Assembly (NCBI GenBank): GCA_965203555.1
Contig: CBDBCY010000004.1
Coordinates: forward strand, 1,536,001-1,600,000
Length of the DNA: 64,000 nucleotides
Source of the DNA: Acidimicrobiia bacterium
GTDB taxonomy: Bacteria > Actinomycetota > Acidimicrobiia > Spongiisociales > ZC4RG35
Direction: 5' to 3'
In this document: positions 1-64,000 of the stretch, piece after piece
How the letters are laid out: every line of letters begins with the position of its first letter
Numbering within the stretch: position 1 is the stretch's first letter
Translations under genes and position numbers: made by a program
The notes under the pieces: generated by a model
Databases searched by the model: none
What the model was told of the DNA's origin: nothing
What the model saw: the letters and a program-made list of their open reading frames with translations, nothing else

Positions 1-761
1 CGCCAGGCCACCCACTCCTCCAAAGCAGTGAGGTCGTAGTCAGGGCCGACCGTCGGGACCACCAGGAACGTGGTACCGGTGGCAACGTAATCGTCTCCCA
101 TCGCGACCGCAGAACCCTCCACGTTGCATGATCTCTCGATGCTGTCCGGATCCCTCTCCTCCACCTCGCACCACCGGTCGATAACCGAGTTCTTGTGCGC
201 CATGGTGTCGGGACTTCCGAACCCGTGCCAGATATCGGCGTGCCGGGCTGTCAACCTGAGGGTCTTCTTCTCTCCCATCCCTCCTATCAGAATGGGGATC
301 CTGCGGGTCGGCAGCGGATTGAGCTTCTTCAACCGGGCTTCGATTCTGGGAAGGGCGGCGGCGAGGTCGGCGAGGCGGCTTCCCGCCGTGCCGAACCGGT
401 ATCCGTAGGAGTCATAGTCCCAACGGAACCAACCCGACCCGATGCCCAGAATCAGGCGGCCTCCCGAAATGTGGTCCACGGTGCGGGCCATGTCAGCCAA
501 CAGATCCGGGTTCCGGTACGAGTTGCAGGTGACAAGCGCCCCGATCTCCACCCGGGAAGTGGACTCCCCCCATGCGCCGAGCATCGTCCAGCATTCGAAG
601 TGCTTTCCCCTGGCGTCGCCGTACAGTGGAAAAAAGTGGTCCCAGTTGAAGACCACATCGGCGCCGATCTCCTCCGCTCTCTGCGCCGCCGAGCGGATCG
701 CCGAATATTCAGCATGCTGGGGCTGTAACTGCAGGCCGATTCTGACCGGATATTTGCTCAT
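1..761 (-). CDS. LLM-class (probably F420-dependent) oxidoreductase, runs off the window start
   Basis: Hand translation from ATG at 761: MSKYPVRIGLQLQPQHAEY...FNWDHFFPLYG...ECWTMLGAW...LVTCNSYRNPDLLADMARTVDHISGGRLILGIGSGW, typical luciferase-like monooxygenase motifs. Absent from the ORF track because it has no stop in the window. Confidence 0.88.
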   Translation of the reverse strand, partial: MSKYPVRIGLQLQPQHAEYSAIRSAAQRAEEIGADVVFNWDHFFPLYGDARGKHFECWTMLGAWGESTSRVEIGALVTCNSYRNPDLLADMARTVDHISGGRLILGIGSGWFRWDYDSYGYRFGTAGSRLADLAAALPRIEARLKKLNPLPTRRIPILIGGMGEKKTLRLTARHADIWHGFGSPDTMAHKNSVIDRWCEVEERDPDSIERSCNVEGSAVAMGDDYVATGTTFLVVPTVGPDYDLTALEEWVAW

Positions 762-803
762 ATTTCTCCTCTTGGTTCTGGTTACCCGTACCCTAATCGA
801 CCG

Positions 804-1937
804 TCAGCCAAGGTTCTCCGCAGTGTTGTGAGCAAGGGTGTCCACCACCTGGATCAGAGCCTCCTCCTGGCTGGCGCCACTGTGAAGCGCCCGGCGAAAC
901 ACCCATAACTGTTGCTCCGCGGATGTGCCGTTCATCACTATCTGGCGTATGTGCCGGAGCTCGTTCACACACCTCAATTCCTCGGCCTCCGGCATCAACA
1001 CCTCGATCAGCTCCTCCACCAACTCCGAGAAGGGAACCAGGCTGCGCCTTCCCAGGTCCAGGAGTGAACCCGTGGAGCCGTACCGTTGGGCCAGCCACAC
1101 GTTCTCCTCCAACAAAAACGGCAGATACGACCGCCACTTCTGGTTCTTGGTCTTCAACCGGTAGAGCATCCTGAGCAGGCATACGTACACGGTGGCCACC
1201 GCTATCGCATCATCGATCCTGGTGCAGATGTCGGTGACCCGCATCTCCAGTGTGGGATAGTTGCTGCTGGGTCTGATGTCCCACCACACCTCACTGGGGC
1301 TCTGGATGACACCCGCCCCGATCAGCACGTCGACGTGGCGTTGATATTCGCTCCAACCTTCAAACAGTTCCGGGTGGCGGGTGCGCGGCATCCCATGGCC
1401 GACATACAGGCGATAGCACTTCAGCCCGGTGTCCTTTCCTCCCCAAAAAGGCGAAGAGGTACTCAAGGCCAGCAGGTGAGCCAGAAAGTAGGAGACCTGA
1501 CCCATCAGATCGATTCTCAGATCCCGGTCCTCTATCCCCACATGGACATGCATCCCGCAGATCAACATCCGACGGGCCAGGGACTGCACCCTTCCTTCCA
1601 GCATCAAGTACCGTTCTCCGACTGATACTTTCTGCTCCCACCACTGGGCGAAGGGATGAGTGGAAGCGGCGATCACACCCATGCCGTATTCACCGGCCAC
1701 CTCGATCACGGTTCGACGCAGGTAGCGAAGATCCTCCCCCACTGCCTGGATAGAGGAATAGGGCCTGGTGCTCACCTCGATCTGGGACCGCAGGATCTCG
1801 TGGGTCACGCGTTCTCCCAGGAGTTCATGGCATCTTTCGAACATGTCCGGATCGGGATCTGAAATCAGGTTCCTTGTCTGCGGATCGATCAGCATGTACT
1901 CCTCTTCGATCCCCACCGTAAACGAGGGCCTGTCCAT
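804..1937 (-). CDS. YbdK/GCS2-family carboxylate-amine ligase (putative glutamate-cysteine ligase)
   Basis: TVGIEEEY, GMHVHVGI, LALSTSSPFW and WWDIRP..YPTLEMRVTD motifs. Confidence 0.9.
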   Translation of the reverse strand: MDRPSFTVGIEEEYMLIDPQTRNLISDPDPDMFERCHELLGERVTHEILRSQIEVSTRPYSSIQAVGEDLRYLRRTVIEVAGEYGMGVIAASTHPFAQWWEQKVSVGERYLMLEGRVQSLARRMLICGMHVHVGIEDRDLRIDLMGQVSYFLAHLLALSTSSPFWGGKDTGLKCYRLYVGHGMPRTRHPELFEGWSEYQRHVDVLIGAGVIQSPSEVWWDIRPSSNYPTLEMRVTDICTRIDDAIAVATVYVCLLRMLYRLKTKNQKWRSYLPFLLEENVWLAQRYGSTGSLLDLGRRSLVPFSELVEELIEVLMPEAEELRCVNELRHIRQIVMNGTSAEQQLWVFRRALHSGASQEEALIQVVDTLAHNTAENLG

Positions 1938-2050
1938 GGCGTCGCTCCTTTCCTGATGCTTGTTAGCTGTGGAGAATATTCCCTGTCGGCCTCACAAACT
2001 CTCTGTAAGGCTCTTTAGTTTGGTACGCTCGGCGGCCGGGGAGAAGGCGG

Positions 2051-3190
2051 CTAGGCCAGGTTGGCAGCGGTGTTGGCGGCCAGCAGATCCACCACCTGTA
2101 GCAAGGCTTCCTGTTCAGTGGCCCCCCGGTTGAGGGCTCGCTGGAAGGCCCACAACTGATGTTCCGCCGAAGTCCCGTCCATCACAATGCGGCGGACATG
2201 CCGCAATTCGTTGACGCATCCCATCTCGTCAGCCTCCGGCGTCAGCAATTCGATCATCTCCTCCACCAGTTCCGAGAACGGGACCAGGCGCCTCTGGCCG
2301 AAGTCGATAAGCGATCCGGTCGAGCCGTATCGTTCGGCGCGCCAGACGTTCTCTTCCAGGAGGAACGTGGCGTAGGAGCGCCACTTCTGGTTGTCCGTTC
2401 GCAGTCGGAACAACATACTGAGCAGGCAAACATAAACCGCTGCCACCGCCAGGGCATCCTCGATCTTGGTGCACACGTCGGTGACTCGCATCTCCAAGGT
2501 GGGATAGCGGGCACTGGGACGTATATCCCACCAGATCTTGGTGGCGTCTTCGATGATGCCCAACCCGACCAGAACATCGACATGGCGCTGATAAGCGTTC
2601 CAACTGTCGAATACCTCCGGAAGCCCGGTCCGCGGCAGGGTGTGGAAGACATTGAGACGGTAGCTCTTCAAACCCGTGTCCTTCCCCGCCCAGAAGGGAG
2701 AAGAGGTGGAAAGTGCCAGTAGATGGGCCATGAAGTAGCTGACCTGTCCCATCAGGTCGATCCGCGTCTCCGGATCCTCGATTCCGACGTGAACGTGCAT
2801 TCCGCTGGTCACCAGGCGATGAGCGACAGCTTGCATGTCTCCGGTCAGCATCCGATAACGCTCGTCTGCCACCACCTGTTGTTCCCACCACTGAGCAAAG
2901 GGGTGAGTGGAAGAGGCGATTACCGCCATCCCGTATTCCCGGGCGGTGTTCACGACCGTTCTGCGAAGACGGCGAAGGTCCTCCCCCAGTTCGGAAAGGG
3001 TGTGACACGGCTTGGTGCTGATCTCGATCTGGGAGCGCAACAGCTCATGGGTAACCCGCTCTCCCAACAGTTCCCTGCACCTATCGAACATTGCCGGGTC
3101 GGGATCGGAAATCAAGTTTCTCGTCTCGGGATCGACCAGCATGAACTCCTCTTCGATTCCCATTGTGAATGAAGGTCGTTGTAGGGTCAT
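2051..3190 (-). CDS. YbdK/GCS2-family carboxylate-amine ligase, tandem paralog
   Basis: Same motifs (TMGIEEEF, GMHVHVGI, WWDIRPSARYPTLEMRVTD). Start chosen at MTLQRPSF; 3223 is an alternative. Confidence 0.9.
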   Translation of the reverse strand: MTLQRPSFTMGIEEEFMLVDPETRNLISDPDPAMFDRCRELLGERVTHELLRSQIEISTKPCHTLSELGEDLRRLRRTVVNTAREYGMAVIASSTHPFAQWWEQQVVADERYRMLTGDMQAVAHRLVTSGMHVHVGIEDPETRIDLMGQVSYFMAHLLALSTSSPFWAGKDTGLKSYRLNVFHTLPRTGLPEVFDSWNAYQRHVDVLVGLGIIEDATKIWWDIRPSARYPTLEMRVTDVCTKIEDALAVAAVYVCLLSMLFRLRTDNQKWRSYATFLLEENVWRAERYGSTGSLIDFGQRRLVPFSELVEEMIELLTPEADEMGCVNELRHVRRIVMDGTSAEHQLWAFQRALNRGATEQEALLQVVDLLAANTAANLA

Positions 3191-3328
3191 ATTGCCCTCC
3201 TGGGTCTCAATGCCAGTGAGCATATCGGGTCCACCCGGTCATCGGGATGAACAAAGTGCTTTCCCGGGGTGAATTGCGTGAGAGTCACCCTATCGGGGCG
3301 CATTCGGGTCAGGTTTAGAATCTCGGGC

Positions 3329-4258
3329 GTGATCCCGTATCTTGACAAAGCCGCCCTGGCGAAGCTGGCCCCCTATGGCCGGCTGGCCGAACACCTCTAC
3401 CAGAGCCACCTCGACCCCAAGGCCCATATCCGCAGGGTGGTGTATTCCCCGCCCCACGCCCAGCAGGTATTCATGGGACTCCCTGCCTGGCAACCGGGGG
3501 AGTCGTTGGGAGTAAAGCTCGTGACTGTCTTTCCCGAAAACCCGAGCACCAGGGGGATACCCTCCGTCCAGGCGGTCTACGTACTGTTCGACGGAAGCAA
3601 CGGCACACCCCTGGCGATCATGGACGGCACCGAACTCACCTATCGGAAGACCTCGGCCGATTCCGCCCTCGGCTCCCGCCTGCTGTCCAGGCCGGACAGC
3701 CGCACCCTGCTGATGGTGGGCGCCGGCGGCTTGGCGCCCCACTTGATTGCCGCTCACCGGGAGGTCCGGCCTTCCCTGGACCGGGTGCTGATCTGGAACC
3801 GTACCCGGTCGAAGGCCGCCGCGTTGGCTGCCGCGCTGGGTGCGGAGGTCGCCGATGACCTGAATGAGGCAATTGCGGTGGCTGACATCATCTCCACCGC
3901 CACCATGGCGCCCGAACCGTTGATCCCCGGAGACCTGCTCAGCCCGGGTACCCATCTTGATCTGGTGGGTGCTTTTCTCCCCCACTGCCGGGAGGTTGAC
4001 GACGAGGTCATCCGTCGCGCCGCCATCTTCGTGGACTCCAGGGACGCGGCGGTTGAAGAGTGCGGCGACCTGGTGATCCCGCTGGAATCCGGTCTGATCG
4101 CCGAACACGACATCCGGGCCGATCTCTTCCAACTGTGTCAGGGAGATCATCCGGGCCGACAGTACCCGACCCAGATCACTCTATTCGAAAACGGAGGCGG
4201 CGGTCACCTCGACCTGATGACAGCCACTTTCATCCTTCAGCAGAGCAAAGACTTCTGA
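3329..4258 (+). CDS. Ornithine cyclodeaminase/mu-crystallin family protein
   Basis: GVKLVTVFPEN, MDGTELTYRKTSADSALG, VGAGGLA, HLDLVGAF motifs; GTG start at 3329 chosen. Confidence 0.88.
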   Translation: MIPYLDKAALAKLAPYGRLAEHLYQSHLDPKAHIRRVVYSPPHAQQVFMGLPAWQPGESLGVKLVTVFPENPSTRGIPSVQAVYVLFDGSNGTPLAIMDGTELTYRKTSADSALGSRLLSRPDSRTLLMVGAGGLAPHLIAAHREVRPSLDRVLIWNRTRSKAAALAAALGAEVADDLNEAIAVADIISTATMAPEPLIPGDLLSPGTHLDLVGAFLPHCREVDDEVIRRAAIFVDSRDAAVEECGDLVIPLESGLIAEHDIRADLFQLCQGDHPGRQYPTQITLFENGGGGHLDLMTATFILQQSKDF

Positions 4259-4335
4259 AAGGACCTCGGGGGTCCGTTCAACCAGCGCAAGGCTTCACGC
4301 GGTCGCCAGATGGAGATCGGCTTCGTCGTCGGTGG

Positions 4336-4731
4336 TCACAGCACCCTGACGGCATCCCGGCGGACGCTGCGGTAGAAGGTAGTATCCCAGGATCGCATCT
4401 GCTCGGTGGCACCCCGGCGAAGTGAGATCATGTCCTGGGTGATGTACTCGAAACGCCTTATCAGTGCCTCTCGCAGTTCGGGCAGGTATCTCCACCTCTT
4501 GGGACGAGGATCGTCATCATCCGACAGCAGTATCAGGAGATCCAGATCCGAATCCGCCCTCCAGTCCCCCCTCGCCCTGGATCCGAACATCCACACCTCT
4601 TCCAACTGCTCCCCGTAAACTTCCTTCGCCACCCGGGCCACGCTCCGGGCCGCTGACAGGGCGGCCTCGGCCGTCGGCCAAGGGTCGGTTCCCTCGGCGG
4701 GGGGCGCCTCAGTCACACCTGGCAGGACCAT
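4336..4731 (-). CDS. Minimal nucleotidyltransferase (MNT) domain protein
   Basis: FGSRARGDWRADSDLDLL = GS..DxD motif. Confidence 0.8.
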   Translation of the reverse strand: MVLPGVTEAPPAEGTDPWPTAEAALSAARSVARVAKEVYGEQLEEVWMFGSRARGDWRADSDLDLLILLSDDDDPRPKRWRYLPELREALIRRFEYITQDMISLRRGATEQMRSWDTTFYRSVRRDAVRVL

Positions 4732-4840
4732 ACATCTCTTGAGAATACAAGCGGCGCCGGCTTCTCTCCGAGAGAGCGCCGGGCCACCTGGTCGGCTGCT
4801 ATGTCCGACCGTCGACGCCCCGTGTCCTCCCGGGGAGGTT

Positions 4841-5503
4841 TCATGGCGGGTAGCCCGGAACGTCCTCTGTTCCCGGCAGAGTTGCATCCACGGTCTCCTC
4901 ACCGGCCCGGCGGCGGGACCGCTCCGCCTCCTCCCTCACCCAGCAGCCGTCAACGTGATCATTGACCAATCCCATGGCCTGCATGAAGGCATAGCAGGTG
5001 GTGGGACCCACGAATGTCCAGCCCCGACGACGGAGATCTTTGGCCAGGGAGGTGGAAGCCTCGGTGGTGGCCGGAGGGACAGCCCGCAGAGGAGGCGATT
5101 CGAAGTCCGCCCACTGCCAGAAATAGGCGGCCAGCGACCCGTGGGAGGCCGCCAACTGCAAGGCGCGGGCCGCATTGTTGATGGTCGAACGAATCTTTCC
5201 CCGATGTCGGATGATCCCGGCGTCGGTCACCAGCCGGTCGACGTCCTTCCGGCCGAACTGCGCCACCAACTCCGGGTCGAACCCCCCGAATGCCTTCCGG
5301 AAGTTGTCTCTTTTGCGCAGCACCGTCAGCCAGGAGAGACCGGCCTGGAAGCCCTCCAGACAGATCTTCTCAAAAAGCCGATGGTCATCAACCGTCCCAA
5401 AGCCCCACTCCCGATCGTGATAGCGGCGGTATTCGGCAGGATCGAGCCCCCACCAGCATCGGGTCTCCCCATCAGGACCCCGTACCAGTAAACCGGCGTC
5501 CAT
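4841..5503 (-). CDS. tag: DNA-3-methyladenine glycosylase I
   Basis: RC.W, YHDREWG, LFEKICLEGFQAGLSW, FVGPTTCYAFMQAMGLVNDH. Confidence 0.93.
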   Translation of the reverse strand: MDAGLLVRGPDGETRCWWGLDPAEYRRYHDREWGFGTVDDHRLFEKICLEGFQAGLSWLTVLRKRDNFRKAFGGFDPELVAQFGRKDVDRLVTDAGIIRHRGKIRSTINNAARALQLAASHGSLAAYFWQWADFESPPLRAVPPATTEASTSLAKDLRRRGWTFVGPTTCYAFMQAMGLVNDHVDGCWVREEAERSRRRAGEETVDATLPGTEDVPGYPP

Positions 5504-5534
5504 CCCGACCGGGCGCCTATCGGTGGAAGATGCT

Positions 5535-7271
5535 TTAGGCGCTTACCGTCACGTCTATGGTGTGATAACCGGTGGCCCCGTCGGGAGCGGGAGGCCGGCG
5601 GACATCGGTCTGAGTGACGCCTTCGCCGTCGGTGGCCCGCACCTGGAGTTTGTACTGGCCGGGCGCCGGATCCCAGGCCATTTGCCACTGTCTCCAAGAG
5701 TTGTCGGAGATCTCGGTGGACAACTCGGCGTCGACCCACGGTCCGTTGCCGATCTTCACCTCCACCCGGTCGATCCCCCGGTCGGGCGCCCAAGCCACAC
5801 CCGCGATCGCCCGTGGACCGGCCGCGATCCGACCTTCCCGGGGAGTGTCGATCCGAGACTGGGTCTTGACCGGCGCCTGCTTGGCCCATCCCCTCGGTAT
5901 CCAATAGGCGTCAAACCCGTCCCAGGTGGTCAACTCCAGTTCTGACAGCCATTTGGTTGCCGACACGTAGCCGTACAGCCCGGCAACCACCAGGCGCACC
6001 GGAAAACCGTGCTCGATGGGAAGGGGTTCGTCGTTCATGCCCACCGCCACCAGAGCATCACGTCCGTCGTAGGGGATGGTGGAAGGGAAACCGACCGTGA
6101 AGCCGTCCACCGAACGTCCCACGATCTGCTCAGCCTCCGGAAGGAGTCCGGCCTCGTCCAGAATCAGGCTGAGCGGCACGCCCAGCCACTTGGCGTGACC
6201 GACCAGTGATCCTCCCACCGAGTTGGAAACACAGGACAGCGTCACGTAGCGTTCCACGAACGGTCGTGTCAACAACTCCTCGAAGTTGATCTCGTAGGGA
6301 TTCTCCACCAGACCGGTCACCTTCAGAGTCCACTCCTCCAGGTTCACCTGCGGAGGCGTGAGAGCGGTGTCGATCAGGTAGAAGTCCTCGTTGGGGGTGA
6401 TAATGGGACTGATCCCCGGCACGTCCAGGGAGTGTCCGGCGGGAAGCGGACCGGCGCCCTCCACTGCCGGACCCGTGGTGGTGGTAGTCGCCTCGGCGGT
6501 GGTAGTGGTCGCTTCCGCCGCCGTGGTTCCGGCGCCGGTGGTGGAGGGGCCGGCTGTGGTAGAGGTAGTGGAAGGACTGGTGGCAGCCGTAGTCTCGGTC
6601 ACCTGCGGGAGCACCACCGTTTCCCGGCCCGCCAGGGCCTGCTTGGTGCGCTCCAACATGAAACGACCCCCGGCCGCCATCGCCACTCCCAAGCCAAGAA
6701 CGGCTCCGGCGCCCACCAGGAATCTTCGACGCGTAACATCGTCCGGCGCCTCCGTCTCTTCGACCACTTCCCCCACCGCAACCCGGTCATCTCCAGGGTC
6801 GGACAATGCCGCTTGTTCGGCTCTCGGGGCAGGCCCGCCGACCTGGCGGTAGAGAATTCTCAGGGCGGCCAGCGCCACCGCGGCAGCCACCACCGCGCTG
6901 ATGACGGCGATAAACCAACTGACCCCCGGCTCCCTGCTCAGAGAGAAGGCGCCCAACAGGCCGAACAGCCCGAACACCCCCACGGCCACCGCCCAACGAC
7001 GGGCCGCCCATATTCCCACCAGTGCCCCCAACACGATGGTCACTACCACCATTCCGATGATCAGCGCCAACTTGTCGTATATACCGAACACCGCAATGGC
7101 GAAATCCTTGACCGGAGGGGGCACGTAATCGATAGCCAAACCCCCTACCGCTTCAGTGAGAGAGATGGAGACCGGGGATATTCCGGCTATGAGTTCACCG
7201 GTGGCAAGCGCCAGCGCCGCCGCCAGCGCCCCGGCTATCCCATAGCGAGCACGAGATGAAGAAAAACGCAT
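5535..7271 (-). CDS. Membrane-anchored sulfite-oxidase-family molybdopterin oxidoreductase
   Basis: N-terminal TM helices, internal TRRRFL, Thr-rich linker, TLSCVSN, HGFPVRLVVAGLYGYVSATKWL. Confidence 0.88.
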   Translation of the reverse strand: MRFSSSRARYGIAGALAAALALATGELIAGISPVSISLTEAVGGLAIDYVPPPVKDFAIAVFGIYDKLALIIGMVVVTIVLGALVGIWAARRWAVAVGVFGLFGLLGAFSLSREPGVSWFIAVISAVVAAAVALAALRILYRQVGGPAPRAEQAALSDPGDDRVAVGEVVEETEAPDDVTRRRFLVGAGAVLGLGVAMAAGGRFMLERTKQALAGRETVVLPQVTETTAATSPSTTSTTAGPSTTGAGTTAAEATTTTAEATTTTTGPAVEGAGPLPAGHSLDVPGISPIITPNEDFYLIDTALTPPQVNLEEWTLKVTGLVENPYEINFEELLTRPFVERYVTLSCVSNSVGGSLVGHAKWLGVPLSLILDEAGLLPEAEQIVGRSVDGFTVGFPSTIPYDGRDALVAVGMNDEPLPIEHGFPVRLVVAGLYGYVSATKWLSELELTTWDGFDAYWIPRGWAKQAPVKTQSRIDTPREGRIAAGPRAIAGVAWAPDRGIDRVEVKIGNGPWVDAELSTEISDNSWRQWQMAWDPAPGQYKLQVRATDGEGVTQTDVRRPPAPDGATGYHTIDVTVSA

Positions 7272-7355
7272 TTTCTCAGAATACCTCCAACCGGAAGATA
7301 AAACTTCGCGATAATCCGGACAATGCCCCGTTGAGACGGCCGCCGGACGGTGGGG

Positions 7356-8207
7356 TCAAGCGGCCGGAACTTCTCCCGGATCAGGACCGGTCACTACGAG
7401 GCGATCCGGGTTACCGGACCAGTCGCTCCACGAACCCTCGTAGAGAAGCCCGGAGAAACCCGCTACTTCCATGGCCAGCAGGTTATGACATGCTGTGACG
7501 CCGCTCCCACAGTATGCGACGGTGGGCTCGGAGTCCTCCACTCCCAACCGGCGGAAGCGCCGCTTCAGATCTTCATCAGACAGGAACACCCCTTCTGAGG
7601 TCAGATTCTTCCCGAAGAAGGCGCTGAAAGCAGTGGGAATGTGGCCGGCCCGTGGGTCAATGGTCTCGTTCTCGCCGCGGTAACGGTCCTCCGAGCGGGC
7701 GTCCAGGATCAAGCTGCGGCCCAAGAGGTTGTGCACCTGTTCTCCATCCACCCGCCCGGTCCACCCGCCCGGCGGCGGATACTCCATGGTGGTGACTGCC
7801 GGAAGTTCCGCGGTTTCCGGTAATCCGGCTTTCCGCCAGGCAGGAAAACCTCCGTCCAGCACCAAAGCCGACCGATGTCCCACTGAGCTCAGCATCCACC
7901 ACAATCGGGCGGCGATCGCCCCACCTGAAGAGTCATAGGCCACTACGGTGTGATCGGGTCCGATCCCCATTCGCCCCAGAGTGCGTGCGAAAACCCCCGG
8001 GGACGGCAACGGATGACGCCCCGGACCTTCGGGTCCGCTCAAATCGGTGTCCAGATCAACAAACCGTGCGCCGGGAAGATGGGAACGCCCGTATTCAGCC
8101 TTTCCCTGCTCAGGATCAGCCAGGTACCACCGGACATCACATATCACCAATGAAGGGTCCGACAGCCGTCCCGCCAATTCCTCCACCGTCATCAAAGCCA
8201 CGGGCAT
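7356..8207 (-). CDS. Tandem-rhodanese sulfurtransferase (SseA-like)
   Basis: GRHPLP, LDGGFPAW, LDARS..RY.G, GHIP, YCGSGVTAC, LYEGSWSDW. Confidence 0.92.
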   Translation of the reverse strand: MPVALMTVEELAGRLSDPSLVICDVRWYLADPEQGKAEYGRSHLPGARFVDLDTDLSGPEGPGRHPLPSPGVFARTLGRMGIGPDHTVVAYDSSGGAIAARLWWMLSSVGHRSALVLDGGFPAWRKAGLPETAELPAVTTMEYPPPGGWTGRVDGEQVHNLLGRSLILDARSEDRYRGENETIDPRAGHIPTAFSAFFGKNLTSEGVFLSDEDLKRRFRRLGVEDSEPTVAYCGSGVTACHNLLAMEVAGFSGLLYEGSWSDWSGNPDRLVVTGPDPGEVPAA

Positions 8208-8219
8208 GACCTCCGGAGA

Positions 8220-8687
8220 TCAGGGTCCTTGCGGGTCTTGACCGCGAGGACCCGCATCCTCCTCCGCGGTATCGGCCCTCGCATTGGTTGAGTGCGGTTC
8301 GGCGCCGGAGTCCTGCCGGCCTTCACCCCTTTCCTCCAAGCGGCTGCGCAGTTCGGCTGCCCATTCCGAGAACATGGTGGCGATTGCGGCCACCGCCGTC
8401 TTGGTGGTTCTTTGAACCTGCTGTTTCACTGCCGGGTCCTTGAGGGTGTTGCCGGCGCCCGCCACCATGTGGGTTAGGGCGCCTCCCAGAGTGCGAAGGG
8501 CCCGCGTTACCTCGTCCCGGGAGGGTCCTTCCGCCGCTGCATCCTGGTAGCTTGAGCGAAAGCTGCTGCGGAGAGAATCGAACTCCTCGCCGGTACCCTG
8601 CCATCCGGACCCGTTCTCGCCGGCCCCCTGACCTCGACCGGCATCATTATCGGGTGTCTCGCCTTGGCCATCCGGCGAATTGCCCAT
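8220..8687 (-). CDS. Hypothetical protein (155 aa) with a helical core
   Basis: ATG at 8687; fills the gap upstream of the sulfurtransferase in the same orientation. The longer ORF call overlaps the exonuclease and is rejected. Confidence 0.55.
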   Translation of the reverse strand: MGNSPDGQGETPDNDAGRGQGAGENGSGWQGTGEEFDSLRSSFRSSYQDAAAEGPSRDEVTRALRTLGGALTHMVAGAGNTLKDPAVKQQVQRTTKTAVAAIATMFSEWAAELRSRLEERGEGRQDSGAEPHSTNARADTAEEDAGPRGQDPQGP

Positions 8688-8699
8688 ACCATTTTTGGA

Positions 8700-9572
8700 A
8701 TGTTCGTTCATCTGCTTGATGGTACCTACGAGTTGTTCCGGGCCTACTTCGGGTTTCCTTCCCGCAAGGCGCCCGATGGGCGGGAGGTCGGAGCGGTATA
8801 CGGGTTGTTGAACACGACCCTTTCCCTTCTGCGGGATCCCCGGTTGACCCATATCGCGGCGGCTACCGACACCGTGATAGAGAGTTTTAGAAATGACATG
8901 TACCACGGCTACAAGACGGGCGTCGGGGTTCCCGAAGATCTCATGGGACAGTTCGGACTCGCCGAGCGGGCCTTCCGCGCGCTGGGAGTGACCGTGTGGG
9001 GAATGATCGAATTCGAAGCCGACGACGCCATGGCCACCGGCGCCCATCGCTTTTCTTCCCATGCCGACCGAGTGATCCTGGTGAGTCCTGACAAGGACCT
9101 GACCCAGTGCGTAGCCGGGCGCCGGGTGGTTACATTCGACCGGCGCCAGAACCGGATGCTGGACGCCGACGGAGTGGTGGCGAAATTCGGTGTGTCGCCG
9201 GCCTCCATCCCCGACTATCTGGCGCTGGTGGGAGATTCGGCCGACGGGATCCCCGGAATTCCGACGTGGGGCGCCAAGTCCTCTTCAGTGGTGCTGGCGC
9301 ATTACCGTCACCTGGAGTTCATACCGCCCGATCCCGCCAAGTGGGAGGTGAAGGTGCGGGGCGCGGCGCGTCTGTCCGCCAACCTGAACGAGCGGCAGGA
9401 GGAAGCCCTCCTGTTCCGGGAACTGACCACCCTTCGCCGCGATGCTCCCATCTCCCGCTCCGTGGAGGAGATTGCCTGGCGGGGAGTCAACCGCGCCGAA
9501 TACGATGCTCTGTGTTCGGAGTTGGGGTTTCGCAATCCCCCATCGGTACACCGCTGGGACCAGGAACCCTGA
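8700..9572 (+). CDS. Stand-alone 5'-3' exonuclease / flap endonuclease (PolA N-terminal-like)
   Basis: HLLDGTYELFRAYF, FEADD, SPDKDL, LALVGDSADGIPGIP.WGAK (H3TH). Confidence 0.92.
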   Translation: MFVHLLDGTYELFRAYFGFPSRKAPDGREVGAVYGLLNTTLSLLRDPRLTHIAAATDTVIESFRNDMYHGYKTGVGVPEDLMGQFGLAERAFRALGVTVWGMIEFEADDAMATGAHRFSSHADRVILVSPDKDLTQCVAGRRVVTFDRRQNRMLDADGVVAKFGVSPASIPDYLALVGDSADGIPGIPTWGAKSSSVVLAHYRHLEFIPPDPAKWEVKVRGAARLSANLNERQEEALLFRELTTLRRDAPISRSVEEIAWRGVNRAEYDALCSELGFRNPPSVHRWDQEP

Positions 9573-9580
9573 GAGTTCGG

Positions 9581-10390
9581 TCAGTTACCGGTGAAACGGG
9601 GCGATCGGCGCTCCATGAACGCCGCCACCGCCTCATTGAGATCATCGGACTCCAAAAAAGCGGTGTTCCACAGTGCCACGTAGTCCAGCGCTTCGCCCAC
9701 CGACCGGCCCTGCTCGGCGGCGAGCACGGCCTTGGCTCCCTGCACGGCCAGCGGGGAGTTGGAAGCGATCTGCCCAGCCCACTCCGCGGCGCCGACCAGC
9801 AGGGCTTTCCGATCGGGGTACACCTGGTTGACCAGTCCCATCTGTTCGGCCCGGGCGGCGTCGATGTCCTTGCCGGTGTACACCAACTCGGCCACATGGC
9901 CCGCAGAAACCAACCTGGGCAACCGCTCCAGCGTTCCCATGTCAGCCACCATCGCCATCCGGGTCTCTCGCACCGAGAACAGCGCGTCGGAGGCTGCCAG
10001 GCGAATATCGCAGGCGGTTATCAGGTCCATGCCTGCTCCGAGGCACCACCCGTGCACGGCCGCGATCACCGGAACCGCACATGATTCCAACGAGGAAAAG
10101 GTCTTCTGCAACTCCTTGAGGCGCAGGAACAGGGCTCGCTTGACCGCGGCGGGGGAACCGTGGGTGGGGGCCAAATCTCCCAGCATTGTCAGGTCGATAC
10201 CCACCGTGAACGCCCGACCGCGGCCGGTCACAATTATCACTCGAACCTCCGAACGAGCGCTCAACTCTTCCACCGCCCGGGGCAGGTCCTCCCATAGGTC
10301 CGGTGAAAAGGCATTCATTTTGTGGGGACGATTCAGCCACAGCCAGCCGACGTTCCCCTCCGTTTCGATTTCAATGTGCTTGTAACTCAC
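9581..10390 (-). CDS. Crotonase / enoyl-CoA hydratase-isomerase family protein
   Basis: LNRP.KMNA, AFTVGIDL, HGWCLGAGMDLITACDIR; GTG start at 10390 (or 10396). Confidence 0.9.
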   Translation of the reverse strand: MSYKHIEIETEGNVGWLWLNRPHKMNAFSPDLWEDLPRAVEELSARSEVRVIIVTGRGRAFTVGIDLTMLGDLAPTHGSPAAVKRALFLRLKELQKTFSSLESCAVPVIAAVHGWCLGAGMDLITACDIRLAASDALFSVRETRMAMVADMGTLERLPRLVSAGHVAELVYTGKDIDAARAEQMGLVNQVYPDRKALLVGAAEWAGQIASNSPLAVQGAKAVLAAEQGRSVGEALDYVALWNTAFLESDDLNEAVAAFMERRSPRFTGN

Positions 10391-10436
10391 AGCCACAAGG
10401 ATATAGACGCCAGGGAAGCTAGCCTTCCAAGCGTCG

Positions 10437-12035
10437 ATGCCAGTCCTCCCCACCAAAATCGACCGGTCGTCCCCGGACTTTCGATCCAACCGGGAGGCAA
10501 TGCTGACCGGGTTGTCCGAATTCGAGCAGCTAATGGCCAAAGCCCGGGAAGGGGGAGGACCCAAGTACGTGAGACGCCATCTGGCTCGGGGGAAACTTTT
10601 GGCCCGCCAGCGAATCGAAATGCTTCTGGACAGAGACTCTCCGTTCCTGGAGTTGTCGACCCTGGCTTGCTGGGGTACCGACAAGAAGTTGGGGGCGAAC
10701 CTGGTGACGGGGATCGGAGTGGTGGAAGGAGTGGAGTGCGTGATCTCCGCCAACGATCCCACCAGCCAGGCGGGATCCATGCACCGGACCGGCGTCGTGA
10801 AGGGCATGCGCGCCCAGGACATCGCCCGGGCCAACCGGTTGCCGCTGATCAGCCTGGTGGAGTCCGGCGGGGCGGTCCTTCCCGAGCAGGCCGAGGTGTT
10901 CGTGCGGGCGGGCGCGACTTTTCGCAACCTCACCCAACTTTCCCAGCTGGGCATCCCCACCATCGCGTTGGTGTTCGGCAATTCCACGGCCGGCGGCGCC
11001 TATCTGCCGGGGATGGCCGACTACGCGGTGATGGTAAAGGAGCGCGCCAAGGTGTTTTTGGGAGGACCACCGCTGGTGAAGATGGCCACCGGAGAGGAAT
11101 CCACCGACGAGGACCTGGGCGGAGCGGAGATGCACTCCCGGGTGTCGGGGCTGTCGGACTACTTCGCCGTCGACGAACTGGACGCCTTGCGAATCGGACG
11201 GGAGATCGTAGCCCATCTCAACTGGCGCAAGCAAGGCTATGGGCCGACCCATCCGGTTACCGAGCCGGAACACGACCCTGAGGATCTGTTGGGAATCATC
11301 CCCCAGGACCTGCGGATTCCTTTCGATATGCGAGAGGTCTTGGGCAGGGTCCTGGACGGCTCGGTGTTCGACGAGTACAAGGCTTTGTACGGCCCCTCGA
11401 TCGTGACCGGCTGGGGGTCGGTACACGGATTCGCGGTGGGGGTGGTGGCCAATCAGCAGGGGGTGATCTTCTCGGAGGAAGCCCACAAGGCCACCGAGTT
11501 CATCATGCTGTGCAACCGCTACGACGTCCCCATCATCTTCATCCACAACACCACCGGCTACATGGTGGGCCGCGATTACGAGCAGCGGGGGATCATCAAG
11601 GACGGGGCCAAGATGATCAACGCGGTGGCCAACTCCACCGTCCCCCACATTTCACTGCTGGCAGGGGTCTCCTACGGGGCGGGAAACTACGGGATGTCGG
11701 GAAGAGCATACGATCCTCGCTTCATGTTCGGTTGGCCCAATCACAAGATCGCGGTGATGGGACCCAAGCAACTGGCCGGGGTAATGTCCATTATCCGCCG
11801 GGCAGCCGCCGAGAGCCGGGGAGAACCCTACGACGACGATCTCGACGCTGCCGTCAGAGCCAAGATCGAGAACCAGATCTCGGCCGAAGAACTAGCCTAT
11901 TTCGCCACTTCCCGCATCTGGGACGACGGGTTGGTCGACCCCCGGGATACCCGCACCGTGCTGGGAATTGTTCTCTCTGCTGTCCACTCGGGGCCGGTGC
12001 AGGGTACCAGTTCCTTCGGCGTGTTCCGAATGTGA
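10437..12035 (+). CDS. Acyl-CoA carboxylase carboxyltransferase (beta) subunit, MCC/geranyl-CoA carboxylase-like
   Basis: RGKLLARQRI, ESGGA.LP.Q, GNSTAGGAY, GGPPLVKMATGE, GAGNYGM, FGVFRM C-terminus. Confidence 0.92.
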   Translation: MPVLPTKIDRSSPDFRSNREAMLTGLSEFEQLMAKAREGGGPKYVRRHLARGKLLARQRIEMLLDRDSPFLELSTLACWGTDKKLGANLVTGIGVVEGVECVISANDPTSQAGSMHRTGVVKGMRAQDIARANRLPLISLVESGGAVLPEQAEVFVRAGATFRNLTQLSQLGIPTIALVFGNSTAGGAYLPGMADYAVMVKERAKVFLGGPPLVKMATGEESTDEDLGGAEMHSRVSGLSDYFAVDELDALRIGREIVAHLNWRKQGYGPTHPVTEPEHDPEDLLGIIPQDLRIPFDMREVLGRVLDGSVFDEYKALYGPSIVTGWGSVHGFAVGVVANQQGVIFSEEAHKATEFIMLCNRYDVPIIFIHNTTGYMVGRDYEQRGIIKDGAKMINAVANSTVPHISLLAGVSYGAGNYGMSGRAYDPRFMFGWPNHKIAVMGPKQLAGVMSIIRRAAAESRGEPYDDDLDAAVRAKIENQISAEELAYFATSRIWDDGLVDPRDTRTVLGIVLSAVHSGPVQGTSSFGVFRM

Positions 12036-12427
12036 AGCCCCAACGGCTCCTCCAATGAGGATTCATTCTCCCGCGGGTTCGGTGAACCCAGAAGGGAACT
12101 CGGCATCTTTGTCACAGTCAAATCACATAGTGTGCTTATCAACAACCACCGTTCCTCGGGCAGGGTTCCACCCAAGCAACGGGATCACCACAGGCGGAAC
12201 AACACATCCGGCAAGGTTCCACCGGATACAACCGTCTTCACATTGCCGGAAACGGCTTCTCCAACCCGGGGTGGCCACGGCAGGCGTCAGCTTGCCCCCG
12301 CCTCGTTCCGACCCGGCATGGCGGCGGTGGGGGTGGGCCCGTAAGGGCTGATTCGCGGATAAGGCGAGGACGAACCCGAATTCTCCGCCTGGGAGGCCGA
12401 GGACTGTTAAAATTTGCTTATCTGACG

Positions 12428-14638
12428 TTGAATATTTTTCCACTGACGGCATGGAACCTCGCCGACAAGAGACGACTGGCCGGACTTGTCGGAGTTGCAG
12501 TGGTGTTGTTCGTCCTTGCCGGCTGCGGAGCGGTTGAAGAACAGAGCGCTCCCATCTCCGATGCTTCTCCCGCCACCGGCCCCGAAGGCGGGTTCGCAGG
12601 GACCGTGCGCATCGGCGCCGCTTTGAGCGAAACCGGCAAATTCGCGGTGGAGGGCCGCGACTCCCGGCAGGGGTACGACACATGGGTGAAGTGGGTGAAT
12701 GAACAATATGGCGGCATCAGGATCGACGGGAAACGCTACGCGGCGGAGATCATCTACTACGACGACGAGTCGGACGCCGATACCGCCGCCAACCTGGTGC
12801 AGAAACTCATCGACGACGACCGGGTCGACTTTCTGCTCGGTCCCTACTCGAGCGGTCTCACCACCGGCGCCAGCGCCATCGCCGAGGCGAACAACGTGAT
12901 CATGGTGGAGGGAAACGGGACCTCGGACACCATGTTCGAGCGCGGCTTCCGCAACCTGTTCCTGGTGGCCACGATCGCCAGCGACTACACGAAGTCGGGG
13001 ATCGAGTTGTTGGCCGGCCAAGGAGCGCGCCGCGCGGTGATCGCCTACGAGGACACCTCCTTTCCCACCTCCGTGGCAAACGGAGCGATCCGTCACCTCG
13101 AAGACAACGGCATAGAAGTCCTGGCGGTGGAAACCTACCCAAAGGACATACAGGATGTCTCGGCCATAATGACCAAGTTCCGGGATCTGGCGCCGGACAT
13201 CTTCGTGGGGGGAGGCCACTACAACGATGCGGTGCTGTTCGTGAACTCGGCCAAGGAACTGGGATTCGCCCCCCAGGGCATGCTGATCACCGTGGGTCCG
13301 TCCAACCCCAAGCTGGTCGAGGAACTGGGGGAGGATGTGAACGGCGTGCTGGGGCCCACCCAGTGGGAGCCGGTCATGGCCTACCAGGGTCCCTACTTCG
13401 GGTCGGCTTCCGACTTCGCCGCCTATTACGAGAGCCTGTGGGGAGAACCCCCTGTTTACCAGGCGGCCAGCGCCACCGCATCCGCCCTGGCTTTGCACCT
13501 CGCCATCGAGGCGGCCGACACCACCGACACCGATAAGGTGCGAGAGGCCCTCTATGCCCTGCAGGCCGACACTTTCTATGGCCCCATCTCCTTCGATGAC
13601 CGGGGCGTCAACACCGCCAAGCCGATGGGCACTGTCCAGGTGCAGGACGGTCAGATCCTGGTGGTGGCTCCCGCTGCCGCGGCAGTTGCCGAATACTCCC
13701 TTCCGACTGCGGGGACACTGCACCGCGGCACAGGATCCTTCGGCATGGACCGGTTGGCACAGGCCCTGATCAACGGCATCGCCCTGGGCGGCATGTACAC
13801 GATCCTGGTGCTGGGATTCTCCGTTATCTGGGGCGTGATGGGGGTGATCAACTTCGCCCACGGCGAGTTCGTGATGATCGGCGCCTACCTGGCTTGGCTG
13901 GCCAGCGAGATCTGGGGGGTGGACCCCTTTGCCTCGGCGCTTCTCGTCTTCGTGGTGATGCTGGCCTTGGGCTACGCCACGCAACGTCTGGTGGTGAACC
14001 CGATACTCGACCGCTCCCACCTGGTGTCGCTGCTGGTGATGTTCGGCGTGGCGATCATGTTGCAAAACGCCATGAAGCTCGTCTTCTCCGCCGACTTCCG
14101 CCGCACTGACACCGCCTTTGGAGGCGCCTGGGAACTGGCCGACGGAGTCACCGTGCCAGTGACCCGGTTTTGGATACTGCTCGTGGCCCTGGCTGTGGCG
14201 GCCGCCTTGACGCTGTTCCTGATGCACACCCGCCTCGGCAAGAGCATCAGGGCCGCTGCCCAGAATCGTGAGGCGGCCCGTATCGTCGGCATCGACGTCT
14301 CCAGAGTGTACGCGGTGACCTTTGCGATCTGCATCGGCATCACCGGCCTGGCAGGCGCCCTGATCAGCCCGGTGCTGGCCATCCAGCCATTCCAAGGCCC
14401 GCCGCTCACTCTCAAGGCCTTCGCCATCACCGCCATGGCAGGCCTTGGTTCGGTGCGGGGCGCCTTGGGCGGAGCGATGCTGCTGGGGATAGTGGAAGCC
14501 GGGCTCGCCATCTACATTCCCAGGATCGGCACCAACCTGGCGGTGGTGGCCTCCTTCGTGTTCCTGGTAGCGGCCCTGGTGTTGCGCCCCCAGGGTATCT
14601 TCCGGGGGCTGAGACCGGTGGACGCCACGGCATCATGA
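12428..14638 (+). CDS. Branched-chain amino acid-type ABC transporter: lipoprotein substrate-binding domain fused to LivH-type permease
   Basis: Lipobox LAGC, PBP1 motifs (YDDESD, LLGPYSSG), then in frame LINGIALGG...GVINFAHGEF...TRLGKSIRAAAQNREAARIVGI. Confidence 0.88.
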   Translation: MNIFPLTAWNLADKRRLAGLVGVAVVLFVLAGCGAVEEQSAPISDASPATGPEGGFAGTVRIGAALSETGKFAVEGRDSRQGYDTWVKWVNEQYGGIRIDGKRYAAEIIYYDDESDADTAANLVQKLIDDDRVDFLLGPYSSGLTTGASAIAEANNVIMVEGNGTSDTMFERGFRNLFLVATIASDYTKSGIELLAGQGARRAVIAYEDTSFPTSVANGAIRHLEDNGIEVLAVETYPKDIQDVSAIMTKFRDLAPDIFVGGGHYNDAVLFVNSAKELGFAPQGMLITVGPSNPKLVEELGEDVNGVLGPTQWEPVMAYQGPYFGSASDFAAYYESLWGEPPVYQAASATASALALHLAIEAADTTDTDKVREALYALQADTFYGPISFDDRGVNTAKPMGTVQVQDGQILVVAPAAAAVAEYSLPTAGTLHRGTGSFGMDRLAQALINGIALGGMYTILVLGFSVIWGVMGVINFAHGEFVMIGAYLAWLASEIWGVDPFASALLVFVVMLALGYATQRLVVNPILDRSHLVSLLVMFGVAIMLQNAMKLVFSADFRRTDTAFGGAWELADGVTVPVTRFWILLVALAVAAALTLFLMHTRLGKSIRAAAQNREAARIVGIDVSRVYAVTFAICIGITGLAGALISPVLAIQPFQGPPLTLKAFAITAMAGLGSVRGALGGAMLLGIVEAGLAIYIPRIGTNLAVVASFVFLVAALVLRPQGIFRGLRPVDATAS

Positions 14639-14668
14639 CTCAGACAGGCCTGAGAAAGAAGAGTCCTC

Positions 14669-15718
14669 ATGAATAGAGGCCCAATGACCGCCATCCACGA
14701 CAGGGGCGCCCAGCACTGTCGTCTGCGTCAGGCAGGCTGGGCCTTTTCGTCGATGGCGGTCGCCCTCCTTGTGGTGTTGCCGCTTTTGCCGACTGTAACC
14801 AACGCTACCCTTTTCACCCTCACGCTGATGCTGACCACCGTAGGGGTGGCCGTGAATTGGAATCTCACCGGCGGATTCACCGGCTACGTTGACTTCGGAC
14901 ACGCGGTGTGGTTCGGGATCGGCGCCTACACCACGGCCATATTCATGTCCCTGCAAAGCAACGGCCCGCAGATCGGCTGGTCGCCCATCCCCGCCATCGG
15001 GTTGGGCGCCTTGGTGGCCGGCATCCTGGCGGCGGCTATCGGCAGAGCGACCATGAGGCTCAAAGGACCTTACTTCTCGATCGCCATGCTGGGGACGTTC
15101 GTCGCCATGCGGGAGATCGTGCGGGTGTCGGGCATCACCGGCGGAGGGGTGGGACTCACACTGCCTCCCTACCTCAACCGATCGCTCTTCTACTACATAC
15201 AACTGGTGCTGGTGGTAGCGCTGGTGGCATTCACCTGGTGGCTGCGCCGGACCCGCTTCGGCGCTGGTCTGGTGGCGATCCGAGAAGACGAGATCGGTGC
15301 CGAGATGCGGGGTATCGACACCACCAGTCTCAAAGTCAGCGTATTCTGTTTCGCGGGCTTTTCCACCGGGTTGTTCGGAGGACTGTGGGCCTACCAGAAC
15401 ACCTTCGTCGATCCTGACATCGCCTTCGTGGAGGTGCGCACGATTGACGCGGTGATCAGCACGATGCTCGGGGGACTGGGCACTGTCGCCGGACCGGTGG
15501 TCGGCGCGGTGGTGCTGTACTGGCTGCGGGAGGTACTGTGGGCGAACCTTCTGGACTATCACCTGCTGACCCAGGGCGCCCTGTTGATCGTGATCGTCCT
15601 GTTCATACCGCGTGGTCTGGTGGGACTGGTTGATCGGCGAGGGACCTCGGTCACCGCCATGTGGAGACGCTGGGTGGGAAGCAAGACCACGCCCGTTGAG
15701 CGGGAGGACGACCCGTGA
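14669..15718 (+). CDS. Branched-chain amino acid ABC permease (LivM-type)
   Basis: WNLTGGFTGYVDFGHAVWFGIGAY, RLKGPYFSIAML, AIREDEIGA. Confidence 0.9.
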   Translation: MNRGPMTAIHDRGAQHCRLRQAGWAFSSMAVALLVVLPLLPTVTNATLFTLTLMLTTVGVAVNWNLTGGFTGYVDFGHAVWFGIGAYTTAIFMSLQSNGPQIGWSPIPAIGLGALVAGILAAAIGRATMRLKGPYFSIAMLGTFVAMREIVRVSGITGGGVGLTLPPYLNRSLFYYIQLVLVVALVAFTWWLRRTRFGAGLVAIREDEIGAEMRGIDTTSLKVSVFCFAGFSTGLFGGLWAYQNTFVDPDIAFVEVRTIDAVISTMLGGLGTVAGPVVGAVVLYWLREVLWANLLDYHLLTQGALLIVIVLFIPRGLVGLVDRRGTSVTAMWRRWVGSKTTPVEREDDP

Positions 15719-16473
15719 CGGCTTTGCTGCAAGCGCGAGGAGTGGTCAAGCGTTTCGGAGGGCTGACCGCCGTCGACGGAGTGGACATCAGCGTGGGGGA
15801 AGGTGAGATGGTGGGTCTCATCGGGCCGAACGGCAGTGGCAAGACCACTCTGTTTGACTGCCTGAGCAGAGTGACGGACATGGACGAGGGCTCTATCAGT
15901 TTCAATGGAACCGATATCACCGGCCACCGCCCCCATCAGGTGGCCCGCCTCGGTATGTCCCGCACCTTCCAACTGATCCGCGTCTACCGGGAGCTCACGG
16001 TCTCCGAAAACATGGAATTGAGCATCCAATGGGGCGAACTGGGTCTGAAACGGCTGTTCACCGGGACCGACCCGGGCACGCGGCGCCAGGTCGAGTCCCT
16101 GCTGGAGTTCCTGCTGCTGGCCCGGTTGCGAGGGGAGCGGGCCGGTGCCCTCTCGGGAGGCCAGCGGCGTCTTCTGGAGATAGGCATGGCTTTGATGAGC
16201 GACCCGAAACTGGTGCTGTTGGACGAGGCCACCTCCGGGGTGAATCCGACCCTGGTAGCCGACATCGCCGATCGCCTGCGGGAGGTGAACCAAGCCGACG
16301 GGGTGGCGTTTCTGCTGGTCGAGCACAACGTGCAGTTCGTTGCCGACCTCTGTCAAAGGGTGGTGGTGCTGGATCAGGGCGCCAAGCTGGCCGAAGGCAC
16401 TCCCCACGAGATCATGCACGACCCGGCGGTGATCGAAGCCTATTTCGGCGCCGAGGCAGGGGACCCGACATGA
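15715..16473 (+). CDS. ABC ATP-binding subunit (LivG-type)
   Basis: GPNGSGKTT, LSGGQRR, LLDE, VIEAYFG. Confidence 0.92.
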   Translation: MTALLQARGVVKRFGGLTAVDGVDISVGEGEMVGLIGPNGSGKTTLFDCLSRVTDMDEGSISFNGTDITGHRPHQVARLGMSRTFQLIRVYRELTVSENMELSIQWGELGLKRLFTGTDPGTRRQVESLLEFLLLARLRGERAGALSGGQRRLLEIGMALMSDPKLVLLDEATSGVNPTLVADIADRLREVNQADGVAFLLVEHNVQFVADLCQRVVVLDQGAKLAEGTPHEIMHDPAVIEAYFGAEAGDPT

Positions 16474-17207
16474 CCCCGGAGGATCGGCCGCTGCTCGAAC
16501 TGCGCAACGTCTGCGCCGGATATTACCCGGGCCATGACATCATCTCGGACATAAACCTGGAAGTAACCCAGGGCGAGATCGTGTGCGTGATCGGACCCAA
16601 CGGCGCCGGAAAGTCCACTGTATTCAAGGCAATCTACGGCTTGGCCCGGGTGAGTTCCGGCCACGTGCTGTGTGGCGGGCAGGACATCACCCATGTCGCT
16701 GCGGAGGACATGTTGCGTACCGCAGGGATAGCGATGGTGCCCCAGTTACGCAGCGTTTTCGCACAGATGACAGTGTATGAGAACCTCGAGTTGGGCATGT
16801 TCGTGGAAAGAGACAAAAAGCGAATCCGGAAGAGAATCGACTACGTGTTCGGGCTGTTCCCCCGGCTCGCCGAACGGTCCGCACAAGCCGCCGGCACCAT
16901 GTCAGGAGGGGAGCAAAGGATGCTGGAGATCGGGCGGTCTCTGATGCATGAGCCCCGTCTGGTGCTGATGGACGAGCCGTCTGCGGGATTGGCCCCGATC
17001 GTCACTCATCAGGTGTTCGAGTCTGTCCGCAGACTCAACCGGGAGATCGGTCTCACGGTGTTGATGATAGAACAGAACGCCCGCCAGGGACTCGAGACGA
17101 GCGATCGGGCCTATGTGTTGGAAATGGGACGCAACTCCTACCAGGGACCGGCCGAGGATCTGCTCGCCAGCCCGCAGGTGCGCAGGGCGTTCCTGGGCGC
17201 CCGCTGA
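16470..17207 (+). CDS. ABC ATP-binding subunit (LivF-type)
   Basis: GPNGAGKST, LFPRLAER, MSGGEQRML, DEPSAGLAP; ATGA overlap with the upstream gene. Confidence 0.92.
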   Translation: MTPEDRPLLELRNVCAGYYPGHDIISDINLEVTQGEIVCVIGPNGAGKSTVFKAIYGLARVSSGHVLCGGQDITHVAAEDMLRTAGIAMVPQLRSVFAQMTVYENLELGMFVERDKKRIRKRIDYVFGLFPRLAERSAQAAGTMSGGEQRMLEIGRSLMHEPRLVLMDEPSAGLAPIVTHQVFESVRRLNREIGLTVLMIEQNARQGLETSDRAYVLEMGRNSYQGPAEDLLASPQVRRAFLGAR

Positions 17208-17286
17208 CATAACACCCGGTCCACAGAAATGGATCGCGGTGTTTGCTCCCCACTCACCGCGGTCCCGGTTGTCTCCTGCCTCGCGC

Positions 17287-18489
17287 CTAGTAGAAGCTGG
17301 ACTTCTCAGCGTAAATGTGATCAGGCAATTTGTAGCTGATCCCCGCTTCATCGTATGCGGAAACCTCGAGCAGTCCCGTGAAGTAGGTGTATGGATTGTT
17401 GAAGAGCCTGGGAAAGCTCTTACCCATCAGCCGGCGAAGCCGACCCAGATTCCGGAAATTCAACAGCACCCCGAAGGAAGACTGCTTCGGATACCTCAGT
17501 TCGTCGGCAAGGGCATCGCCGATGAGTGCCCGGGAAATCTTGTAGGCATAGTTGGTGAGCTTCACGCGGGCATCGTGACCCGGTATGCCCGCAACATAGG
17601 GTGCGGAAGCGATCAGAGAATTGGACATCGCAATGGACTCGAGGCTGATGGGCGGTTCGCACATAACCCCTATCTTGAACACTCGCAAAGCGTCCTCCTC
17701 GGTCTGGAACAAAATGGTCTCGGGGATGCCCATCAAATATCCCATGTAGCGCCAAACGGCCATGAAGCTCTCTCGTTCTTCACCGTCGAAGGTGGCGCCC
17801 AATCCTTTCATGTGCCTGAGCAGCCTGGCCGAGAAGGCCGTTATGGAGTATCCCATGTGCGCTGAACTGAGTGGAACACCCCAGGCCTGCGAGTCCCAGT
17901 CCTCCGACGTTTTGAGAAGGTGCCGGACCTGGGCATGAATGATCCGGACCCGGACGGAGAGTTTCAGGCCGTCTCCGTCCCTGTCCAATCCGCCGGGGAG
18001 GAAAGACTCGACCATGTGCCGGTTGTTCTGTTTCAGACGCCTCACACCCTGGTCCCGCAGGCGTCCGGTAATGAAAAAGGACTTGCTGATATTTGTGGTG
18101 AAACCCTCCACCAGGACACCGCCCACGAAACCCACCAGAACCACTCTCGAATTCCTGTGGAACATCCGGATGCCAGGCTGAAACGCGGCAAAGTCCATCC
18201 AATCCGGTGGCGTATCCAGCTTTCGAAAGAAACGCACCAAGGTGGCAGGTGCGTCCTTGAGAATGTTCTCATCCCCGTCCATACCCGCTTCAATGAGGCG
18301 ATGGGCGTCCTTGGCAGGCATGGCGGCAAGGTCATCCACCATCACGTCAGCTTCGGGATCACCGATCTGTGTATGCCACACGTATCTGTCCGCCATTTCC
18401 GGATCCACCAGCCGCGCCTTTTGGTAACCCTCCTCGTAGTCGGACGGGATAGATGCAGGCGGCTCGAGTCCGTTCCCCTTGGCGTCCAT
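17287..18489 (-). CDS. MpaB/Lcp-like heme oxygenase family protein (DUF2236)
   Basis: GDPEAD, PPDWMD, RVRIIHAQVR, WGVPLS, WRYMGYLMGIP. Confidence 0.78.
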   Translation of the reverse strand: MDAKGNGLEPPASIPSDYEEGYQKARLVDPEMADRYVWHTQIGDPEADVMVDDLAAMPAKDAHRLIEAGMDGDENILKDAPATLVRFFRKLDTPPDWMDFAAFQPGIRMFHRNSRVVLVGFVGGVLVEGFTTNISKSFFITGRLRDQGVRRLKQNNRHMVESFLPGGLDRDGDGLKLSVRVRIIHAQVRHLLKTSEDWDSQAWGVPLSSAHMGYSITAFSARLLRHMKGLGATFDGEERESFMAVWRYMGYLMGIPETILFQTEEDALRVFKIGVMCEPPISLESIAMSNSLIASAPYVAGIPGHDARVKLTNYAYKISRALIGDALADELRYPKQSSFGVLLNFRNLGRLRRLMGKSFPRLFNNPYTYFTGLLEVSAYDEAGISYKLPDHIYAEKSSFY

Positions 18490-18496
18490 ATGCAGG

Positions 18497-20695
18497 TTAA
18501 TCCTCTGCTTCCACACGCAGATCCGGCAACCATCCGAGCCAGGACGGCAGATACCAGTTACGGGCCCCCAGCACCTCCATACTGGCCGGAACCAGCACCG
18601 ATCGCACGAGGGTCGCATCAAGCAGTACCGCCACGGCCAAGCCGAATCCGACCAACTGATTCACCACCGTTTCACCCGCCGCGAATCCGCCGAACACCGC
18701 AACCATGATCAGGGCGGCGCCGGTGATCATTGCTCCCGTGGAACGAAGTCCGTAGGCAACCGCCTGGGCGTTGTTTCCGGTCTCGTCGTAATGTTCCCGA
18801 ATGCGGCTCAGCAGGAACACGTGATAGTCCATAGATAGACCGAACAGGATGCTGAACAGGAACAGGGGTATCCATGCGTCGATAACCTCGGCTTGCTGGA
18901 ACCCGAAAAGGTCGGCCCCGATTCCTTTCTGGAATACCAAAACCAGCAGCCCGTATGTGGCGCCAACCGAGAGCAGGTTCATGATGATGGCCTTGATCGG
19001 GATGGCGATCGATCTGAAAACCAGCATCAGCAGGATGAAGCTGAGACCGAGAACGAAGGCAAAGACGATGGGAGTGTATACATCGACAATGCCGTAGAAG
19101 TCAGTGGCGGCAGCGGTCGCACCGCCCACATATACCTCGGCTTCAACGCCATCAAAGGCCTGGGGAATGTATTCTTCCCGGATCCGGGTCAGCCGCTCCG
19201 TAGCCAGGCGGCTGTTCGGCTCGCCCGGGAAGGCGAGCGCCAGCAGAGCCAGGTCGCCTTCAGGATTGACTTCAAGCTGGGGCGGAAGGGGAAAGTCGGG
19301 GTCGTTCTGCAGAAGTTGCACCAAATGGAGACCGGCCTGTTGTACCTGGGGATCGGCGATGTTGGCGTCGACGACGATCTCCGCCGGGCTCAGTACGCCG
19401 GCGGGGCTGACCTCCCCAACCGAAAATTGCTCTTCGAACACCAGGAAGGTCTCCTTGGTCTTGGATTTGTCCGGGAAGGTGTTGACGTCATTCAGCCCGG
19501 TATGGATGTCGAAGTAAAAGTACGACAGGACAACCAGGGGAACGCTGGTAAGGAGGATGCTGACAACGGGCGCCCTGGTAACGACTTTGGTGATCTTCTC
19601 CCAGAACCCGTGCTCGTTGGTCTGGGGATTCCGGAGCGAGAACCTCTTCAGGAAGGGAACGGGCAGCAGACCCACCTTCGGGCCCAGCAGGGCAAGGACA
19701 GCCGGTAAGAGGGTGAGAGTTGCCGCCAGAGCAGTAATAACCACCAAAATGGCCCCCAGACCCAGCGATCGGAAGAACGAGACGGGAACGATCAGCATGC
19801 CGAAAAGGGCCAGCACCACCGTGGTGCCGCTGAACAGCACCGTCCGGCCGGCGGTGTCCCCCGTCTTTACGACCGCGTCCTTCACCTGCAGACCTCGATC
19901 AAGTTCCTCCCTGAACCGGGAGACGATCAACAACGAATAGTCGATGCCCACCGCAAGGCCGATCATGGTGATCATCATGGTCACGAAAAAGATCAGCTCA
20001 AAGAATTGGCCGATGATTCCCACCGCCCCCAACGCCAGCACAATGGCCACCACGGCCAATCCCAGCGGCAACATGGTGGCGACGACCGAACCGAACAGCG
20101 TAAGCAGGATGATCAGGGCGACGGGAACACCGAACCTCTCTCCCTTTTCCAGGTCTTCGGCGCTCAACTCGTTGTTTTCGAAGGCTACGCTGGCGTCTCC
20201 ACCGATCAGTACCCGGAAACCATCGACGGTGTCCGCTTCTTCCACAACGTGAATGACATCTTCAACGTTCTCCGTGGCCTCCTTGTACTCTCCGGCCAGA
20301 ACAAAGCTCATGATGGTGGTCCTGCGATCTGGAGACACCAGCAACGACTCGTTGGTCAAGTAGTAGTGAGATCCGGACTCCACGGTGTCGGGTCCCAATG
20401 CTGTGATCTGGTCATGGAGGGATTCAACCCTCGCCTGGAACCGGGCGTCGTCGACAGTCAAGGACGGAGACTGCACCAGGACCAGTTCGGTAAGCGGTTT
20501 GGGCCCCCGCAGCCGCTCCTCCAGCAATGCGGCAGCCTGCTCTGATTCGTAGCCGGCGCCCAGCCTGAACTCGGTGGTAGTGGCGCTTGGGAGAAGGGTC
20601 TGCACAAGTCCCAAGCCGATGGCAATAACCACCACCCAGACACCAATGGTTGCCCAAGGTCTACGGACAGCTAATCGCGCCAATCTTGCTGTCAC
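18497..20695 (-). CDS. MmpL-family (RND) lipid transporter
   Basis: GLAVGIDYSLLIVSRFREE, FGLSMDYHVFLLSRIRE, LDATLVRSVLVPA; AAGGAG RBS before GTG 20695. Confidence 0.92.
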   Translation of the reverse strand: MTARLARLAVRRPWATIGVWVVVIAIGLGLVQTLLPSATTTEFRLGAGYESEQAAALLEERLRGPKPLTELVLVQSPSLTVDDARFQARVESLHDQITALGPDTVESGSHYYLTNESLLVSPDRRTTIMSFVLAGEYKEATENVEDVIHVVEEADTVDGFRVLIGGDASVAFENNELSAEDLEKGERFGVPVALIILLTLFGSVVATMLPLGLAVVAIVLALGAVGIIGQFFELIFFVTMMITMIGLAVGIDYSLLIVSRFREELDRGLQVKDAVVKTGDTAGRTVLFSGTTVVLALFGMLIVPVSFFRSLGLGAILVVITALAATLTLLPAVLALLGPKVGLLPVPFLKRFSLRNPQTNEHGFWEKITKVVTRAPVVSILLTSVPLVVLSYFYFDIHTGLNDVNTFPDKSKTKETFLVFEEQFSVGEVSPAGVLSPAEIVVDANIADPQVQQAGLHLVQLLQNDPDFPLPPQLEVNPEGDLALLALAFPGEPNSRLATERLTRIREEYIPQAFDGVEAEVYVGGATAAATDFYGIVDVYTPIVFAFVLGLSFILLMLVFRSIAIPIKAIIMNLLSVGATYGLLVLVFQKGIGADLFGFQQAEVIDAWIPLFLFSILFGLSMDYHVFLLSRIREHYDETGNNAQAVAYGLRSTGAMITGAALIMVAVFGGFAAGETVVNQLVGFGLAVAVLLDATLVRSVLVPASMEVLGARNWYLPSWLGWLPDLRVEAED

Positions 20696-20862
20696 ACCTG
20701 CTCCTTCCTCGACAACCCTAGAGTTCCCAGCGATACCCGTCCAATGCCTGCCAGGCAGTGTAGCGAAAGTGTGAAAAGTCATCCTTCCCACGACAACCCC
20801 GTGGGCTCTTTGGACTGTGCGTTTTGCAAGCCGGTGGGAATGGTTCGAGCCGATGGGAACCG

Positions 20863-21906
20863 CTACTGAATCTGAAGGTCCGTTTCGGCCCTGTCGGGAG
20901 GCCATACCACTCGCCGCTCGCCATTCTGCCATTGCACCGTCACCACCCGGTGACCCACCTGCAGACCGGTGACCGGATCAAGCCGAAATGCCCCGAACAG
21001 GGTATTGGCAGCCAGTCGTCGGGCGTCGGCCATCAGGATCTCATCTTCCACAGCCCCGGTTCTTCGCACGCATTCCGACCAGACCAGCGCCGCTGCCAGG
21101 GCCTGGGCGGCGGGGTACGGAGGAGTATCACCTGTCTGAAGGCGGTAGGCCTCCACGAACCAATTTGCATCGGGTCCGACAGTGGACCGAGGGGCGGTCT
21201 GCGGCGTCCACTGCGCCGGACCGATCAGACCCTCCCGGTGGCTTCCCAAAGCCTCCAACACCTCGTCCACCCCGGCCGAGACCGCCAGAACTGCTCTCCA
21301 CCGGCGACGATCTGTGGCCTGCACTATCTCCAACTCGTCGTCGAAGGACCCGACCACCGCCAGCACCTCGGCGCCCGGGAGGCGGGACAAGGATTCTCTC
21401 CCGCGCCCGGGAGGAAAGACAACCTGGGTGGCGGACATCCCAAGACCTGCCGCGGCTACCATCGCTCCCCCGCCCACCTCCCCGGAAAAGCCTCTTCCGG
21501 TATGAAGCACCACCAACGACGAGGCGTCGGGATCGGCCGATCGGATGGCTGCCAGCCCACCTTCAAGATACGACGCGGCGGGCGCCGGGATGTTCACCAC
21601 ATTCTCGAACTCCGGCACGGCCAGTCGAGCGGTCGCCCCACCACCGTTCCACACCAAACGTGAAGCCGCCCGCGCCACCGCCAGAGCCGGTCCTCTCCCG
21701 TAAGGTCCGAACAGCACATCAGGTTGAGACGCCTCTGCCCGAAGCGCCGCCGAAACCGGATCGGGATGGGCGTCGTACAACTCGAGATCCACCGACTTCG
21801 GTTCAGCGACCTGATCGGCCCAGAGCCCCAACGCCTTTCCAGCCACTCGGCCATAAATTGCCAGGGGACCGGTAAGAGGAGTAACCATGGCGGCCCGAAC
21901 CGGCAT
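20863..21906 (-). CDS. PBP1-fold ligand-binding protein with no evident signal peptide
   Basis: PLTGPLA.YG, LFGPYG, IGPAQW, TLFGAFRLDP..G.QVGH...VQWQNG. Confidence 0.72.
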   Translation of the reverse strand: MPVRAAMVTPLTGPLAIYGRVAGKALGLWADQVAEPKSVDLELYDAHPDPVSAALRAEASQPDVLFGPYGRGPALAVARAASRLVWNGGGATARLAVPEFENVVNIPAPAASYLEGGLAAIRSADPDASSLVVLHTGRGFSGEVGGGAMVAAAGLGMSATQVVFPPGRGRESLSRLPGAEVLAVVGSFDDELEIVQATDRRRWRAVLAVSAGVDEVLEALGSHREGLIGPAQWTPQTAPRSTVGPDANWFVEAYRLQTGDTPPYPAAQALAAALVWSECVRRTGAVEDEILMADARRLAANTLFGAFRLDPVTGLQVGHRVVTVQWQNGERRVVWPPDRAETDLQIQ

Positions 21907-22272
21907 CAACAACAGACCTCCGAAATCACACCCGATTGTCTCTGGCTCAAATTGCCGCAGGCGGCGGGAAAAGAACCCGAGAGCCCCGGCCATCCGACCA
22001 GACTCAAGAGCATCCAGCCGACCGGCAGGAACATCCTCGCGGCTACCCTCTCTCCCCGTGACCATCCAGGACGAAAGTCACGGCTCGGTGTCGAAGCACT
22101 GCTCCCGGGCATCATCCCGGCGGCAGGTCTCAAACAGAGTCCCCGTCCGAGCGGGACCGCCAAACCGTCCGAACATCCATGTCTGCGGCATTCTCGCGTT
22201 GCGGGCGAGCCGCGCGAAACCCCCCGGCTCAGCCGGCCGGGATGCCAAAAGGCTGCTCCACATCAAGGTCGA

Positions 22273-22614
22273 TCACTGCCGGGGAACCACGGCGCCGGCG
22301 GATTGTGCGTACCGTGCACGGCCCTCCACGGGCTCAAGGGACAATCTCAGCCCCAAGGCAGCGGCGACCTTCAAAAGCGTGGTCAGGGTGGGGTTGCCGT
22401 CTTCAGACAACGCCTCGTAGAGGTTGCCCCGATTCAGCCCGGTGTCGCGGGCAAGGGCACTCATGTTCTGCTTCCGGGCGACATGCCTCAGGGCCGCTCG
22501 TATCACGGTCCCGTCCCCAGGGTCCTCATCCGAAGCAGCCCTGAGAAGCCCTCGGACATCCTCCTCTGTTCTTATATAGTCTGCCGCGTCGAACTTTCGA
22601 TATTCCTCAGACAT
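22273..22614 (-). CDS. Addiction-module antidote, Cro/C1-type HTH (HI1420-like)
   Basis: FDAADYI, MSALARDTGLNRGNLYEALSEDGNPTLTTLLKV; TAATG overlap with the toxin. Confidence 0.88.
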   Translation of the reverse strand: MSEEYRKFDAADYIRTEEDVRGLLRAASDEDPGDGTVIRAALRHVARKQNMSALARDTGLNRGNLYEALSEDGNPTLTTLLKVAAALGLRLSLEPVEGRARYAQSAGAVVPRQ

Positions 22615-22910
22615 TAGCTCCTCCATTCCGTCGCCATTCTCTTGGCCCGTCGGATGTCTCTCCGCTGGCTGTCCTTGTCGCCACCGCACAGCAGAACGAT
22701 CAGTTCAGCACTGTTCGTGATGAAATAGATCCGGTATCCAGGCCCGTGCTGAATTCTCATCTCGGACACGCCGCCGCCAACCGGTCTCACGTCTCCCAGA
22801 TGCCCATCCTCGGCTGCCAGCAGCCTGACGACGATGCGGCTCACCGCCTGGCGGTCCCGCAGCCTGCCCAACCACCGGTCGAACGTCGCGCTTCGCAGGA
22901 TCGTGAACAT
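22614..22910 (-). CDS. RelE/ParE-family addiction-module toxin (HI1419-like)
   Basis: FDRWL..LRD, GDVRPVGGGVSEMRIQHGPGYRIYF, LLCGGDKDSQRRDI. Confidence 0.9.
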   Translation of the reverse strand: MFTILRSATFDRWLGRLRDRQAVSRIVVRLLAAEDGHLGDVRPVGGGVSEMRIQHGPGYRIYFITNSAELIVLLCGGDKDSQRRDIRRAKRMATEWRS

Positions 22911-22916
22911 GGCAGC

Positions 22917-22936
22917 ATTGTACGATATACCGTACA
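22917..22936 (-). promoter_or_regulatory. TA promoter/operator: TGTACG-N6-CGTACA inverted repeat overlapping a TACAAT -10 box 6 nt before the ATG (leaderless)
   Basis: Read directly from the sequence; operator role is inferred. Confidence 0.6.
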
Positions 22937-23126
22937 GCATGTGAAGGGGATTTGGGGCATGACGCGGTCAGACCAGGGGTGGTAGAGGCGTGAGAGAGGC
23001 TTGCTGAAGTCCTGTCATAATCCTGCGTGCTGCCCGATGGGATTACGGGCTGCTCAGCCACAAATCAAAGGCGGTTCTGTCAACTGTCAATTTGAGGCAC
23101 ACTTACCCAGACCCACCGGCCCGGCA

Positions 23127-24398
23127 TCAGTTCAAGCCGTCGCTACAACTCAGAACAGGACAATCCAGCCGCCCCACCACCCTCACCGGCAGGCGTTTTA
23201 TGCCGTGGATGAAGTTGGACTGCAGTCGCTCGGCCGGGCCGGTCAGACGAAGATCCGGCAGGCGCGGCAGCAGTTCCTCCATCGCCACTTTTACCTGCAA
23301 CCGTCCCAGAGCCGCTCCCAGGCAGAAATGCGGGCCGCCCTTGCCGAAACTGACCTGCGGGTTGGGATGGCGTTCGATGTCGAACCGGTAGGGATCGTCG
23401 AACACTTCCTCGTCGAAGTTGGCCGAAATGTACCAGATGGTCACCTTATCGCCTTCCCGGATAAGCTGGCCTCCCAGTTCCACGTCTCGGGTGGCGGTGC
23501 GGCGGAAGTGGTAGATGGGAGTGGCCCAGCGGATGATCTCCTCCACCGCCCGGTCCATTGAGCCGGGACGTCCCTCCAAAAGCTTCTCCACCTGGTCGGG
23601 ACGTTCCATCAGCGCCAGCACCCCCTGGCTGATGGAATGGCGCGACGCCTCCTGCCCGGCGATCATCAGCACCGCGAAGAAGTTGTTGAATTCGGCGTCG
23701 GTAAGAGGCTCGCCTCCCGGTTCGGCCTGCAACACTCGGCTGATCATGTCGTCGCCGGGCCGGGCGCGACGCTCGGCCGCCAACTCGGCCGCGTACTGAA
23801 AGGCTTCCAGGCCCGCCGGACTGCCGAAGGGAGCGAAACGACAATTCGGATCCGACCGATCCTCCCAGTACTCGGGATCGGAGTCGCCCACCAGCATCCG
23901 ATCGGTCCACTCGATCAGGCGGTCGGACATCCGGCGAGGAATTCCCATGTGCTCGCAGAGCCACAGCACCGGGATCTGCTTGGAGATCGCCTCCACCAGG
24001 TCGAACTCGCCCCGGGCCAGCACCTCTGCCAGCACTTCGGCGGTCATCAACCGGAAGGCGTTCTCGTAGGCTTTTACCACCCTGGGGGTGAACCCCCGTG
24101 ACAGAAGCCGCCTGATTCGGCTGTGCGCGGGAGGATCGAGATCCATCATGGACCGCCGAGCCGCCAACTCTTCGGGAGTCATCTCCTCGAGAGTGGACCC
24201 CTGCGCCGAGGAGAAGGTCCGCCAGTCACCGCTGACCGAGGCCAGGTCCCGGTAGCGCACCACCGCCCAGAAGCCGGCCCTCCCGTCGGCCTCGTCGTGC
24301 CAGGACACGGGAGCGTTGTGGCGCAGATAGCGGAAGACTTCGTGGGGTACCTCGCGCGCATACAACTTCGGATCCTGAATATCCACATCTACCCGCAT
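23127..24398 (-). CDS. Cytochrome P450 (CYP124/CYP125-like)
   Basis: MDLDPPAHSRIR, EEIIRW, heme motif FGKGGPHFCLG; I-helix reads AGQEAS. Confidence 0.92.
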   Translation of the reverse strand: MRVDVDIQDPKLYAREVPHEVFRYLRHNAPVSWHDEADGRAGFWAVVRYRDLASVSGDWRTFSSAQGSTLEEMTPEELAARRSMMDLDPPAHSRIRRLLSRGFTPRVVKAYENAFRLMTAEVLAEVLARGEFDLVEAISKQIPVLWLCEHMGIPRRMSDRLIEWTDRMLVGDSDPEYWEDRSDPNCRFAPFGSPAGLEAFQYAAELAAERRARPGDDMISRVLQAEPGGEPLTDAEFNNFFAVLMIAGQEASRHSISQGVLALMERPDQVEKLLEGRPGSMDRAVEEIIRWATPIYHFRRTATRDVELGGQLIREGDKVTIWYISANFDEEVFDDPYRFDIERHPNPQVSFGKGGPHFCLGAALGRLQVKVAMEELLPRLPDLRLTGPAERLQSNFIHGIKRLPVRVVGRLDCPVLSCSDGLN

Positions 24399-24589
24399 AT
24401 CGCATCCGCCACCGGTGAGGTCATTCCCTTACGCCCCCGCCTCTCCGGCGAAGTGTAGGATTCGAGCTTTGCAGTCGTCGCTCGAACCGGGAGCCAAACA
24501 TCATCTCACCGTCAGGCTTTCTCTTCCCGCAAAGCCCCACCGGGAGGGCTTCGATCCTCCCCGCCCCGCCCTGGCACTATTCGGGAGAA

Positions 24590-25312
24590 ATGCTGACCGT
24601 CGAATACCGCACCGATCCCCGGAACGTCCGAGAGGTACTGCCACCTCCGCTGGAACCTGCAACCGATGATCCCGGTGCGGTGGCCCTGATCTGGGCGGAG
24701 TGGCAATCCTGTTCGGATTCGGGCGAAGAACTCCTGGACCCGGTCCGCTCCCAGTACCGCGAGTGCTTCCTGGTGGTGCGGTGCCGGTACGAAAACCGCA
24801 CATGGTCCCGCTGTGTCTACATCTGGGTGGACACCGACTTCTCGATGGCGCGCGGCCACCACCAGGGATATCCCAAGCGACTGGGGGAGATCCACATGAC
24901 CCGCCCGGTCTCGGTGGGAAGGGCCGGCCCCCGCCTGGAACCCGGTGGTGTGTTCGGCGCCACTCTGTCCTCTCAAGGGAGGCGGTTGGCCGAGGCCCGA
25001 CTCGCTCTCACCGACCCCTGCGACCATGCCGGCTTCGTCAACGCCCTGCCGATGCTGCACTCTCGGCGCTTTCCCGCCATAGAGTCGGACGGGACCGCCT
25101 CCATGGACGAACTGGTAACCATGCGGGGGTACGATGTTGAGACCACCGACGGATGGAAAGGCGACGCCGAACTGTCACTGTTCCCCTCTCCCGCCGAGGA
25201 GCATCACCGCCTCGTTCCCCGGGAGATAATCGCTGGATACTGGCGACGGGTGGGCATGTCCTGGAAGGGAGGAACCACCCTCCACCGGCCCCCTCCCCCA
25301 CCACTCGCCTAG
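24590..25312 (+). CDS. Acetoacetate decarboxylase-family protein
   Basis: LTVEYRTDP, YIWVDTD, ARG..QGYPKRLG with the Schiff-base Lys. Confidence 0.82.
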   Translation: MLTVEYRTDPRNVREVLPPPLEPATDDPGAVALIWAEWQSCSDSGEELLDPVRSQYRECFLVVRCRYENRTWSRCVYIWVDTDFSMARGHHQGYPKRLGEIHMTRPVSVGRAGPRLEPGGVFGATLSSQGRRLAEARLALTDPCDHAGFVNALPMLHSRRFPAIESDGTASMDELVTMRGYDVETTDGWKGDAELSLFPSPAEEHHRLVPREIIAGYWRRVGMSWKGGTTLHRPPPPPLA

Positions 25313-25317
25313 AACCC

Positions 25318-25830
25318 GTGACCCAGGACGTCCGAGACCGCCTGTCCATCCGCCGACTCGACGCCGACCACTGCGCCCGGGCGGTGGAGGTGATCAACAT
25401 CGCCGCCCGGTGGTACCGGGAGTTCCTTCCGCCCGAGGAACTGCACGACCCGGAGATGGACGAGGCGGAGTGGTCGGCCGAGGGCCGGCGCATGACCTGG
25501 TGGGGAGCCTTGATCGACAACACCCTGGTGGGGGTAATGGGAAGCGAGCCGATCGGTGAAGTGGTCCTGCTCCGCCACGCATATATCCTGCCCCGATACC
25601 AGCGGTCGGGCGTGGCTTCGGCGCTGATCGAGCACATCGAAAATGGGCTTGTGGGCATAGAGCGGATCATCGTGGGTACCTATGCCGCCAATTACCGGGC
25701 GCGGGGCGCCTTGGAGAAGGCCGGATACGTTCTCTCGGCCGATTCCGAGGCGGTATTGCGGGCCTTCTACGACATTCCCGAGGACCGACTGCTCACCTCC
25801 ATCACCTACGAAAAGACACTGAGCGACTGA
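25318..25830 (+). CDS. GNAT-family N-acetyltransferase
   Basis: AYILPRYQRSGVASAL acetyl-CoA-binding motif. Confidence 0.8.
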   Translation: MTQDVRDRLSIRRLDADHCARAVEVINIAARWYREFLPPEELHDPEMDEAEWSAEGRRMTWWGALIDNTLVGVMGSEPIGEVVLLRHAYILPRYQRSGVASALIEHIENGLVGIERIIVGTYAANYRARGALEKAGYVLSADSEAVLRAFYDIPEDRLLTSITYEKTLSD

Positions 25831-26018
25831 CTCCGGCTCCGCCCCTGTTTCTTCCGCTGCTAAGCGGAGTCCACGGCGGAGGATCTGATCGGCGCGAGTG
25901 CTGGACCGTCGCGCAGAACGGACCGCCCGGCCCATGTGGGATGGGTTTTGCGGCCGAGACAGTCGCCCGATGGTAGAATGACCGTCGTTGGGGTGCGAAC
26001 ACAGAGGAGGATCAGGAC

Positions 26019-26375
26019 ATGGGCGTTTTCAACTGGCCCATCCGGCTGGACAGCATGGACGGCCAACGGTCGCTGGAGATAGAGGCGATGGTGGACACCG
26101 GCGCCAGCTACACCATCGTACCCGCCCATCTGCTGAAGGACCTGGGCGTGTCGCCCATGGACGAGATCAGCCTGGTGCTGGCCGACGGGCGGCCCGTGGA
26201 ATATGACATCGGAGAGGCACGCGCCACCATCAACGGGAGGAGCATTCCCACCCTGGTGGTCTTCGGAGAGAACAACGCCCGCGCCCTGCTGGGAGCGTAC
26301 ACACTGGAAGGGCTACGCTTGGCGGTGGACCCGATCCACGGCAGGCTGATCCCAGCCACCACCGCCTGGGCGTAG
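26019..26375 (+). CDS. Retropepsin-like (clan AA) aspartyl protease
   Basis: AMVDTGASYT, LADGR, ALLGAYTLEGL; GAGGAGG RBS. Confidence 0.85.
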   Translation: MGVFNWPIRLDSMDGQRSLEIEAMVDTGASYTIVPAHLLKDLGVSPMDEISLVLADGRPVEYDIGEARATINGRSIPTLVVFGENNARALLGAYTLEGLRLAVDPIHGRLIPATTAWA

Positions 26376-26704
26376 GCGCCAGGAGAAACAGAACGCCCTT
26401 GCCTCGTCTTCAACGGCGGCTTCTACCCGGGAGCCGGCCCCAACAACTCCACAGCGTTCCCGACATAATCGGTCGCGATGATGGGGTAGCTATCCGCTCG
26501 TCCCGGGCTCCTTGGTGGCGGGTATGGTGATTCAATCTCGAAGCGCTCCGGATCAGAAGCCGCGAACCGCTGGGCAACGCGGTTAATCTGGAACAGCAAC
26601 AAAGCAGAGCGCGGGCCGGGGATGGGAGCGGTTCTTGCCATCCTGCGGGTGCTTTGAACAGTAAGGAAGTTGCCAACCCGAAACTCGGGAAGGAGTCTTG
26701 ACTG

Positions 26705-27781
26705 ATGGTCAACCCGAATGCGGAACTCGGGAGCGCCCCATTGCCTTCCCCGTTTCCCGAGGGCTGGTACTTCGTAGCAAGCCGTGAGGTCGTGCTGAAG
26801 GCCAAGCTCATCGAGAAAATCTGGATGGGAGAGGACATCGTCATCTGGTGTGACGAGAACGGGAGTGTCTGTGTGGCCGAGGCCATTTGCCCGCACCTCG
26901 GCTCCGACCTGAGACCCTCCGCTGGCGGCCGCGTATGCGACGGCCGACTCGTCTGTCCCTTTCATGGCTTCGAGTTCGACACGTCCGGCGAATGCGTCGC
27001 AACGCCCTACGCAAAACCGCCCCGGTCGGCGTGGTTACGAGTGTTCGAGACCCAGGAGGTCGCCGGACTGATCTTCGCTTGGTGGGGGATAGAGGGACGG
27101 GCGCCGCAATGGACTCTGCCCACCGATTCGGCCGACCAAGCCGGTTGGAGCCGGCTTGAGATAAGCACCATGCGCTTTCCCGGCCATCCCCAGGAGACAA
27201 CGGAGAACTCCGTGGACTTGGGCCACCTGCGCTACGTCCATGGCTATGGCAGCGTGAAGCGCCCCGAACGAGCCTCGGTAAAGGGGCCCCGTTTCGAGAG
27301 CAATTTCGACTTCAGAAGAACCCAGCAGATAGCCGGACTTGTAAAGTTGACCTTCGACGTCTCCGCTCGCACCAGTATCTTTGGGCTGGGCTACTCGTTT
27401 GTCGAGATTCGAGAGCACTCGGTCGGAATGGACATGCGCCTGTGGGTACTGGCCACACCGGTGGACGGCACCCTGATCGACCTTTCGCTGGTTTCGCAGG
27501 TCCGAGAGATTCGCCAGCCGAAGCGCTGGACTGTAGGAATGGGGTTTCTTCCGGTGAGGTTACGCGCTCCGATAGTGAACAAGTTCATGGCCGCTCTCCA
27601 ACGGCACGACGTTCGACAGGATTTGATCATCTGGAGAAGCAAGCGGTATCTGCCCCGCCCACGCCTCTGCCGTTCCGACGGCGAGGTGATGACATATAGA
27701 CGCTATTGCGCCCAGTTCTATCCCGACTCAGAGAATTCAGCGACTCCGGTCCATGTCAAAACTGGGGGTACTGGACGATGA
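26705..27781 (+). CDS. Rieske non-heme iron oxygenase (KshA/Neverland-like)
   Basis: FPEGWY, CPHLG...CPFHG Rieske motif, ENSVDLGHLRYVH mononuclear-iron motif, QDLIIW..K.Y. Confidence 0.88.
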   Translation: MVNPNAELGSAPLPSPFPEGWYFVASREVVLKAKLIEKIWMGEDIVIWCDENGSVCVAEAICPHLGSDLRPSAGGRVCDGRLVCPFHGFEFDTSGECVATPYAKPPRSAWLRVFETQEVAGLIFAWWGIEGRAPQWTLPTDSADQAGWSRLEISTMRFPGHPQETTENSVDLGHLRYVHGYGSVKRPERASVKGPRFESNFDFRRTQQIAGLVKLTFDVSARTSIFGLGYSFVEIREHSVGMDMRLWVLATPVDGTLIDLSLVSQVREIRQPKRWTVGMGFLPVRLRAPIVNKFMAALQRHDVRQDLIIWRSKRYLPRPRLCRSDGEVMTYRRYCAQFYPDSENSATPVHVKTGGTGR

Positions 27782-27832
27782 ACGTTCAGCCCGGCTGCGA
27801 GTACCTCGGGGCAACCCCCTGAGCTATCGAAA

Positions 27833-30316
27833 ATGAGAGAATATGCCATGAGCAGGACACTCGATTGGCTACGCCGGATGATCACCTGTTACCCGTGGGT
27901 CACTATCGGGGTCCTCCTCTTGGTCACGGTTGCCCTGGGCGCAGGGTCGACCTACCGCGCAGAGCCTCCGGAGACCTCCGAAACTCTTCCCCGGGGAAGC
28001 GCCGTCGCCAAAGCCCTGGATGAGATTGAACAACTCTTCGGGGACTCCGGCGAGGCCCACGTTGCGACGCTCATCTTCCGCGGAGAGGCGCTCACGCCCG
28101 AGGGACTCTCGCAGATGGACAGCCTGATTGGCGACATCCTCACCGATGCGAGCGTCGCAGCATTGCTAGCGCCCACTGAATCTGTCTTCGCTCCTTCATT
28201 GCTGGTCAAGTTCGCACTCGGGATAGACGCCTTCGAGTCGGTCACACAAGCAGAGATCGATTCCGTCCGCAACGTCCCGGGGACCGGGGAGGCGCTCGAC
28301 GCCATGACTGGAACCGACACGGACGGGACGCTGATCGCCATTGCCACCGTCAATCTGGTGGACACTAACGACGAGCGAATCAATGCCGCCTCGCGGAAGA
28401 TCCACGATTTTGCAGAAGAAGCCGCCGGCCCCCTGCAGGTGAGCAGTATTTCGCCGGTGGTGATTGAGGATGAGTACAAAAAAGCTACCGAGGAGGGGAT
28501 GGCGCCACTGGTAGGAGTGGCGTTCCTGTTGATTACGGCCCTGATTCTGGTCTTCATGCGCACGGTCTCAGATATGCTGCTCACGCTGGGAGGACTGTTC
28601 CTGTCGATTATCTGGATCACCGGGACGGAAGGATGGCTCGGGCCGAACGCGCTGGGTCTTATCGGCCCTCCGAATTCCCTCACCACCATGGTGCCGATCA
28701 TCCTGATAGGCCTCACGGTGGACTATGCGATCCAGATCATCTCGCACTACCGCGAGCAGCGTCTTGCCGGCCTGCAAGTGATGGGTGCTGTCCAAACGGG
28801 ACTGCGACACGTCACGATGCCGCTTACACTTGCCGCCGTCACCACGATTGTGAGCCTGCTGGTTAGCCTGTTCTCCCCAATCGGAATAGTCAACGACTTC
28901 GGCGTAATCGCGGGGATGGGTGTGGGGATGAGCCTGCTGGTGATGCTGACCCTGATTCCGGCTGGACGGACGATCATCGACCGCAGGCGGGCGGCGCGGG
29001 GCAAGTTGAACGATCCCCACCCAATCTCCAACGCCCTGCCTGGCGTAAGCCGGATGGCGGGATTGCTGGGAAAAAGCGTTACCCGAAGACCCACGCCCTA
29101 CATCGTCGGTGTGCTCATAGTGACAGTCGGACTCGGATTCGCGGCCACCGATCTCGAGTCGGAATTCAGCATCCGGGACATCCTCCCGAGAGGTGGAGGG
29201 ATACTGCAGGATATGAACACACTCGATGCGGCTGTCGGAGGTTCAACGGAGATGTACAGCGTTCTGGTGAAAGCCGAAGCCACGGAAACTCGCACGCTTC
29301 TCAACCTACGCGACCTCACAGCCGCCTTTGAGAGTCCAACACTCCGCCCAGGAGCGGCTTCAGGACCGATCCAGACATCGTATGACTTGGTTGTATACGA
29401 CTGGACCAACGACAGTGGGGAACCGGGGGACAAATACGACCCCGAGCTGGCAGCGCTACTCCGGGAAGCCTCTGCCGGGGTGGGAATTGATGCACAAATG
29501 ATGCAGGAGTTGCTTGACAGGATCGAAGCGATGGATCCCGTCTTGGGGAGCATGCTGGTCAACGATCCCTATGGTGTCGATGCCATGCTGATCCAATTCC
29601 CTGCTTTTGCAGGCGCTAACGAGCAGGCGAGGAAAACCCAGCAAGAGCTTGAGGAACTCTGGTTAGGTGACGACGACGCCCTGACGGCGACTTCCTCCAG
29701 CATCATTTCCTTTACCGTTACCGACGCCATTACAGAGCAACAGAGCGAGGCCATCAGCACCACCATCGCGGCAGCTTTAACTGTGCTCGCGCTCTTCTTT
29801 TGGGTGACGGTTCGCCAGCCGGCGCTGGGATTCATTGCTGTGTTCCCGATATTGCTCGTACTCATATCGGTGCTGGGCACTATGGCGCTGCTGGATATCC
29901 CTTATACAATCATCACGTCTATCATCACGGCGCTCTCGATCGGAATCGGGGTTGATTACACCATTCATGTGATCCACCGCTATCGCGAGGAGTACTCACT
30001 AGCGCGCAACCCGGAGCAGGCCGCAATCCGGACGCTCTCTGTCACAGGTTCGGCACTGCTGGGTTCTGCCTTGACGACAGCGCTCGGGCTCGGAGTGCTG
30101 GTGTTCTCGCCATTGGCCGCATCCCAGCAGTTCGCCATTACTGCCGCCATTACGATCGCATACTCGCTGATAGTCTCCCTCGTGTTGGTGCCTCCCGCCA
30201 TGACGGTCTGGGGCGCCTACCAGAATGTGCGACTGCGTTCGAGGATGCAACGCTGGGAGAGCGAGCTTGACGAGCTTGACGAGACGCTCGATGCCGTGTA
30301 TGAGCGTTACGAATAG
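27833..30316 (+). CDS. MmpL/RND-family membrane transporter
   Basis: IGLTVDYAIQIISHYRE and IGIGVDYTIHVIHRYREE duplicated motifs, many TM helices. Confidence 0.9.
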   Translation: MREYAMSRTLDWLRRMITCYPWVTIGVLLLVTVALGAGSTYRAEPPETSETLPRGSAVAKALDEIEQLFGDSGEAHVATLIFRGEALTPEGLSQMDSLIGDILTDASVAALLAPTESVFAPSLLVKFALGIDAFESVTQAEIDSVRNVPGTGEALDAMTGTDTDGTLIAIATVNLVDTNDERINAASRKIHDFAEEAAGPLQVSSISPVVIEDEYKKATEEGMAPLVGVAFLLITALILVFMRTVSDMLLTLGGLFLSIIWITGTEGWLGPNALGLIGPPNSLTTMVPIILIGLTVDYAIQIISHYREQRLAGLQVMGAVQTGLRHVTMPLTLAAVTTIVSLLVSLFSPIGIVNDFGVIAGMGVGMSLLVMLTLIPAGRTIIDRRRAARGKLNDPHPISNALPGVSRMAGLLGKSVTRRPTPYIVGVLIVTVGLGFAATDLESEFSIRDILPRGGGILQDMNTLDAAVGGSTEMYSVLVKAEATETRTLLNLRDLTAAFESPTLRPGAASGPIQTSYDLVVYDWTNDSGEPGDKYDPELAALLREASAGVGIDAQMMQELLDRIEAMDPVLGSMLVNDPYGVDAMLIQFPAFAGANEQARKTQQELEELWLGDDDALTATSSSIISFTVTDAITEQQSEAISTTIAAALTVLALFFWVTVRQPALGFIAVFPILLVLISVLGTMALLDIPYTIITSIITALSIGIGVDYTIHVIHRYREEYSLARNPEQAAIRTLSVTGSALLGSALTTALGLGVLVFSPLAASQQFAITAAITIAYSLIVSLVLVPPAMTVWGAYQNVRLRSRMQRWESELDELDETLDAVYERYE

Positions 30317-30495
30317 GAACACCTTCGCTTTTGTATACCCAGCGAGGAGGCTGGCGCAGTACGCTTGCGGACCTGGTCATACGAGGCTTTAGAGCACACC
30401 GCCCCATTGACCACCTCTGTGACAGGTTGGCCCATGTCTTTAGGGTGATAGTTGCCCTCCACCTCAATAGTATGGAGAAAATCGAGCAAGGCGCG

Positions 30496-32523
30496 TCAGG
30501 CGGGTAACTCGTGCCTTTGCTCTGCGATGTGAAAGTTTAGTTTCTTGCTCGGTTTCATGGACGGCAACGGGCTGAACTTGAGCTTGTAATTGGAGGGGGC
30601 CACCTCCAGTGTGAAATAGCGCGCCACCATGAGCACATTGACGGTCAGTTGCAGTTCCATCCACCGGGATCCCAGGCATTTGTGGGTACCCAGCCCGTAC
30701 GGCGCGTACCCGGGGCTATGGTGCTCAAGACGCGGAGGCAGATATCGATCGATGTCGAATTTGAAGGGATCCGGAAAGACGTCCTCCATATAGTGGGCGG
30801 CTGTCTGTGCTATGAGAATCCGTGATCCCACCGGCAATTCATATCCCCCGACCAGACAGGTGTTCATGACGTTTCGCATGGACATCGGAACGATCGGATA
30901 TATGCGTAGGGATTCCATCATGAGGCGGTGAGTGACGTCAATATTGGACGGTTTGAAATCCCGGCCATCCGGATCGCCCCTGTCGAATAACGCGTCAGCC
31001 TCTCGCTGGACTCCGGTCTGTAAATCCGGCTGTGACGCCATGGCGTATAACGCGAAGCTGACAGCATCGCCAAGGTACACGCTGGCGATCAGCGCCGCTG
31101 AAAAGGCGAATCGCAGATTCGACTCCGGAACGAACTGCGGGTCGCTGGCATGCAGGCTCAGAAAGTCATCGGCAAGATCCCGCGCGCGCCCGGCCCGTTG
31201 AGCAGGTGTGTGCCCGCCTTGGACCCGTTCCAGCAACGTCTCGACGGCTTTCGCCCGGCGTCTCATCCCCGGAGTTTTCAGCATGAACTTGGGCAAGATC
31301 TTCACGATATGAGTGTTGAGCGCTCTCTCCTTGTACGTCATCAGGTCGTCGATGATGTCCTGAGAATCGACACTGACTGAAAGCGGCGAGATCTGGGCGT
31401 TAACCAGTCGCCTGCACATGCCGGTCGCAGGGTAGGAGTCTCCGACCTTCCAAGTCGCCATATGGTTGCGCGTATAACCATAGAGTTGGTCCAACTGACC
31501 CGCCAGCCTCCTGCGAGAATACGCCGGCGCCATGGACTTGCGGAGCCGGAAGTGATCGGCGCCGTCCAGGGAAGGCAGTACTCCGTTTGCGCCATAGACC
31601 TTCTCGAAGTCACTGAAGTAATCCTTGGCTCTCAGGTACATGCGCCCGCGCCGATGCACCCACTGATTCATCTCGGGCCCGGCCAGGAAGATCATGGGAT
31701 CGGCGAACGGGGGGCGGAGTTCGAACACCGGACCGTACTCTTTCGCCAAATCCGCGAAGAGTGCGGGGACGTTGCCGTTGCGAATATGCGGACTGAGCAG
31801 CAGCTTGCGCAGGGGAACAACCGGAATCTTCTTGGTCAGGGCGGAACGTCGAAGCATCGGTCCGGCCAGGTTGTGGGAGACCGCGGCGGCGATCGACCGT
31901 CCGAGCAGATCCATGTTGCAGATGAACTCGATGCGCTTTTCCGCCTCGTCGTCGAGTGGAAACATGAAGCGAAAGACGTCGCAGGTGTTGACCAGACAGA
32001 TGATGATGACATCTCTGGGGTCGGGAATCTCGTTGTTGAAAATCGCCTGGCTGATGCGGGTCCTGACGAACTGTACCCCACCTCCTCCTGCGGCGCCGTT
32101 GAACAGTTCCGCGCGTCCCTTGGCGCGAGCCAGCGTCCAGTAATCGCCGTCGTGGTGTTCCAGGATCCTCAGGTCGACCAAGCGATCCAGAGTCGAATCG
32201 ATGATCGACTCCGCATGGGGAGCGAGCCGTTCGATCCAGTACTGAGCGTTCCGTTCGACCGACTCACCCGCGATTTCCTCCAGGATGGGGTCCAGGGCGG
32301 GATTCCCCGTTTCTGTCGGGTCGAGAAGGAAAAGGGAGTCCATGTCCGTGTCGATGCGGGACCGCAGCGACAGTTCCGCCAGAACGGCGCCGACGACGGC
32401 GCAGTTCAAATCCCAGCCGGGCACCTGGTGAAAGTAGCCGTTCTCCTCGTTGAGGAGCATCAGCACGAGTTCTTCCGGCAAACTCAGCGGATTGGCCGTC
32501 ACCTCTGTTGCCGAAGTAACCAT
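30496..32523 (-). CDS. GPP34/GOLPH3-like domain fused to cytochrome P450
   Basis: N-terminus LSLPEELVLMLL..E.G, AVVGAVLAELSL..RI, TGNP.LD; C-terminus ESLRIYP, FPDPFKFDIDRY, YGLGTHKCLG. Confidence 0.82.
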   Translation of the reverse strand: MVTSATEVTANPLSLPEELVLMLLNEENGYFHQVPGWDLNCAVVGAVLAELSLRSRIDTDMDSLFLLDPTETGNPALDPILEEIAGESVERNAQYWIERLAPHAESIIDSTLDRLVDLRILEHHDGDYWTLARAKGRAELFNGAAGGGGVQFVRTRISQAIFNNEIPDPRDVIIICLVNTCDVFRFMFPLDDEAEKRIEFICNMDLLGRSIAAAVSHNLAGPMLRRSALTKKIPVVPLRKLLLSPHIRNGNVPALFADLAKEYGPVFELRPPFADPMIFLAGPEMNQWVHRRGRMYLRAKDYFSDFEKVYGANGVLPSLDGADHFRLRKSMAPAYSRRRLAGQLDQLYGYTRNHMATWKVGDSYPATGMCRRLVNAQISPLSVSVDSQDIIDDLMTYKERALNTHIVKILPKFMLKTPGMRRRAKAVETLLERVQGGHTPAQRAGRARDLADDFLSLHASDPQFVPESNLRFAFSAALIASVYLGDAVSFALYAMASQPDLQTGVQREADALFDRGDPDGRDFKPSNIDVTHRLMMESLRIYPIVPMSMRNVMNTCLVGGYELPVGSRILIAQTAAHYMEDVFPDPFKFDIDRYLPPRLEHHSPGYAPYGLGTHKCLGSRWMELQLTVNVLMVARYFTLEVAPSNYKLKFSPLPSMKPSKKLNFHIAEQRHELPA

Positions 32524-32680
32524 GACTTACCTCTCTCAAACGGCCTCGAAACCCCGACCAACGGAGGTTGCTGCTGTGAAGGGAAGTATAGGGCGGGACC
32601 CCGACCGGGGTACGGAAACAGCTTCAGAAACGCCACTATCAAACCGGCCATCGCCATCATCGCCCCACCCAACCAAACAG

Positions 32681-32869
32681 TCAGCCGGCAACTCCATCTC
32701 CTTTCAAGGCCAGTTCCATATCCTTGAAAGCCGCGTACAGAGTCGTATCCGGATACGTCTTGGTCACCAGATCCTCGTGGCGGGCATCTATCACCCCGAT
32801 CGTCGCCGCGGCCTGCGAATCGGTGAAACCCGCCTCCATCAGCCTTCGAGCCTCCTGGTAGGCGTCCAA
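32681..32869 (-). CDS. Small DUF1640-like protein, possibly a fragment
   Basis: ARRLMEAGFTDSQAAA...DLVTK pattern; GGAGGG RBS. Confidence 0.45.
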   Translation of the reverse strand: MDAYQEARRLMEAGFTDSQAAATIGVIDARHEDLVTKTYPDTTLYAAFKDMELALKGDGVAG

Positions 32870-33028
32870 CCTTCCCTCCGTTCTCCCGTCCTCTTACCGC
32901 TCATGTCATATCACCCCCTGCGGTGGGAGGCCTCGTTCGGCGGCGGGATTGCCGCTCTCCCGCCGAACGCGCCCGATTCTGACACCGACATCCCCTCTCA
33001 CCGCGGCGAGTTGTCGCCGGTGATTCTC

Positions 33029-34417
33029 TCAGGCCTTCGCTTTCTTGAAACGCCAGCCGTGCATGAGGCTCCCGTAATGGTTGAACGACCGCCTCACCTC
33101 GAGATCGTCGAAGGGATAATCCGCGCCGATCTGGGTGGCGGCGGCCAGTCCGCTCACGAAACAGGTCTCCTGGCTGTTGACCAGCGTATGGGCCCCGCAG
33201 TGCCAGGTTCGTCTCCTGCCCTGGATGAAGCGGAACAGATAGACGAGCCACGCAACTTGACGCACATCATGCACGATGTGTTGGAACCACCACCTTCCGA
33301 TGATCTTCTGCCCATCGATCCGGCTGATCGGGTTGTAGGTCACCAGACAGGGCTTGTCGGACCGATTGGCCCATGGCTGCTGGTTGTGCATGATGTAGGT
33401 GATTTCATAGTTGTCCGGCCTGGCGCCGTACTGTTCGATATGGTTGCTCCGCGTCTTCAGGGGACTCGCTTCGTTGTCCGGAAGTACCGAGGAGTCCGAA
33501 TGCACGATCGTATGGTTATGGAGTTCGCTCTCGTACCGGATCGACGAGAGGATGTATCGCTCCAGCATCGTGGGCTGGTCGAGAATCATCAGCGTCTGGT
33601 TCGCATTGCATGCGAAAATCACGTCGTCGAACGTCTCCTTCACGCCGTCTTCGTCCTCGACCACAACGCCCGACGACCGCCGATACACTTTCCGGACCGC
33701 CCGGTTGAGGTATATCTTGTCCTCGAAATCGGCTGACAGGTTTTCATAAATGCGTCTCGTCCCCTGGTCCCACGTCTGCATGGGGGTGGCGGTCTCGATA
33801 TCGAAGAACTCGAGATACCTGGAAAAGAGCGCCGCGGGCATATCGAACACGTTCGTCGCCATCAGGAAGTTGACGAACATGGGCTTCAGTATTTTGTACC
33901 GGAAGTCCCCGGAGAATCCGCCCAGATTCAGAACCGTCCCCATGCTGATGTAGTTGAACGGGTTGAGGGCGTTCAGAAACTTCGACCGGGAACGGGTCAG
34001 GGCGCCAAACCTATGCAGACGTTTCAGGACTCGTTGAAACTTTGCAATCTCGGATTGAAGCTGCTCTCTGATCTCGGAGTCGAAATCGTGGGCGTAGACC
34101 TGGCCGCGGTACTTCACGCTGTAGCTGAACCTGGTGTCGATCAACTCAATGCCGAACCGTTTCATCAGCGAGACGATGTGCTGATACACCGATGGAATAC
34201 AGGCGGTGACCGAAATGTCAAAGGGAATCGAGCCGCCGTCATCCTGCGGCATGTCAACCGTGACCGCATTTCCGCCGATTCGATCCCCGGCCTCGAACAG
34301 CCGGAAGTCAAATCGACCCGGGTGGTGATGCAGTCCCCATGCGGCGCCCAGCCCTGAAATCCCCCCGCCGACAATGACTACACGCCGAGGCTTCATCCCG
34401 GGTTCGCCGGTTGCCAT
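33029..34417 (-). CDS. FAD/NAD(P)-dependent oxidoreductase (amine-oxidase-like, COG2907-type)
   Basis: IVGGGISGLGAA, FEAGDRIGGNA, FDDVIFAC, IQG..RTWHCGA. Confidence 0.82.
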   Translation of the reverse strand: MATGEPGMKPRRVVIVGGGISGLGAAWGLHHHPGRFDFRLFEAGDRIGGNAVTVDMPQDDGGSIPFDISVTACIPSVYQHIVSLMKRFGIELIDTRFSYSVKYRGQVYAHDFDSEIREQLQSEIAKFQRVLKRLHRFGALTRSRSKFLNALNPFNYISMGTVLNLGGFSGDFRYKILKPMFVNFLMATNVFDMPAALFSRYLEFFDIETATPMQTWDQGTRRIYENLSADFEDKIYLNRAVRKVYRRSSGVVVEDEDGVKETFDDVIFACNANQTLMILDQPTMLERYILSSIRYESELHNHTIVHSDSSVLPDNEASPLKTRSNHIEQYGARPDNYEITYIMHNQQPWANRSDKPCLVTYNPISRIDGQKIIGRWWFQHIVHDVRQVAWLVYLFRFIQGRRRTWHCGAHTLVNSQETCFVSGLAAATQIGADYPFDDLEVRRSFNHYGSLMHGWRFKKAKA

Positions 34418-34562
34418 GAGTCCCTCATCCTACCGGTGTCGCTCCATCAGGGTCCGCACATGCCGGTTCAAGCCGGAAGGCGCCACAAACCGGAGGTGTT
34501 GTCGTTTCGGGTGACGACGGGTCCCGATTCTCCGCCCCTGGTGGCCTGTCCCCGTTTGGACG

Positions 34563-34778
34563 CTATTTCGGTCTGAGATGCTCCAATATCTCTTGGAATC
34601 CTCGATCGAGTTTTTGGTCCGTGGCTCTCTGATTAACATCCACTTTGACGTCGAGCAGGTGAACGTCGTGCTTCAGTTCGGCCACGTCCCCCTTCAGTTC
34701 GGCCATGTCCTCCCCGATGCGTCTCTCCAGGCTGTTGAGCGCCCCAGCGGTCATCGAGGCGAAATCCCTGGCGTCCAT
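34563..34778 (-). CDS. Small coiled-coil hypothetical protein
   Basis: Heptads MAELKGD-VAELKHD. Confidence 0.5.
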   Translation of the reverse strand: MDARDFASMTAGALNSLERRIGEDMAELKGDVAELKHDVHLLDVKVDVNQRATDQKLDRGFQEILEHLRPK

Positions 34779-34926
34779 GTTCCCGACCATAGCGCAAATC
34801 GGAAGCTTCCGGGACAAGCAGCCGATGGCGATCCTCGCACACCGACGGCTTGCCCACCAGGTGGGGAGACAAGTCGGCGACGGTGAGACGGCGCACCCCA
34901 GGGAGAGGACTTGCGCCCGGTCGTGG

Positions 34927-34995
34927 TTATTGGTTGCGGGCTCGGTTGAGGAAGGTGGCCATCTGGGCGCGGGTGGTGGGCTGGTCGGGACAGAC
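34927..34995 (-). pseudogene. Remnant of an S-layer homology (SLH) domain C-terminus
   Basis: CPDQPTTRAQMATFLNRA-stop matches the SLH TRAQ/E motif; upstream sequence is not SLH-like. Confidence 0.5.
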
Positions 34996-35318
34996 CCTCA
35001 AGATAATGCCGGCTGTTCCCACCGGGACTGCCTCACTCCGGCAGGCCCCCGGCCATGATTGGCCTGCAGAGAAGACTCCAGATCCCAACTCGGCAGTTCG
35101 GTCATCCCCTCCAAACGCTCCGGTCGTCGCACTCGGTGTTCCCTCAATGGCCACATCGAGGGAGACATGCGGTTTGTGGGAGTGGGAATGATCCAAAATG
35201 GCATTCCCCGAACCGGGTTTCCGCAACATGGGTAAGAGCAACCTTGTATTCCCCAACCGGGGATCGGCCTACAATTGTGCCTACAGAGGTGTTTCGGTAT
35301 GAAGGGGAGAGAAGTCCG

Positions 35319-35684
35319 ATGAGCACGACGGCCGACACATCGGCGAGTGACTCCCCAAGGGGAAGGTACCATGGGTGCCTTTCCTCTCCGTCGATCCGTA
35401 GGAACGACGTGTTGGTGACTCACCGCGCCGCGATCGTCAAAGCGGCGAAGCGCAGGAACTTTCGCGGTGTCGCCTTGGTGGGTTCCGTTGCCCGGGGGGA
35501 GAACGCGTCCGACAGTGATGTGGACTTTCTGGTCGAGTGCGACCCGGAAAGGTCGACCCTCTTCGATTTGAGCGGATTGGTGTCCGACCTCCGGCAGCTG
35601 TTGGGCGTGGATGTGGATGTCGTGCCGAAGGGCTATGTGCGGCCCTCGTGTCGGGGTATGTTCGAGAATGCCATACCCTTATGA
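35319..35684 (+). CDS. MNT-family nucleotidyltransferase (antitoxin)
   Basis: VGSVARGE..SDSDVDFLVE...TLFDL..L..LLGVDVDVV. Confidence 0.85.
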   Translation: MSTTADTSASDSPRGRYHGCLSSPSIRRNDVLVTHRAAIVKAAKRRNFRGVALVGSVARGENASDSDVDFLVECDPERSTLFDLSGLVSDLRQLLGVDVDVVPKGYVRPSCRGMFENAIPL

Positions 35685-36003
35685 CCAGGGGAGACCGGGA
35701 TAGGGTCGAGGACATTCTTCGGGGCATCGACCGGCTACGCTAGATTAGAAATCTGGGTCGCTCGGCGTTCAATGGGAACCGGATGGTCAGAAGCGCCGCG
35801 TGCTACGGGCTGCTGGTGATAGGTGAATGGCTCAACGCCTTGTCCGACGAGTTCGTGACGGCATATTCCGATTTGCGGTTAGCGATGCCGTAGACCTCCG
35901 CAACGTGCCGGCGCATGAATACTTTCGAGCGGATGACGATATCCTGTGGAACACCATCTCCATCGACATACCGGGCCTCGCGGAGATGCTGGCCGGAGCC
36001 TAG
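35681..36003 (+). pseudogene. HEPN/DUF86 toxin, disrupted
   Basis: MTRGDRDRVEDIL, in-frame TAG at 35741, L.VIGE, frameshift near 35880, then LRNVPAHEYF...ILWNTI (RX4H motif). Confidence 0.8.
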
Positions 36004-36044
36004 GTGTACTTCCAAAAGACGTGGCTGACAGATGCGCTTCGTTA

Positions 36045-37043
36045 TCAATCGAGAAGACCGTCCACCAGGTGACAGGAAACCAGTCGACGGCCGCCTTTGT
36101 CCTCCAACGGTGGGTGAGGAGTCGTCCGGCAGATGTCGGCCGCCTGGGGGCAGCGATCGACGAACCTGCATTCGGGCGCCGGGTTGACAGCTTTGCCGAT
36201 GCCTCCCTTGATTTCGACCTGTGGCGGAGGCAGTGCCGGGTCGGGAACCGGTACTGCAGAGAGAAGCGCCTGGGTATAGGGGTGCAGCGGGTTGGCGAGC
36301 AGTTGTTCGGTCTCTCCTATCTCCACCACCTTCCCCAGGTACATGACCGCGATCCGGTCGCACATGTAGCGGGCCACCGCCAAGTCATGGGTGATATACA
36401 GGTATGAGACACCCATTTGCCGAGCCAACCTGGACATCAACTCCATGATGGAGATGCGGATGCTGACATCCAGCATGGAAGTGGGTTCGTCGGCGACCAC
36501 CAGACGGGGCTGCAGGATGAGGGCGCGGGCGATGGCGACCCGCTGGCGCTGCCCGCCGGACAGTTCGTGGGGGTAGCGAAACATGAATGACTCCGGAGGG
36601 CTCAGTCCGACCTTGCCCAGCATCTCCCTGATCTGTTCTTCACGGGTGCTCAGATCGCCGATCCCGTGAATGAGAAGCGGCTCGGCGATCGTCTCGTACA
36701 CGGTCCGCCTCGGGTTGATCGACTCGTAGGGGTCCTGGAAGATCATCTGCACCTGGCGGCGAAATTCCGTCCTCTGATCGGCCCTCAGATTGACGACATC
36801 CATCCGGGTCCCGTCGGCCTGGCTGAGAACGATGCTTCCCTCATCGGGATTCTCCAGGCCGACCAACATGCGGCCGGTGGTGGTCTTTCCGCACCCGGAT
36901 TCCCCCACCAGCCCGAGACTCTCCCCTGCCGCGATCTCGAAATCGAGATCGTCCACCGCGTGCACGAATCCCGTGTTGCGACGAAACAATCCCGGCGAGA
37001 CGGGGAACAATCTGCGGAGCCCTTCCACCCTCACCAGGCTCAT
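36045..37043 (-). CDS. Oligopeptide ABC ATP-binding subunit (OppF/DppF-type)
   Basis: [35 protein letters not shown]. Confidence 0.92.
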   Translation of the reverse strand: MSLVRVEGLRRLFPVSPGLFRRNTGFVHAVDDLDFEIAAGESLGLVGESGCGKTTTGRMLVGLENPDEGSIVLSQADGTRMDVVNLRADQRTEFRRQVQMIFQDPYESINPRRTVYETIAEPLLIHGIGDLSTREEQIREMLGKVGLSPPESFMFRYPHELSGGQRQRVAIARALILQPRLVVADEPTSMLDVSIRISIMELMSRLARQMGVSYLYITHDLAVARYMCDRIAVMYLGKVVEIGETEQLLANPLHPYTQALLSAVPVPDPALPPPQVEIKGGIGKAVNPAPECRFVDRCPQAADICRTTPHPPLEDKGGRRLVSCHLVDGLLD

Positions 37044-38071
37044 GGGAGTTGCTCTCCCATCTCGGGAACCTGCTCGGAGTTCCAGCACGCCGCCCATTGA
37101 GAAGGTCCGATCGGCATCATCGGCGGCGTCTCCTGGCGACACTGTTGCGTCGCCCACGGACACCGGGGATGGAATCGGCAGCCTGCCGGAGGCGCCAGCA
37201 GGTTGGGCGGCGTCCCTTCCAGCGACATGGGCCTGCGGCGGGGACCGGTCACCGACGGAATGGAGGACAGGAGCAGATACGAGTACGGATGGCGGGGCCG
37301 GTGGAAGACTTCCCGGGTGGACCCGAATTCCACCAACTTCCCGGCATACATGACTCCGATGGTGTCCGTCACCTGGGCGATCACCGCCATGTCGTGGCTG
37401 ATGTAGAGAATCGAGAGCCCCAGGTCCTGCTGGATCTCTTTCAACTCCTCGAGGATCTGGGCCTGAACGATCACGTCCAAGGCGGTGGTGGGCTCATCGG
37501 CGATGATCAATTTGGGCTCGCACGACAGGGCCATGGCGATCACCGCCCGCTGGCGCATCCCCCCCGAGAGCTCGTGGGGATAACGGTTCTGCACCGCCGA
37601 ATCAAGCCCCACCAGCCGGAACAATTGGTCAATCCGCCGGTCTGTCTCCGAGGAACCGAGCGGAGGATCGAAGTGCTGATCCATCGCCTCGCGAATCTGC
37701 GCTCCCACCCGGTACACGGGATTCCAGGCGTTCATCGCCCCCTGGAAGACCATCGAGATCTCCGCCCACCGGTACTCCCGCATCTGCTTGTCAGAAAGCT
37801 TCAACAGATCCACACCCTCCCAACGAACCGACCCCGATTTGAACCGGGCGTTGTCGGGCGCCAGGCGCAGCAGGGAGAGCGCCACGGAAGTCTTCCCGCA
37901 ACCCGACTCCCCCACCAGTCCCATCGCCTCTCCGCGGCCCAACGAAAAACTCACATTCTCCACGGCCGAAACCTCGCCGGCTTCGGTGTCATAACGCATC
38001 ACCAGGCCGTCGACCTCCAGCAGGCTGGGGCGGACACCGGAGTCTTCCAAGGGGACCTTCTGGGTGGTCAT
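37040..38071 (-). CDS. Oligopeptide ABC ATP-binding subunit (OppD/DppD-type)
   Basis: [31 protein letters not shown]. Confidence 0.92.
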
Positions 38072-39189
38072 CGTCTACGCAACCTCGGATTGACGATCTC
38101 GTCCATCCCCCTTCCCACCAGAAAGAAAGCCGCGGACAGAAGAGTCACCGCCAAACCCGGCGGGATCGTGAGCCACCAGAAATCGGTCACCTGCAGCAGG
38201 TAACCCTGGGTCCTGGCCAGATTCATCATCAGGCCCCAAGAGGTGTCGGTGTTGAGAATCCCCAAGAAGGACAGGATCGCTTCGGATTGAATGGCGCCGG
38301 TGACGGTGAACATCATGTAGAGGACGCTGAGCGGCATCACGTTGGGAATCAGGTGATAGAAGATGATGTGACTTGCAGATCCCCCCGCCACCCGGGCAGC
38401 GTCGATGAACGGTTTGATCTTCACGGCCAGCGCCTGGGATTTGAGCACGATGGCCGTGCCGCCGAAGCCCGACAGTATGCCGATCACCACCGCCAGATGC
38501 CACAGTTGGAAGGTGAACAGCCCTCCGATCACGATCAGCAGGGCCACGCCGGGAATCATGATCAGCAGGTCGGCGAACCGCATCAGGGAAGCGTCCACGA
38601 TCCCCCCGAAATAGGCGGCCACCGATCCGATGGTGGTGCCGATCACCACCGTCACCACCGCCGCCAGGATTCCCAGGAAGAACGAGGCGCGCGCGCCGTG
38701 CATCAACTGGGACATTATGTCCCGTCCCAGGGGATCGGTCCCCAGCCAGTGCCGACCGTCGGGGGGGGCAGGCTGCAGGGGAAGGTCGAAGGTGTCGCCT
38801 ATTTGGAGAGTGTCGGGAATTCGCCCGTCCAATAACGCCGCGCGGCGATCTATCTCGGTGTTGGGATCGGATATACGCTCCACCATGGTCATCGTGCGGG
38901 TAGGGGGATCGAGTTCCAGGCCGGTGACCGGGTCATACACCGCCGGATTCCAGAACCCGGTGGCGAAGAACACGGTGGGCAGGGTCGCCATGATCGCCCA
39001 GAAGGCGATGATCACCAATCCAAAGACGCCCACCTTGTTGCGGCGAAAGATCCTCCAGTTCTCCCGGAAGGACCGTCGCATCAGGGCCAGGCGGATCTTC
39101 CACCAGGAATCCACATCCTGAACGATGGCTTCCGAGATGAAGGGATCCTCTGTGCGAGTCTCCTCCGGGGCGTTCATCATCTCAGCCAT
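38068..39189 (-). CDS. Oligopeptide ABC permease (OppC-type)
   Basis: HWLGTDPLGRD, FIDAARVAG, HLIPNV, EAILSFLG. Confidence 0.9.
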   Translation of the reverse strand: MAEMMNAPEETRTEDPFISEAIVQDVDSWWKIRLALMRRSFRENWRIFRRNKVGVFGLVIIAFWAIMATLPTVFFATGFWNPAVYDPVTGLELDPPTRTMTMVERISDPNTEIDRRAALLDGRIPDTLQIGDTFDLPLQPAPPDGRHWLGTDPLGRDIMSQLMHGARASFFLGILAAVVTVVIGTTIGSVAAYFGGIVDASLMRFADLLIMIPGVALLIVIGGLFTFQLWHLAVVIGILSGFGGTAIVLKSQALAVKIKPFIDAARVAGGSASHIIFYHLIPNVMPLSVLYMMFTVTGAIQSEAILSFLGILNTDTSWGLMMNLARTQGYLLQVTDFWWLTIPPGLAVTLLSAAFFLVGRGMDEIVNPRLRRR

Positions 39190-40360
39190 GCTCGGTCACC
39201 CGAATGCGAGGATCGAGCACCCCATAGAGCACGTCCACCACGAAATGCCCGATCAACGCCATTATCCCGATGAAGGAAAAAGCCCCCACCGCCAGGGGTA
39301 TGTCCTCACTCAGAACCGAGGAGATCAGAATCTCGCCCATGCCCGGCCAGGAGAAAACCGCTTCGGTGATGACTCCCCCGTCGATCACAGTCGCCACCGC
39401 CAGGACCAGGGAGGTCGCCACCGGTAAAAGCGCAGTCCGCGCCGCGTGGCGATCCCGGACAACTCCCTCCGGCAGGCCCTTGGCCCGGGCCGTGAGAATG
39501 TAGTCCTCCCGCAACGTCTCCAGCATGGAACTTCGGGTCAAAAGCATCACCCCTGCGAAGTTGATCAGGGTGAGAGTCAATACCGGAAGGATCATGTGAA
39601 AGCCGATGTCGCCGGCGTACACTCGCATATCCTGGCCAGATTCGGTGCCGAACCAGTAGAAGAGTATCCAGACCGCTCCCAGGGCAATCCCTCCCCACCG
39701 TAGGGCCCGTTCCAGCCGACGATTGTTGGTCCGATGCGATGCGAAACTTGCCGCGAATATCGCGATTGCGCCGATAAGAGTCACCCAGAAGAGACGCATG
39801 AACACCTGATTCGCTCCGAACGGGGCATCCCGCCACTGCTCGGGATCCAGGAACTTGGAGAGCGGCAGCAGACCCAACTGGACACTGAAGAACCAGATCA
39901 GCATCAGGGCGAAGAACGGCAGGAACATCGAATAGAGCCCTACCCCGGAAACCGTCACCAACATCTCGCCTCGATTCCCTCGGCGCCAGGCCAGATATTT
40001 GCCGGCCAGGAATCCGGCCCAGTAGTAGGTGACCAGCGCGGCCAGGAACAGGACCAGGGTGCGCGGGAGCCGCTCGCCGATGATCTCGACGACGGGCCGC
40101 GGGTATTGATTGAAGGAGACTCCCAGATCTCCTTGGAAGAAGTTGAACATGTAGTCGCGGAACTGGATGAGCACCGGTTTGTCCAGACCCAGTCGCTCCA
40201 GCGCCACTTCCCGGGCCTCGGGCGGGATGTTGGGGTTGCCGGCATACTTCAGCGCCACCGCATCGCCGGGAAGGATGTAGAGGAGGAACCATGTCACCGT
40301 CAGGAACACCAGAAACAGCAGCACCATCTGGATCAAACGGCGTGTCACATATCGGATCAC
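39182..40360 (-). CDS. Oligopeptide ABC permease (OppB-type)
   Basis: LPGD, GLDKP, GDLGVSF, RSSMLETLREDYILTARAKGL, EAVFSWPGMG. Confidence 0.92.
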   Translation of the reverse strand: MIRYVTRRLIQMVLLFLVFLTVTWFLLYILPGDAVALKYAGNPNIPPEAREVALERLGLDKPVLIQFRDYMFNFFQGDLGVSFNQYPRPVVEIIGERLPRTLVLFLAALVTYYWAGFLAGKYLAWRRGNRGEMLVTVSGVGLYSMFLPFFALMLIWFFSVQLGLLPLSKFLDPEQWRDAPFGANQVFMRLFWVTLIGAIAIFAASFASHRTNNRRLERALRWGGIALGAVWILFYWFGTESGQDMRVYAGDIGFHMILPVLTLTLINFAGVMLLTRSSMLETLREDYILTARAKGLPEGVVRDRHAARTALLPVATSLVLAVATVIDGGVITEAVFSWPGMGEILISSVLSEDIPLAVGAFSFIGIMALIGHFVVDVLYGVLDPRIRVTEHG

Positions 40361-40401
40361 GTTCCTATACCGTCAACTTCTCAGTCCCTCTTGCCAGAAC
40401 C

Positions 40402-40436
40402 GTGGGGAGCCGTCGCCGCAAGTGACGGCTCCCCAC
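40402..40436 (-). terminator. GC-rich hairpin between oppA and oppB (terminator or mRNA-stabilising stem)
   Basis: 13-bp perfect stem GTGGGGAGCCGTC / GACGGCTCCCCAC with a 9-nt loop, ~20 nt after the oppA stop. Confidence 0.7.
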
Positions 40437-40455
40437 AGTCGCGTTCGGTAGATGA

Positions 40456-42534
40456 TCAGCCGATCGTGACCACTCCCGTCAACGCTCCCACGGCTTGCAA
40501 ACCGTCGAGGATGCTCGTGTACGGGAAGTTGAGTTGGTTCGAGTATGCCTCGATCAACGGTGTGTTGAACAGCGTCACGTAAGGCAGATCCTCGGCAATC
40601 ATGGCATCGGCCTGGTGGATCAGATCACGCGCCTCTGCCAGGGTCTTGGCCCGATCGAACTGATCGGCCAACTCGTCGAAGGCGGGATTGGAGTATCCCG
40701 GCGTGTTGAATCCACCCAGGGCGGAGTCGTTCGCGGAGCGGAAGAAGTCGAAAACGTGATCCGGGAACGGAGTGAGTCCCCACCCCAGGATGTAGATGTC
40801 CCAGAGCAGCGGATCGCCCACGAAGACCTTGTCCACGATCACCGAGAACCCGGTGGGTTCGGCATTGAGCGGTATGCCCAGATCGGTGGCCCACTCCTCG
40901 ATGAAGAGCGAGTAGGTGGCCCTCATGGGGTCGTAACCGGGTCCGGGAGCGAGCAGGGTCAGGGGATCGATGGTCTCTCCGCCGGGACCCAGCAGGCCTT
41001 CACCCTTGGGGATCACGTCACGGTTGCCCTCGTCCCAGGCCGGCTCCACCTCCCAGGTCCAGCCGCCGTCCTTGAGGATCTGCACCGCCGATGCGACCCT
41101 CTCCTGTGAACTCTGGCCAGCGCACGGCGCGGTGATATCGGGGTTGTACCAATAGGCGTTGCCGGGTGGGACCAGCGAGTTGATCGAGTAGGCCGTGCCT
41201 CCCAGCACCGTGTTGGCCACGAAGTCCTTGTCGATCATGCAGGCCAGCGCCCGCCGGAAGGAGGCGTCGTTCATCGGGAACTTGCGAGTGTTGTAAGCGA
41301 GATACCTCATACCGTTCTGATCGTTGACCGCCACTTCGAGACTGGGCGCCGCCAGGATCTCGTTGCGCAGACCGGCCTGCAGACCGAGCGGGTTCAGCAG
41401 GAAGTCCACCTCGCCCTCGGTGAGCGCCAGCACCGCGGCGTTCTGATCGGTGTAGATCGAATAGAGACTCTCGGCGATGAACGGACCTTCGGTGTAGTCG
41501 GCAAGGACGTCACCGCCGGGTTCTCCACCCCAGGTTTCGGTGGCGCCGTCCTTGGTGTACTCCACAGCTCCCGAGCTGTAGACCGTGTACTGGCTACCGG
41601 AGTCCCAATAGGAATCGATTGCCACGTTGCGCCAGAATGCGCCCGGTTCCCACTCCGAGGAGTTGAAGGCGGAAGCGTTGGGAGCACCCAGTCCAGAGGC
41701 GGCGTAGAGCGTCTCGAAATCGTCGGACTCGTCGACGATCGGTCCCCAGAAAGCCTCCTGGAAGATGGAAGCCAGACCCACCGACAGCGGCCAGATGGCC
41801 AGCCCCGGCTCAAAGTTGAAGGTGATCTTGACTGTATGGTCGTCAAGGGCCTCCACCGACGAGACGCCCTGGGAGGATTCGTCGTCCTCGGTGTCGGGAT
41901 CGTCGTCACGGGCCAAAGGCCAGATGCTGGGGAAGTTGCCGCCCAGACCGTTGTACTTCTTGATGGTGTTGAAGGTGAACACCGCGTCGTTGGCCGTGAT
42001 GGGGGACCCGTCCGACCAGGTGATACCTGACAGCAGATTCACAGTGACGGAGAAACCGTCTCCGTCAGCCTCGACCTGGGGGGGGCTCGGGTCTGCCGCC
42101 AACACCGGCACCACCGTGTAGGTCGGACCCTGGTAGGTGTAGAGGGAAATCTGACCGGGAATCACATAGGTGTTCCAGATCTCTGCCTCGGTGTCGAGCG
42201 CCGCCCACGGGTTGTCGGTAGTGGGCGCCGAGAAGATACCCAGCCGGTAGGTGGCGCCCATCGGCATCTCCTCAGGTTCATCCATCTCCTCAGGCTCATC
42301 CATCTCCTCAGGCTCATCCATCTCCTCAGGCTCATCCATCTCCTCAGGCTCTTCCATCTCCTCGGGCTCTTCCATCTCCTCTGGAGCAGAGGTGGTTTCC
42401 GGAGCGGGCGCCTCGGTGGTCGCGGGGGCGTCCGTGGAAATGGTCTCGGTATCTTCGGCGCCGTCCCCACAGGCCGCCGCCACCAAAGCCAGTGCTGCCA
42501 TCAGACAAAGCAAACGTAAAGTTGTGGTTCTCAT
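40456..42534 (-). CDS. Peptide ABC substrate-binding lipoprotein (family 5)
   Basis: Lipobox VAAAC, WSDGSPITANDAVFT, FRRALACMIDK, YSNPAFDEL. Confidence 0.9.
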   Translation of the reverse strand: MRTTTLRLLCLMAALALVAAACGDGAEDTETISTDAPATTEAPAPETTSAPEEMEEPEEMEEPEEMDEPEEMDEPEEMDEPEEMDEPEEMPMGATYRLGIFSAPTTDNPWAALDTEAEIWNTYVIPGQISLYTYQGPTYTVVPVLAADPSPPQVEADGDGFSVTVNLLSGITWSDGSPITANDAVFTFNTIKKYNGLGGNFPSIWPLARDDDPDTEDDESSQGVSSVEALDDHTVKITFNFEPGLAIWPLSVGLASIFQEAFWGPIVDESDDFETLYAASGLGAPNASAFNSSEWEPGAFWRNVAIDSYWDSGSQYTVYSSGAVEYTKDGATETWGGEPGGDVLADYTEGPFIAESLYSIYTDQNAAVLALTEGEVDFLLNPLGLQAGLRNEILAAPSLEVAVNDQNGMRYLAYNTRKFPMNDASFRRALACMIDKDFVANTVLGGTAYSINSLVPPGNAYWYNPDITAPCAGQSSQERVASAVQILKDGGWTWEVEPAWDEGNRDVIPKGEGLLGPGGETIDPLTLLAPGPGYDPMRATYSLFIEEWATDLGIPLNAEPTGFSVIVDKVFVGDPLLWDIYILGWGLTPFPDHVFDFFRSANDSALGGFNTPGYSNPAFDELADQFDRAKTLAEARDLIHQADAMIAEDLPYVTLFNTPLIEAYSNQLNFPYTSILDGLQAVGALTGVVTIG
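42265..42381 (-). repeat. 18-bp in-frame tandem repeat (~6.5 copies) encoding EPEEM(D/E)
   Basis: Unit CATCTCCTCAGGCTC(A/T)TC repeated on the + strand. Confidence 0.9.
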
Positions 42535-42854
42535 GTTGGCGTCTCCTTTCTCAATCTGTTCGGATATTTCTTCTGTCAGTTCGGATCGTCCTATTTTGCT
42601 AAAGCAAAAGATAGCCGATTACCAGGCTAAATGTTCCCCGTAGGGGCAGTGGATATATCAATTGCCCATTTCTTCCAACGAATATACGCGGCCAAGGCCA
42701 ACCCTACGCGACCAACTCACTTTCCCCAAACACCTAAACGCAAGATCCTCCTGGTGATCGCTCCCGGCGGACCACTGTCGAAAAGAGGGGCTAACGCCAG
42801 ACGCGAGCAATGCTATCATTGATATCATTGTCGCGGATTAGCAAAGGAGAAGAC

Positions 42855-43097
42855 GTGGCCAGCATCACGGTCCGTAATCTCGATGAGAGTCTGGAGCGGC
42901 GACTCCGCATCCGGGCGGCCCAGAACGGGCATTCCATGGAGCAAGAGGCGAGAGAAATCCTAAGCGAGGCGTTGCGGAAACCTCTGACAGGCAAGGATCT
43001 GGTGGATGCAATTCGTTGGACTTTCGAGCCCCTCGGGGGGGTTGAGTTGGAACTGCCACCCCGCGGGCCCATGCGCGAACCGCCCACATTCGACTGA
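42855..43097 (+). CDS. FitA-like ribbon-helix-helix antitoxin, copy 1
   Basis: ASITVRNLDESLERRLRIRAAQNGHSMEQEAREIL; AAGGAG RBS; followed only by a stub of a PIN gene (IILDTN). Confidence 0.85.
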   Translation: MASITVRNLDESLERRLRIRAAQNGHSMEQEAREILSEALRKPLTGKDLVDAIRWTFEPLGGVELELPPRGPMREPPTFD

Positions 43098-43176
43098 GCC
43101 AGGGCACTGATCATCCTCGACACCAATCCGTTCGATCAAGCGGCGCATTGACTCCGATAGAGCAGGGAGAAGCAAT

Positions 43177-43422
43177 ATGGCCACCATCACAGTGCGCAAC
43201 CTGGACGAAGACCTGAAGCGACGACTCCGCATCCGGGCAGCCCGGAACGGCAACTCCATGGAACAGGAAACCCGGAACATTCTGAGAACGGCCCTCTACC
43301 AGGAACCCTTGACGGGTGCAGACTTGGTGAAAGCGATCCGTGCCCGATTCGAGCCCCTCGGCGGCGTTGAACTGGAGTTGCCGTCCCGCGAGCCCATGCG
43401 CGAGCCTCCCACATTCGATTGA
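43177..43422 (+). CDS. FitA-like ribbon-helix-helix antitoxin, copy 2
   Basis: MATITVRNLDEDLKRRLRIRAARNGNSMEQETRNIL. Confidence 0.88.
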   Translation: MATITVRNLDEDLKRRLRIRAARNGNSMEQETRNILRTALYQEPLTGADLVKAIRARFEPLGGVELELPSREPMREPPTFD

Positions 43423-43431
43423 GCCAGGGCA

Positions 43432-43866
43432 ATGATCATCCTCGACACCAATGTCGTATCCGAACTGACGCGTCCCGATCCGGATATCGGCGTTATCGAC
43501 TGGGTCACCCGGCAAGCACCTTCGAACTTGTACGTCTCGTCCATCAGCGAGGCCGAAATGCGTTACGGTGTCGAGATCATGCCAGCAGGCAAGCGCCGTG
43601 ACAGATTGCGCGCCGAGATCAAGGGAATGCTGCGGGAAGACTTTGCGGGGCGCATCCTTCCCTTCGACAGCAACGCCGCTCGATCCTATGCCGCAATAGC
43701 CGCCGACCGCCGCTCTGCCGGACGCCCCATAAACCAGGCCGACTGCCAGATCGCGGCGATCGCCCATTCGCTGGGAGCATGGCTCGCAACCCGAAACACA
43801 ACCGACTTCGCAGGATGCGGCATCGACGTGATCGATCCCTGGTCGGACACCCGGGTCAGGGACTAA
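43432..43866 (+). CDS. FitB/VapC PIN-domain toxin
   Basis: MIILDTNVVSEL, AEMRYG, ADCQIAAIA, LATRNTTDF. Confidence 0.92.
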   Translation: MIILDTNVVSELTRPDPDIGVIDWVTRQAPSNLYVSSISEAEMRYGVEIMPAGKRRDRLRAEIKGMLREDFAGRILPFDSNAARSYAAIAADRRSAGRPINQADCQIAAIAHSLGAWLATRNTTDFAGCGIDVIDPWSDTRVRD

Positions 43867-44054
43867 CCCGTGAGTCGCCACTCCTTCAACATCCCAACCC
43901 GGCCGGTTACAGATAGCGGGCGTGAAACACTATGCATAGTTCGCGTTCGGCCCGATGGTCGAGACGCAGTCCTACTGTGCACCCCACGTTTCAAAGCAGA
44001 TTCAAGGAACCGGAACAGGGCGTTTTCGGTCGGTCAATAGGCCCTCGGCACCTT

Positions 44055-44429
44055 TCAGCCCACGGCGGGAGCGGAAGGTCGGATCTCTCCCAGCAGGGGA
44101 ACAAGCCCCTCGACGGGATCCCGATAATACTTGAGATACTCCTCCGTACCGCGGCGGTGGGAGTAGGCGAGGCGTTCTCGTTCGCTCTCCGGGTAGCCAC
44201 ACTGGGTGATGATGTCATCCAGGGTTGAGGTCAGATAGTTGAATTTCACCCACCGATCCTCCTGCCGGTGATGAACCCAGAAAGTGGGATCATCGACATC
44301 GTAGGGACCAAACTTCTCCAAGTCATCCGCCCACCTGCTCACCAAAATGCGCTCTTCTTCACCGAGTGGGTAGGGAGGGCACTGGTGACCGGTCTCACCG
44401 TGTTTGGAACTGTCCATGGGAACCCACAT
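44055..44429 (-). CDS. Hypothetical protein directly downstream of the cassette array
   Basis: ~120-aa ORF with globular-looking composition; no recognised motif. Confidence 0.5.
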   Translation of the reverse strand: MWVPMDSSKHGETGHQCPPYPLGEEERILVSRWADDLEKFGPYDVDDPTFWVHHRQEDRWVKFNYLTSTLDDIITQCGYPESERERLAYSHRRGTEEYLKYYRDPVEGLVPLLGEIRPSAPAVG

Positions 44430-44813
44430 TAATCCGCCGCTCTGGATTCACTCCTCCCCATATCCCTGTTTGGCTATACCCGTTCCCGGGGTACCGCCCT
44501 GCCGGCGGGATCGACGGTGTGGAGGTCGGGCAGCATCCCCGCCGCCAAAGCCGCGAAACGGGTTCGGTTGGAGGGGCTGGCGATCAGGATGGCCGTCTGG
44601 GCAGGCTTCGGGTGGGTCGGCCCGTCACATGCAGGTCGGTCAGCGTCGTGGTCACGAGTGTCGCGAACGGGAGTTGCTGGTCTCTCATGATCAGGATGGC
44701 GGTCGTCTGGGTGCGCATCGGGTCTGCCGCCCGGTGGCGCACAGGTCGAAGAGACGGTCGGTTGCGATGATCCCGAACGGAAGTTGGCGGGTGAGGCTGA
44801 CCAGGATCGCCGA

Positions 44814-44825
44814 CCCCCCCCCCCC
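44814..44825 (-). repeat. Poly-G tract 3 (G12), selects among cassettes 5/6/7
   Basis: 12 C on the + strand, immediately 5' of cassette 5. Confidence 0.85.
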
Positions 44826-45067
44826 GGTCGGTTACCGGGGCATCACCCGGGTCTGCTGACCCGGTCCCATGGCGTGCAGGTCCGGAATCAGACCGGTCGC
44901 CATCACCCCGAAGATCGCCATGTTCGACGGCCCGGTCATCGCTATCGCCTGCGGGGAATAGCCCGGCTCGGCTGGTTGACTCCGGCGGCGCTGAGGTCCG
45001 GAAGGCAGGTTGTGGCAAGGGATCCGAAGATCGCCCGGTTGTTCGGGGAGGTGACGACGAACGCCGG

Positions 45068-45077
45068 CCCCCCCCCC
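45068..45077 (-). repeat. Poly-G tract 2 (G10), selects cassette 3, cassette 4 or read-through
   Basis: 10 C on the + strand, immediately 5' of cassette 3. Confidence 0.85.
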
Positions 45078-45196
45078 GGTTTATCGTGCCAGACTGCGTG
45101 GTATCACCCGCGTCTGCTGCGACCCCTTGATCGCCGCCAGGTCTGGCAGAGTCGTCGCGGCCAACGCCTGAAAGGTCATGTTCGAGGTCCCCGAGA

Positions 45197-48100
45197 TCAG
45201 GATCGCCGACGGGGTATGACCCGGCAGGCTTGTGATATTCCTCCCCCTTTGAGATCGCAGATCCGAGCGGTGGCGAGGACTGAGAAGATGGTGGAGTTCG
45301 ATCCCGTGGAGACGAGAATTCCCCGAGCCCCCCCCCCCGCTTCCCTATTTGTGCTTTCCTCGCGTGGGAACATCTTGGAAACGGTCTTCACAGACGAGAG
45401 GATGCGGTCATCCTCATACAGCCACAGTTTGGTGAACGGGCGATAGAGCACCTCCCTAACGCGAGATTCGTCAAATATGATCTCCTTGTTCGCTTTCAGG
45501 GCCTGCTTCAAGGTGGCGGTCCATTTGATGGTTTTGAGATTGTCGTTCCTAGTGGCTTGCCGGAAGGTGATTTCACCCTCCTCAACAAAGAACCGCATAT
45601 CTTCATACTCGTCAATGAGCGCCTTGATTCTGGCAATCAGATCGTCCCGAGAAAACGAATACACGTAAGTATCGCAATTGGTTTTCACGCCCGATGCGTG
45701 CTCCGCAACAGCACTACGCTCCTGCTTGTTCGTGGAACAGACCGGCAGCAGCTTCTCAAAGGTACCGTCGGTCAGGTTCACCCAGTCGTGGCGATCGTTG
45801 ACCGGCACCGTCTCGAACTGATCGCTGGTCACGTCCCCCAGTTCCGCCAGCCAGGCGAACTTCTGATCCAAGGTGGAGTATTCGGGTACTTCCGCGTAGC
45901 GGAGAGCGCCGGAGCCGGTCAGGCCCTCCCGTGGATTGCGGACCAGGACGGTGATCTGCACGCCGTTGCGCGATCCCCCACCGAACAGTTTGTCACCCTC
46001 TCGACGAAACTCCTCACCGCTCTTGTAAGCGTCCCCCCGCAGGTTGACCACATAGAGGTCGGTGAATTCGTCGCGTAACGCGGCCCGCATGCCCGCCAGG
46101 GCGGTACCCGTAGCGAGGGAATTGGGATGGATGAACGCCAACACCCCCCCCCCCCGCGGCGCGTCTGGAGTCGCCCAGTCGGTCCGAGGCCCACCGGAAC
46201 GACTTCACATACATATTGCCCGCCGCGTTGCCGCCCGGGGCGCGTCCGGTGACTTCCTTGTGCCGTCTTCCGTAGGTGTCTCTGACCCGTTGTTCGACGT
46301 CCTCATGGACGATGTTCGGGTTGTCGTCCCCGGCAGACTTCTGCCCGGCCGACCAGGGAGGATTCGCCGCTATCACCCGGATGTCCCGCTCGTCCTGGGA
46401 GACCGCCCGTCGAGGGTTCCGGTCCAGGCCGAGCCTTCCCGTCACCGCTCCGGCCAGCGTGTCCCGCAGAACTATGCCCTCGAACGGACGATACCCATCC
46501 TCGAACACTCCGCGAGAGGCGGCGGCCTGCTCGATCTTGAGAGCGGCGATGTAGTAGGCCAGCAGCACCAGATCGTTGGCGTGCAGTTCCTGTTCGTATT
46601 TGCGGACCGCGTCCCGGTCGGATATGAGCGGTTCCCCGTCGGTGTCCGCCAGGGTCAGCAATCTGGAGATGAAAGTGCCGGTCCCGGTGAAGGGATCGAG
46701 TATCTCCACGGCCGGTTCGCTCAGGGAGTAGCCGAAGTGCTTCCGGCACACCGCCTGGGCGCTGCGGAGCATGAAGTCCACCAGGGGAATCGGGGTGTAG
46801 ACGATGCCCAGACGCGCCACCACCTCGGGAACCGCCGATTTGAAGAACCCCTCGTACACGTCCTGGAGGACCTGCAGCTTGGAGGCGACGGGATCGGCGT
46901 CCTCGGAGACATCCTCGAACACCCTGGCAATGCGGTCGTAGGAGCGCTGCAGGGGCTCGATCAGATGATCGAAGTCGAGCCCGGCGTCCCTCAACTCCTC
47001 CATCACCGCGTTGAGGTGTTGGGAAACCGGATTCCGGTCAGCGAAGAGGTGCTCGGCGAAGAAGGCGTCGAACACCGGGATGGTGACCGCATGCTGGGCG
47101 ATCATCTCGGCAGCCTCGGCGCGGCTGAAGGTGGGTATGACGGTTTCTCGGATCTGTTCGGCGAAGGTGTCCAGGGCTTCCGCCGCCCGCCCGTGGCCGG
47201 TTTTGCTCCGAATCTCCGAAAGCACCTTCCGGTAGACCCCGGCGGCCCGGTTGCCCCAGGACGCCCAGTAGTGCCGGTCGCCCACCTGTTCCACCAGCAC
47301 CGACGCTATCTTCGGCAACAGATCGATCTCGGGAAGAGTCGGCTGGTCAGGTTTTCCGGCTGAGGGGTCGTCACCGGTCTTGTCGATGATTCGCAACGGC
47401 GCCTTCTCGGCCAGGCCGGGAGCGTTGACCAAGGCGTCGAAACGCTCGTCGTGGGCGCGGAGTGCCCGGCAGACCCTCCACACCTGTTGGAATGCGGAAC
47501 TTTTCAGAAACTCCTCGGATTGGAGGGTTTCCCCGTCGGGCACCAAAACCGGCACCACGATATAGCCCCTCTGCTTGCCGGGAGCGCGTCTCATCACCCG
47601 CCCCACCGCCTGCACGATATCGATCTCCGACTGACGGGGCGCCAGAAACAGCACGGCGTCCAAGGCCGGGATGTCCACCCCCTCGGAGAGGCAACGGGCG
47701 TTGGTCAGCACCCGGATGGTGCCGGGCGGCTGATCGGCGCCCTTCAACCATCCCACCCGTTCCGACCGCACATAGGCGTTCTGCTTGCCGTCGATGTGTT
47801 CCACGTCCAAGGCCAGCACCGCTCGATTCCGATAATCCTTGGAACGGTCCTGCTGATAGCTGTCGCACAGCCGGCGCCAGTGCTCGGCGACCTTCTTGGA
47901 GTTGACGATCTTGTTGGTGAAAGCGATCGCTCTGCGGCAGTGGTAGTCGGGGTTGAGCATCCCGGCGGCCCGGTCTCTTTCCACCCCCAACGTGGTGGGA
48001 TCGGCCAGGGCGTCCCAGCACCCCACCAACTGCACCCAGTCCTCGGCGTTGAGAATCTGCGACCGGGGCACTTTGCCGGTGGTCTCCCCGTACTGTTTCT

Positions 48101-49361
48101 GGTAATTCTCATAGCTTTCTATGGCATGCTGCTCGCGGTAGGCGATCACCACCACCTGGTAGTCCGACAGCAACTCCGCCTCGATGGCGTCATAGAAACT
48201 CTGCTCGTAGAGAAGCGGCCCATAGAGGAACTCGTCGTCCATGGAATACACCTCCCGCCCTGACCTCCTCCAACCCGCCGCGTAGATCCGCTGGGTGGCG
48301 GTCATGAACAGGCGCCTCCGAGCGTCGAGGCGAGCGGGGTTGTGCACCAGTTGGAAGGGACTCTCCTTTTCTTTGGACCGTTCCACGCCGGTGGTGCGGT
48401 GGGCCTCGTCGCAGATCACCAGATCGAACTCGGGCACGCCCAGGTACTGAGCGTCGCAGACCACCGGCAGCGACTGGTAGGTGGAAAAGACCACGGTCAT
48501 CGCCTCCGGCGCCTCCCGTTTGAGCTTGGAGGCGATCCTCTCGGCGCTGGTGGTGGGTGGCATGGCCAGTTCCATCAGATCGGCGTCCTCGGAGTCCCGG
48601 CCCGACCGGGCGTCCGAGCAGACCGCCAGGTAACGGTGCGGAATCTCCGGATCGCCCTGATATGCCCAGGTCCGCATGGTCTGGCTCATCAGGGCGATGG
48701 AGGGAACCAGATAGAGCACCCGGCCACCCAGACCCACGTTGCGCTCCGCCGCCCACAATCCCACCTCCGACTTTCCCGACCCGCAGGGCATGAGCACCCT
48801 CCCCCGGCTGGAGGGGTGCGAGCCGAACAACCCGTTGCCGATCGCATCCAGCGCTTCTTCCTGGTGCGGGCGGGGAATGTGACGTTCCTCGCCCCAGCGC
48901 AGAGTCTGATCGGGGCGTTCGATAAGATTTCGCCAGTCCCCCACCGGCCAGTTGTCGAGATCGTTCTTGGTGATGATCTGGGTGGAGGCGTCGTTGAGTT
49001 TCTTGCGGGCATTGGCGGAATAGTTGCCGGTGGCCACAAAGATGCGCTCCTCCCACACATCCGCCACCGTGTTGGACAGGAACTTGTTCACCTCGGTGAT
49101 ACTGACCGAACCCGACTTGTAGAACTTGCACTGAATGGCGCACAGCCCGCCCTCTTTCAGTTCACCCACCAGGTCGATGCCGATATCGCCGCCGCCCCGG
49201 CCGGGCCACTCCGACCACAGCCACAGTTTGTCGAAGCGATCCCGGTACTGCGGATTGACCAGGAGGGCTTTGCGGATCAGCTTCTCGAAGGCCCGACCTC
49301 GCTGATACCTCCCGGTGTGATCGGCTCGCAGGCGATCCAGCGCTTCGGCGAGATGCGGCAT
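45197..49361 (-). CDS. Type ISP (LlaGI/LlaBIII-like) restriction-modification enzyme, main chain: Mrr-like nuclease, SF2 helicase, N6-adenine MTase, TRD; frameshifted at a G12 tract
   Basis: GIDLV...AIQCKFY, MPCGSGKS, DEAHRT, MTAT, QAVGRVMR, IVYTP, LDPFTGTGTF, ANPPW. After the tract at 46144-46155 it continues as VLAFIHPNS...YVVNLRGD...SGVKTNCD...LYRPFTK. Removing one G gives a single 1387-aa ORF. Confidence 0.92.
45328..45338 (-). repeat. Poly-G tract 1 (G11), selects cassette 1, cassette 2 or read-through
   Basis: 11 C on the + strand, in frame as EAGGGAR, just 5' of cassette 1. Confidence 0.85.
46144..46155 (-). repeat. Poly-G tract 0 (G12) within the MTase region, candidate ON/OFF phase-variation switch
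   Basis: G11 joins ORF 46014-49361 to ORF 45197-46144; G12 terminates at 46014. Confidence 0.8.
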
Positions 49362-49452
49362 CAGACTCTTTCTATCAAGTTCTGGCTACTGTCGAATACA
49401 TTGAACACAAGGGTACAATGAGAAGACCGTCCGCATATTTCTCCCGTAGCCC

Positions 49453-50187
49453 ATGTCCGTTCCCCCCGGCACGCTCATCGAACTGCCTCCCGAGCAGCAC
49501 GACCGCGACAACATCACCGACTGGTGCCTTGACCAATTCCGGGACCACTATGGAGACGGGGCCATCACCAAGGACGACATCTGGGAGTATCTGTACGGGG
49601 TGATGCACGCCCCCGACTGGCGGGAGCGATACCGGCACGACCTGCAGCGCAACCTGCCGCGGGTGCCGTTCGCTCCCGACTTCGAGGCATTCGCCGCGGC
49701 GGGCCGTCACCTCATGGATCTGCACATCAACTACGAGACCGTCCCCGAATGGCCGCTTACCTGCCTGGTGGACGATCAGCCCGACGAGGGCGGTTCCGAT
49801 CCCGACGCCTACCGGATCACTCAGAGGAAGATGAGGTGGGGGAAAGACGCAGCCACCAGGACCGCGGACCGCAGCGTGTTCATCATCAACGACCGGTGCC
49901 GGCTGGTGGGCATACCACCCGAAGCCCACGAATACACGGTTTCGGGACGTTCACCGCTGGAATGGGCCATCGACAGCCTGCGCTGGAAACACAACAAGGC
50001 GTCGGGGATAACCGACGATCCCAACGGCTGGCATGCCTGGGCGGACGAGCCGTTCAACCTGATCCGCCACCTCCGCCGCCTCGTCCACATCTCGATCCAC
50101 ACCGCCCGAACCGTGAAGTCCCTGCCGCCTTCGCTGGCGGAACCACAGTCCCCGGGCTCGGCAGACAACCCAACCCCCGAACACTGA
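49453..50187 (+). CDS. Type ISP C-terminal domain encoded as a separate, divergent gene
   Basis: RDNITDWCL..FR.HYGD..ITKDDI..Y.YGVMH.PDWRERY..DL.RNLPRVP, AG..L.DLHINYE, GIP.EA.EY.V.GRSPLEW.ID, SGI..DPN.W: the distal part of Type ISP enzymes. Confidence 0.9.
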   Translation: MSVPPGTLIELPPEQHDRDNITDWCLDQFRDHYGDGAITKDDIWEYLYGVMHAPDWRERYRHDLQRNLPRVPFAPDFEAFAAAGRHLMDLHINYETVPEWPLTCLVDDQPDEGGSDPDAYRITQRKMRWGKDAATRTADRSVFIINDRCRLVGIPPEAHEYTVSGRSPLEWAIDSLRWKHNKASGITDDPNGWHAWADEPFNLIRHLRRLVHISIHTARTVKSLPPSLAEPQSPGSADNPTPEH

Positions 50188-50436
50188 TGTGATCACCTGA
50201 AAGACACCGGTACTTCCCTTCCCATTTTTGGGCACGGAATACCTCGGTCCGTCTTCACATCCACCAGGACCACTATCGGAATCCCCCCTGTGGTGAACCC
50301 TCCGATTGCCGCGCGACATCTTTGCGAGGAAAGTCCATCTCCACTCCGTACGGCCTGGCAAGGACTCCGCGGATTTCTGTTTCGGAGAACCTCTTCAGCG
50401 CTGAGGCGAGGACCTCGGAAACGCCGAGGGGTGCGA

Positions 50437-50751
50437 TCAAGAAACGCCGGCGGGTATCAGCGCGGTGATCTCTTTCGCCAAGTCGGCCGGCATGAGAGAG
50501 AGGATGGCTGACCGCTTCTGGTCGGACATTCGTGCCAGTCGCCTTGCCGATATGTGAGCCGGCAGCTCACGGGTGTCCCCGATCTGCTCTTCGAGGGAGC
50601 ACTGGTAGAACAGGGAGTCCGCAAGGTCAGCCAACCAGGCGCGCTCTTCCGGAGTGGCAGGCCGACTACGGACATCGTCGAAGGACACATTCGGGTCCTC
50701 ACACAGCGCGATGATCTCCTCATGATCGAGCTTCCCCATAGACCAAAACAT
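50437..50751 (-). CDS. Hypothetical protein
   Basis: 104-aa ORF with plausible composition; no recognised motif. Confidence 0.45.
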   Translation of the reverse strand: MFWSMGKLDHEEIIALCEDPNVSFDDVRSRPATPEERAWLADLADSLFYQCSLEEQIGDTRELPAHISARRLARMSDQKRSAILSLMPADLAKEITALIPAGVS

Positions 50752-50867
50752 AGTGGTCGGTCGAGACCGGACAGGCCGGTGGTTGGCTGGCGTCGCAAAT
50801 GTCGCCGCCCAGAGGACCGAACACGGCGTTTTCCCACGCGGTCACAACCGCGCTGTTTTCGGTCTTT

Positions 50868-51185
50868 TTATCGAACCGCGGTCACCTCGAGGTGGACGCC
50901 CTCGTGCTGCTGGATGCGGCTGATGACCTCGAACAGGTTGCGGGCATGGGGATTGCCGTCCGGTCCGAACATGCGCATGAGACTCTTGGGATGCTTATTC
51001 GTCAGAGAGCCAAGCTTCTCGAACCCCATGGTGGCGTTTATGTAGTCGCGCAGTACGATCTTGCCCGCATCTAGGTCCCCCGCCAGCAGACATTCGACAC
51101 TTTCTTTGAGCAATTCTTCTCGAAACGCCGGGTCACCCTCGGCGCGGGCCTGCACAGTCTCTTTGAAGTCACAGGTTAGTGGCAT
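50868..51185 (-). CDS. HTH antitoxin / transcriptional regulator (addiction-module antidote-like)
   Basis: MPLT.DFKETV.AR...DPAFREELL, LRDYINATMGF, KSLMRMFGPDGNP.ARNLF. Confidence 0.8.
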   Translation of the reverse strand: MPLTCDFKETVQARAEGDPAFREELLKESVECLLAGDLDAGKIVLRDYINATMGFEKLGSLTNKHPKSLMRMFGPDGNPHARNLFEVISRIQQHEGVHLEVTAVR

Positions 51186-51517
51186 CTTTTACCTCCTGTT
51201 TCTTGCGATGCTTGTACTCTTGCCAAAGTTCACGAGCGCTTTCAATGTCCCTTTGCCGGCGCGCTTTGGTCCCACCGCCGAGCAGGATTATCAATGCGCC
51301 TCCGTCTTGGCCGAAATAGACCCGGTAGCCCGGGCCGACTTGTATGCGGCGCTCCAGCACACCGCTGCCGACACCCTTCACATCGGACAGATTTCCCGCC
51401 TCCAGAACGTGCAAGAACCGTCCTCACCCTGGATGCGGCACTGGCGTCGAGCCTGCCGAACCAGCGACCGAACGGACTGCGGCCCCAGTAATCGACGTAT
51501 TCCCTGACCTCCGTCAT
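51169..51517 (-). pseudogene. RelE/ParE-family toxin with a +1 frameshift near 51405
   Basis: MTEVREY...GRSPFGRWF..LD...RV..VLAR then LEAGNLSDVKGVGSGVLERRI..GPGYRVYFG, in two frames. Confidence 0.82.
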
Positions 51518-51519
51518 AT

Positions 51520-51537
51520 GGTAACGCTACCGTTACC
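51520..51537 (-). promoter_or_regulatory. Perfect inverted repeat GGTAACG-N4-CGTTACC at the toxin start (likely operator over a leaderless promoter)
   Basis: Read directly from the sequence, 2 nt upstream of the ATG. Confidence 0.6.
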
Positions 51538-51582
51538 GTCATGCAGAAGCTGGATGTTCGGCATGCTTCATCCTCCACTCTT

Positions 51583-51806
51583 CCGCCCCTCGAGTGGGCG
51601 ATCGACAGCCTGCGCTGGAAGCACGACAAGGCATCAGGAATAACCGACGATCAGAACGGATGGCCTCCTGGACCGACGAACCGTTCAACCTGATCAGACA
51701 TCTGCGGCGGCTCGTGTACGTGTCGGTCGAGACCGCCCGGATCGTGAAATCGCTACCGCTCCCCCTGGAGCCTCAGCAACCCGACTCCTCCGAAGAGAGT
51801 TGCTGA
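51583..51806 (+). pseudogene. Degenerate second copy of the 3' end of the Type ISP C-terminal gene
   Basis: PLEWAIDSLRWKHDKASGITDD.NG / WTDEPFNLIRHLRRLV.VS.ETARIVKSLP, frameshifted; homologous to ~49951-50130. Confidence 0.85.
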
Positions 51807-51892
51807 AGCTCTGAACATCGCTCCCGGCGGTACGTCCGGCGGTGATAAGGTCATGGTCGAGGGGGCCCCGATACGAACAGAAGGAGCGTCTG

Positions 51893-52900
51893 ATGACCCC
51901 TATGTACTTTGAGGAGGATTCCGACCTGAGGCATCTCGCAGGCCGGACCATCTGCATCGTCGGATACGGCAACCAGGGTCGCTCGCAGGCCCTCAACATG
52001 CGGGACAGCGGGCTCGGGGTAATTGTGGGGAGCCGTCGGGACGCCTCTTACCAGACAGCCCTGCAGGACGGCTTCGCGGTGTTTCCGGTTGGGGAAGCGG
52101 TAGCGCGTTCCGATGTGATCTTCCTTCTGGTTCCCGACGAGGTGATGCCCCAGGTCTACGAGGAGGATGTCGCCCCCAACCTCGTGCCCGGCAACATGCT
52201 GGTTTTTGCCAGCGGCTACAACATCGCCTTCGGCCTGATCACACCCTCCTCCGATGTGGACGTGGTCTTGATCGCTCCTCGAATGATCGGCGCAGGAGTC
52301 AGGGACACCTACCTGAGCGGAGAGGGCTTTCCCAGTCTCGTCGCCGTTCACCATGCCGCCACCGAGACGGCCTTCGAGCGGATGCTGGCCCTCTGCGAAG
52401 GGATAGGGTCCACCAGGATGGGCGTGATCGAATCCAGTTTCCTGGAGGAGACGACCGTGGACCTGTTCGCCGAACAGGTGGGCTACCTCTACGCGGTGCG
52501 CCGCTATTGCGAAGTACTGGTGGAGGCCGGTTGCAGTCCCGAGGCGGCCATGCTGGAATTCTATGCCTCGGGTGAGGGCATCGAGACCGCCAAAGCGTAT
52601 CGTGACATCGGGCTCTGGGACCAGATCACCCTGCATTCCCGCACCAGCCAGTACGGGCAGGAAGTGACCAGCCGACTCTCCGCCGAGGAGGAGGAAACCG
52701 AGCGGGACAGGCTGAGAGCGATCATCGCCCACATCCAGGACGGGTCTTTTGCCCGGGATTGGACCGCGGAACAGCAGTCTGGATTCCCCGAGTTCAACCG
52801 GGTCAGGGCGCTGAACATGGCCCATGAAATGCGAACGGCCGAGAGAAGGCTCTACCAAGTGCTGGGACGGATACCGGACAACGGGACAGCTCTGTCCTAA
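51893..52900 (+). CDS. ilvC: Ketol-acid reductoisomerase (class I KARI)
   Basis: IVGYGNQGRSQALNMRDSG, LLVPDE, FASGYNI, EET.VDLFAEQ, SRTSQYG. Confidence 0.82.
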   Translation: MTPMYFEEDSDLRHLAGRTICIVGYGNQGRSQALNMRDSGLGVIVGSRRDASYQTALQDGFAVFPVGEAVARSDVIFLLVPDEVMPQVYEEDVAPNLVPGNMLVFASGYNIAFGLITPSSDVDVVLIAPRMIGAGVRDTYLSGEGFPSLVAVHHAATETAFERMLALCEGIGSTRMGVIESSFLEETTVDLFAEQVGYLYAVRRYCEVLVEAGCSPEAAMLEFYASGEGIETAKAYRDIGLWDQITLHSRTSQYGQEVTSRLSAEEEETERDRLRAIIAHIQDGSFARDWTAEQQSGFPEFNRVRALNMAHEMRTAERRLYQVLGRIPDNGTALS

Positions 52901-52941
52901 GCCCAGGTCTACGGGGTTTTCGAATAGGGTGAGGTGGGTGT

Positions 52942-54078
52942 CTATGACGGCCAGAGCAGACCGTCCCTCAGGACCCGGTGAAAGGTGGCCAACGGCCAAA
53001 CCTGGATACCGTCCTCGGACTGGAAGGACCGCCGCCCGTTATAGACCAGAATGCGGCGGGTTAGCCCAGCCAGGCCTGCTATTGCCCGCAGACCCTTGAG
53101 CATGGTGAGGTTGTATTGACTGGTCGATTTGACTCCGATCGCCAGCCGCTCGTTGTCGCGGGTCAGAACGAAGTCGACCTCGGTCTGGGATTGAGCCGGC
53201 GCCCAGTAGGCGATGTCATCGAACAGAGGCTGCCACTGGGCATGGGCGCGAATCGCGCCGAACACCCACCCCTCGAACAGGGCACCGCGTTCCTCGGGGG
53301 TGACCGGCCCGAATTGCCGCTTCACGGCCCGCACCAAATCGGGATCCACCCAGTAGAGCTTTGGACGGCGCCTTTCCCGAACTCTCAACTTGGTCTCCAG
53401 TGCCGACAGTCGGGTGATCATGAGAGTGTCCTCCAGGATTCCCAGATAACCGGCCACCGTCGATCGGGCCACGCGGGCATCCCGGGCCAAGCTCGCCGAG
53501 TTGACAGTCTGGGCATCCATGAGGGCAGCAACCGGAAGGAATCGAACGAACCCCGGGAGGTTCCGCACGGCCGCCTCCGCCCTGACTTCCTCGCGCAGAT
53601 ACAGCTGTGTGTAGCTCTGAAGCACCCGTCGGCGGTCACCGGACGTCCACACCAAAGGGCTGGTTCCGTACCGGAGCGCATCGACGAGTTTGAAGTCCTT
53701 GCCCAGTTCGGCGGCGGTGGGCGGATGCATCTCCACGTGGAGAGCCCGCCCGGCCAGCAGGTTGGTCCCCGCCGTCTTCAGTTTGTGCGCGCTGGAACCC
53801 AGCAAGGCAAACCGGATGCTCCGGGTCTCGATCAGCCTGTGGATCTCGTTGAGCAGACTCGGGATGCGCTGGACCTCGTCGACCACCACCCATTCGCCAC
53901 CCCGTCGTTGTGAAACCAGATCACGGAACAACACCGGATCGGCCAGCAGATCGGTGAACAGGGCTTCGTCCAGCAGGTCGAAATAGATGGCGTCCGGAAA
54001 GGCGGAACGAGCCCACGTACTCTTTCCAACCCCTCTGGGACCGAACAGAAAGAAGCTTCGGTCGGGAATCCCGGTCAA
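52942..54078 (-). CDS. AAA_14-type ATPase with DUF4143 domain (COG1373); true start uncertain
   Basis: FGPRGVGKST, VDEVQRIP, LLAGRA, PKLYWVD, GALFE, EVDFV. Confidence 0.85.
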   Translation of the reverse strand: MTGIPDRSFFLFGPRGVGKSTWARSAFPDAIYFDLLDEALFTDLLADPVLFRDLVSQRRGGEWVVVDEVQRIPSLLNEIHRLIETRSIRFALLGSSAHKLKTAGTNLLAGRALHVEMHPPTAAELGKDFKLVDALRYGTSPLVWTSGDRRRVLQSYTQLYLREEVRAEAAVRNLPGFVRFLPVAALMDAQTVNSASLARDARVARSTVAGYLGILEDTLMITRLSALETKLRVRERRRPKLYWVDPDLVRAVKRQFGPVTPEERGALFEGWVFGAIRAHAQWQPLFDDIAYWAPAQSQTEVDFVLTRDNERLAIGVKSTSQYNLTMLKGLRAIAGLAGLTRRILVYNGRRSFQSEDGIQVWPLATFHRVLRDGLLWPS

Positions 54079-54217
54079 CCTCGGATAGATCGCAGTTGGA
54101 GAGAATTGTGCGTCATACCGTCAAAAAACGCCGATAAGTGACGGCTATGTATGCATTTTGCACAATGCGTGAGGGATCCGGAAGGCCTGATCCGGGTCCC
54201 GGCCACCTGCGTATCTT

Positions 54218-55504
54218 CTAAACCTCCTGAACGAGTCCTTCGCACCGCCTGCGGGTCCCTTCCTCAGTGACTGCCGGTTCTGGACGTTTCCATAGGCGTA
54301 CGATGAACCGATGTTCCTCTTCGATCAAGTCGGGCTCGGTTCCATTGTGAGCCAACATGGCCGGGATCACCTTGCATCGTATCCCCATGCCGCGGGCGTC
54401 CACATACCGATAGTCGCGCATCACGTTGACCAGCGTCTGGTTCCGGGCGTAGCGCATGCCCGATTTCATTCCCTCCAACGTAACGGTGTTGGGCAATCTG
54501 CCCGGGCTGTGAACCTCGAGCCGGTCGGAGAAGATCAACAGGGTTACGTCCGTGCCGACGATGCTGTAATCTCGATGGACCAGGGCGTTGACCAGGATTT
54601 CCCGGACCGCTTCTTCAGGAAACTCCCAACCGTCGATCCGTCTGGGCCCTTCCAAACGAGCAAACGGTGTGGTGTTGCGCCGAACGAAGTCCCACGCCCC
54701 CTCGACAACCCCGGTTTCGACAATCCGGCCGTCCCTGGAAAGCAGAGGAACCAAGGCGCCCTTGATCGACTCGTCCGCCCGCACCGTATAGTCCGGTTCC
54801 TCGCCGGGATAGCATATGGCCCGGATTCCGGACTGCGGCAGGAAGCGTCCCGTGTTCAGCCCGAAGATGAGCATCCCATCGACAGTGGGCACGGTTTTCC
54901 CTCCCGAAACCACCGCAAAACCCAGGTTGCGCAACAGCGTCTCCCATCCGTCAGAACCTTGAGAGGGAATGTCGCCGTAGTCCAAAACGCGGGTGAAGTA
55001 ATCCTGCAACCGGCGATGATCCACATCTTCGATGTCAGCACCCAACACGGGTTTCAGCCCGTAACGAAGCCCTCCCGACTGCTGATACAGTCGTTGCTCC
55101 TCTTCACGGGAGGCGTCTCGAGTGGTCGTCCCCGCTCGTACCTTGGTTATCCACCCACCTCCCTGTTTGACCTTGTAGGGCTTGTCCGGCGCATTCTGAG
55201 CCAGGTAGATGACACCGATGCCGATACCCGACCCCAACTGCAACACCTGCCACGAAGGTATCAGGGCGGGCTGAATATGATCCCTGGCCACTTGCATGAT
55301 CCATTCTTCAGTTTCTTTCGACTCACGGGCAAGACCGGTGATCGTTCCGTCGTCCTCGACCCCCAGAAGGATGTGTCCGCCTTCCAGGTTGAGCAGAGCA
55401 GCCACTTCGGCCGCAAGCTTCCCTGGGCGGACATCGTCACGCTTGAACTCAACAGCAGAACTCTCGCCGTTTCTTATCATCTCCAGCAGGTCGGTTCTGT
55501 TCAT
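54218..55504 (-). CDS. AlbA_2/Schlafen-like domain plus HATPase_c_4 (RecG-C-like) protein
   Basis: GESSAVEFK, ALLNLEGGHILLGVEDDG, AVREILVNALVHRDYS, IFSDRLEVHSPG.LP, RN, GMGI. Confidence 0.85.
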   Translation of the reverse strand: MNRTDLLEMIRNGESSAVEFKRDDVRPGKLAAEVAALLNLEGGHILLGVEDDGTITGLARESKETEEWIMQVARDHIQPALIPSWQVLQLGSGIGIGVIYLAQNAPDKPYKVKQGGGWITKVRAGTTTRDASREEEQRLYQQSGGLRYGLKPVLGADIEDVDHRRLQDYFTRVLDYGDIPSQGSDGWETLLRNLGFAVVSGGKTVPTVDGMLIFGLNTGRFLPQSGIRAICYPGEEPDYTVRADESIKGALVPLLSRDGRIVETGVVEGAWDFVRRNTTPFARLEGPRRIDGWEFPEEAVREILVNALVHRDYSIVGTDVTLLIFSDRLEVHSPGRLPNTVTLEGMKSGMRYARNQTLVNVMRDYRYVDARGMGIRCKVIPAMLAHNGTEPDLIEEEHRFIVRLWKRPEPAVTEEGTRRRCEGLVQEV

Positions 55505-55557
55505 GAGCCGGTCCCCGACACCAGGGCGTGTTGACGCTTTTGGGGGGGCAGACTTCT

Positions 55558-56775
55558 TCATTTTCGTTGTTTGATCGGGCGTCGGCGCGTGGATCGGCGT
55601 CGGCCGCTCCGGTACTTAGGTCGGGGTGGGCGTCCCCATTGGGTGGGTGGCGGGCGGAGCCGGTAGGCGCCGGTTGTAGTGCGTTCAACCTGCCAGTCAT
55701 TGTCGTGTACTTTGTGGTGGCATCTGCTGCACAGAAGACACATGTTGTCCAGGTTGGTGGGACCCCCGTCTTGCCAGTGGACAATGTGGTGGGCCTGGCA
55801 CCAGGAGGCTTTGGCGCCGCAACCGATGCAGGCCCGGTCGCGGGCGACCAGCGCGGCCCGTTGGGAACCGCTGGCCGTCCGCCGGGCCCGTCCCAAATCC
55901 AGCGGTACCGACGGTCCCGAGAAGATGGCCGGGAGGACTTGCGCGTCGCAGGCCAACTCGCGTAGCGTCTGGGCGGGGAGGGGGGTTCCGTTCTCTAGGC
56001 GAGGGTTGCCCAACTGTTGGCTGACCGCGTCGTAGTCGGCGATCAACAACAACCTCACGTCCTGAGACCGACCGTCTTTTCCTTGGCGGGTGACCAGTTC
56101 GGCTATGGCGTCGGCCATCCGCTGACCCGCAGTAGCCCGATCGGTGGGGTCCTCTTTGTGCCACAGATCCTTCATCATGTGAGACACCGCCGTCTCGACC
56201 CGGGCACCGGTGACCGGGTCGAAACGCCCATACAACACGGTCATTCCGTCGTCTTGGTCGGTGGTGAGCTTGGCGAACCGGCGGGAACGCTGATGCTCCA
56301 ACTTCGACACACCATCATCCTCTGAACGCTTCTGTTCGTGTTTGCGGACCATGCGGGCGAACTTGTCAGGAGACTGGGAACGGGCACCGTCCAACAATTC
56401 ATTCTCGTCAATGGTTCCCCTCTGGTTGGCGCCCGCCAGGATACGCGCGTTGTCAGCAGAGATCTCTCCCTTTTGGAAACCTTCCCGCGTCTTGGGCAGT
56501 TCCTCCAACCCCCGGGCGGTCTCCACCTCCGACCGGGCCTTCCGACGGCCCAACAGCCCGTCCTCCCGCAATATCGTTTCCACCTTCTCCGTTCCCTGGC
56601 GGCGGCGCAACTCCGACACCGCCTGGGCGCGGACCGCCGCCACTTGGTTCTGGACGCGGATGGTGGACTGTATACGCTGTTTCAGTTCTTCGACCGACGC
56701 CTCCACGACCGGCATGGTGGGTGACAGCAACTTGGCCAGGTTGGCGGACCGCCGACGGTTGACTGCTTGTTTCAT
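55558..56775 (-). CDS. DUF222 + HNH endonuclease (13E12-repeat-like)
   Basis: QRMADA, LACDA, PLDLGRARR..S..QRAALVARDRACIGCG, CQAHHIVHWQDGGPTNLDNMCLLCSRCHHKVH. Confidence 0.9.
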   Translation of the reverse strand: MKQAVNRRRSANLAKLLSPTMPVVEASVEELKQRIQSTIRVQNQVAAVRAQAVSELRRRQGTEKVETILREDGLLGRRKARSEVETARGLEELPKTREGFQKGEISADNARILAGANQRGTIDENELLDGARSQSPDKFARMVRKHEQKRSEDDGVSKLEHQRSRRFAKLTTDQDDGMTVLYGRFDPVTGARVETAVSHMMKDLWHKEDPTDRATAGQRMADAIAELVTRQGKDGRSQDVRLLLIADYDAVSQQLGNPRLENGTPLPAQTLRELACDAQVLPAIFSGPSVPLDLGRARRTASGSQRAALVARDRACIGCGAKASWCQAHHIVHWQDGGPTNLDNMCLLCSRCHHKVHDNDWQVERTTTGAYRLRPPPTQWGRPPRPKYRSGRRRSTRRRPIKQRK

Positions 56776-56983
56776 GCCTACAGTATGCACAGGGGGTGTG
56801 ACAAAACATCACCAAGTTGTGAAAACAAACACTAAAATACCGAAAAATCTCACCCCAGAGGTCTACGGCTACCGAAAAGCACCCACCGGGCGCCAGCGAC
56901 AAAACCGGCCTCCCGGTCGGTCAAGATTCCTCCCTCTTATCACCTCCACCTCATCCGCGGCGCGTTTGTAATGTGAACCCGCC

Positions 56984-57859
56984 CTACCCTGTCCACCCTT
57001 CGGCGGGGCGGTCGAACCAGACGTGGACCTGGCCGGTGCCGGTGGCGTTCTCGTAGTCGGAGAATTGGCGGCCCGGCGCCCGGCACCGCTCTCCGCCGAC
57101 CGAGGCGACCATGGCCAGGTAGTGGCCGAACCCCGCTTCCGGCTCATGGGGGAGGTACTCGGGCATCGTCCCGATGATCCGGGCATGATCACCATCCGCC
57201 ATCCACGCTAGGCGCTCCTCGTCGGCGGCCCGAGCCTCCGGAGTGAAAATGTGAACCGGATCGGATGCTTCATGGTCGATCAACTGCCGAAGCGGCCAGA
57301 ACCGATGGGTCATTCCTCCTGACGCCAGCACCACCACCCGCCGGTCCACCGAAGCAACGGCTCTGCCGAGCGCTTCCCCCAGGTGCAAGAAATCTTCGGT
57401 CTCCCCGGTCTGCACCATGCTGACCGACAACACCCTTTCGCTGCGGCACAGATAGTGGACCAGGTTGATCGTCCCGTAGTGGACCGGCAGGTAGGGATCG
57501 GAGATAGGGGTGCCTTTCACTCCGTTCCCGGTCACCTCCTCGGCAGCGGCTTCGGCCAAATCCGGGTCTCCCCGATAGTCGTAGGGAAGCTGGGAGATGC
57601 CGCGGGGAAGTTCCTCGGAGGTGTACCTGCCGCTGCGCCGCTCGTGGGAGGCGAACACATGCTCCACGGTGGTGTGCCAGTGGGTGTCGAATATCACGAT
57701 CGTATCCGGGGAGAGAGCGTCCAGCACCTCAGAGCGCAGCCTCCTCAGACCGGGCACCAGGCTGATCTCCTTGCCCTCGTTCAGTTCGTATCTCACCTCC
57801 CGGGGAAGCATCACCGTCGGAGCGTGGGAAATCAGTCCCACTCCCACTATCTCACCCAT
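56984..57859 (-). CDS. LigB-family extradiol ring-cleavage dioxygenase (HpaD-like)
   Basis: MGEIVG.G..SHAPT, FDTHW, TSEELPRG, HYGTIN, ASGGMTHRFWPL, YENATGTGQVHVWF. Confidence 0.85.
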   Translation of the reverse strand: MGEIVGVGLISHAPTVMLPREVRYELNEGKEISLVPGLRRLRSEVLDALSPDTIVIFDTHWHTTVEHVFASHERRSGRYTSEELPRGISQLPYDYRGDPDLAEAAAEEVTGNGVKGTPISDPYLPVHYGTINLVHYLCRSERVLSVSMVQTGETEDFLHLGEALGRAVASVDRRVVVLASGGMTHRFWPLRQLIDHEASDPVHIFTPEARAADEERLAWMADGDHARIIGTMPEYLPHEPEAGFGHYLAMVASVGGERCRAPGRQFSDYENATGTGQVHVWFDRPAEGWTG

Positions 57860-59327
57860 GATCGGTCTCCTCTCTCCAGCCCCCAGGACCGAGGACCGTG
57901 TTGTTCAGATCGCAGTAGAAGTCAAAGCTGTACGCGCCACCCTCCCGACCGATCCCGGAATGCCGGCTTCCGCCGAACGGGGCTCGCAAATCACGCACAT
58001 AGAAGCAATTTACCCAGGTGGTGCCCGACACGATCTGGTCGGACAACCGTCGGGCACGATCCGGATCGCCGGTCACCAACGCCGCCGCCAGCCCGTACCT
58101 GGTCGAGTTGGCCATTTCCACCACCTCTGCGTCCGAAGCGAACGCCTGGAGGGTCAGCACCGGACCGAACACTTCCTCGGTCAGAATCTCCGAACCCGGC
58201 GGCGCGTCCAGAAAAAGGGTGGGGCGATAGTAGAGACCTCCCAGTGCCCGGTTCGGCCCACCCCCCAGCACCGGCCGCGCCCCCCCGGCCGCGGCTCGGC
58301 GGACAAAGCCATCCACCCGCTCCAGGTGAGCCCGGGAAATCAGCGGACCCAGATCCGTACCGGCGGAGCGGGGATCACCCTGCACCAAACTCCCTGCCTT
58401 TGCAAGGAACCGATCCAAGAAATCGTCGAACAGAGACTGGTGAACCAGGAGCCGGGTGGCGGCCAGGCATACCTGTCCGGCATTGTCATACTGCTCCACC
58501 GCCAGATCCACCGCCATGTCGAAATCGGCGTCGTCCAGGATCACCAGCGGGGATTTTCCTCCCAATTCCAGGCTGAGCGGGACCAGGTTGGCGCCGGCCG
58601 CCGCGCCTATCAGTCGGGCCGTTTCCACCGATCCGGTAAAGCTGATCCTCGCCACCCGGGGATCGGAGACCAGCGCCGCGCCAGCCTCCTCCCCGTAACC
58701 CTGCACCACATTGAAAACCCCCGGAGGAAGACCGGCCTCCTCGGTGATGTCGGCCAGGAGTGAGGCAGTGAGCGGCGACCATTCGGCGGGTTTCAACACC
58801 ACCGTGTTCCCGGCTGCCAGGGCGGGCGCCACCTTCCAGGTCGCCAGCATCAACGGAGCGTTCCAGGGAGTGATGAGAACCGTCACTCCCGACGGTTGAT
58901 GGGAGACCCGGTTGCGGTGACCGCGGGTGTCGAACTCGGGGTAACCGAGTTCCAGGAGGTAGTCGGCGAAGAACCGGAAATTGTACGCCGAGCGGGGCAT
59001 GAGCCCTCGAAGATTGGAACGCAGCAACGAGCCGTTGTCCATCGTCTCGACCGCCGCCAGTTCCCCGACCCGCTTCTCGATCCCCTCGGCGATCCGGTGG
59101 AGCGTCTCCGCCCTTTCCTCCCGGGACGTGCGACCCCAGACCGAAAACGCCTGCTCGGCGGCTGACACCGCCGCGGAGGCCTCATCCGCCCCGCCCCGGG
59201 CCACCGAAGCCAGATGCGACTCGTCGATGGGAGAAAAATCGGGGAAGATCCCATCGGAGGCAACCCTCCGACCCCCTATCCAATGATCGAGAGCGATCTG
59301 CGCCCCCGCCACCGAAGCGGTTCTCAT
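57852..59327 (-). CDS. Aldehyde dehydrogenase, (carboxymethyl)hydroxymuconic semialdehyde DH (HpaE/XylG)-like
   Basis: ITPWNAPLML.TWK, FTGS, LELGGKSP, GQVCLA, EEVFGPV, WVNCFYVRDLRAPFGG. Confidence 0.88.
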   Translation of the reverse strand: MRTASVAGAQIALDHWIGGRRVASDGIFPDFSPIDESHLASVARGGADEASAAVSAAEQAFSVWGRTSREERAETLHRIAEGIEKRVGELAAVETMDNGSLLRSNLRGLMPRSAYNFRFFADYLLELGYPEFDTRGHRNRVSHQPSGVTVLITPWNAPLMLATWKVAPALAAGNTVVLKPAEWSPLTASLLADITEEAGLPPGVFNVVQGYGEEAGAALVSDPRVARISFTGSVETARLIGAAAGANLVPLSLELGGKSPLVILDDADFDMAVDLAVEQYDNAGQVCLAATRLLVHQSLFDDFLDRFLAKAGSLVQGDPRSAGTDLGPLISRAHLERVDGFVRRAAAGGARPVLGGGPNRALGGLYYRPTLFLDAPPGSEILTEEVFGPVLTLQAFASDAEVVEMANSTRYGLAAALVTGDPDRARRLSDQIVSGTTWVNCFYVRDLRAPFGGSRHSGIGREGGAYSFDFYCDLNNTVLGPGGWREETDHG

Positions 59328-59669
59328 CTGGAACCTCCATCACCCGCAGGCCGGCCACCGGCCGACACTCGCGAAAACCCATCCCTATCCCGCGAAACCC
59401 GGCTGACCCCTCCTACCCGTTGGGCCCCGCCCCCGCCACCACCTTTCCGTTGATGAAAGCGCGCTCCGCAGGTCCCGCCAGGGGTCGCTTTCGAGGATAT
59501 GACCTCCTGTTTCTGCCGCGGTCCGATCGACGCCGGGAACGGACCGGGAGGTGTTTTTCGTGACATTGCCAATATGTGACGAAGCTGAGACACAATCAAC
59601 ACCCTGTCCTTCGTTTCCTGCGCGATTCTGTCATGTTTTTCACACCCCAATGGCATTCTGTCCGCTCTC

Positions 59670-60863
59670 TCAGCCGGATGAGACCCGCGCCATCTCCAGC
59701 GAGGCCCGGACTCTCTCCCCGGCTGCCCGCAACGCGCGGTTTTCCTCTTCGGAAAGGGTCATCTCCACCACTTCGATCAAACCGCCCCTGCCCAGCAGGG
59801 CCGGCACGCCCAGCACTATCCCCTCCATGCCGTATTCGCCCTCCAGCATCACCGACACCGGCGTCATTCCGGCCCTTTGGCCCCGCAGAGCATCCAACAC
59901 CTCACAGATGGCGTGTCCGGGGGCCAGGAATGCCGACCCGGTCCGGCGCAGGGACACCACCGCCCCACCGCCGCCTATGGTTCCCTCGACGCACCTTGCG
60001 ATCTGTTCGGAGGACAGCACCCGCCCCACCGGACGTCCCCTGATGGTCGCCCGGGACAGGACCGGCACCATCTCCGGACCGTGGCGGCCAAGGCAGAATG
60101 CCTGAACATCACGGGGAGCAACCCCGGCCTCCCGGGCCAGCAGGTAGCGAAAGCGGCTGGAATCCAGGGTGCCGGCCATTCCCAGGACCTGCCTGCGTCC
60201 AAAGCCCGACGCCGAGAGGGCCTCGACGGTCATTTCGTCCAACGGGTTGGTCACCACCACTATCACCGCCTGCGGGGCGTGGGCCGCCACCTCCTCCGCC
60301 ACCGAACGGACCACCCTCCCGTTGACGGCGATCAGCCCGGCCCGGTCCATTCCCGGAGAACGGGGACGACCGGCAGTGATCACCACCACTTCCGCATCGG
60401 CGAGCAGCGCCGACTCGGACCCACCCCTCACCCTGACCGAGGCGCCGGTTATCCCGGAGGTGTGCTCCACGTCGAGGGCCACCGAGGCGGCAAGTCCCGA
60501 CACCACATCCACCAGGGTGATTTCCGATGCCATATCCGAGACGGCGGCCAGGTGGGCAACAGTGGTTCCCACATTCCCGGCGCCGACCACCGCCAGCCTG
60601 GTCAGACGCCGCGGTCGCATTCCCACCGGAGGATCCGGCGCCATCCAACGGGGAGCGCTTCGGTACAGGACCCGCCGTACCGCGGTGGCGGGATCGACAG
60701 CCCGCGGCTCGGGGACGGGCACCGGCCCCTCCACCAACTCCAAGCCGAGGGTGGCGATCACCTCCCGGGCCTGGGGAGTGATGATATCCCCGGGTAGGAA
60801 GACGATCTCGCGGCGTCCCCTCCTCGCCTCCTCCCGGACCAGGGACTCACCGATCACAACCAT
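59670..60863 (-). CDS. Malate dehydrogenase (LDH-like fold) with an EutQ-N-like extension
   Basis: VVGAGNVG, ITAGRPRSPGMDR (MDH-type Arg), VTNPLD, GMAGTLDSSRF, LGRHG. Confidence 0.85.
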   Translation of the reverse strand: MVVIGESLVREEARRGRREIVFLPGDIITPQAREVIATLGLELVEGPVPVPEPRAVDPATAVRRVLYRSAPRWMAPDPPVGMRPRRLTRLAVVGAGNVGTTVAHLAAVSDMASEITLVDVVSGLAASVALDVEHTSGITGASVRVRGGSESALLADAEVVVITAGRPRSPGMDRAGLIAVNGRVVRSVAEEVAAHAPQAVIVVVTNPLDEMTVEALSASGFGRRQVLGMAGTLDSSRFRYLLAREAGVAPRDVQAFCLGRHGPEMVPVLSRATIRGRPVGRVLSSEQIARCVEGTIGGGGAVVSLRRTGSAFLAPGHAICEVLDALRGQRAGMTPVSVMLEGEYGMEGIVLGVPALLGRGGLIEVVEMTLSEEENRALRAAGERVRASLEMARVSSG

Positions 60864-60871
60864 GTTCGCGC

Positions 60872-61495
60872 CTAGCGGCCTTCCACCGCCTCCACCGCCT
60901 CCACCGCCGCCTCCAAAGCGGTGGCCACGTTCTCCTCGGATCCGCTGATGAAAAGCCGCCCGTAACGACCCACCGCTCGGACCTGCACGATGCTGATCAG
61001 CGCCGACTTCTCGGCTGCATTGGCGCCGATGGCGATATACCCGGCGGGAGCGCACTCCACGATGCCCAGGGTCTCCCCCGGCACCACCATGCTGCCCCGG
61101 CGCCACTTGTTCAGCAACTGGGCCTGGTAGGGCTCCACCGAATTGATGCGCTGGACACTTTCGATCCGGGGTTTGAGCCGGTCATGAAGCGACATGCCCA
61201 GATGAGCCAGAATGGCTTCCCGGGCCACCGTTATCTCCGATGGAACCCGTGAGCGAAGAATGAAAAACCCGAATTCCCGTTCCACGATCTGGCTGGTGGC
61301 CTCCACCGTGGCAGCTTTGAGGGCGATATCCACCAGTCGGAACACCTCGTTGCCCGGCGCCATCTCGCCCACCAGCACCGAGTCGCCGGCCAGGGGAATC
61401 GATCCCTGCACGGTGGCCCCGTTGTAGGCGGCGAATTTGGGCTGCAGGCCGTCCAGTTGGAAAAAAGCGCGGATGGTCAACGAGTTGTCCGTCAC
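60872..61495 (-). CDS. Bacterial microcompartment shell protein, tandem-domain BMC-T (CcmP/CsoS1D-like)
   Basis: LDGLQPKFAAY, E.APG...R.VDIALKA, VEREFG, LKPRI, YQAQLLN..RRGSM..PGETL, AN.AEK.A, GRYGRLFISG. Confidence 0.88.
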   Translation of the reverse strand: MTDNSLTIRAFFQLDGLQPKFAAYNGATVQGSIPLAGDSVLVGEMAPGNEVFRLVDIALKAATVEATSQIVEREFGFFILRSRVPSEITVAREAILAHLGMSLHDRLKPRIESVQRINSVEPYQAQLLNKWRRGSMVVPGETLGIVECAPAGYIAIGANAAEKSALISIVQVRAVGRYGRLFISGSEENVATALEAAVEAVEAVEGR

Positions 61496-62877
61496 CGGAC
61501 CCCTCCGAACTCATCCCACAGGTTGCGCCACGGACGGTTCTGGTAGGCAATCCGTTTGATGTTGATCAGATGCAAGGCGGTGATGTTGTCGGAGGATATC
61601 GAGCCCGACCAGGTGCCGGTGCCCAGCATGAAGCTCGGCTCCAGATCCACCGAATAGCCCATGCCGCCGTAAAGGCAGGGAGTGTTTACCAGGATCCGCC
61701 CGGCGGGGAGTTTTCCGAACAACGCCACCTCGTCGGGGTCGTGGGAATGAACCGCCAGCGTGTGGCCGATCCCACCGAAGTCCAGAATCTCCTCACACCG
61801 CCGAAACCCGGCCGCCCGATCGGCTTCCTCGTAGAAGGCCAGCACCGGATTGAGCTTCTCGTGAGACAGCAGGTGCTCCCGACCCACCGCTTCCAGTTCG
61901 GCGATCAGCACCCGCGTACCGGGCGGGGTGTCGAAGCCGGCCAGTTCGGCCAGCCGGACCGCCGATTGGCCCACCGTGGAGGGAATGATGCTTCCCCTCT
62001 GCCCGAAGATCACCCGTCCCAGCCGATCCGCTTCCCTCGGCGTGCAGAAGTATCCACCCGCCAGCCGCAGTTCGGTTCGAAGGGCGGGGGCTATCCGCCG
62101 GTGAGCGACTATCGCCTGCTCGGCCACGCAGGCGGTGCCGTAATCGAAAGACTTGGAGTTGATGATCTGCTCGGCCACCTCATCCAACTCGTTGACCATG
62201 GAAGGACCCACATACACGGGGACGTTCCCCGGTCCCACCGCCAAGGTGGGCTTTCCGGACGAGTAGGCGGCCCTCACCATGGCGGTGCCGCCGGTGGCCA
62301 TCACCACCGACGTGCGGCGATGGCGCATCAACTCGCCGCTTCCCTCCAGAGTCACCTCGGTGAGACAGTTGATCAGACCCTTGGGCGCCCCGGCCGCCTC
62401 CGCAGCTTCGGCCATGATTCGGGCGGTCTCCGCGCAGCACCGCACCGCTCGGGGATGGGGAGCGCAGACAATCGCATTACCCGCCTTGACCGCGGAGAGT
62501 ACCTTGAAGATCACGGTCGAGGTCGGGTTGGTGACCGGGATTAGAGCCGCCACCACCCCCATCGGCTCCCCCACCGCCATCACCTTGGTGGTCTCGTCAT
62601 GCCACAGCACTCCCACGCACCGGATCTTGCGAAGCCACTCCCACACTCCCAGGGCGTTATAGAGATTCTTGTACAGCTTGTCCTCGGCATTGCCGTACCG
62701 GGTCTCGACGGCCGCCATCTCTCCCAGCCGACCGCACTCCGGTTCGATGGCCACCACCATCGCTTCCACTATCCGGTCGATGGTTTCCTGGGATGCGCCG
62801 CGGAATCTCTCGAAGGCCGACCGGGCCGACGTAACCGCCTGCCGGGCCTGGGCGATGCTGCGAAGATCAGCGTCCAT
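61492..62877 (-). CDS. CoA-acylating aldehyde dehydrogenase (EutE/PduP/AdhE-N-type)
   Basis: D.DLRSI.QAR, IPVTNPTST, PHPRA, ATGG.AMVRAAYSSGKP, SKSFDYGTACVAEQ, EKLNPVL. Confidence 0.9.
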   Translation of the reverse strand: MDADLRSIAQARQAVTSARSAFERFRGASQETIDRIVEAMVVAIEPECGRLGEMAAVETRYGNAEDKLYKNLYNALGVWEWLRKIRCVGVLWHDETTKVMAVGEPMGVVAALIPVTNPTSTVIFKVLSAVKAGNAIVCAPHPRAVRCCAETARIMAEAAEAAGAPKGLINCLTEVTLEGSGELMRHRRTSVVMATGGTAMVRAAYSSGKPTLAVGPGNVPVYVGPSMVNELDEVAEQIINSKSFDYGTACVAEQAIVAHRRIAPALRTELRLAGGYFCTPREADRLGRVIFGQRGSIIPSTVGQSAVRLAELAGFDTPPGTRVLIAELEAVGREHLLSHEKLNPVLAFYEEADRAAGFRRCEEILDFGGIGHTLAVHSHDPDEVALFGKLPAGRILVNTPCLYGGMGYSVDLEPSFMLGTGTWSGSISSDNITALHLINIKRIAYQNRPWRNLWDEFGGVR

Positions 62878-62882
62878 TGCTC

Positions 62883-64000
62883 CTATCCCGCCCTTCCCAC
62901 CGACCGCCGCACCGCGTCCAGATCGGCGTCGGCCCATCCCAGGGCCTCCAGACGACGGCCCTCGGCCATCAGATCACGTCCGCACATGGCCGACACCACC
63001 GTCACCAACGACGAGGTGACCGGCACCGGGACGGAAGCCAGTGCGGCCGCCGAGCAGAGCGACACCAGCGACCCCGCCGCACCATCCAGCACCGAACGAC
63101 GCAGAGCCTCCCCCTCGGATCCCGCGGCGGTGTTTGCTATCGGCGCCTGAGGAGCGCGAACTCCCCAGCGGGCCGCGACCGATGCCCGCTCCCCCCGGAG
63201 AGCCTCCACCAGGGCTTCGGTCTCAGGTGAAGGCGCGGCAGGACGCGCCAGGGGGGTTGCGCCCGGCAGCAACTCCCCGGGAGTCTCCCGGGTCAGGGGG
63301 CCGTCCAGAATCCCTCCGGGCACCACCGACCAGGAACTCTCGGTGAGACTGGTGTGCAGGACGGTGGGCAACAGGTCCATCGCCGGGAAGAATCCCGCCA
63401 ACGATTGGCGAGCCCCCTCGCCCCGGTCAGCCGGGTAGGCCGCCAGGGCTGCTCCGGAAGGGGAGTCCGACCACCGTAACCGACCGGTCCCCGAGGCAAC
63501 CACCGAGAACGGACAGGATTGCAACTCGACCAGGGTTATCGCTTCGTTTGACCCTCCCGTACGCAGCCACCAGGCCATCTCCAAGGCCCCGAAGGTGCGG
63601 CCCGGCGATATTGCCACGGTTTGCCCCTCGTTCAGCAGGCCGGCCAGCCGCATTCCCACCGCTCGCTGGTCGGTCAGAGATCCCACCACCAGCACCAGAT
63701 CGGTCCCGGCCACGGCCTGATCCATCCAGGGGATGGGACGAATGGCGTGATCGGCTTCGGGATCCACCCGGTAGTTTCCCACCGGACCGCCGTCCCGCAC
63801 CGAGATCCCGGAAGAGGTGAGCCGGGCTGCTTCTTTCCCCCTCGACGTCCACCAGCGGACCCGGGCGTCGCCGGCCGCAAATCCGGCCGCATACGCCCAC
63901 GCCTGGGCACCCGATCCCAATACCGCGATCTCGCTCCACGCGGGAGCGGGGACCGGGTGTTCGGACGTGGTGGCGCTCAGAGCGGCTACGACCGCCTCAA
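62883..64000 (-). CDS. Opine (octopine/nopaline) dehydrogenase-like protein; start lies beyond the window end
   Basis: IAVLGSG Rossmann start, ISPGRTFGALE, D/ER.SVAARWGV, ASVPVPVTSSLVTVVSAM.GRDL.AEGRRLEALG; frame open to 64000. Confidence 0.72.
   Translation of the reverse strand, partial: EAVVAALSATTSEHPVPAPAWSEIAVLGSGAQAWAYAAGFAAGDARVRWWTSRGKEAARLTSSGISVRDGGPVGNYRVDPEADHAIRPIPWMDQAVAGTDLVLVVGSLTDQRAVGMRLAGLLNEGQTVAISPGRTFGALEMAWWLRTGGSNEAITLVELQSCPFSVVASGTGRLRWSDSPSGAALAAYPADRGEGARQSLAGFFPAMDLLPTVLHTSLTESSWSVVPGGILDGPLTRETPGELLPGATPLARPAAPSPETEALVEALRGERASVAARWGVRAPQAPIANTAAGSEGEALRRSVLDGAAGSLVSLCSAAALASVPVPVTSSLVTVVSAMCGRDLMAEGRRLEALGWADADLDAVRRSVGRAG

What the first reader, a model, noticed from the sequence alone, without database searches (positions are those of the whole stretch)
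44474..45338. Seven-way specificity switch: nested poly-G frameshift tree selecting alternative TRD cassettes of a Type ISP R-M enzyme
Seen in sequence (minus strand, hand-translated). The R-M ORF ends in a TRD segment followed by six diverged homologues, each with its own stop: C1 GILVSTGSNSTIFSVLATARICDLKGGGISQACRVIPRRRS*; C2 AILISGTSNMTFQALAATTLPDLAAIKGSQQTRVIPRSLAR*; C3 PAFVVTSPNNRAIFGSLATTCLPDLSAAGVNQPSRAIPRRR*; C4 AIAMTGPSNMAIFGVMATGLIPDLHAMGPGQQTRVMPR*; C5 SAILVSLTRQLPFGIIATDRLFDLCATGRQTRCAPRRPPS*; C6 AILIMRDQQLPFATLVTTTLTDLHVTGRPTRSLPRRPS*; C7 AILIASPSNRTRFAALAAGMLPDLHTVDPAGRAVPRERV*. They group 2+2+3 behind three G tracts (45328-38 G11, 45068-77 G10, 44814-25 G12). The same rule holds at each tract. 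G11 enters the adjacent cassette. G12 (or G9) reads the first cassette out of frame, stop-free (~40 aa), and enters the second. G10 reads both out of frame, stop-free (~75-85 aa, D/G/P/S/R-rich), and reaches the next tract or C7. All six required linker frames (~350 codons in total) are open. So tract lengths alone can append any one of seven segments, with no DNA rearrangement. As assembled, tract 1 selects C1, tract 2 is read-through and tract 3 selects C6. Established: this segment lies within the Type ISP target-recognition domain, and homopolymer tracts drive slipped-strand phase variation. Two-state frameshift changes of R-M specificity are known in Neisseria and Helicobacter, and multi-state switching usually uses invertible hsdS shufflons. 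Inference: this is a recombinase-free, triple-coded multiplexer giving up to seven recognition sequences. I know of no description of this architecture.
Basis: partly seen in the sequence, partly recalled or inferred. Interest (0 to 1): 0.97.

Follow-up and report, generated by a model that had tools for sequence, protein, structure and literature searches.

The report
Repeat-driven seven-way switch in restriction enzyme
A bacterial DNA-defence enzyme gene ends in seven alternative versions of one DNA-reading loop, written in overlapping reading frames behind slippery G runs, so that small changes in run length should choose which version is made; the same design recurs in dozens of sponge-associated bacteria.

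Summary
The minus-strand gene 49361→44474 encodes the large subunit of a Type ISP restriction-modification enzyme. Varying the three 3' poly-G tracts in silico gives exactly seven C-termini, C1 to C7. As assembled it breaks the frame, so the gene reads OFF.

The rest of the target-recognition domain is a separate divergent gene (49453-50187), so the enzyme has two subunits. Each cassette aligns to the beta-hairpin plus Loop VI of LlaGI/LlaBIII. The residue after the invariant "DL" corresponds to LlaGI H1368 / LlaBIII N1360, which read target position +3.

Cassette arrays were found in 77 of 79 related loci, nearly all in metagenome-assembled genomes labelled Acidimicrobiia or related candidate taxa. 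Their branch points carry poly-G/C, (GA)n, and tetra-, penta- or heptanucleotide repeats. With these repeats as branch points, 285 of 301 cassettes are reachable, against 114 for random branch points.

Out-of-frame cassettes evolve under purifying selection in their own frames. Tract lengths differ between contigs of public sequencing runs.

No methylome or raw-read data exist, so the change of specificity is inferred. No description was found in print.

The parts
46014..49361 (-). Large-subunit gene, 5' part as assembled (1115 aa). The last ~43 codons after tract T0 are out of frame and end at a premature stop.
   Evidence: ORF list. Pfam: Mrr_cat_2 36-147, ResIII/DEAD 162-357, Helicase_C 514-592, ISP_coupler 698-821, N6_Mtase 830-1006 (18 bits, below the 20.4 cut-off). 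An NPPW motif is visible in the translation.
46144..46155 (-). Tract T0: poly-G, 12 as assembled. Proposed ON/OFF switch inside the methyltransferase domain.
   Evidence: G11 restores one continuous frame. A contig of run X10 is 1 shorter and one of X1 is 2 shorter. A tract at the homologous place has length 10-11 in the 5 same-genus relatives.
45197..46144 (-). ORF of 315 aa: C-terminal part of the methyltransferase, N-terminal half of the target-recognition domain, tract T1, cassette C1 and its stop.
   Evidence: Pfam Type_ISP_C positions 5-150 of 342, E = 5.5e-23. Aligns to LlaGI chain 918-1179 and LlaBIII 1081-1334.
45328..45338 (-). Tract T1 (G11): first three-way branch. The outcomes are C1, C2 or pass on to T2.
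45068..45077 (-). Tract T2 (G10): second branch. The outcomes are C3, C4 or pass on to T3.
44814..44825 (-). Tract T3 (G12): third branch. The outcomes are C5, C6 or C7.
   Evidence: Contigs of runs X9 and X11 are 1 shorter here.
45197..45322 (-). Cassette C1 (type H; Lys after 'DL'), with its stop.
45081..45209 (-). Cassette C2 (type B; Ala after 'DL'), with its stop.
44942..45067 (-). Cassette C3 (type D; Ser after 'DL'), with its stop.
44832..44948 (-). Cassette C4 (type C; His after 'DL'), with its stop.
44691..44813 (-). Cassette C5 (type E; Cys after 'DL'), with its stop.
44584..44700 (-). Cassette C6 (type F; His after 'DL'), with its stop.
44474..44593 (-). Cassette C7 (type A; His after 'DL'), with its stop. 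This is the end of the array.
49453..50187 (+). Small-subunit gene (244 aa): the last core helices and the 'guide' subdomain of the target-recognition domain.
   Evidence: Pfam Type_ISP_C positions 165-341 of 342, E = 4.8e-50. Aligns to DrdV 824-1026, LlaGI chain 1231-1401 and LlaBIII 1403-1573. Stand-alone with upstream stops in 5 of 5 relatives. Predicted to bind the large-subunit C-terminal part.
49362..49452 (.). 91-nt spacer between the two divergent start codons. Presumed shared promoter region (inference only).
   Evidence: Sequence read. No promoter test was run.

Best explanation
This is a two-subunit, phase-variable Type ISP restriction-modification enzyme.

The large subunit carries the Mrr nuclease, the SF2 motor, the coupler, the adenine methyltransferase and the N-terminal half of the target-recognition domain. 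Its gene ends in an array of seven alternative ~40-residue cassettes. Each cassette encodes the beta-hairpin and recognition Loop VI of the recognition-domain core, and each has its own stop. The constant remainder of that domain (the last core helices and the guide) is made from a separate gene and docks onto the large subunit.

Slipped-strand mispairing changes the lengths of three poly-G tracts. At each tract the three reading frames lead to three outcomes. One is the adjacent cassette. One is the next cassette, reached through a stop-free off-frame reading of the first. One is the next tract, reached through a stop-free off-frame reading of both. So k tracts give 2k+1 possible C-termini, here seven. 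A fourth tract inside the methyltransferase turns the whole enzyme ON or OFF.

The cassette carries the residues that read target position +3 in LlaGI and LlaBIII. Different cells of one clone should therefore methylate and restrict different variants of one core sequence.

Shown here: the anatomy, its conservation, selection on every cassette, the structural mapping, and tract-length differences between assemblies of different runs. Inferred: slippage rates, assembly of the two subunits in the cell, and the change of recognition sequence.
For: Anatomy. 27 of 27 tract-length combinations end in one of exactly seven cassettes. The needed off-frames hold 0 stops in 362 codons, against 14 in 196 in the unneeded ones.

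Conservation. The same tree, with orthologous cassettes and tracts of differing length, is present in the 5 of 5 same-genus genomes that carry a close small subunit. A profile of the seven cassettes finds tandem arrays in 77 of 79 further loci; one has a single cassette and one has none.

Branch points. They carry repeats whose unit length is not a multiple of 3, and the repeat type differs between loci: poly-G, poly-C, (GA)n, (AC)n, several tetranucleotides, two pentanucleotides and a heptanucleotide. There are 159 such repeats in 58.7 kb of arrays, against 99 in the other 1.09 Mb of the loci. Trinucleotide repeats are not enriched: 31 against 932.

Reachability. In the 61 arrays whose upstream frame could be fixed, 285 of 301 cassettes are reachable as the terminal in-frame cassette. 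With random branch points the figure is 114 of 301, and with no frame change 52 of 301. The number of termini is 3, 5, 7 or 9 in 56 of the 61 arrays.

Use of different branches. As-assembled repeat lengths select cassette number 1 in 19 arrays, number 2 in 12, number 3 in 7, number 4 in 6, number 5 in 4, number 6 in 1, and none in 9, out of 58 arrays.

Selection. Between orthologous cassettes of the window and 4 relatives there are 530 nucleotide differences. Of these, 326 fall at codon position 3 of the cassette's own frame. Amino-acid differences number 160 in the own frame, against 368 and 376 in the two off-frames.

Structure. Through the unsplit homologue L021, the cassette aligns to LlaBIII 1334-1375 and LlaGI 1342-1380. 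The letters at LlaGI H1368, G1372 and Q1373 and at LlaBIII N1360 coincide with the residues that Kulkarni et al. 2016 (PMC4872093, sections 16-18 read) report as reading position +3. That column is variable among 376 cassettes (H155, C90, A61, N23, S23, K18), while D, L, R, P and R around it are nearly invariant.

Subunit binding. The predicted complex of the 315-aa large-subunit C-terminus with the small subunit scores 0.83; the best of 3 controls scores 0.00. The mark was reached by 58 of 80 solved complexes and by 2 of 110 mismatched pairs. The runs agree in at least 63% of contacts and the partner's pLDDT is 83. This pass may partly reflect likeness to the solved unsplit enzymes.

Tract polymorphism. 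In Logan contigs, T3 is one G shorter in X9 and X11, and T0 is one shorter in X10 and two shorter in X1.
Against: - No raw reads were available. The tract differences come from one low-depth contig per run (depth 2-7), and homopolymers are error-prone. X9 may also be the window's own sample.
- No methylome, transcript or protein data exist.
- As assembled, the gene is out of frame at T0, so in this genome's consensus the enzyme is OFF.
- Distal cassettes need long insertions of non-conserved, probably disordered linker (about 240 residues for C7) between the constant domain and the cassette. Whether such proteins fold is unknown.
- The AlphaFold model of the large-subunit fragment gives pLDDT below 50 for residues 264-310, the cassette, so the fold of the cassette was not confirmed by modelling.
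- Three of the seven cassettes have His at the key position, so fewer than seven specificities are possible.
- A switch of restriction specificity exposes the cell's own unmethylated sites. How these cells would survive a switch is unexplained.
Confidence: 0.8

Rival explanations
1. The architecture is the same, but the frame is chosen at the RNA or ribosome level. RNA polymerase or the ribosome slips on the repeats, so every cell makes a mixture of all isoforms and the enzyme population is multi-specific at all times rather than phase-variable.
For: Long homopolymers and dinucleotide repeats are known sites of transcriptional slippage and frameshift suppression. A 2026 preprint reports frame-dependent leaky expression across an (AG)n tract in a Mycoplasma bovis mod gene (10.64898/2026.04.01.715767, abstract and outline seen). 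A constant mixture would avoid the self-restriction problem of a heritable switch.
Against: Tract lengths differ between contigs of different runs and between genomes, and the consensus states select different cassettes. The DNA itself therefore varies. Repeats of up to 130 nt are expected to be unstable as DNA. The two mechanisms are not exclusive.
Confidence: 0.1
2. The cassettes do not change DNA sequence specificity. They change another property instead, such as activity level, balance of methylation against restriction, stability, or docking of the small subunit.
For: No methylation data exist. The confident contacts in the predicted complex lie outside the cassette, and the cassette itself is modelled with low confidence.
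Against: The cassette aligns residue for residue with Loop VI and its supporting hairpin, which read position +3 in two solved enzymes (PMC4872093). The variable columns are exactly those of the hairpin loop and Loop VI, while the scaffold positions are invariant. About ten cassette types recur, and a type is repeated within one strand-level locus in only 9 of 79 loci.
Confidence: 0.08
3. The downstream cassettes are silent donors for recombination, either gene conversion into the first position or deletion between the repeated junctions. The open off-frames are a by-product of G+C-rich sequence.
For: A 16-nt junction sequence is repeated at four cassette boundaries (family D2). One low-depth contig of run X10 skips 66 nt between 44597 and 44664.
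Against: Frame-shifting repeats sit at the branch points in nearly all arrays and are about 30-fold denser there than in the flanks. The needed off-frames are open while the unneeded ones carry stops. No recombinase family was found in the 15 neighbouring ORFs scanned. No long inverted repeats link the array to other sites.
Confidence: 0.04
4. The array is a decaying tandem duplication of a gene fragment, or an assembly artefact in repetitive DNA, and has no function.
For: As assembled the gene is broken at T0. All related records are metagenome-assembled genomes.
Against: Every cassette is under purifying selection in its own frame. The layout recurs in 77 of 79 loci from many independent assemblies, including records titled as chromosomes or complete sequences. 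Contigs of independent runs cover the array.
Confidence: 0.02

Closest known systems
Helicobacter pylori Type IIG enzymes JHP1272 (Hpy99XIV) and HP1353-HP1354 (Krebes et al. 2014, PMC3936762; passages read)
   Same: One gene carries two homopolymer tracts. The first switches the enzyme ON or OFF. The second, near the 3' end, changes the C-terminal part of the recognition domain and with it the methylated motif. No recombinase is involved.
   Different: The H. pylori enzymes have two specificity states, with or without an added C-terminal domain. Here there are 3, 5, 7 or 9 alternative, mutually homologous loop cassettes arranged as a nested three-way tree in overlapping frames. The enzyme is of a different class (Type ISP, with motor and Mrr nuclease), and its recognition domain is split over two genes.
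Type ISP enzymes LlaGI and LlaBIII (structures 5FFJ and 4XQK; Kulkarni et al. 2016, PMC4872093)
   Same: The domain order is the same: Mrr nuclease, SF2 ATPase, coupler, gamma-class methyltransferase, recognition domain. Sequence matches run across the methyltransferase and recognition domain. The cassette corresponds to the hairpin 1347-1358 plus Loop VI 1365-1374.
   Different: LlaGI and LlaBIII are single polypeptides with one fixed specificity and no repeats. Here the polypeptide ends after Loop VI, the remainder is a second protein, and Loop VI exists in seven selectable versions.
Invertible or recombining hsdS cassettes of Type I systems (for example SpnD39III; survey by Atack et al. 2020, PMC7394358, search listing only)
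   Same: Both give multi-state switching of R-M specificity within a clone by choosing among alternative recognition modules stored at the locus.
   Different: Those systems use a site-specific recombinase or homologous recombination between inverted repeats and move whole recognition domains. Here no recombinase or inverted repeats were found. The choice is made by reading frame, and only one loop module is swapped.
Repeat-controlled Type I hsdS and Type III mod genes ('phasevarions'; Atack et al. 2019, PMC7383803, search listing only; NgoAV recalled from memory)
   Same: Simple sequence repeats inside an R-M gene change the frame and thereby the methylation pattern.
   Different: Those are ON/OFF switches or two-state truncations. 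None is described as holding alternative homologous modules in all three frames.

Membership tests
Type ISP restriction-modification enzymes | N-terminal Mrr-family nuclease domain | tested here: met
   Pfam Mrr_cat_2 E = 1.9e-22, residues 36-147.
Type ISP restriction-modification enzymes | SF2 helicase-like ATPase followed by the ISP coupler domain | tested here: met
   ResIII E = 2.9e-14, Helicase_C E = 3.7e-7, ISP_coupler E = 1.3e-22.
Type ISP restriction-modification enzymes | Gamma-class N6-adenine methyltransferase domain | tested here: met
   N6_Mtase scores only 18 bits, below the 20.4 cut-off. However, an NPPW motif is visible, and the region after T0 aligns to the methyltransferase-recognition unit of LlaGI (E = 1.4e-29) and LlaBIII.
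Type ISP restriction-modification enzymes | C-terminal recognition domain of the Type_ISP_C family | tested here: met
   Profile positions 5-150 are in the large gene and 165-341 in the small gene.
Type ISP restriction-modification enzymes | All functions in a single polypeptide (the 'SP' of the name) | tested here: not met
   The recognition domain is split over two genes, in divergent orientation here. Across 85 arrays the gene order is colinear in 45, small-then-large in 22, divergent in 11 and other in 7. Every cassette ends in a stop.
Type ISP restriction-modification enzymes | ATP-dependent translocation, cleavage on head-on collision, and methylation of one strand | not testable with these tools
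   Biochemistry is needed.
Repeat-driven phase-variable (contingency) genes | A repeat tract inside the reading frame whose unit length is not a multiple of three | tested here: met
   Four poly-G tracts of 10-12. 159 frame-shifting repeats in 58.7 kb of related arrays.
Repeat-driven phase-variable (contingency) genes | Tract length polymorphic within or between closely related populations | tested here: inconclusive
   Contigs of X9 and X11 (T3 one shorter), X10 (T0 one shorter) and X1 (T0 two shorter) differ from the window. These are single low-depth contigs, and no raw reads were available.
Repeat-driven phase-variable (contingency) genes | Reversible, high-frequency switching of phenotype | not testable with these tools
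   Culture or single-molecule data are needed.
Recombinase-driven specificity shufflons (invertible hsdS type) | Inverted repeats flanking alternative modules, and an adjacent site-specific recombinase | tested here: not met
   All cassettes lie on one strand. The longest inverted repeat touching the array is 17 nt (I10). No recombinase family was found in the 15 neighbouring ORFs scanned.

The most novel reading that the evidence does not exclude
This may be a previously undescribed way of storing a small library of protein modules in one gene. Nested simple-sequence repeats form a three-way decision tree across all three reading frames. Each leaf is a homologous, selectable DNA-reading loop of a restriction enzyme, and the linkers are the same DNA read out of frame and kept free of stops by selection. 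Splitting the recognition domain into two polypeptides right after that loop would be the enabling step, because only a C-terminal module can be exchanged by frameshift. The design has spread, with at least six kinds of repeat unit, through sponge-associated Acidimicrobiia and into Dehalococcoidia and Caldilineaceae genomes. It gives 3 to 9 defence specificities per locus plus an OFF state, and up to three loci per genome.
Probability: 0.7. Interest if true: 0.95.

Novelty: new variant of a known kind. Interest (0 to 1): 0.9.

Why it matters
Repeat-driven phase variation of R-M systems is textbook as an ON/OFF switch. It has been shown once as a two-state specificity switch, in H. pylori. Multi-state switching has been thought to need recombinases.

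This locus and its roughly 80 relatives suggest that frame choice alone can address up to nine alternative recognition modules. That would be a compact, recombinase-free multiplexer that uses triple-coded DNA.

It makes three things directly testable:
- how much specificity one recognition loop (Loop VI with its hairpin) carries in the Type ISP, IIG and BREX-type recognition domain, using about ten natural loop types as ready-made variants;
- how selection keeps off-frames open;
- how uncultured symbionts in phage-rich sponge tissue diversify defence within a clone.

It also warns annotators. These genes look like frameshifted pseudogenes followed by junk.

Tried and rejected
- Tandem Repeats Finder found nothing in 43800-46400. 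The cassettes are too diverged at the DNA level, so a protein profile was used instead.
- An inversion model was considered, because the small gene is divergent. It was dropped because 5 of 5 relatives share the orientation, other clades have all three gene orders with separate small genes, and no long inverted repeats exist.
- My first regular expression for cassettes found none. It was too strict, and I loosened it.
- Comparing repeat lengths between pairs of related loci was uninformative. The pairs are only 81-92% identical, or did not align.
- The AlphaFold2 model of the 315-aa large-subunit fragment has mean pLDDT 72.4, but below 50 for residues 264-310, the cassette. It says nothing about the cassette fold, so no fold search was run.
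- In read laying, parts of the array lack cover in X10, X11 and X1, and contigs break near the tracts. I draw nothing from the holes.
- Eight literature searches found no description of a multi-cassette frameshift tree or of this family in sponge symbionts. The library lacks most subscription journals, and supplements were closed. The supplementary text of PMC4872093 on the recognition code could refine the +3 assignment.
- Rows dropped before counts:
  - 24 of 85 arrays without my 'RPFxK' upstream motif were left out.
  - Arrays containing N, or without that motif, were left out.
  - Strand-level cassette sets spanning more than 3 kb (loci with two separate arrays) were left out of the repeat-density count.
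  - 10 small-subunit rows with an internal stop were left out of alignment A3.


Full report
WHAT IS THERE. On the minus strand an ORF starts at 49361. It carries, in order, Mrr_cat_2, ResIII/DEAD, Helicase_C, ISP_coupler and N6_Mtase matches, which is the domain order of Type ISP restriction-modification enzymes. The window holds ten G or C homopolymers of 7 or more bases. The four that reach 10 or more all lie in this gene: 46144-46155 (12), 45328-45338 (11), 45068-45077 (10) and 44814-44825 (12).

As assembled it shifts the frame, so the ORF from the start codon ends at 46014. A second ORF, 46144-45197, continues in another frame. With G11 the two join. That second ORF matches Type_ISP_C profile positions 5-150 of 342 and ends in cassette C1. 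Positions 165-341 of the same profile are encoded by the divergent 244-aa gene at 49453-50187.

THE OBSERVATION. Changing T1, T2 and T3 by -1, 0 or +1 in all 27 combinations, with T0 in frame, gives seven and only seven C-termini, one per cassette. The products are 1387 to 1628 residues long. At each tract the same rule holds: length 11 gives the adjacent cassette, 12 (or 9) the second, and 10 (or 13) passes on.

The off-frames that this tree needs contain 0 stops in 362 codons. The off-frames it does not need contain 14 stops in 196 codons (Fisher p = 3e-7). The off-frame stop densities in the body of the same gene are 37/1336 and 21/1336, so the chance of all needed frames being open is about 7e-4. 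Neighbouring cassettes overlap by a few bases at a repeated 16-nt junction (family D2). There the stop of one cassette lies within the first codons ('AIL') of the next, in another frame.

RELATIVES. Of 41 related genomes, 10 match the small protein. Five of these, all in the same genus, match at 80-86% identity. All five have the divergent small gene and the large gene with poly-G tracts at the same places but of different lengths, and they have orthologous cassettes with open linker frames. G008 has five termini on two tracts. In G015 the contig ends inside the array. Their small genes start at their own start codons, with stops upstream.

A scan of one genome per species with the small-subunit alignment returned 79 loci, all from MAGs. 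Most are labelled Acidimicrobiia or as related candidate taxa (Candidatus Poriferisocius, Poriferisodalis, Aldehydirespiratoraceae, Spongiisociaceae). Two are Dehalococcoidia and one is Caldilineaceae.

A profile of the seven window cassettes finds tandem arrays in 77 of the 79 loci; L064 has one cassette and L085 none. That is 376 cassettes in all, each ending in a stop 36-50 residues after its start.

Gene order varies. The large gene, array and small gene are colinear in 45 arrays. The small gene lies ahead of the large gene in 22. The two are divergent, as here, in 11. Seven have other layouts. The split into two polypeptides is thus the constant, not the orientation.

In an even sample of the class, 11 of 401 genomes scored (one marginally), and the distribution is patchy. 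One genome carries three complete systems in tandem.

THE BRANCH POINTS ARE WHAT IS CONSERVED. In other loci the homologous places carry poly-C, (GA)n up to 66 nt, (AC)n, tetranucleotide repeats up to 130 nt, pentanucleotide repeats up to 95 nt, or a heptanucleotide repeat. Repeats with unit lengths of 1, 2, 4, 5 or 7 number 159 in 58.7 kb of arrays, against 99 in the remaining 1.09 Mb. Trinucleotide repeats are not enriched: 31 against 932.

In the 61 arrays where the upstream frame could be fixed by a conserved motif, I let the frame change only at these repeats. This makes 285 of 301 cassettes the terminal in-frame cassette of some path. Random branch points reach 114 of 301, and no frame change reaches 52 of 301. 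The number of termini is 3 in 11 arrays, 5 in 26, 7 in 17, 9 in 2, and even in 5, which fits 2k+1 for k repeats.

The consensus repeat lengths in different genomes select the first to the sixth cassette, in 19, 12, 7, 6, 4 and 1 arrays respectively. In 9 arrays none is selected, out of 58 in total.

In 50 of 77 arrays there is at least one further frame-shifting repeat in the 5 kb upstream, at clade-specific places. These are candidates for ON/OFF control like T0.

SELECTION. I compared the window with four relatives over 22 orthologous cassette pairs. Of 530 nucleotide differences, 326 fall at the third codon position of the cassette's own frame. Amino-acid changes are 160 in the own frame, against 368 and 376 in the off-frames. 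The four comparisons share the window as one partner and are not independent.

Cassettes that are out of frame in the present assembly are therefore maintained as coding sequence. The linkers are constrained only to stay open.

The 376 cassettes fall into about ten major types, which recur in different orders. The window reads H-B-D-C-E-F-A. A type is repeated within a strand-level locus in 9 of 79 loci, and several of those are loci with two separate arrays.

WHAT THE CASSETTE IS. The large-subunit ORF aligns to LlaGI and LlaBIII up to the residue before T1. The small protein aligns to LlaGI chain 1231-1401, LlaBIII 1403-1573 and DrdV 824-1026. An unsplit 1711-aa homologue from the same genus (L021) bridges the gap. 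Its cassette-equivalent stretch aligns to LlaBIII 1334-1375 and to LlaGI chain 1178-1217.

Adding 164 to the chain index gives LlaGI H1368, G1372 and Q1373 at the letters H, G and Q. My count gives LlaBIII N1360 at the letter N. These are exactly the residues that Kulkarni et al. (PMC4872093; sections 15, 16 and 18 and the 'Loop VI' passages read) report as reading both strands of target position +3.

The cassette therefore comprises three elements:
- the strand before the beta-hairpin;
- the hairpin 1347-1358, which that paper says packs on Loop VI and touches the DNA backbone;
- Loop VI itself, 1365-1374.

The residue after the invariant Asp-Leu is the H1368 / N1360 position. In the window it is K, A, S, H, C, H and H for C1 to C7. 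Among all cassettes the counts are H155, C90, A61, N23, S23 and K18. The flanking scaffold columns (F, A, D, L, R, P, R) are nearly invariant.

Loops IV and V, which read positions +4 to +6 in the solved enzymes, lie in the constant part of the large subunit. The small subunit starts at the conserved helices from I1395 and includes the guide, which the paper says does not read bases. My inference is that the variants share a core sequence and differ at position +3, and perhaps at a neighbouring position.

TWO SUBUNITS. A predicted complex of the 315-aa C-terminal ORF with the small protein, each given as its own alignment (A2, A3), scored 0.83. The best of 3 controls scored 0.00. The mark was reached by 58 of 80 solved complexes and by 2 of 110 mismatched pairs. 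The runs agree in at least 63% of contacts, and the partner's pLDDT is 83.

These are two halves of a domain whose unsplit form is solved, so the pass may partly reflect that likeness. Placing the break just after Loop VI makes sense of the whole design, because only a C-terminal segment can be exchanged by a frameshift without having to return to frame.

VARIATION IN DNA. Only assembled contigs of public runs were available. T3 is one G shorter in X9 and X11, which come from one sample of the same coded organism and possibly from the window's own source. T0 is one shorter, which is in frame, in X10, another sample. T0 is two shorter in X1, a sponge metagenome relative. Contigs tend to break near the tracts. 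This is compatible with slippage, but it rests on single contigs at depth 2-7 in error-prone homopolymers.

KNOWN RELATIVES OF THE IDEA. The nearest precedent I found is in H. pylori. In the Type IIG genes JHP1272 and HP1353-1354, a first homopolymer tract switches the enzyme on or off. A second tract adds or removes a small C-terminal recognition segment and changes the motif (PMC3936762, passages read). That is a two-state switch.

Multi-state switching is known from recombining hsdS genes (PMC7394358, listing only). I found no recombinase family in the 15 neighbouring ORFs scanned and no inverted repeats.

Eight full-text searches found no description of nested frameshift trees, of split Type ISP enzymes, or of this family in sponge symbionts.

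VERDICT. I put 0.8 on a DNA-level, repeat-driven choice among alternative Loop VI modules that changes target specificity, with T0 as a master ON/OFF switch.

The open points are:
- the absence of read-level and methylome data;
- whether isoforms with long linkers fold;
- how a cell survives a change of restriction specificity;
- how much RNA-level slippage contributes.

I class the finding as a new variant of a known kind (repeat-driven phase variation of R-M specificity). Its architecture, as far as my searches reach, has not been described.

Noticed in passing
window 51502-51782 (+): This looks like a relic of a second small-subunit gene. About 26 residues match small-subunit residues 168-193 at 92% identity. 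A frameshift follows, and then about 40 residues match residues 195-234 at 72%. The relic is preceded by sequence resembling the region upstream of the small gene in relative G008. It lies just upstream of ilvC (51842-52900).
   Followed up: partly
window 44508 (inside the last codons of C7): A minority contig of run X9 (depth 2.3 against 6.8) and the only covering contig of X1 diverge from the window at 44508, which would give C7 a different tail. The own genome holds only the seven cassettes, so this is a population or strain variant and not a second locus.
   Followed up: partly
window 44597-44664: One low-depth contig of run X10 skips 66 nt between the end of C6 and the start of C7. This may be a deletion or recombination variant within the array, or it may come from a related strain.
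   Followed up: no
window 44489-44505 and 46093-46109: A 17-nt inverted repeat, 94% complementary, pairs the 3' end of C7 with a site just downstream of tract T0. Its left arm abuts the 44508 branch point. It could be chance in G+C-rich DNA.
   Followed up: no
L101 (G390:C1:1213500-1232500): Three complete systems (small gene, large gene, cassette array) stand in tandem on one strand. Each has two or three repeats in its array and one in the gene body.
   Followed up: partly
L021 (G008:C82) and L020 (G014:C24): Paralogues from the same genus have a small-subunit-equivalent part 54-56% identical to the window's. L021 is one unsplit 1711-aa frame, and in L020 the two parts lie colinear on one strand. 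Neither stretch holds a G or C run of 8 or more. They serve as a natural 'ordinary' comparison.
   Followed up: partly
L050, L055, L094: Runs of N lie inside or beside the repeats at the branch points. They may be assembly gaps or withheld bases. In either case the repeat lengths there are unknown.
   Followed up: no
window 52942-56790 (-): The neighbouring genes carry AAA_14/DUF4143, Schlafen AlbA_2 with HATPase_c_4, and DUF222 with HNH domains. They may be further defence-related genes next to the R-M locus.
   Followed up: no
L027 7678-7964, L043 7125-7327, L097 3021-3199 (strand-oriented coordinates): Short extra groups of 2-4 cassettes lie away from the main array, with no repeat or recognisable upstream gene. 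They are probably remnants.
   Followed up: no
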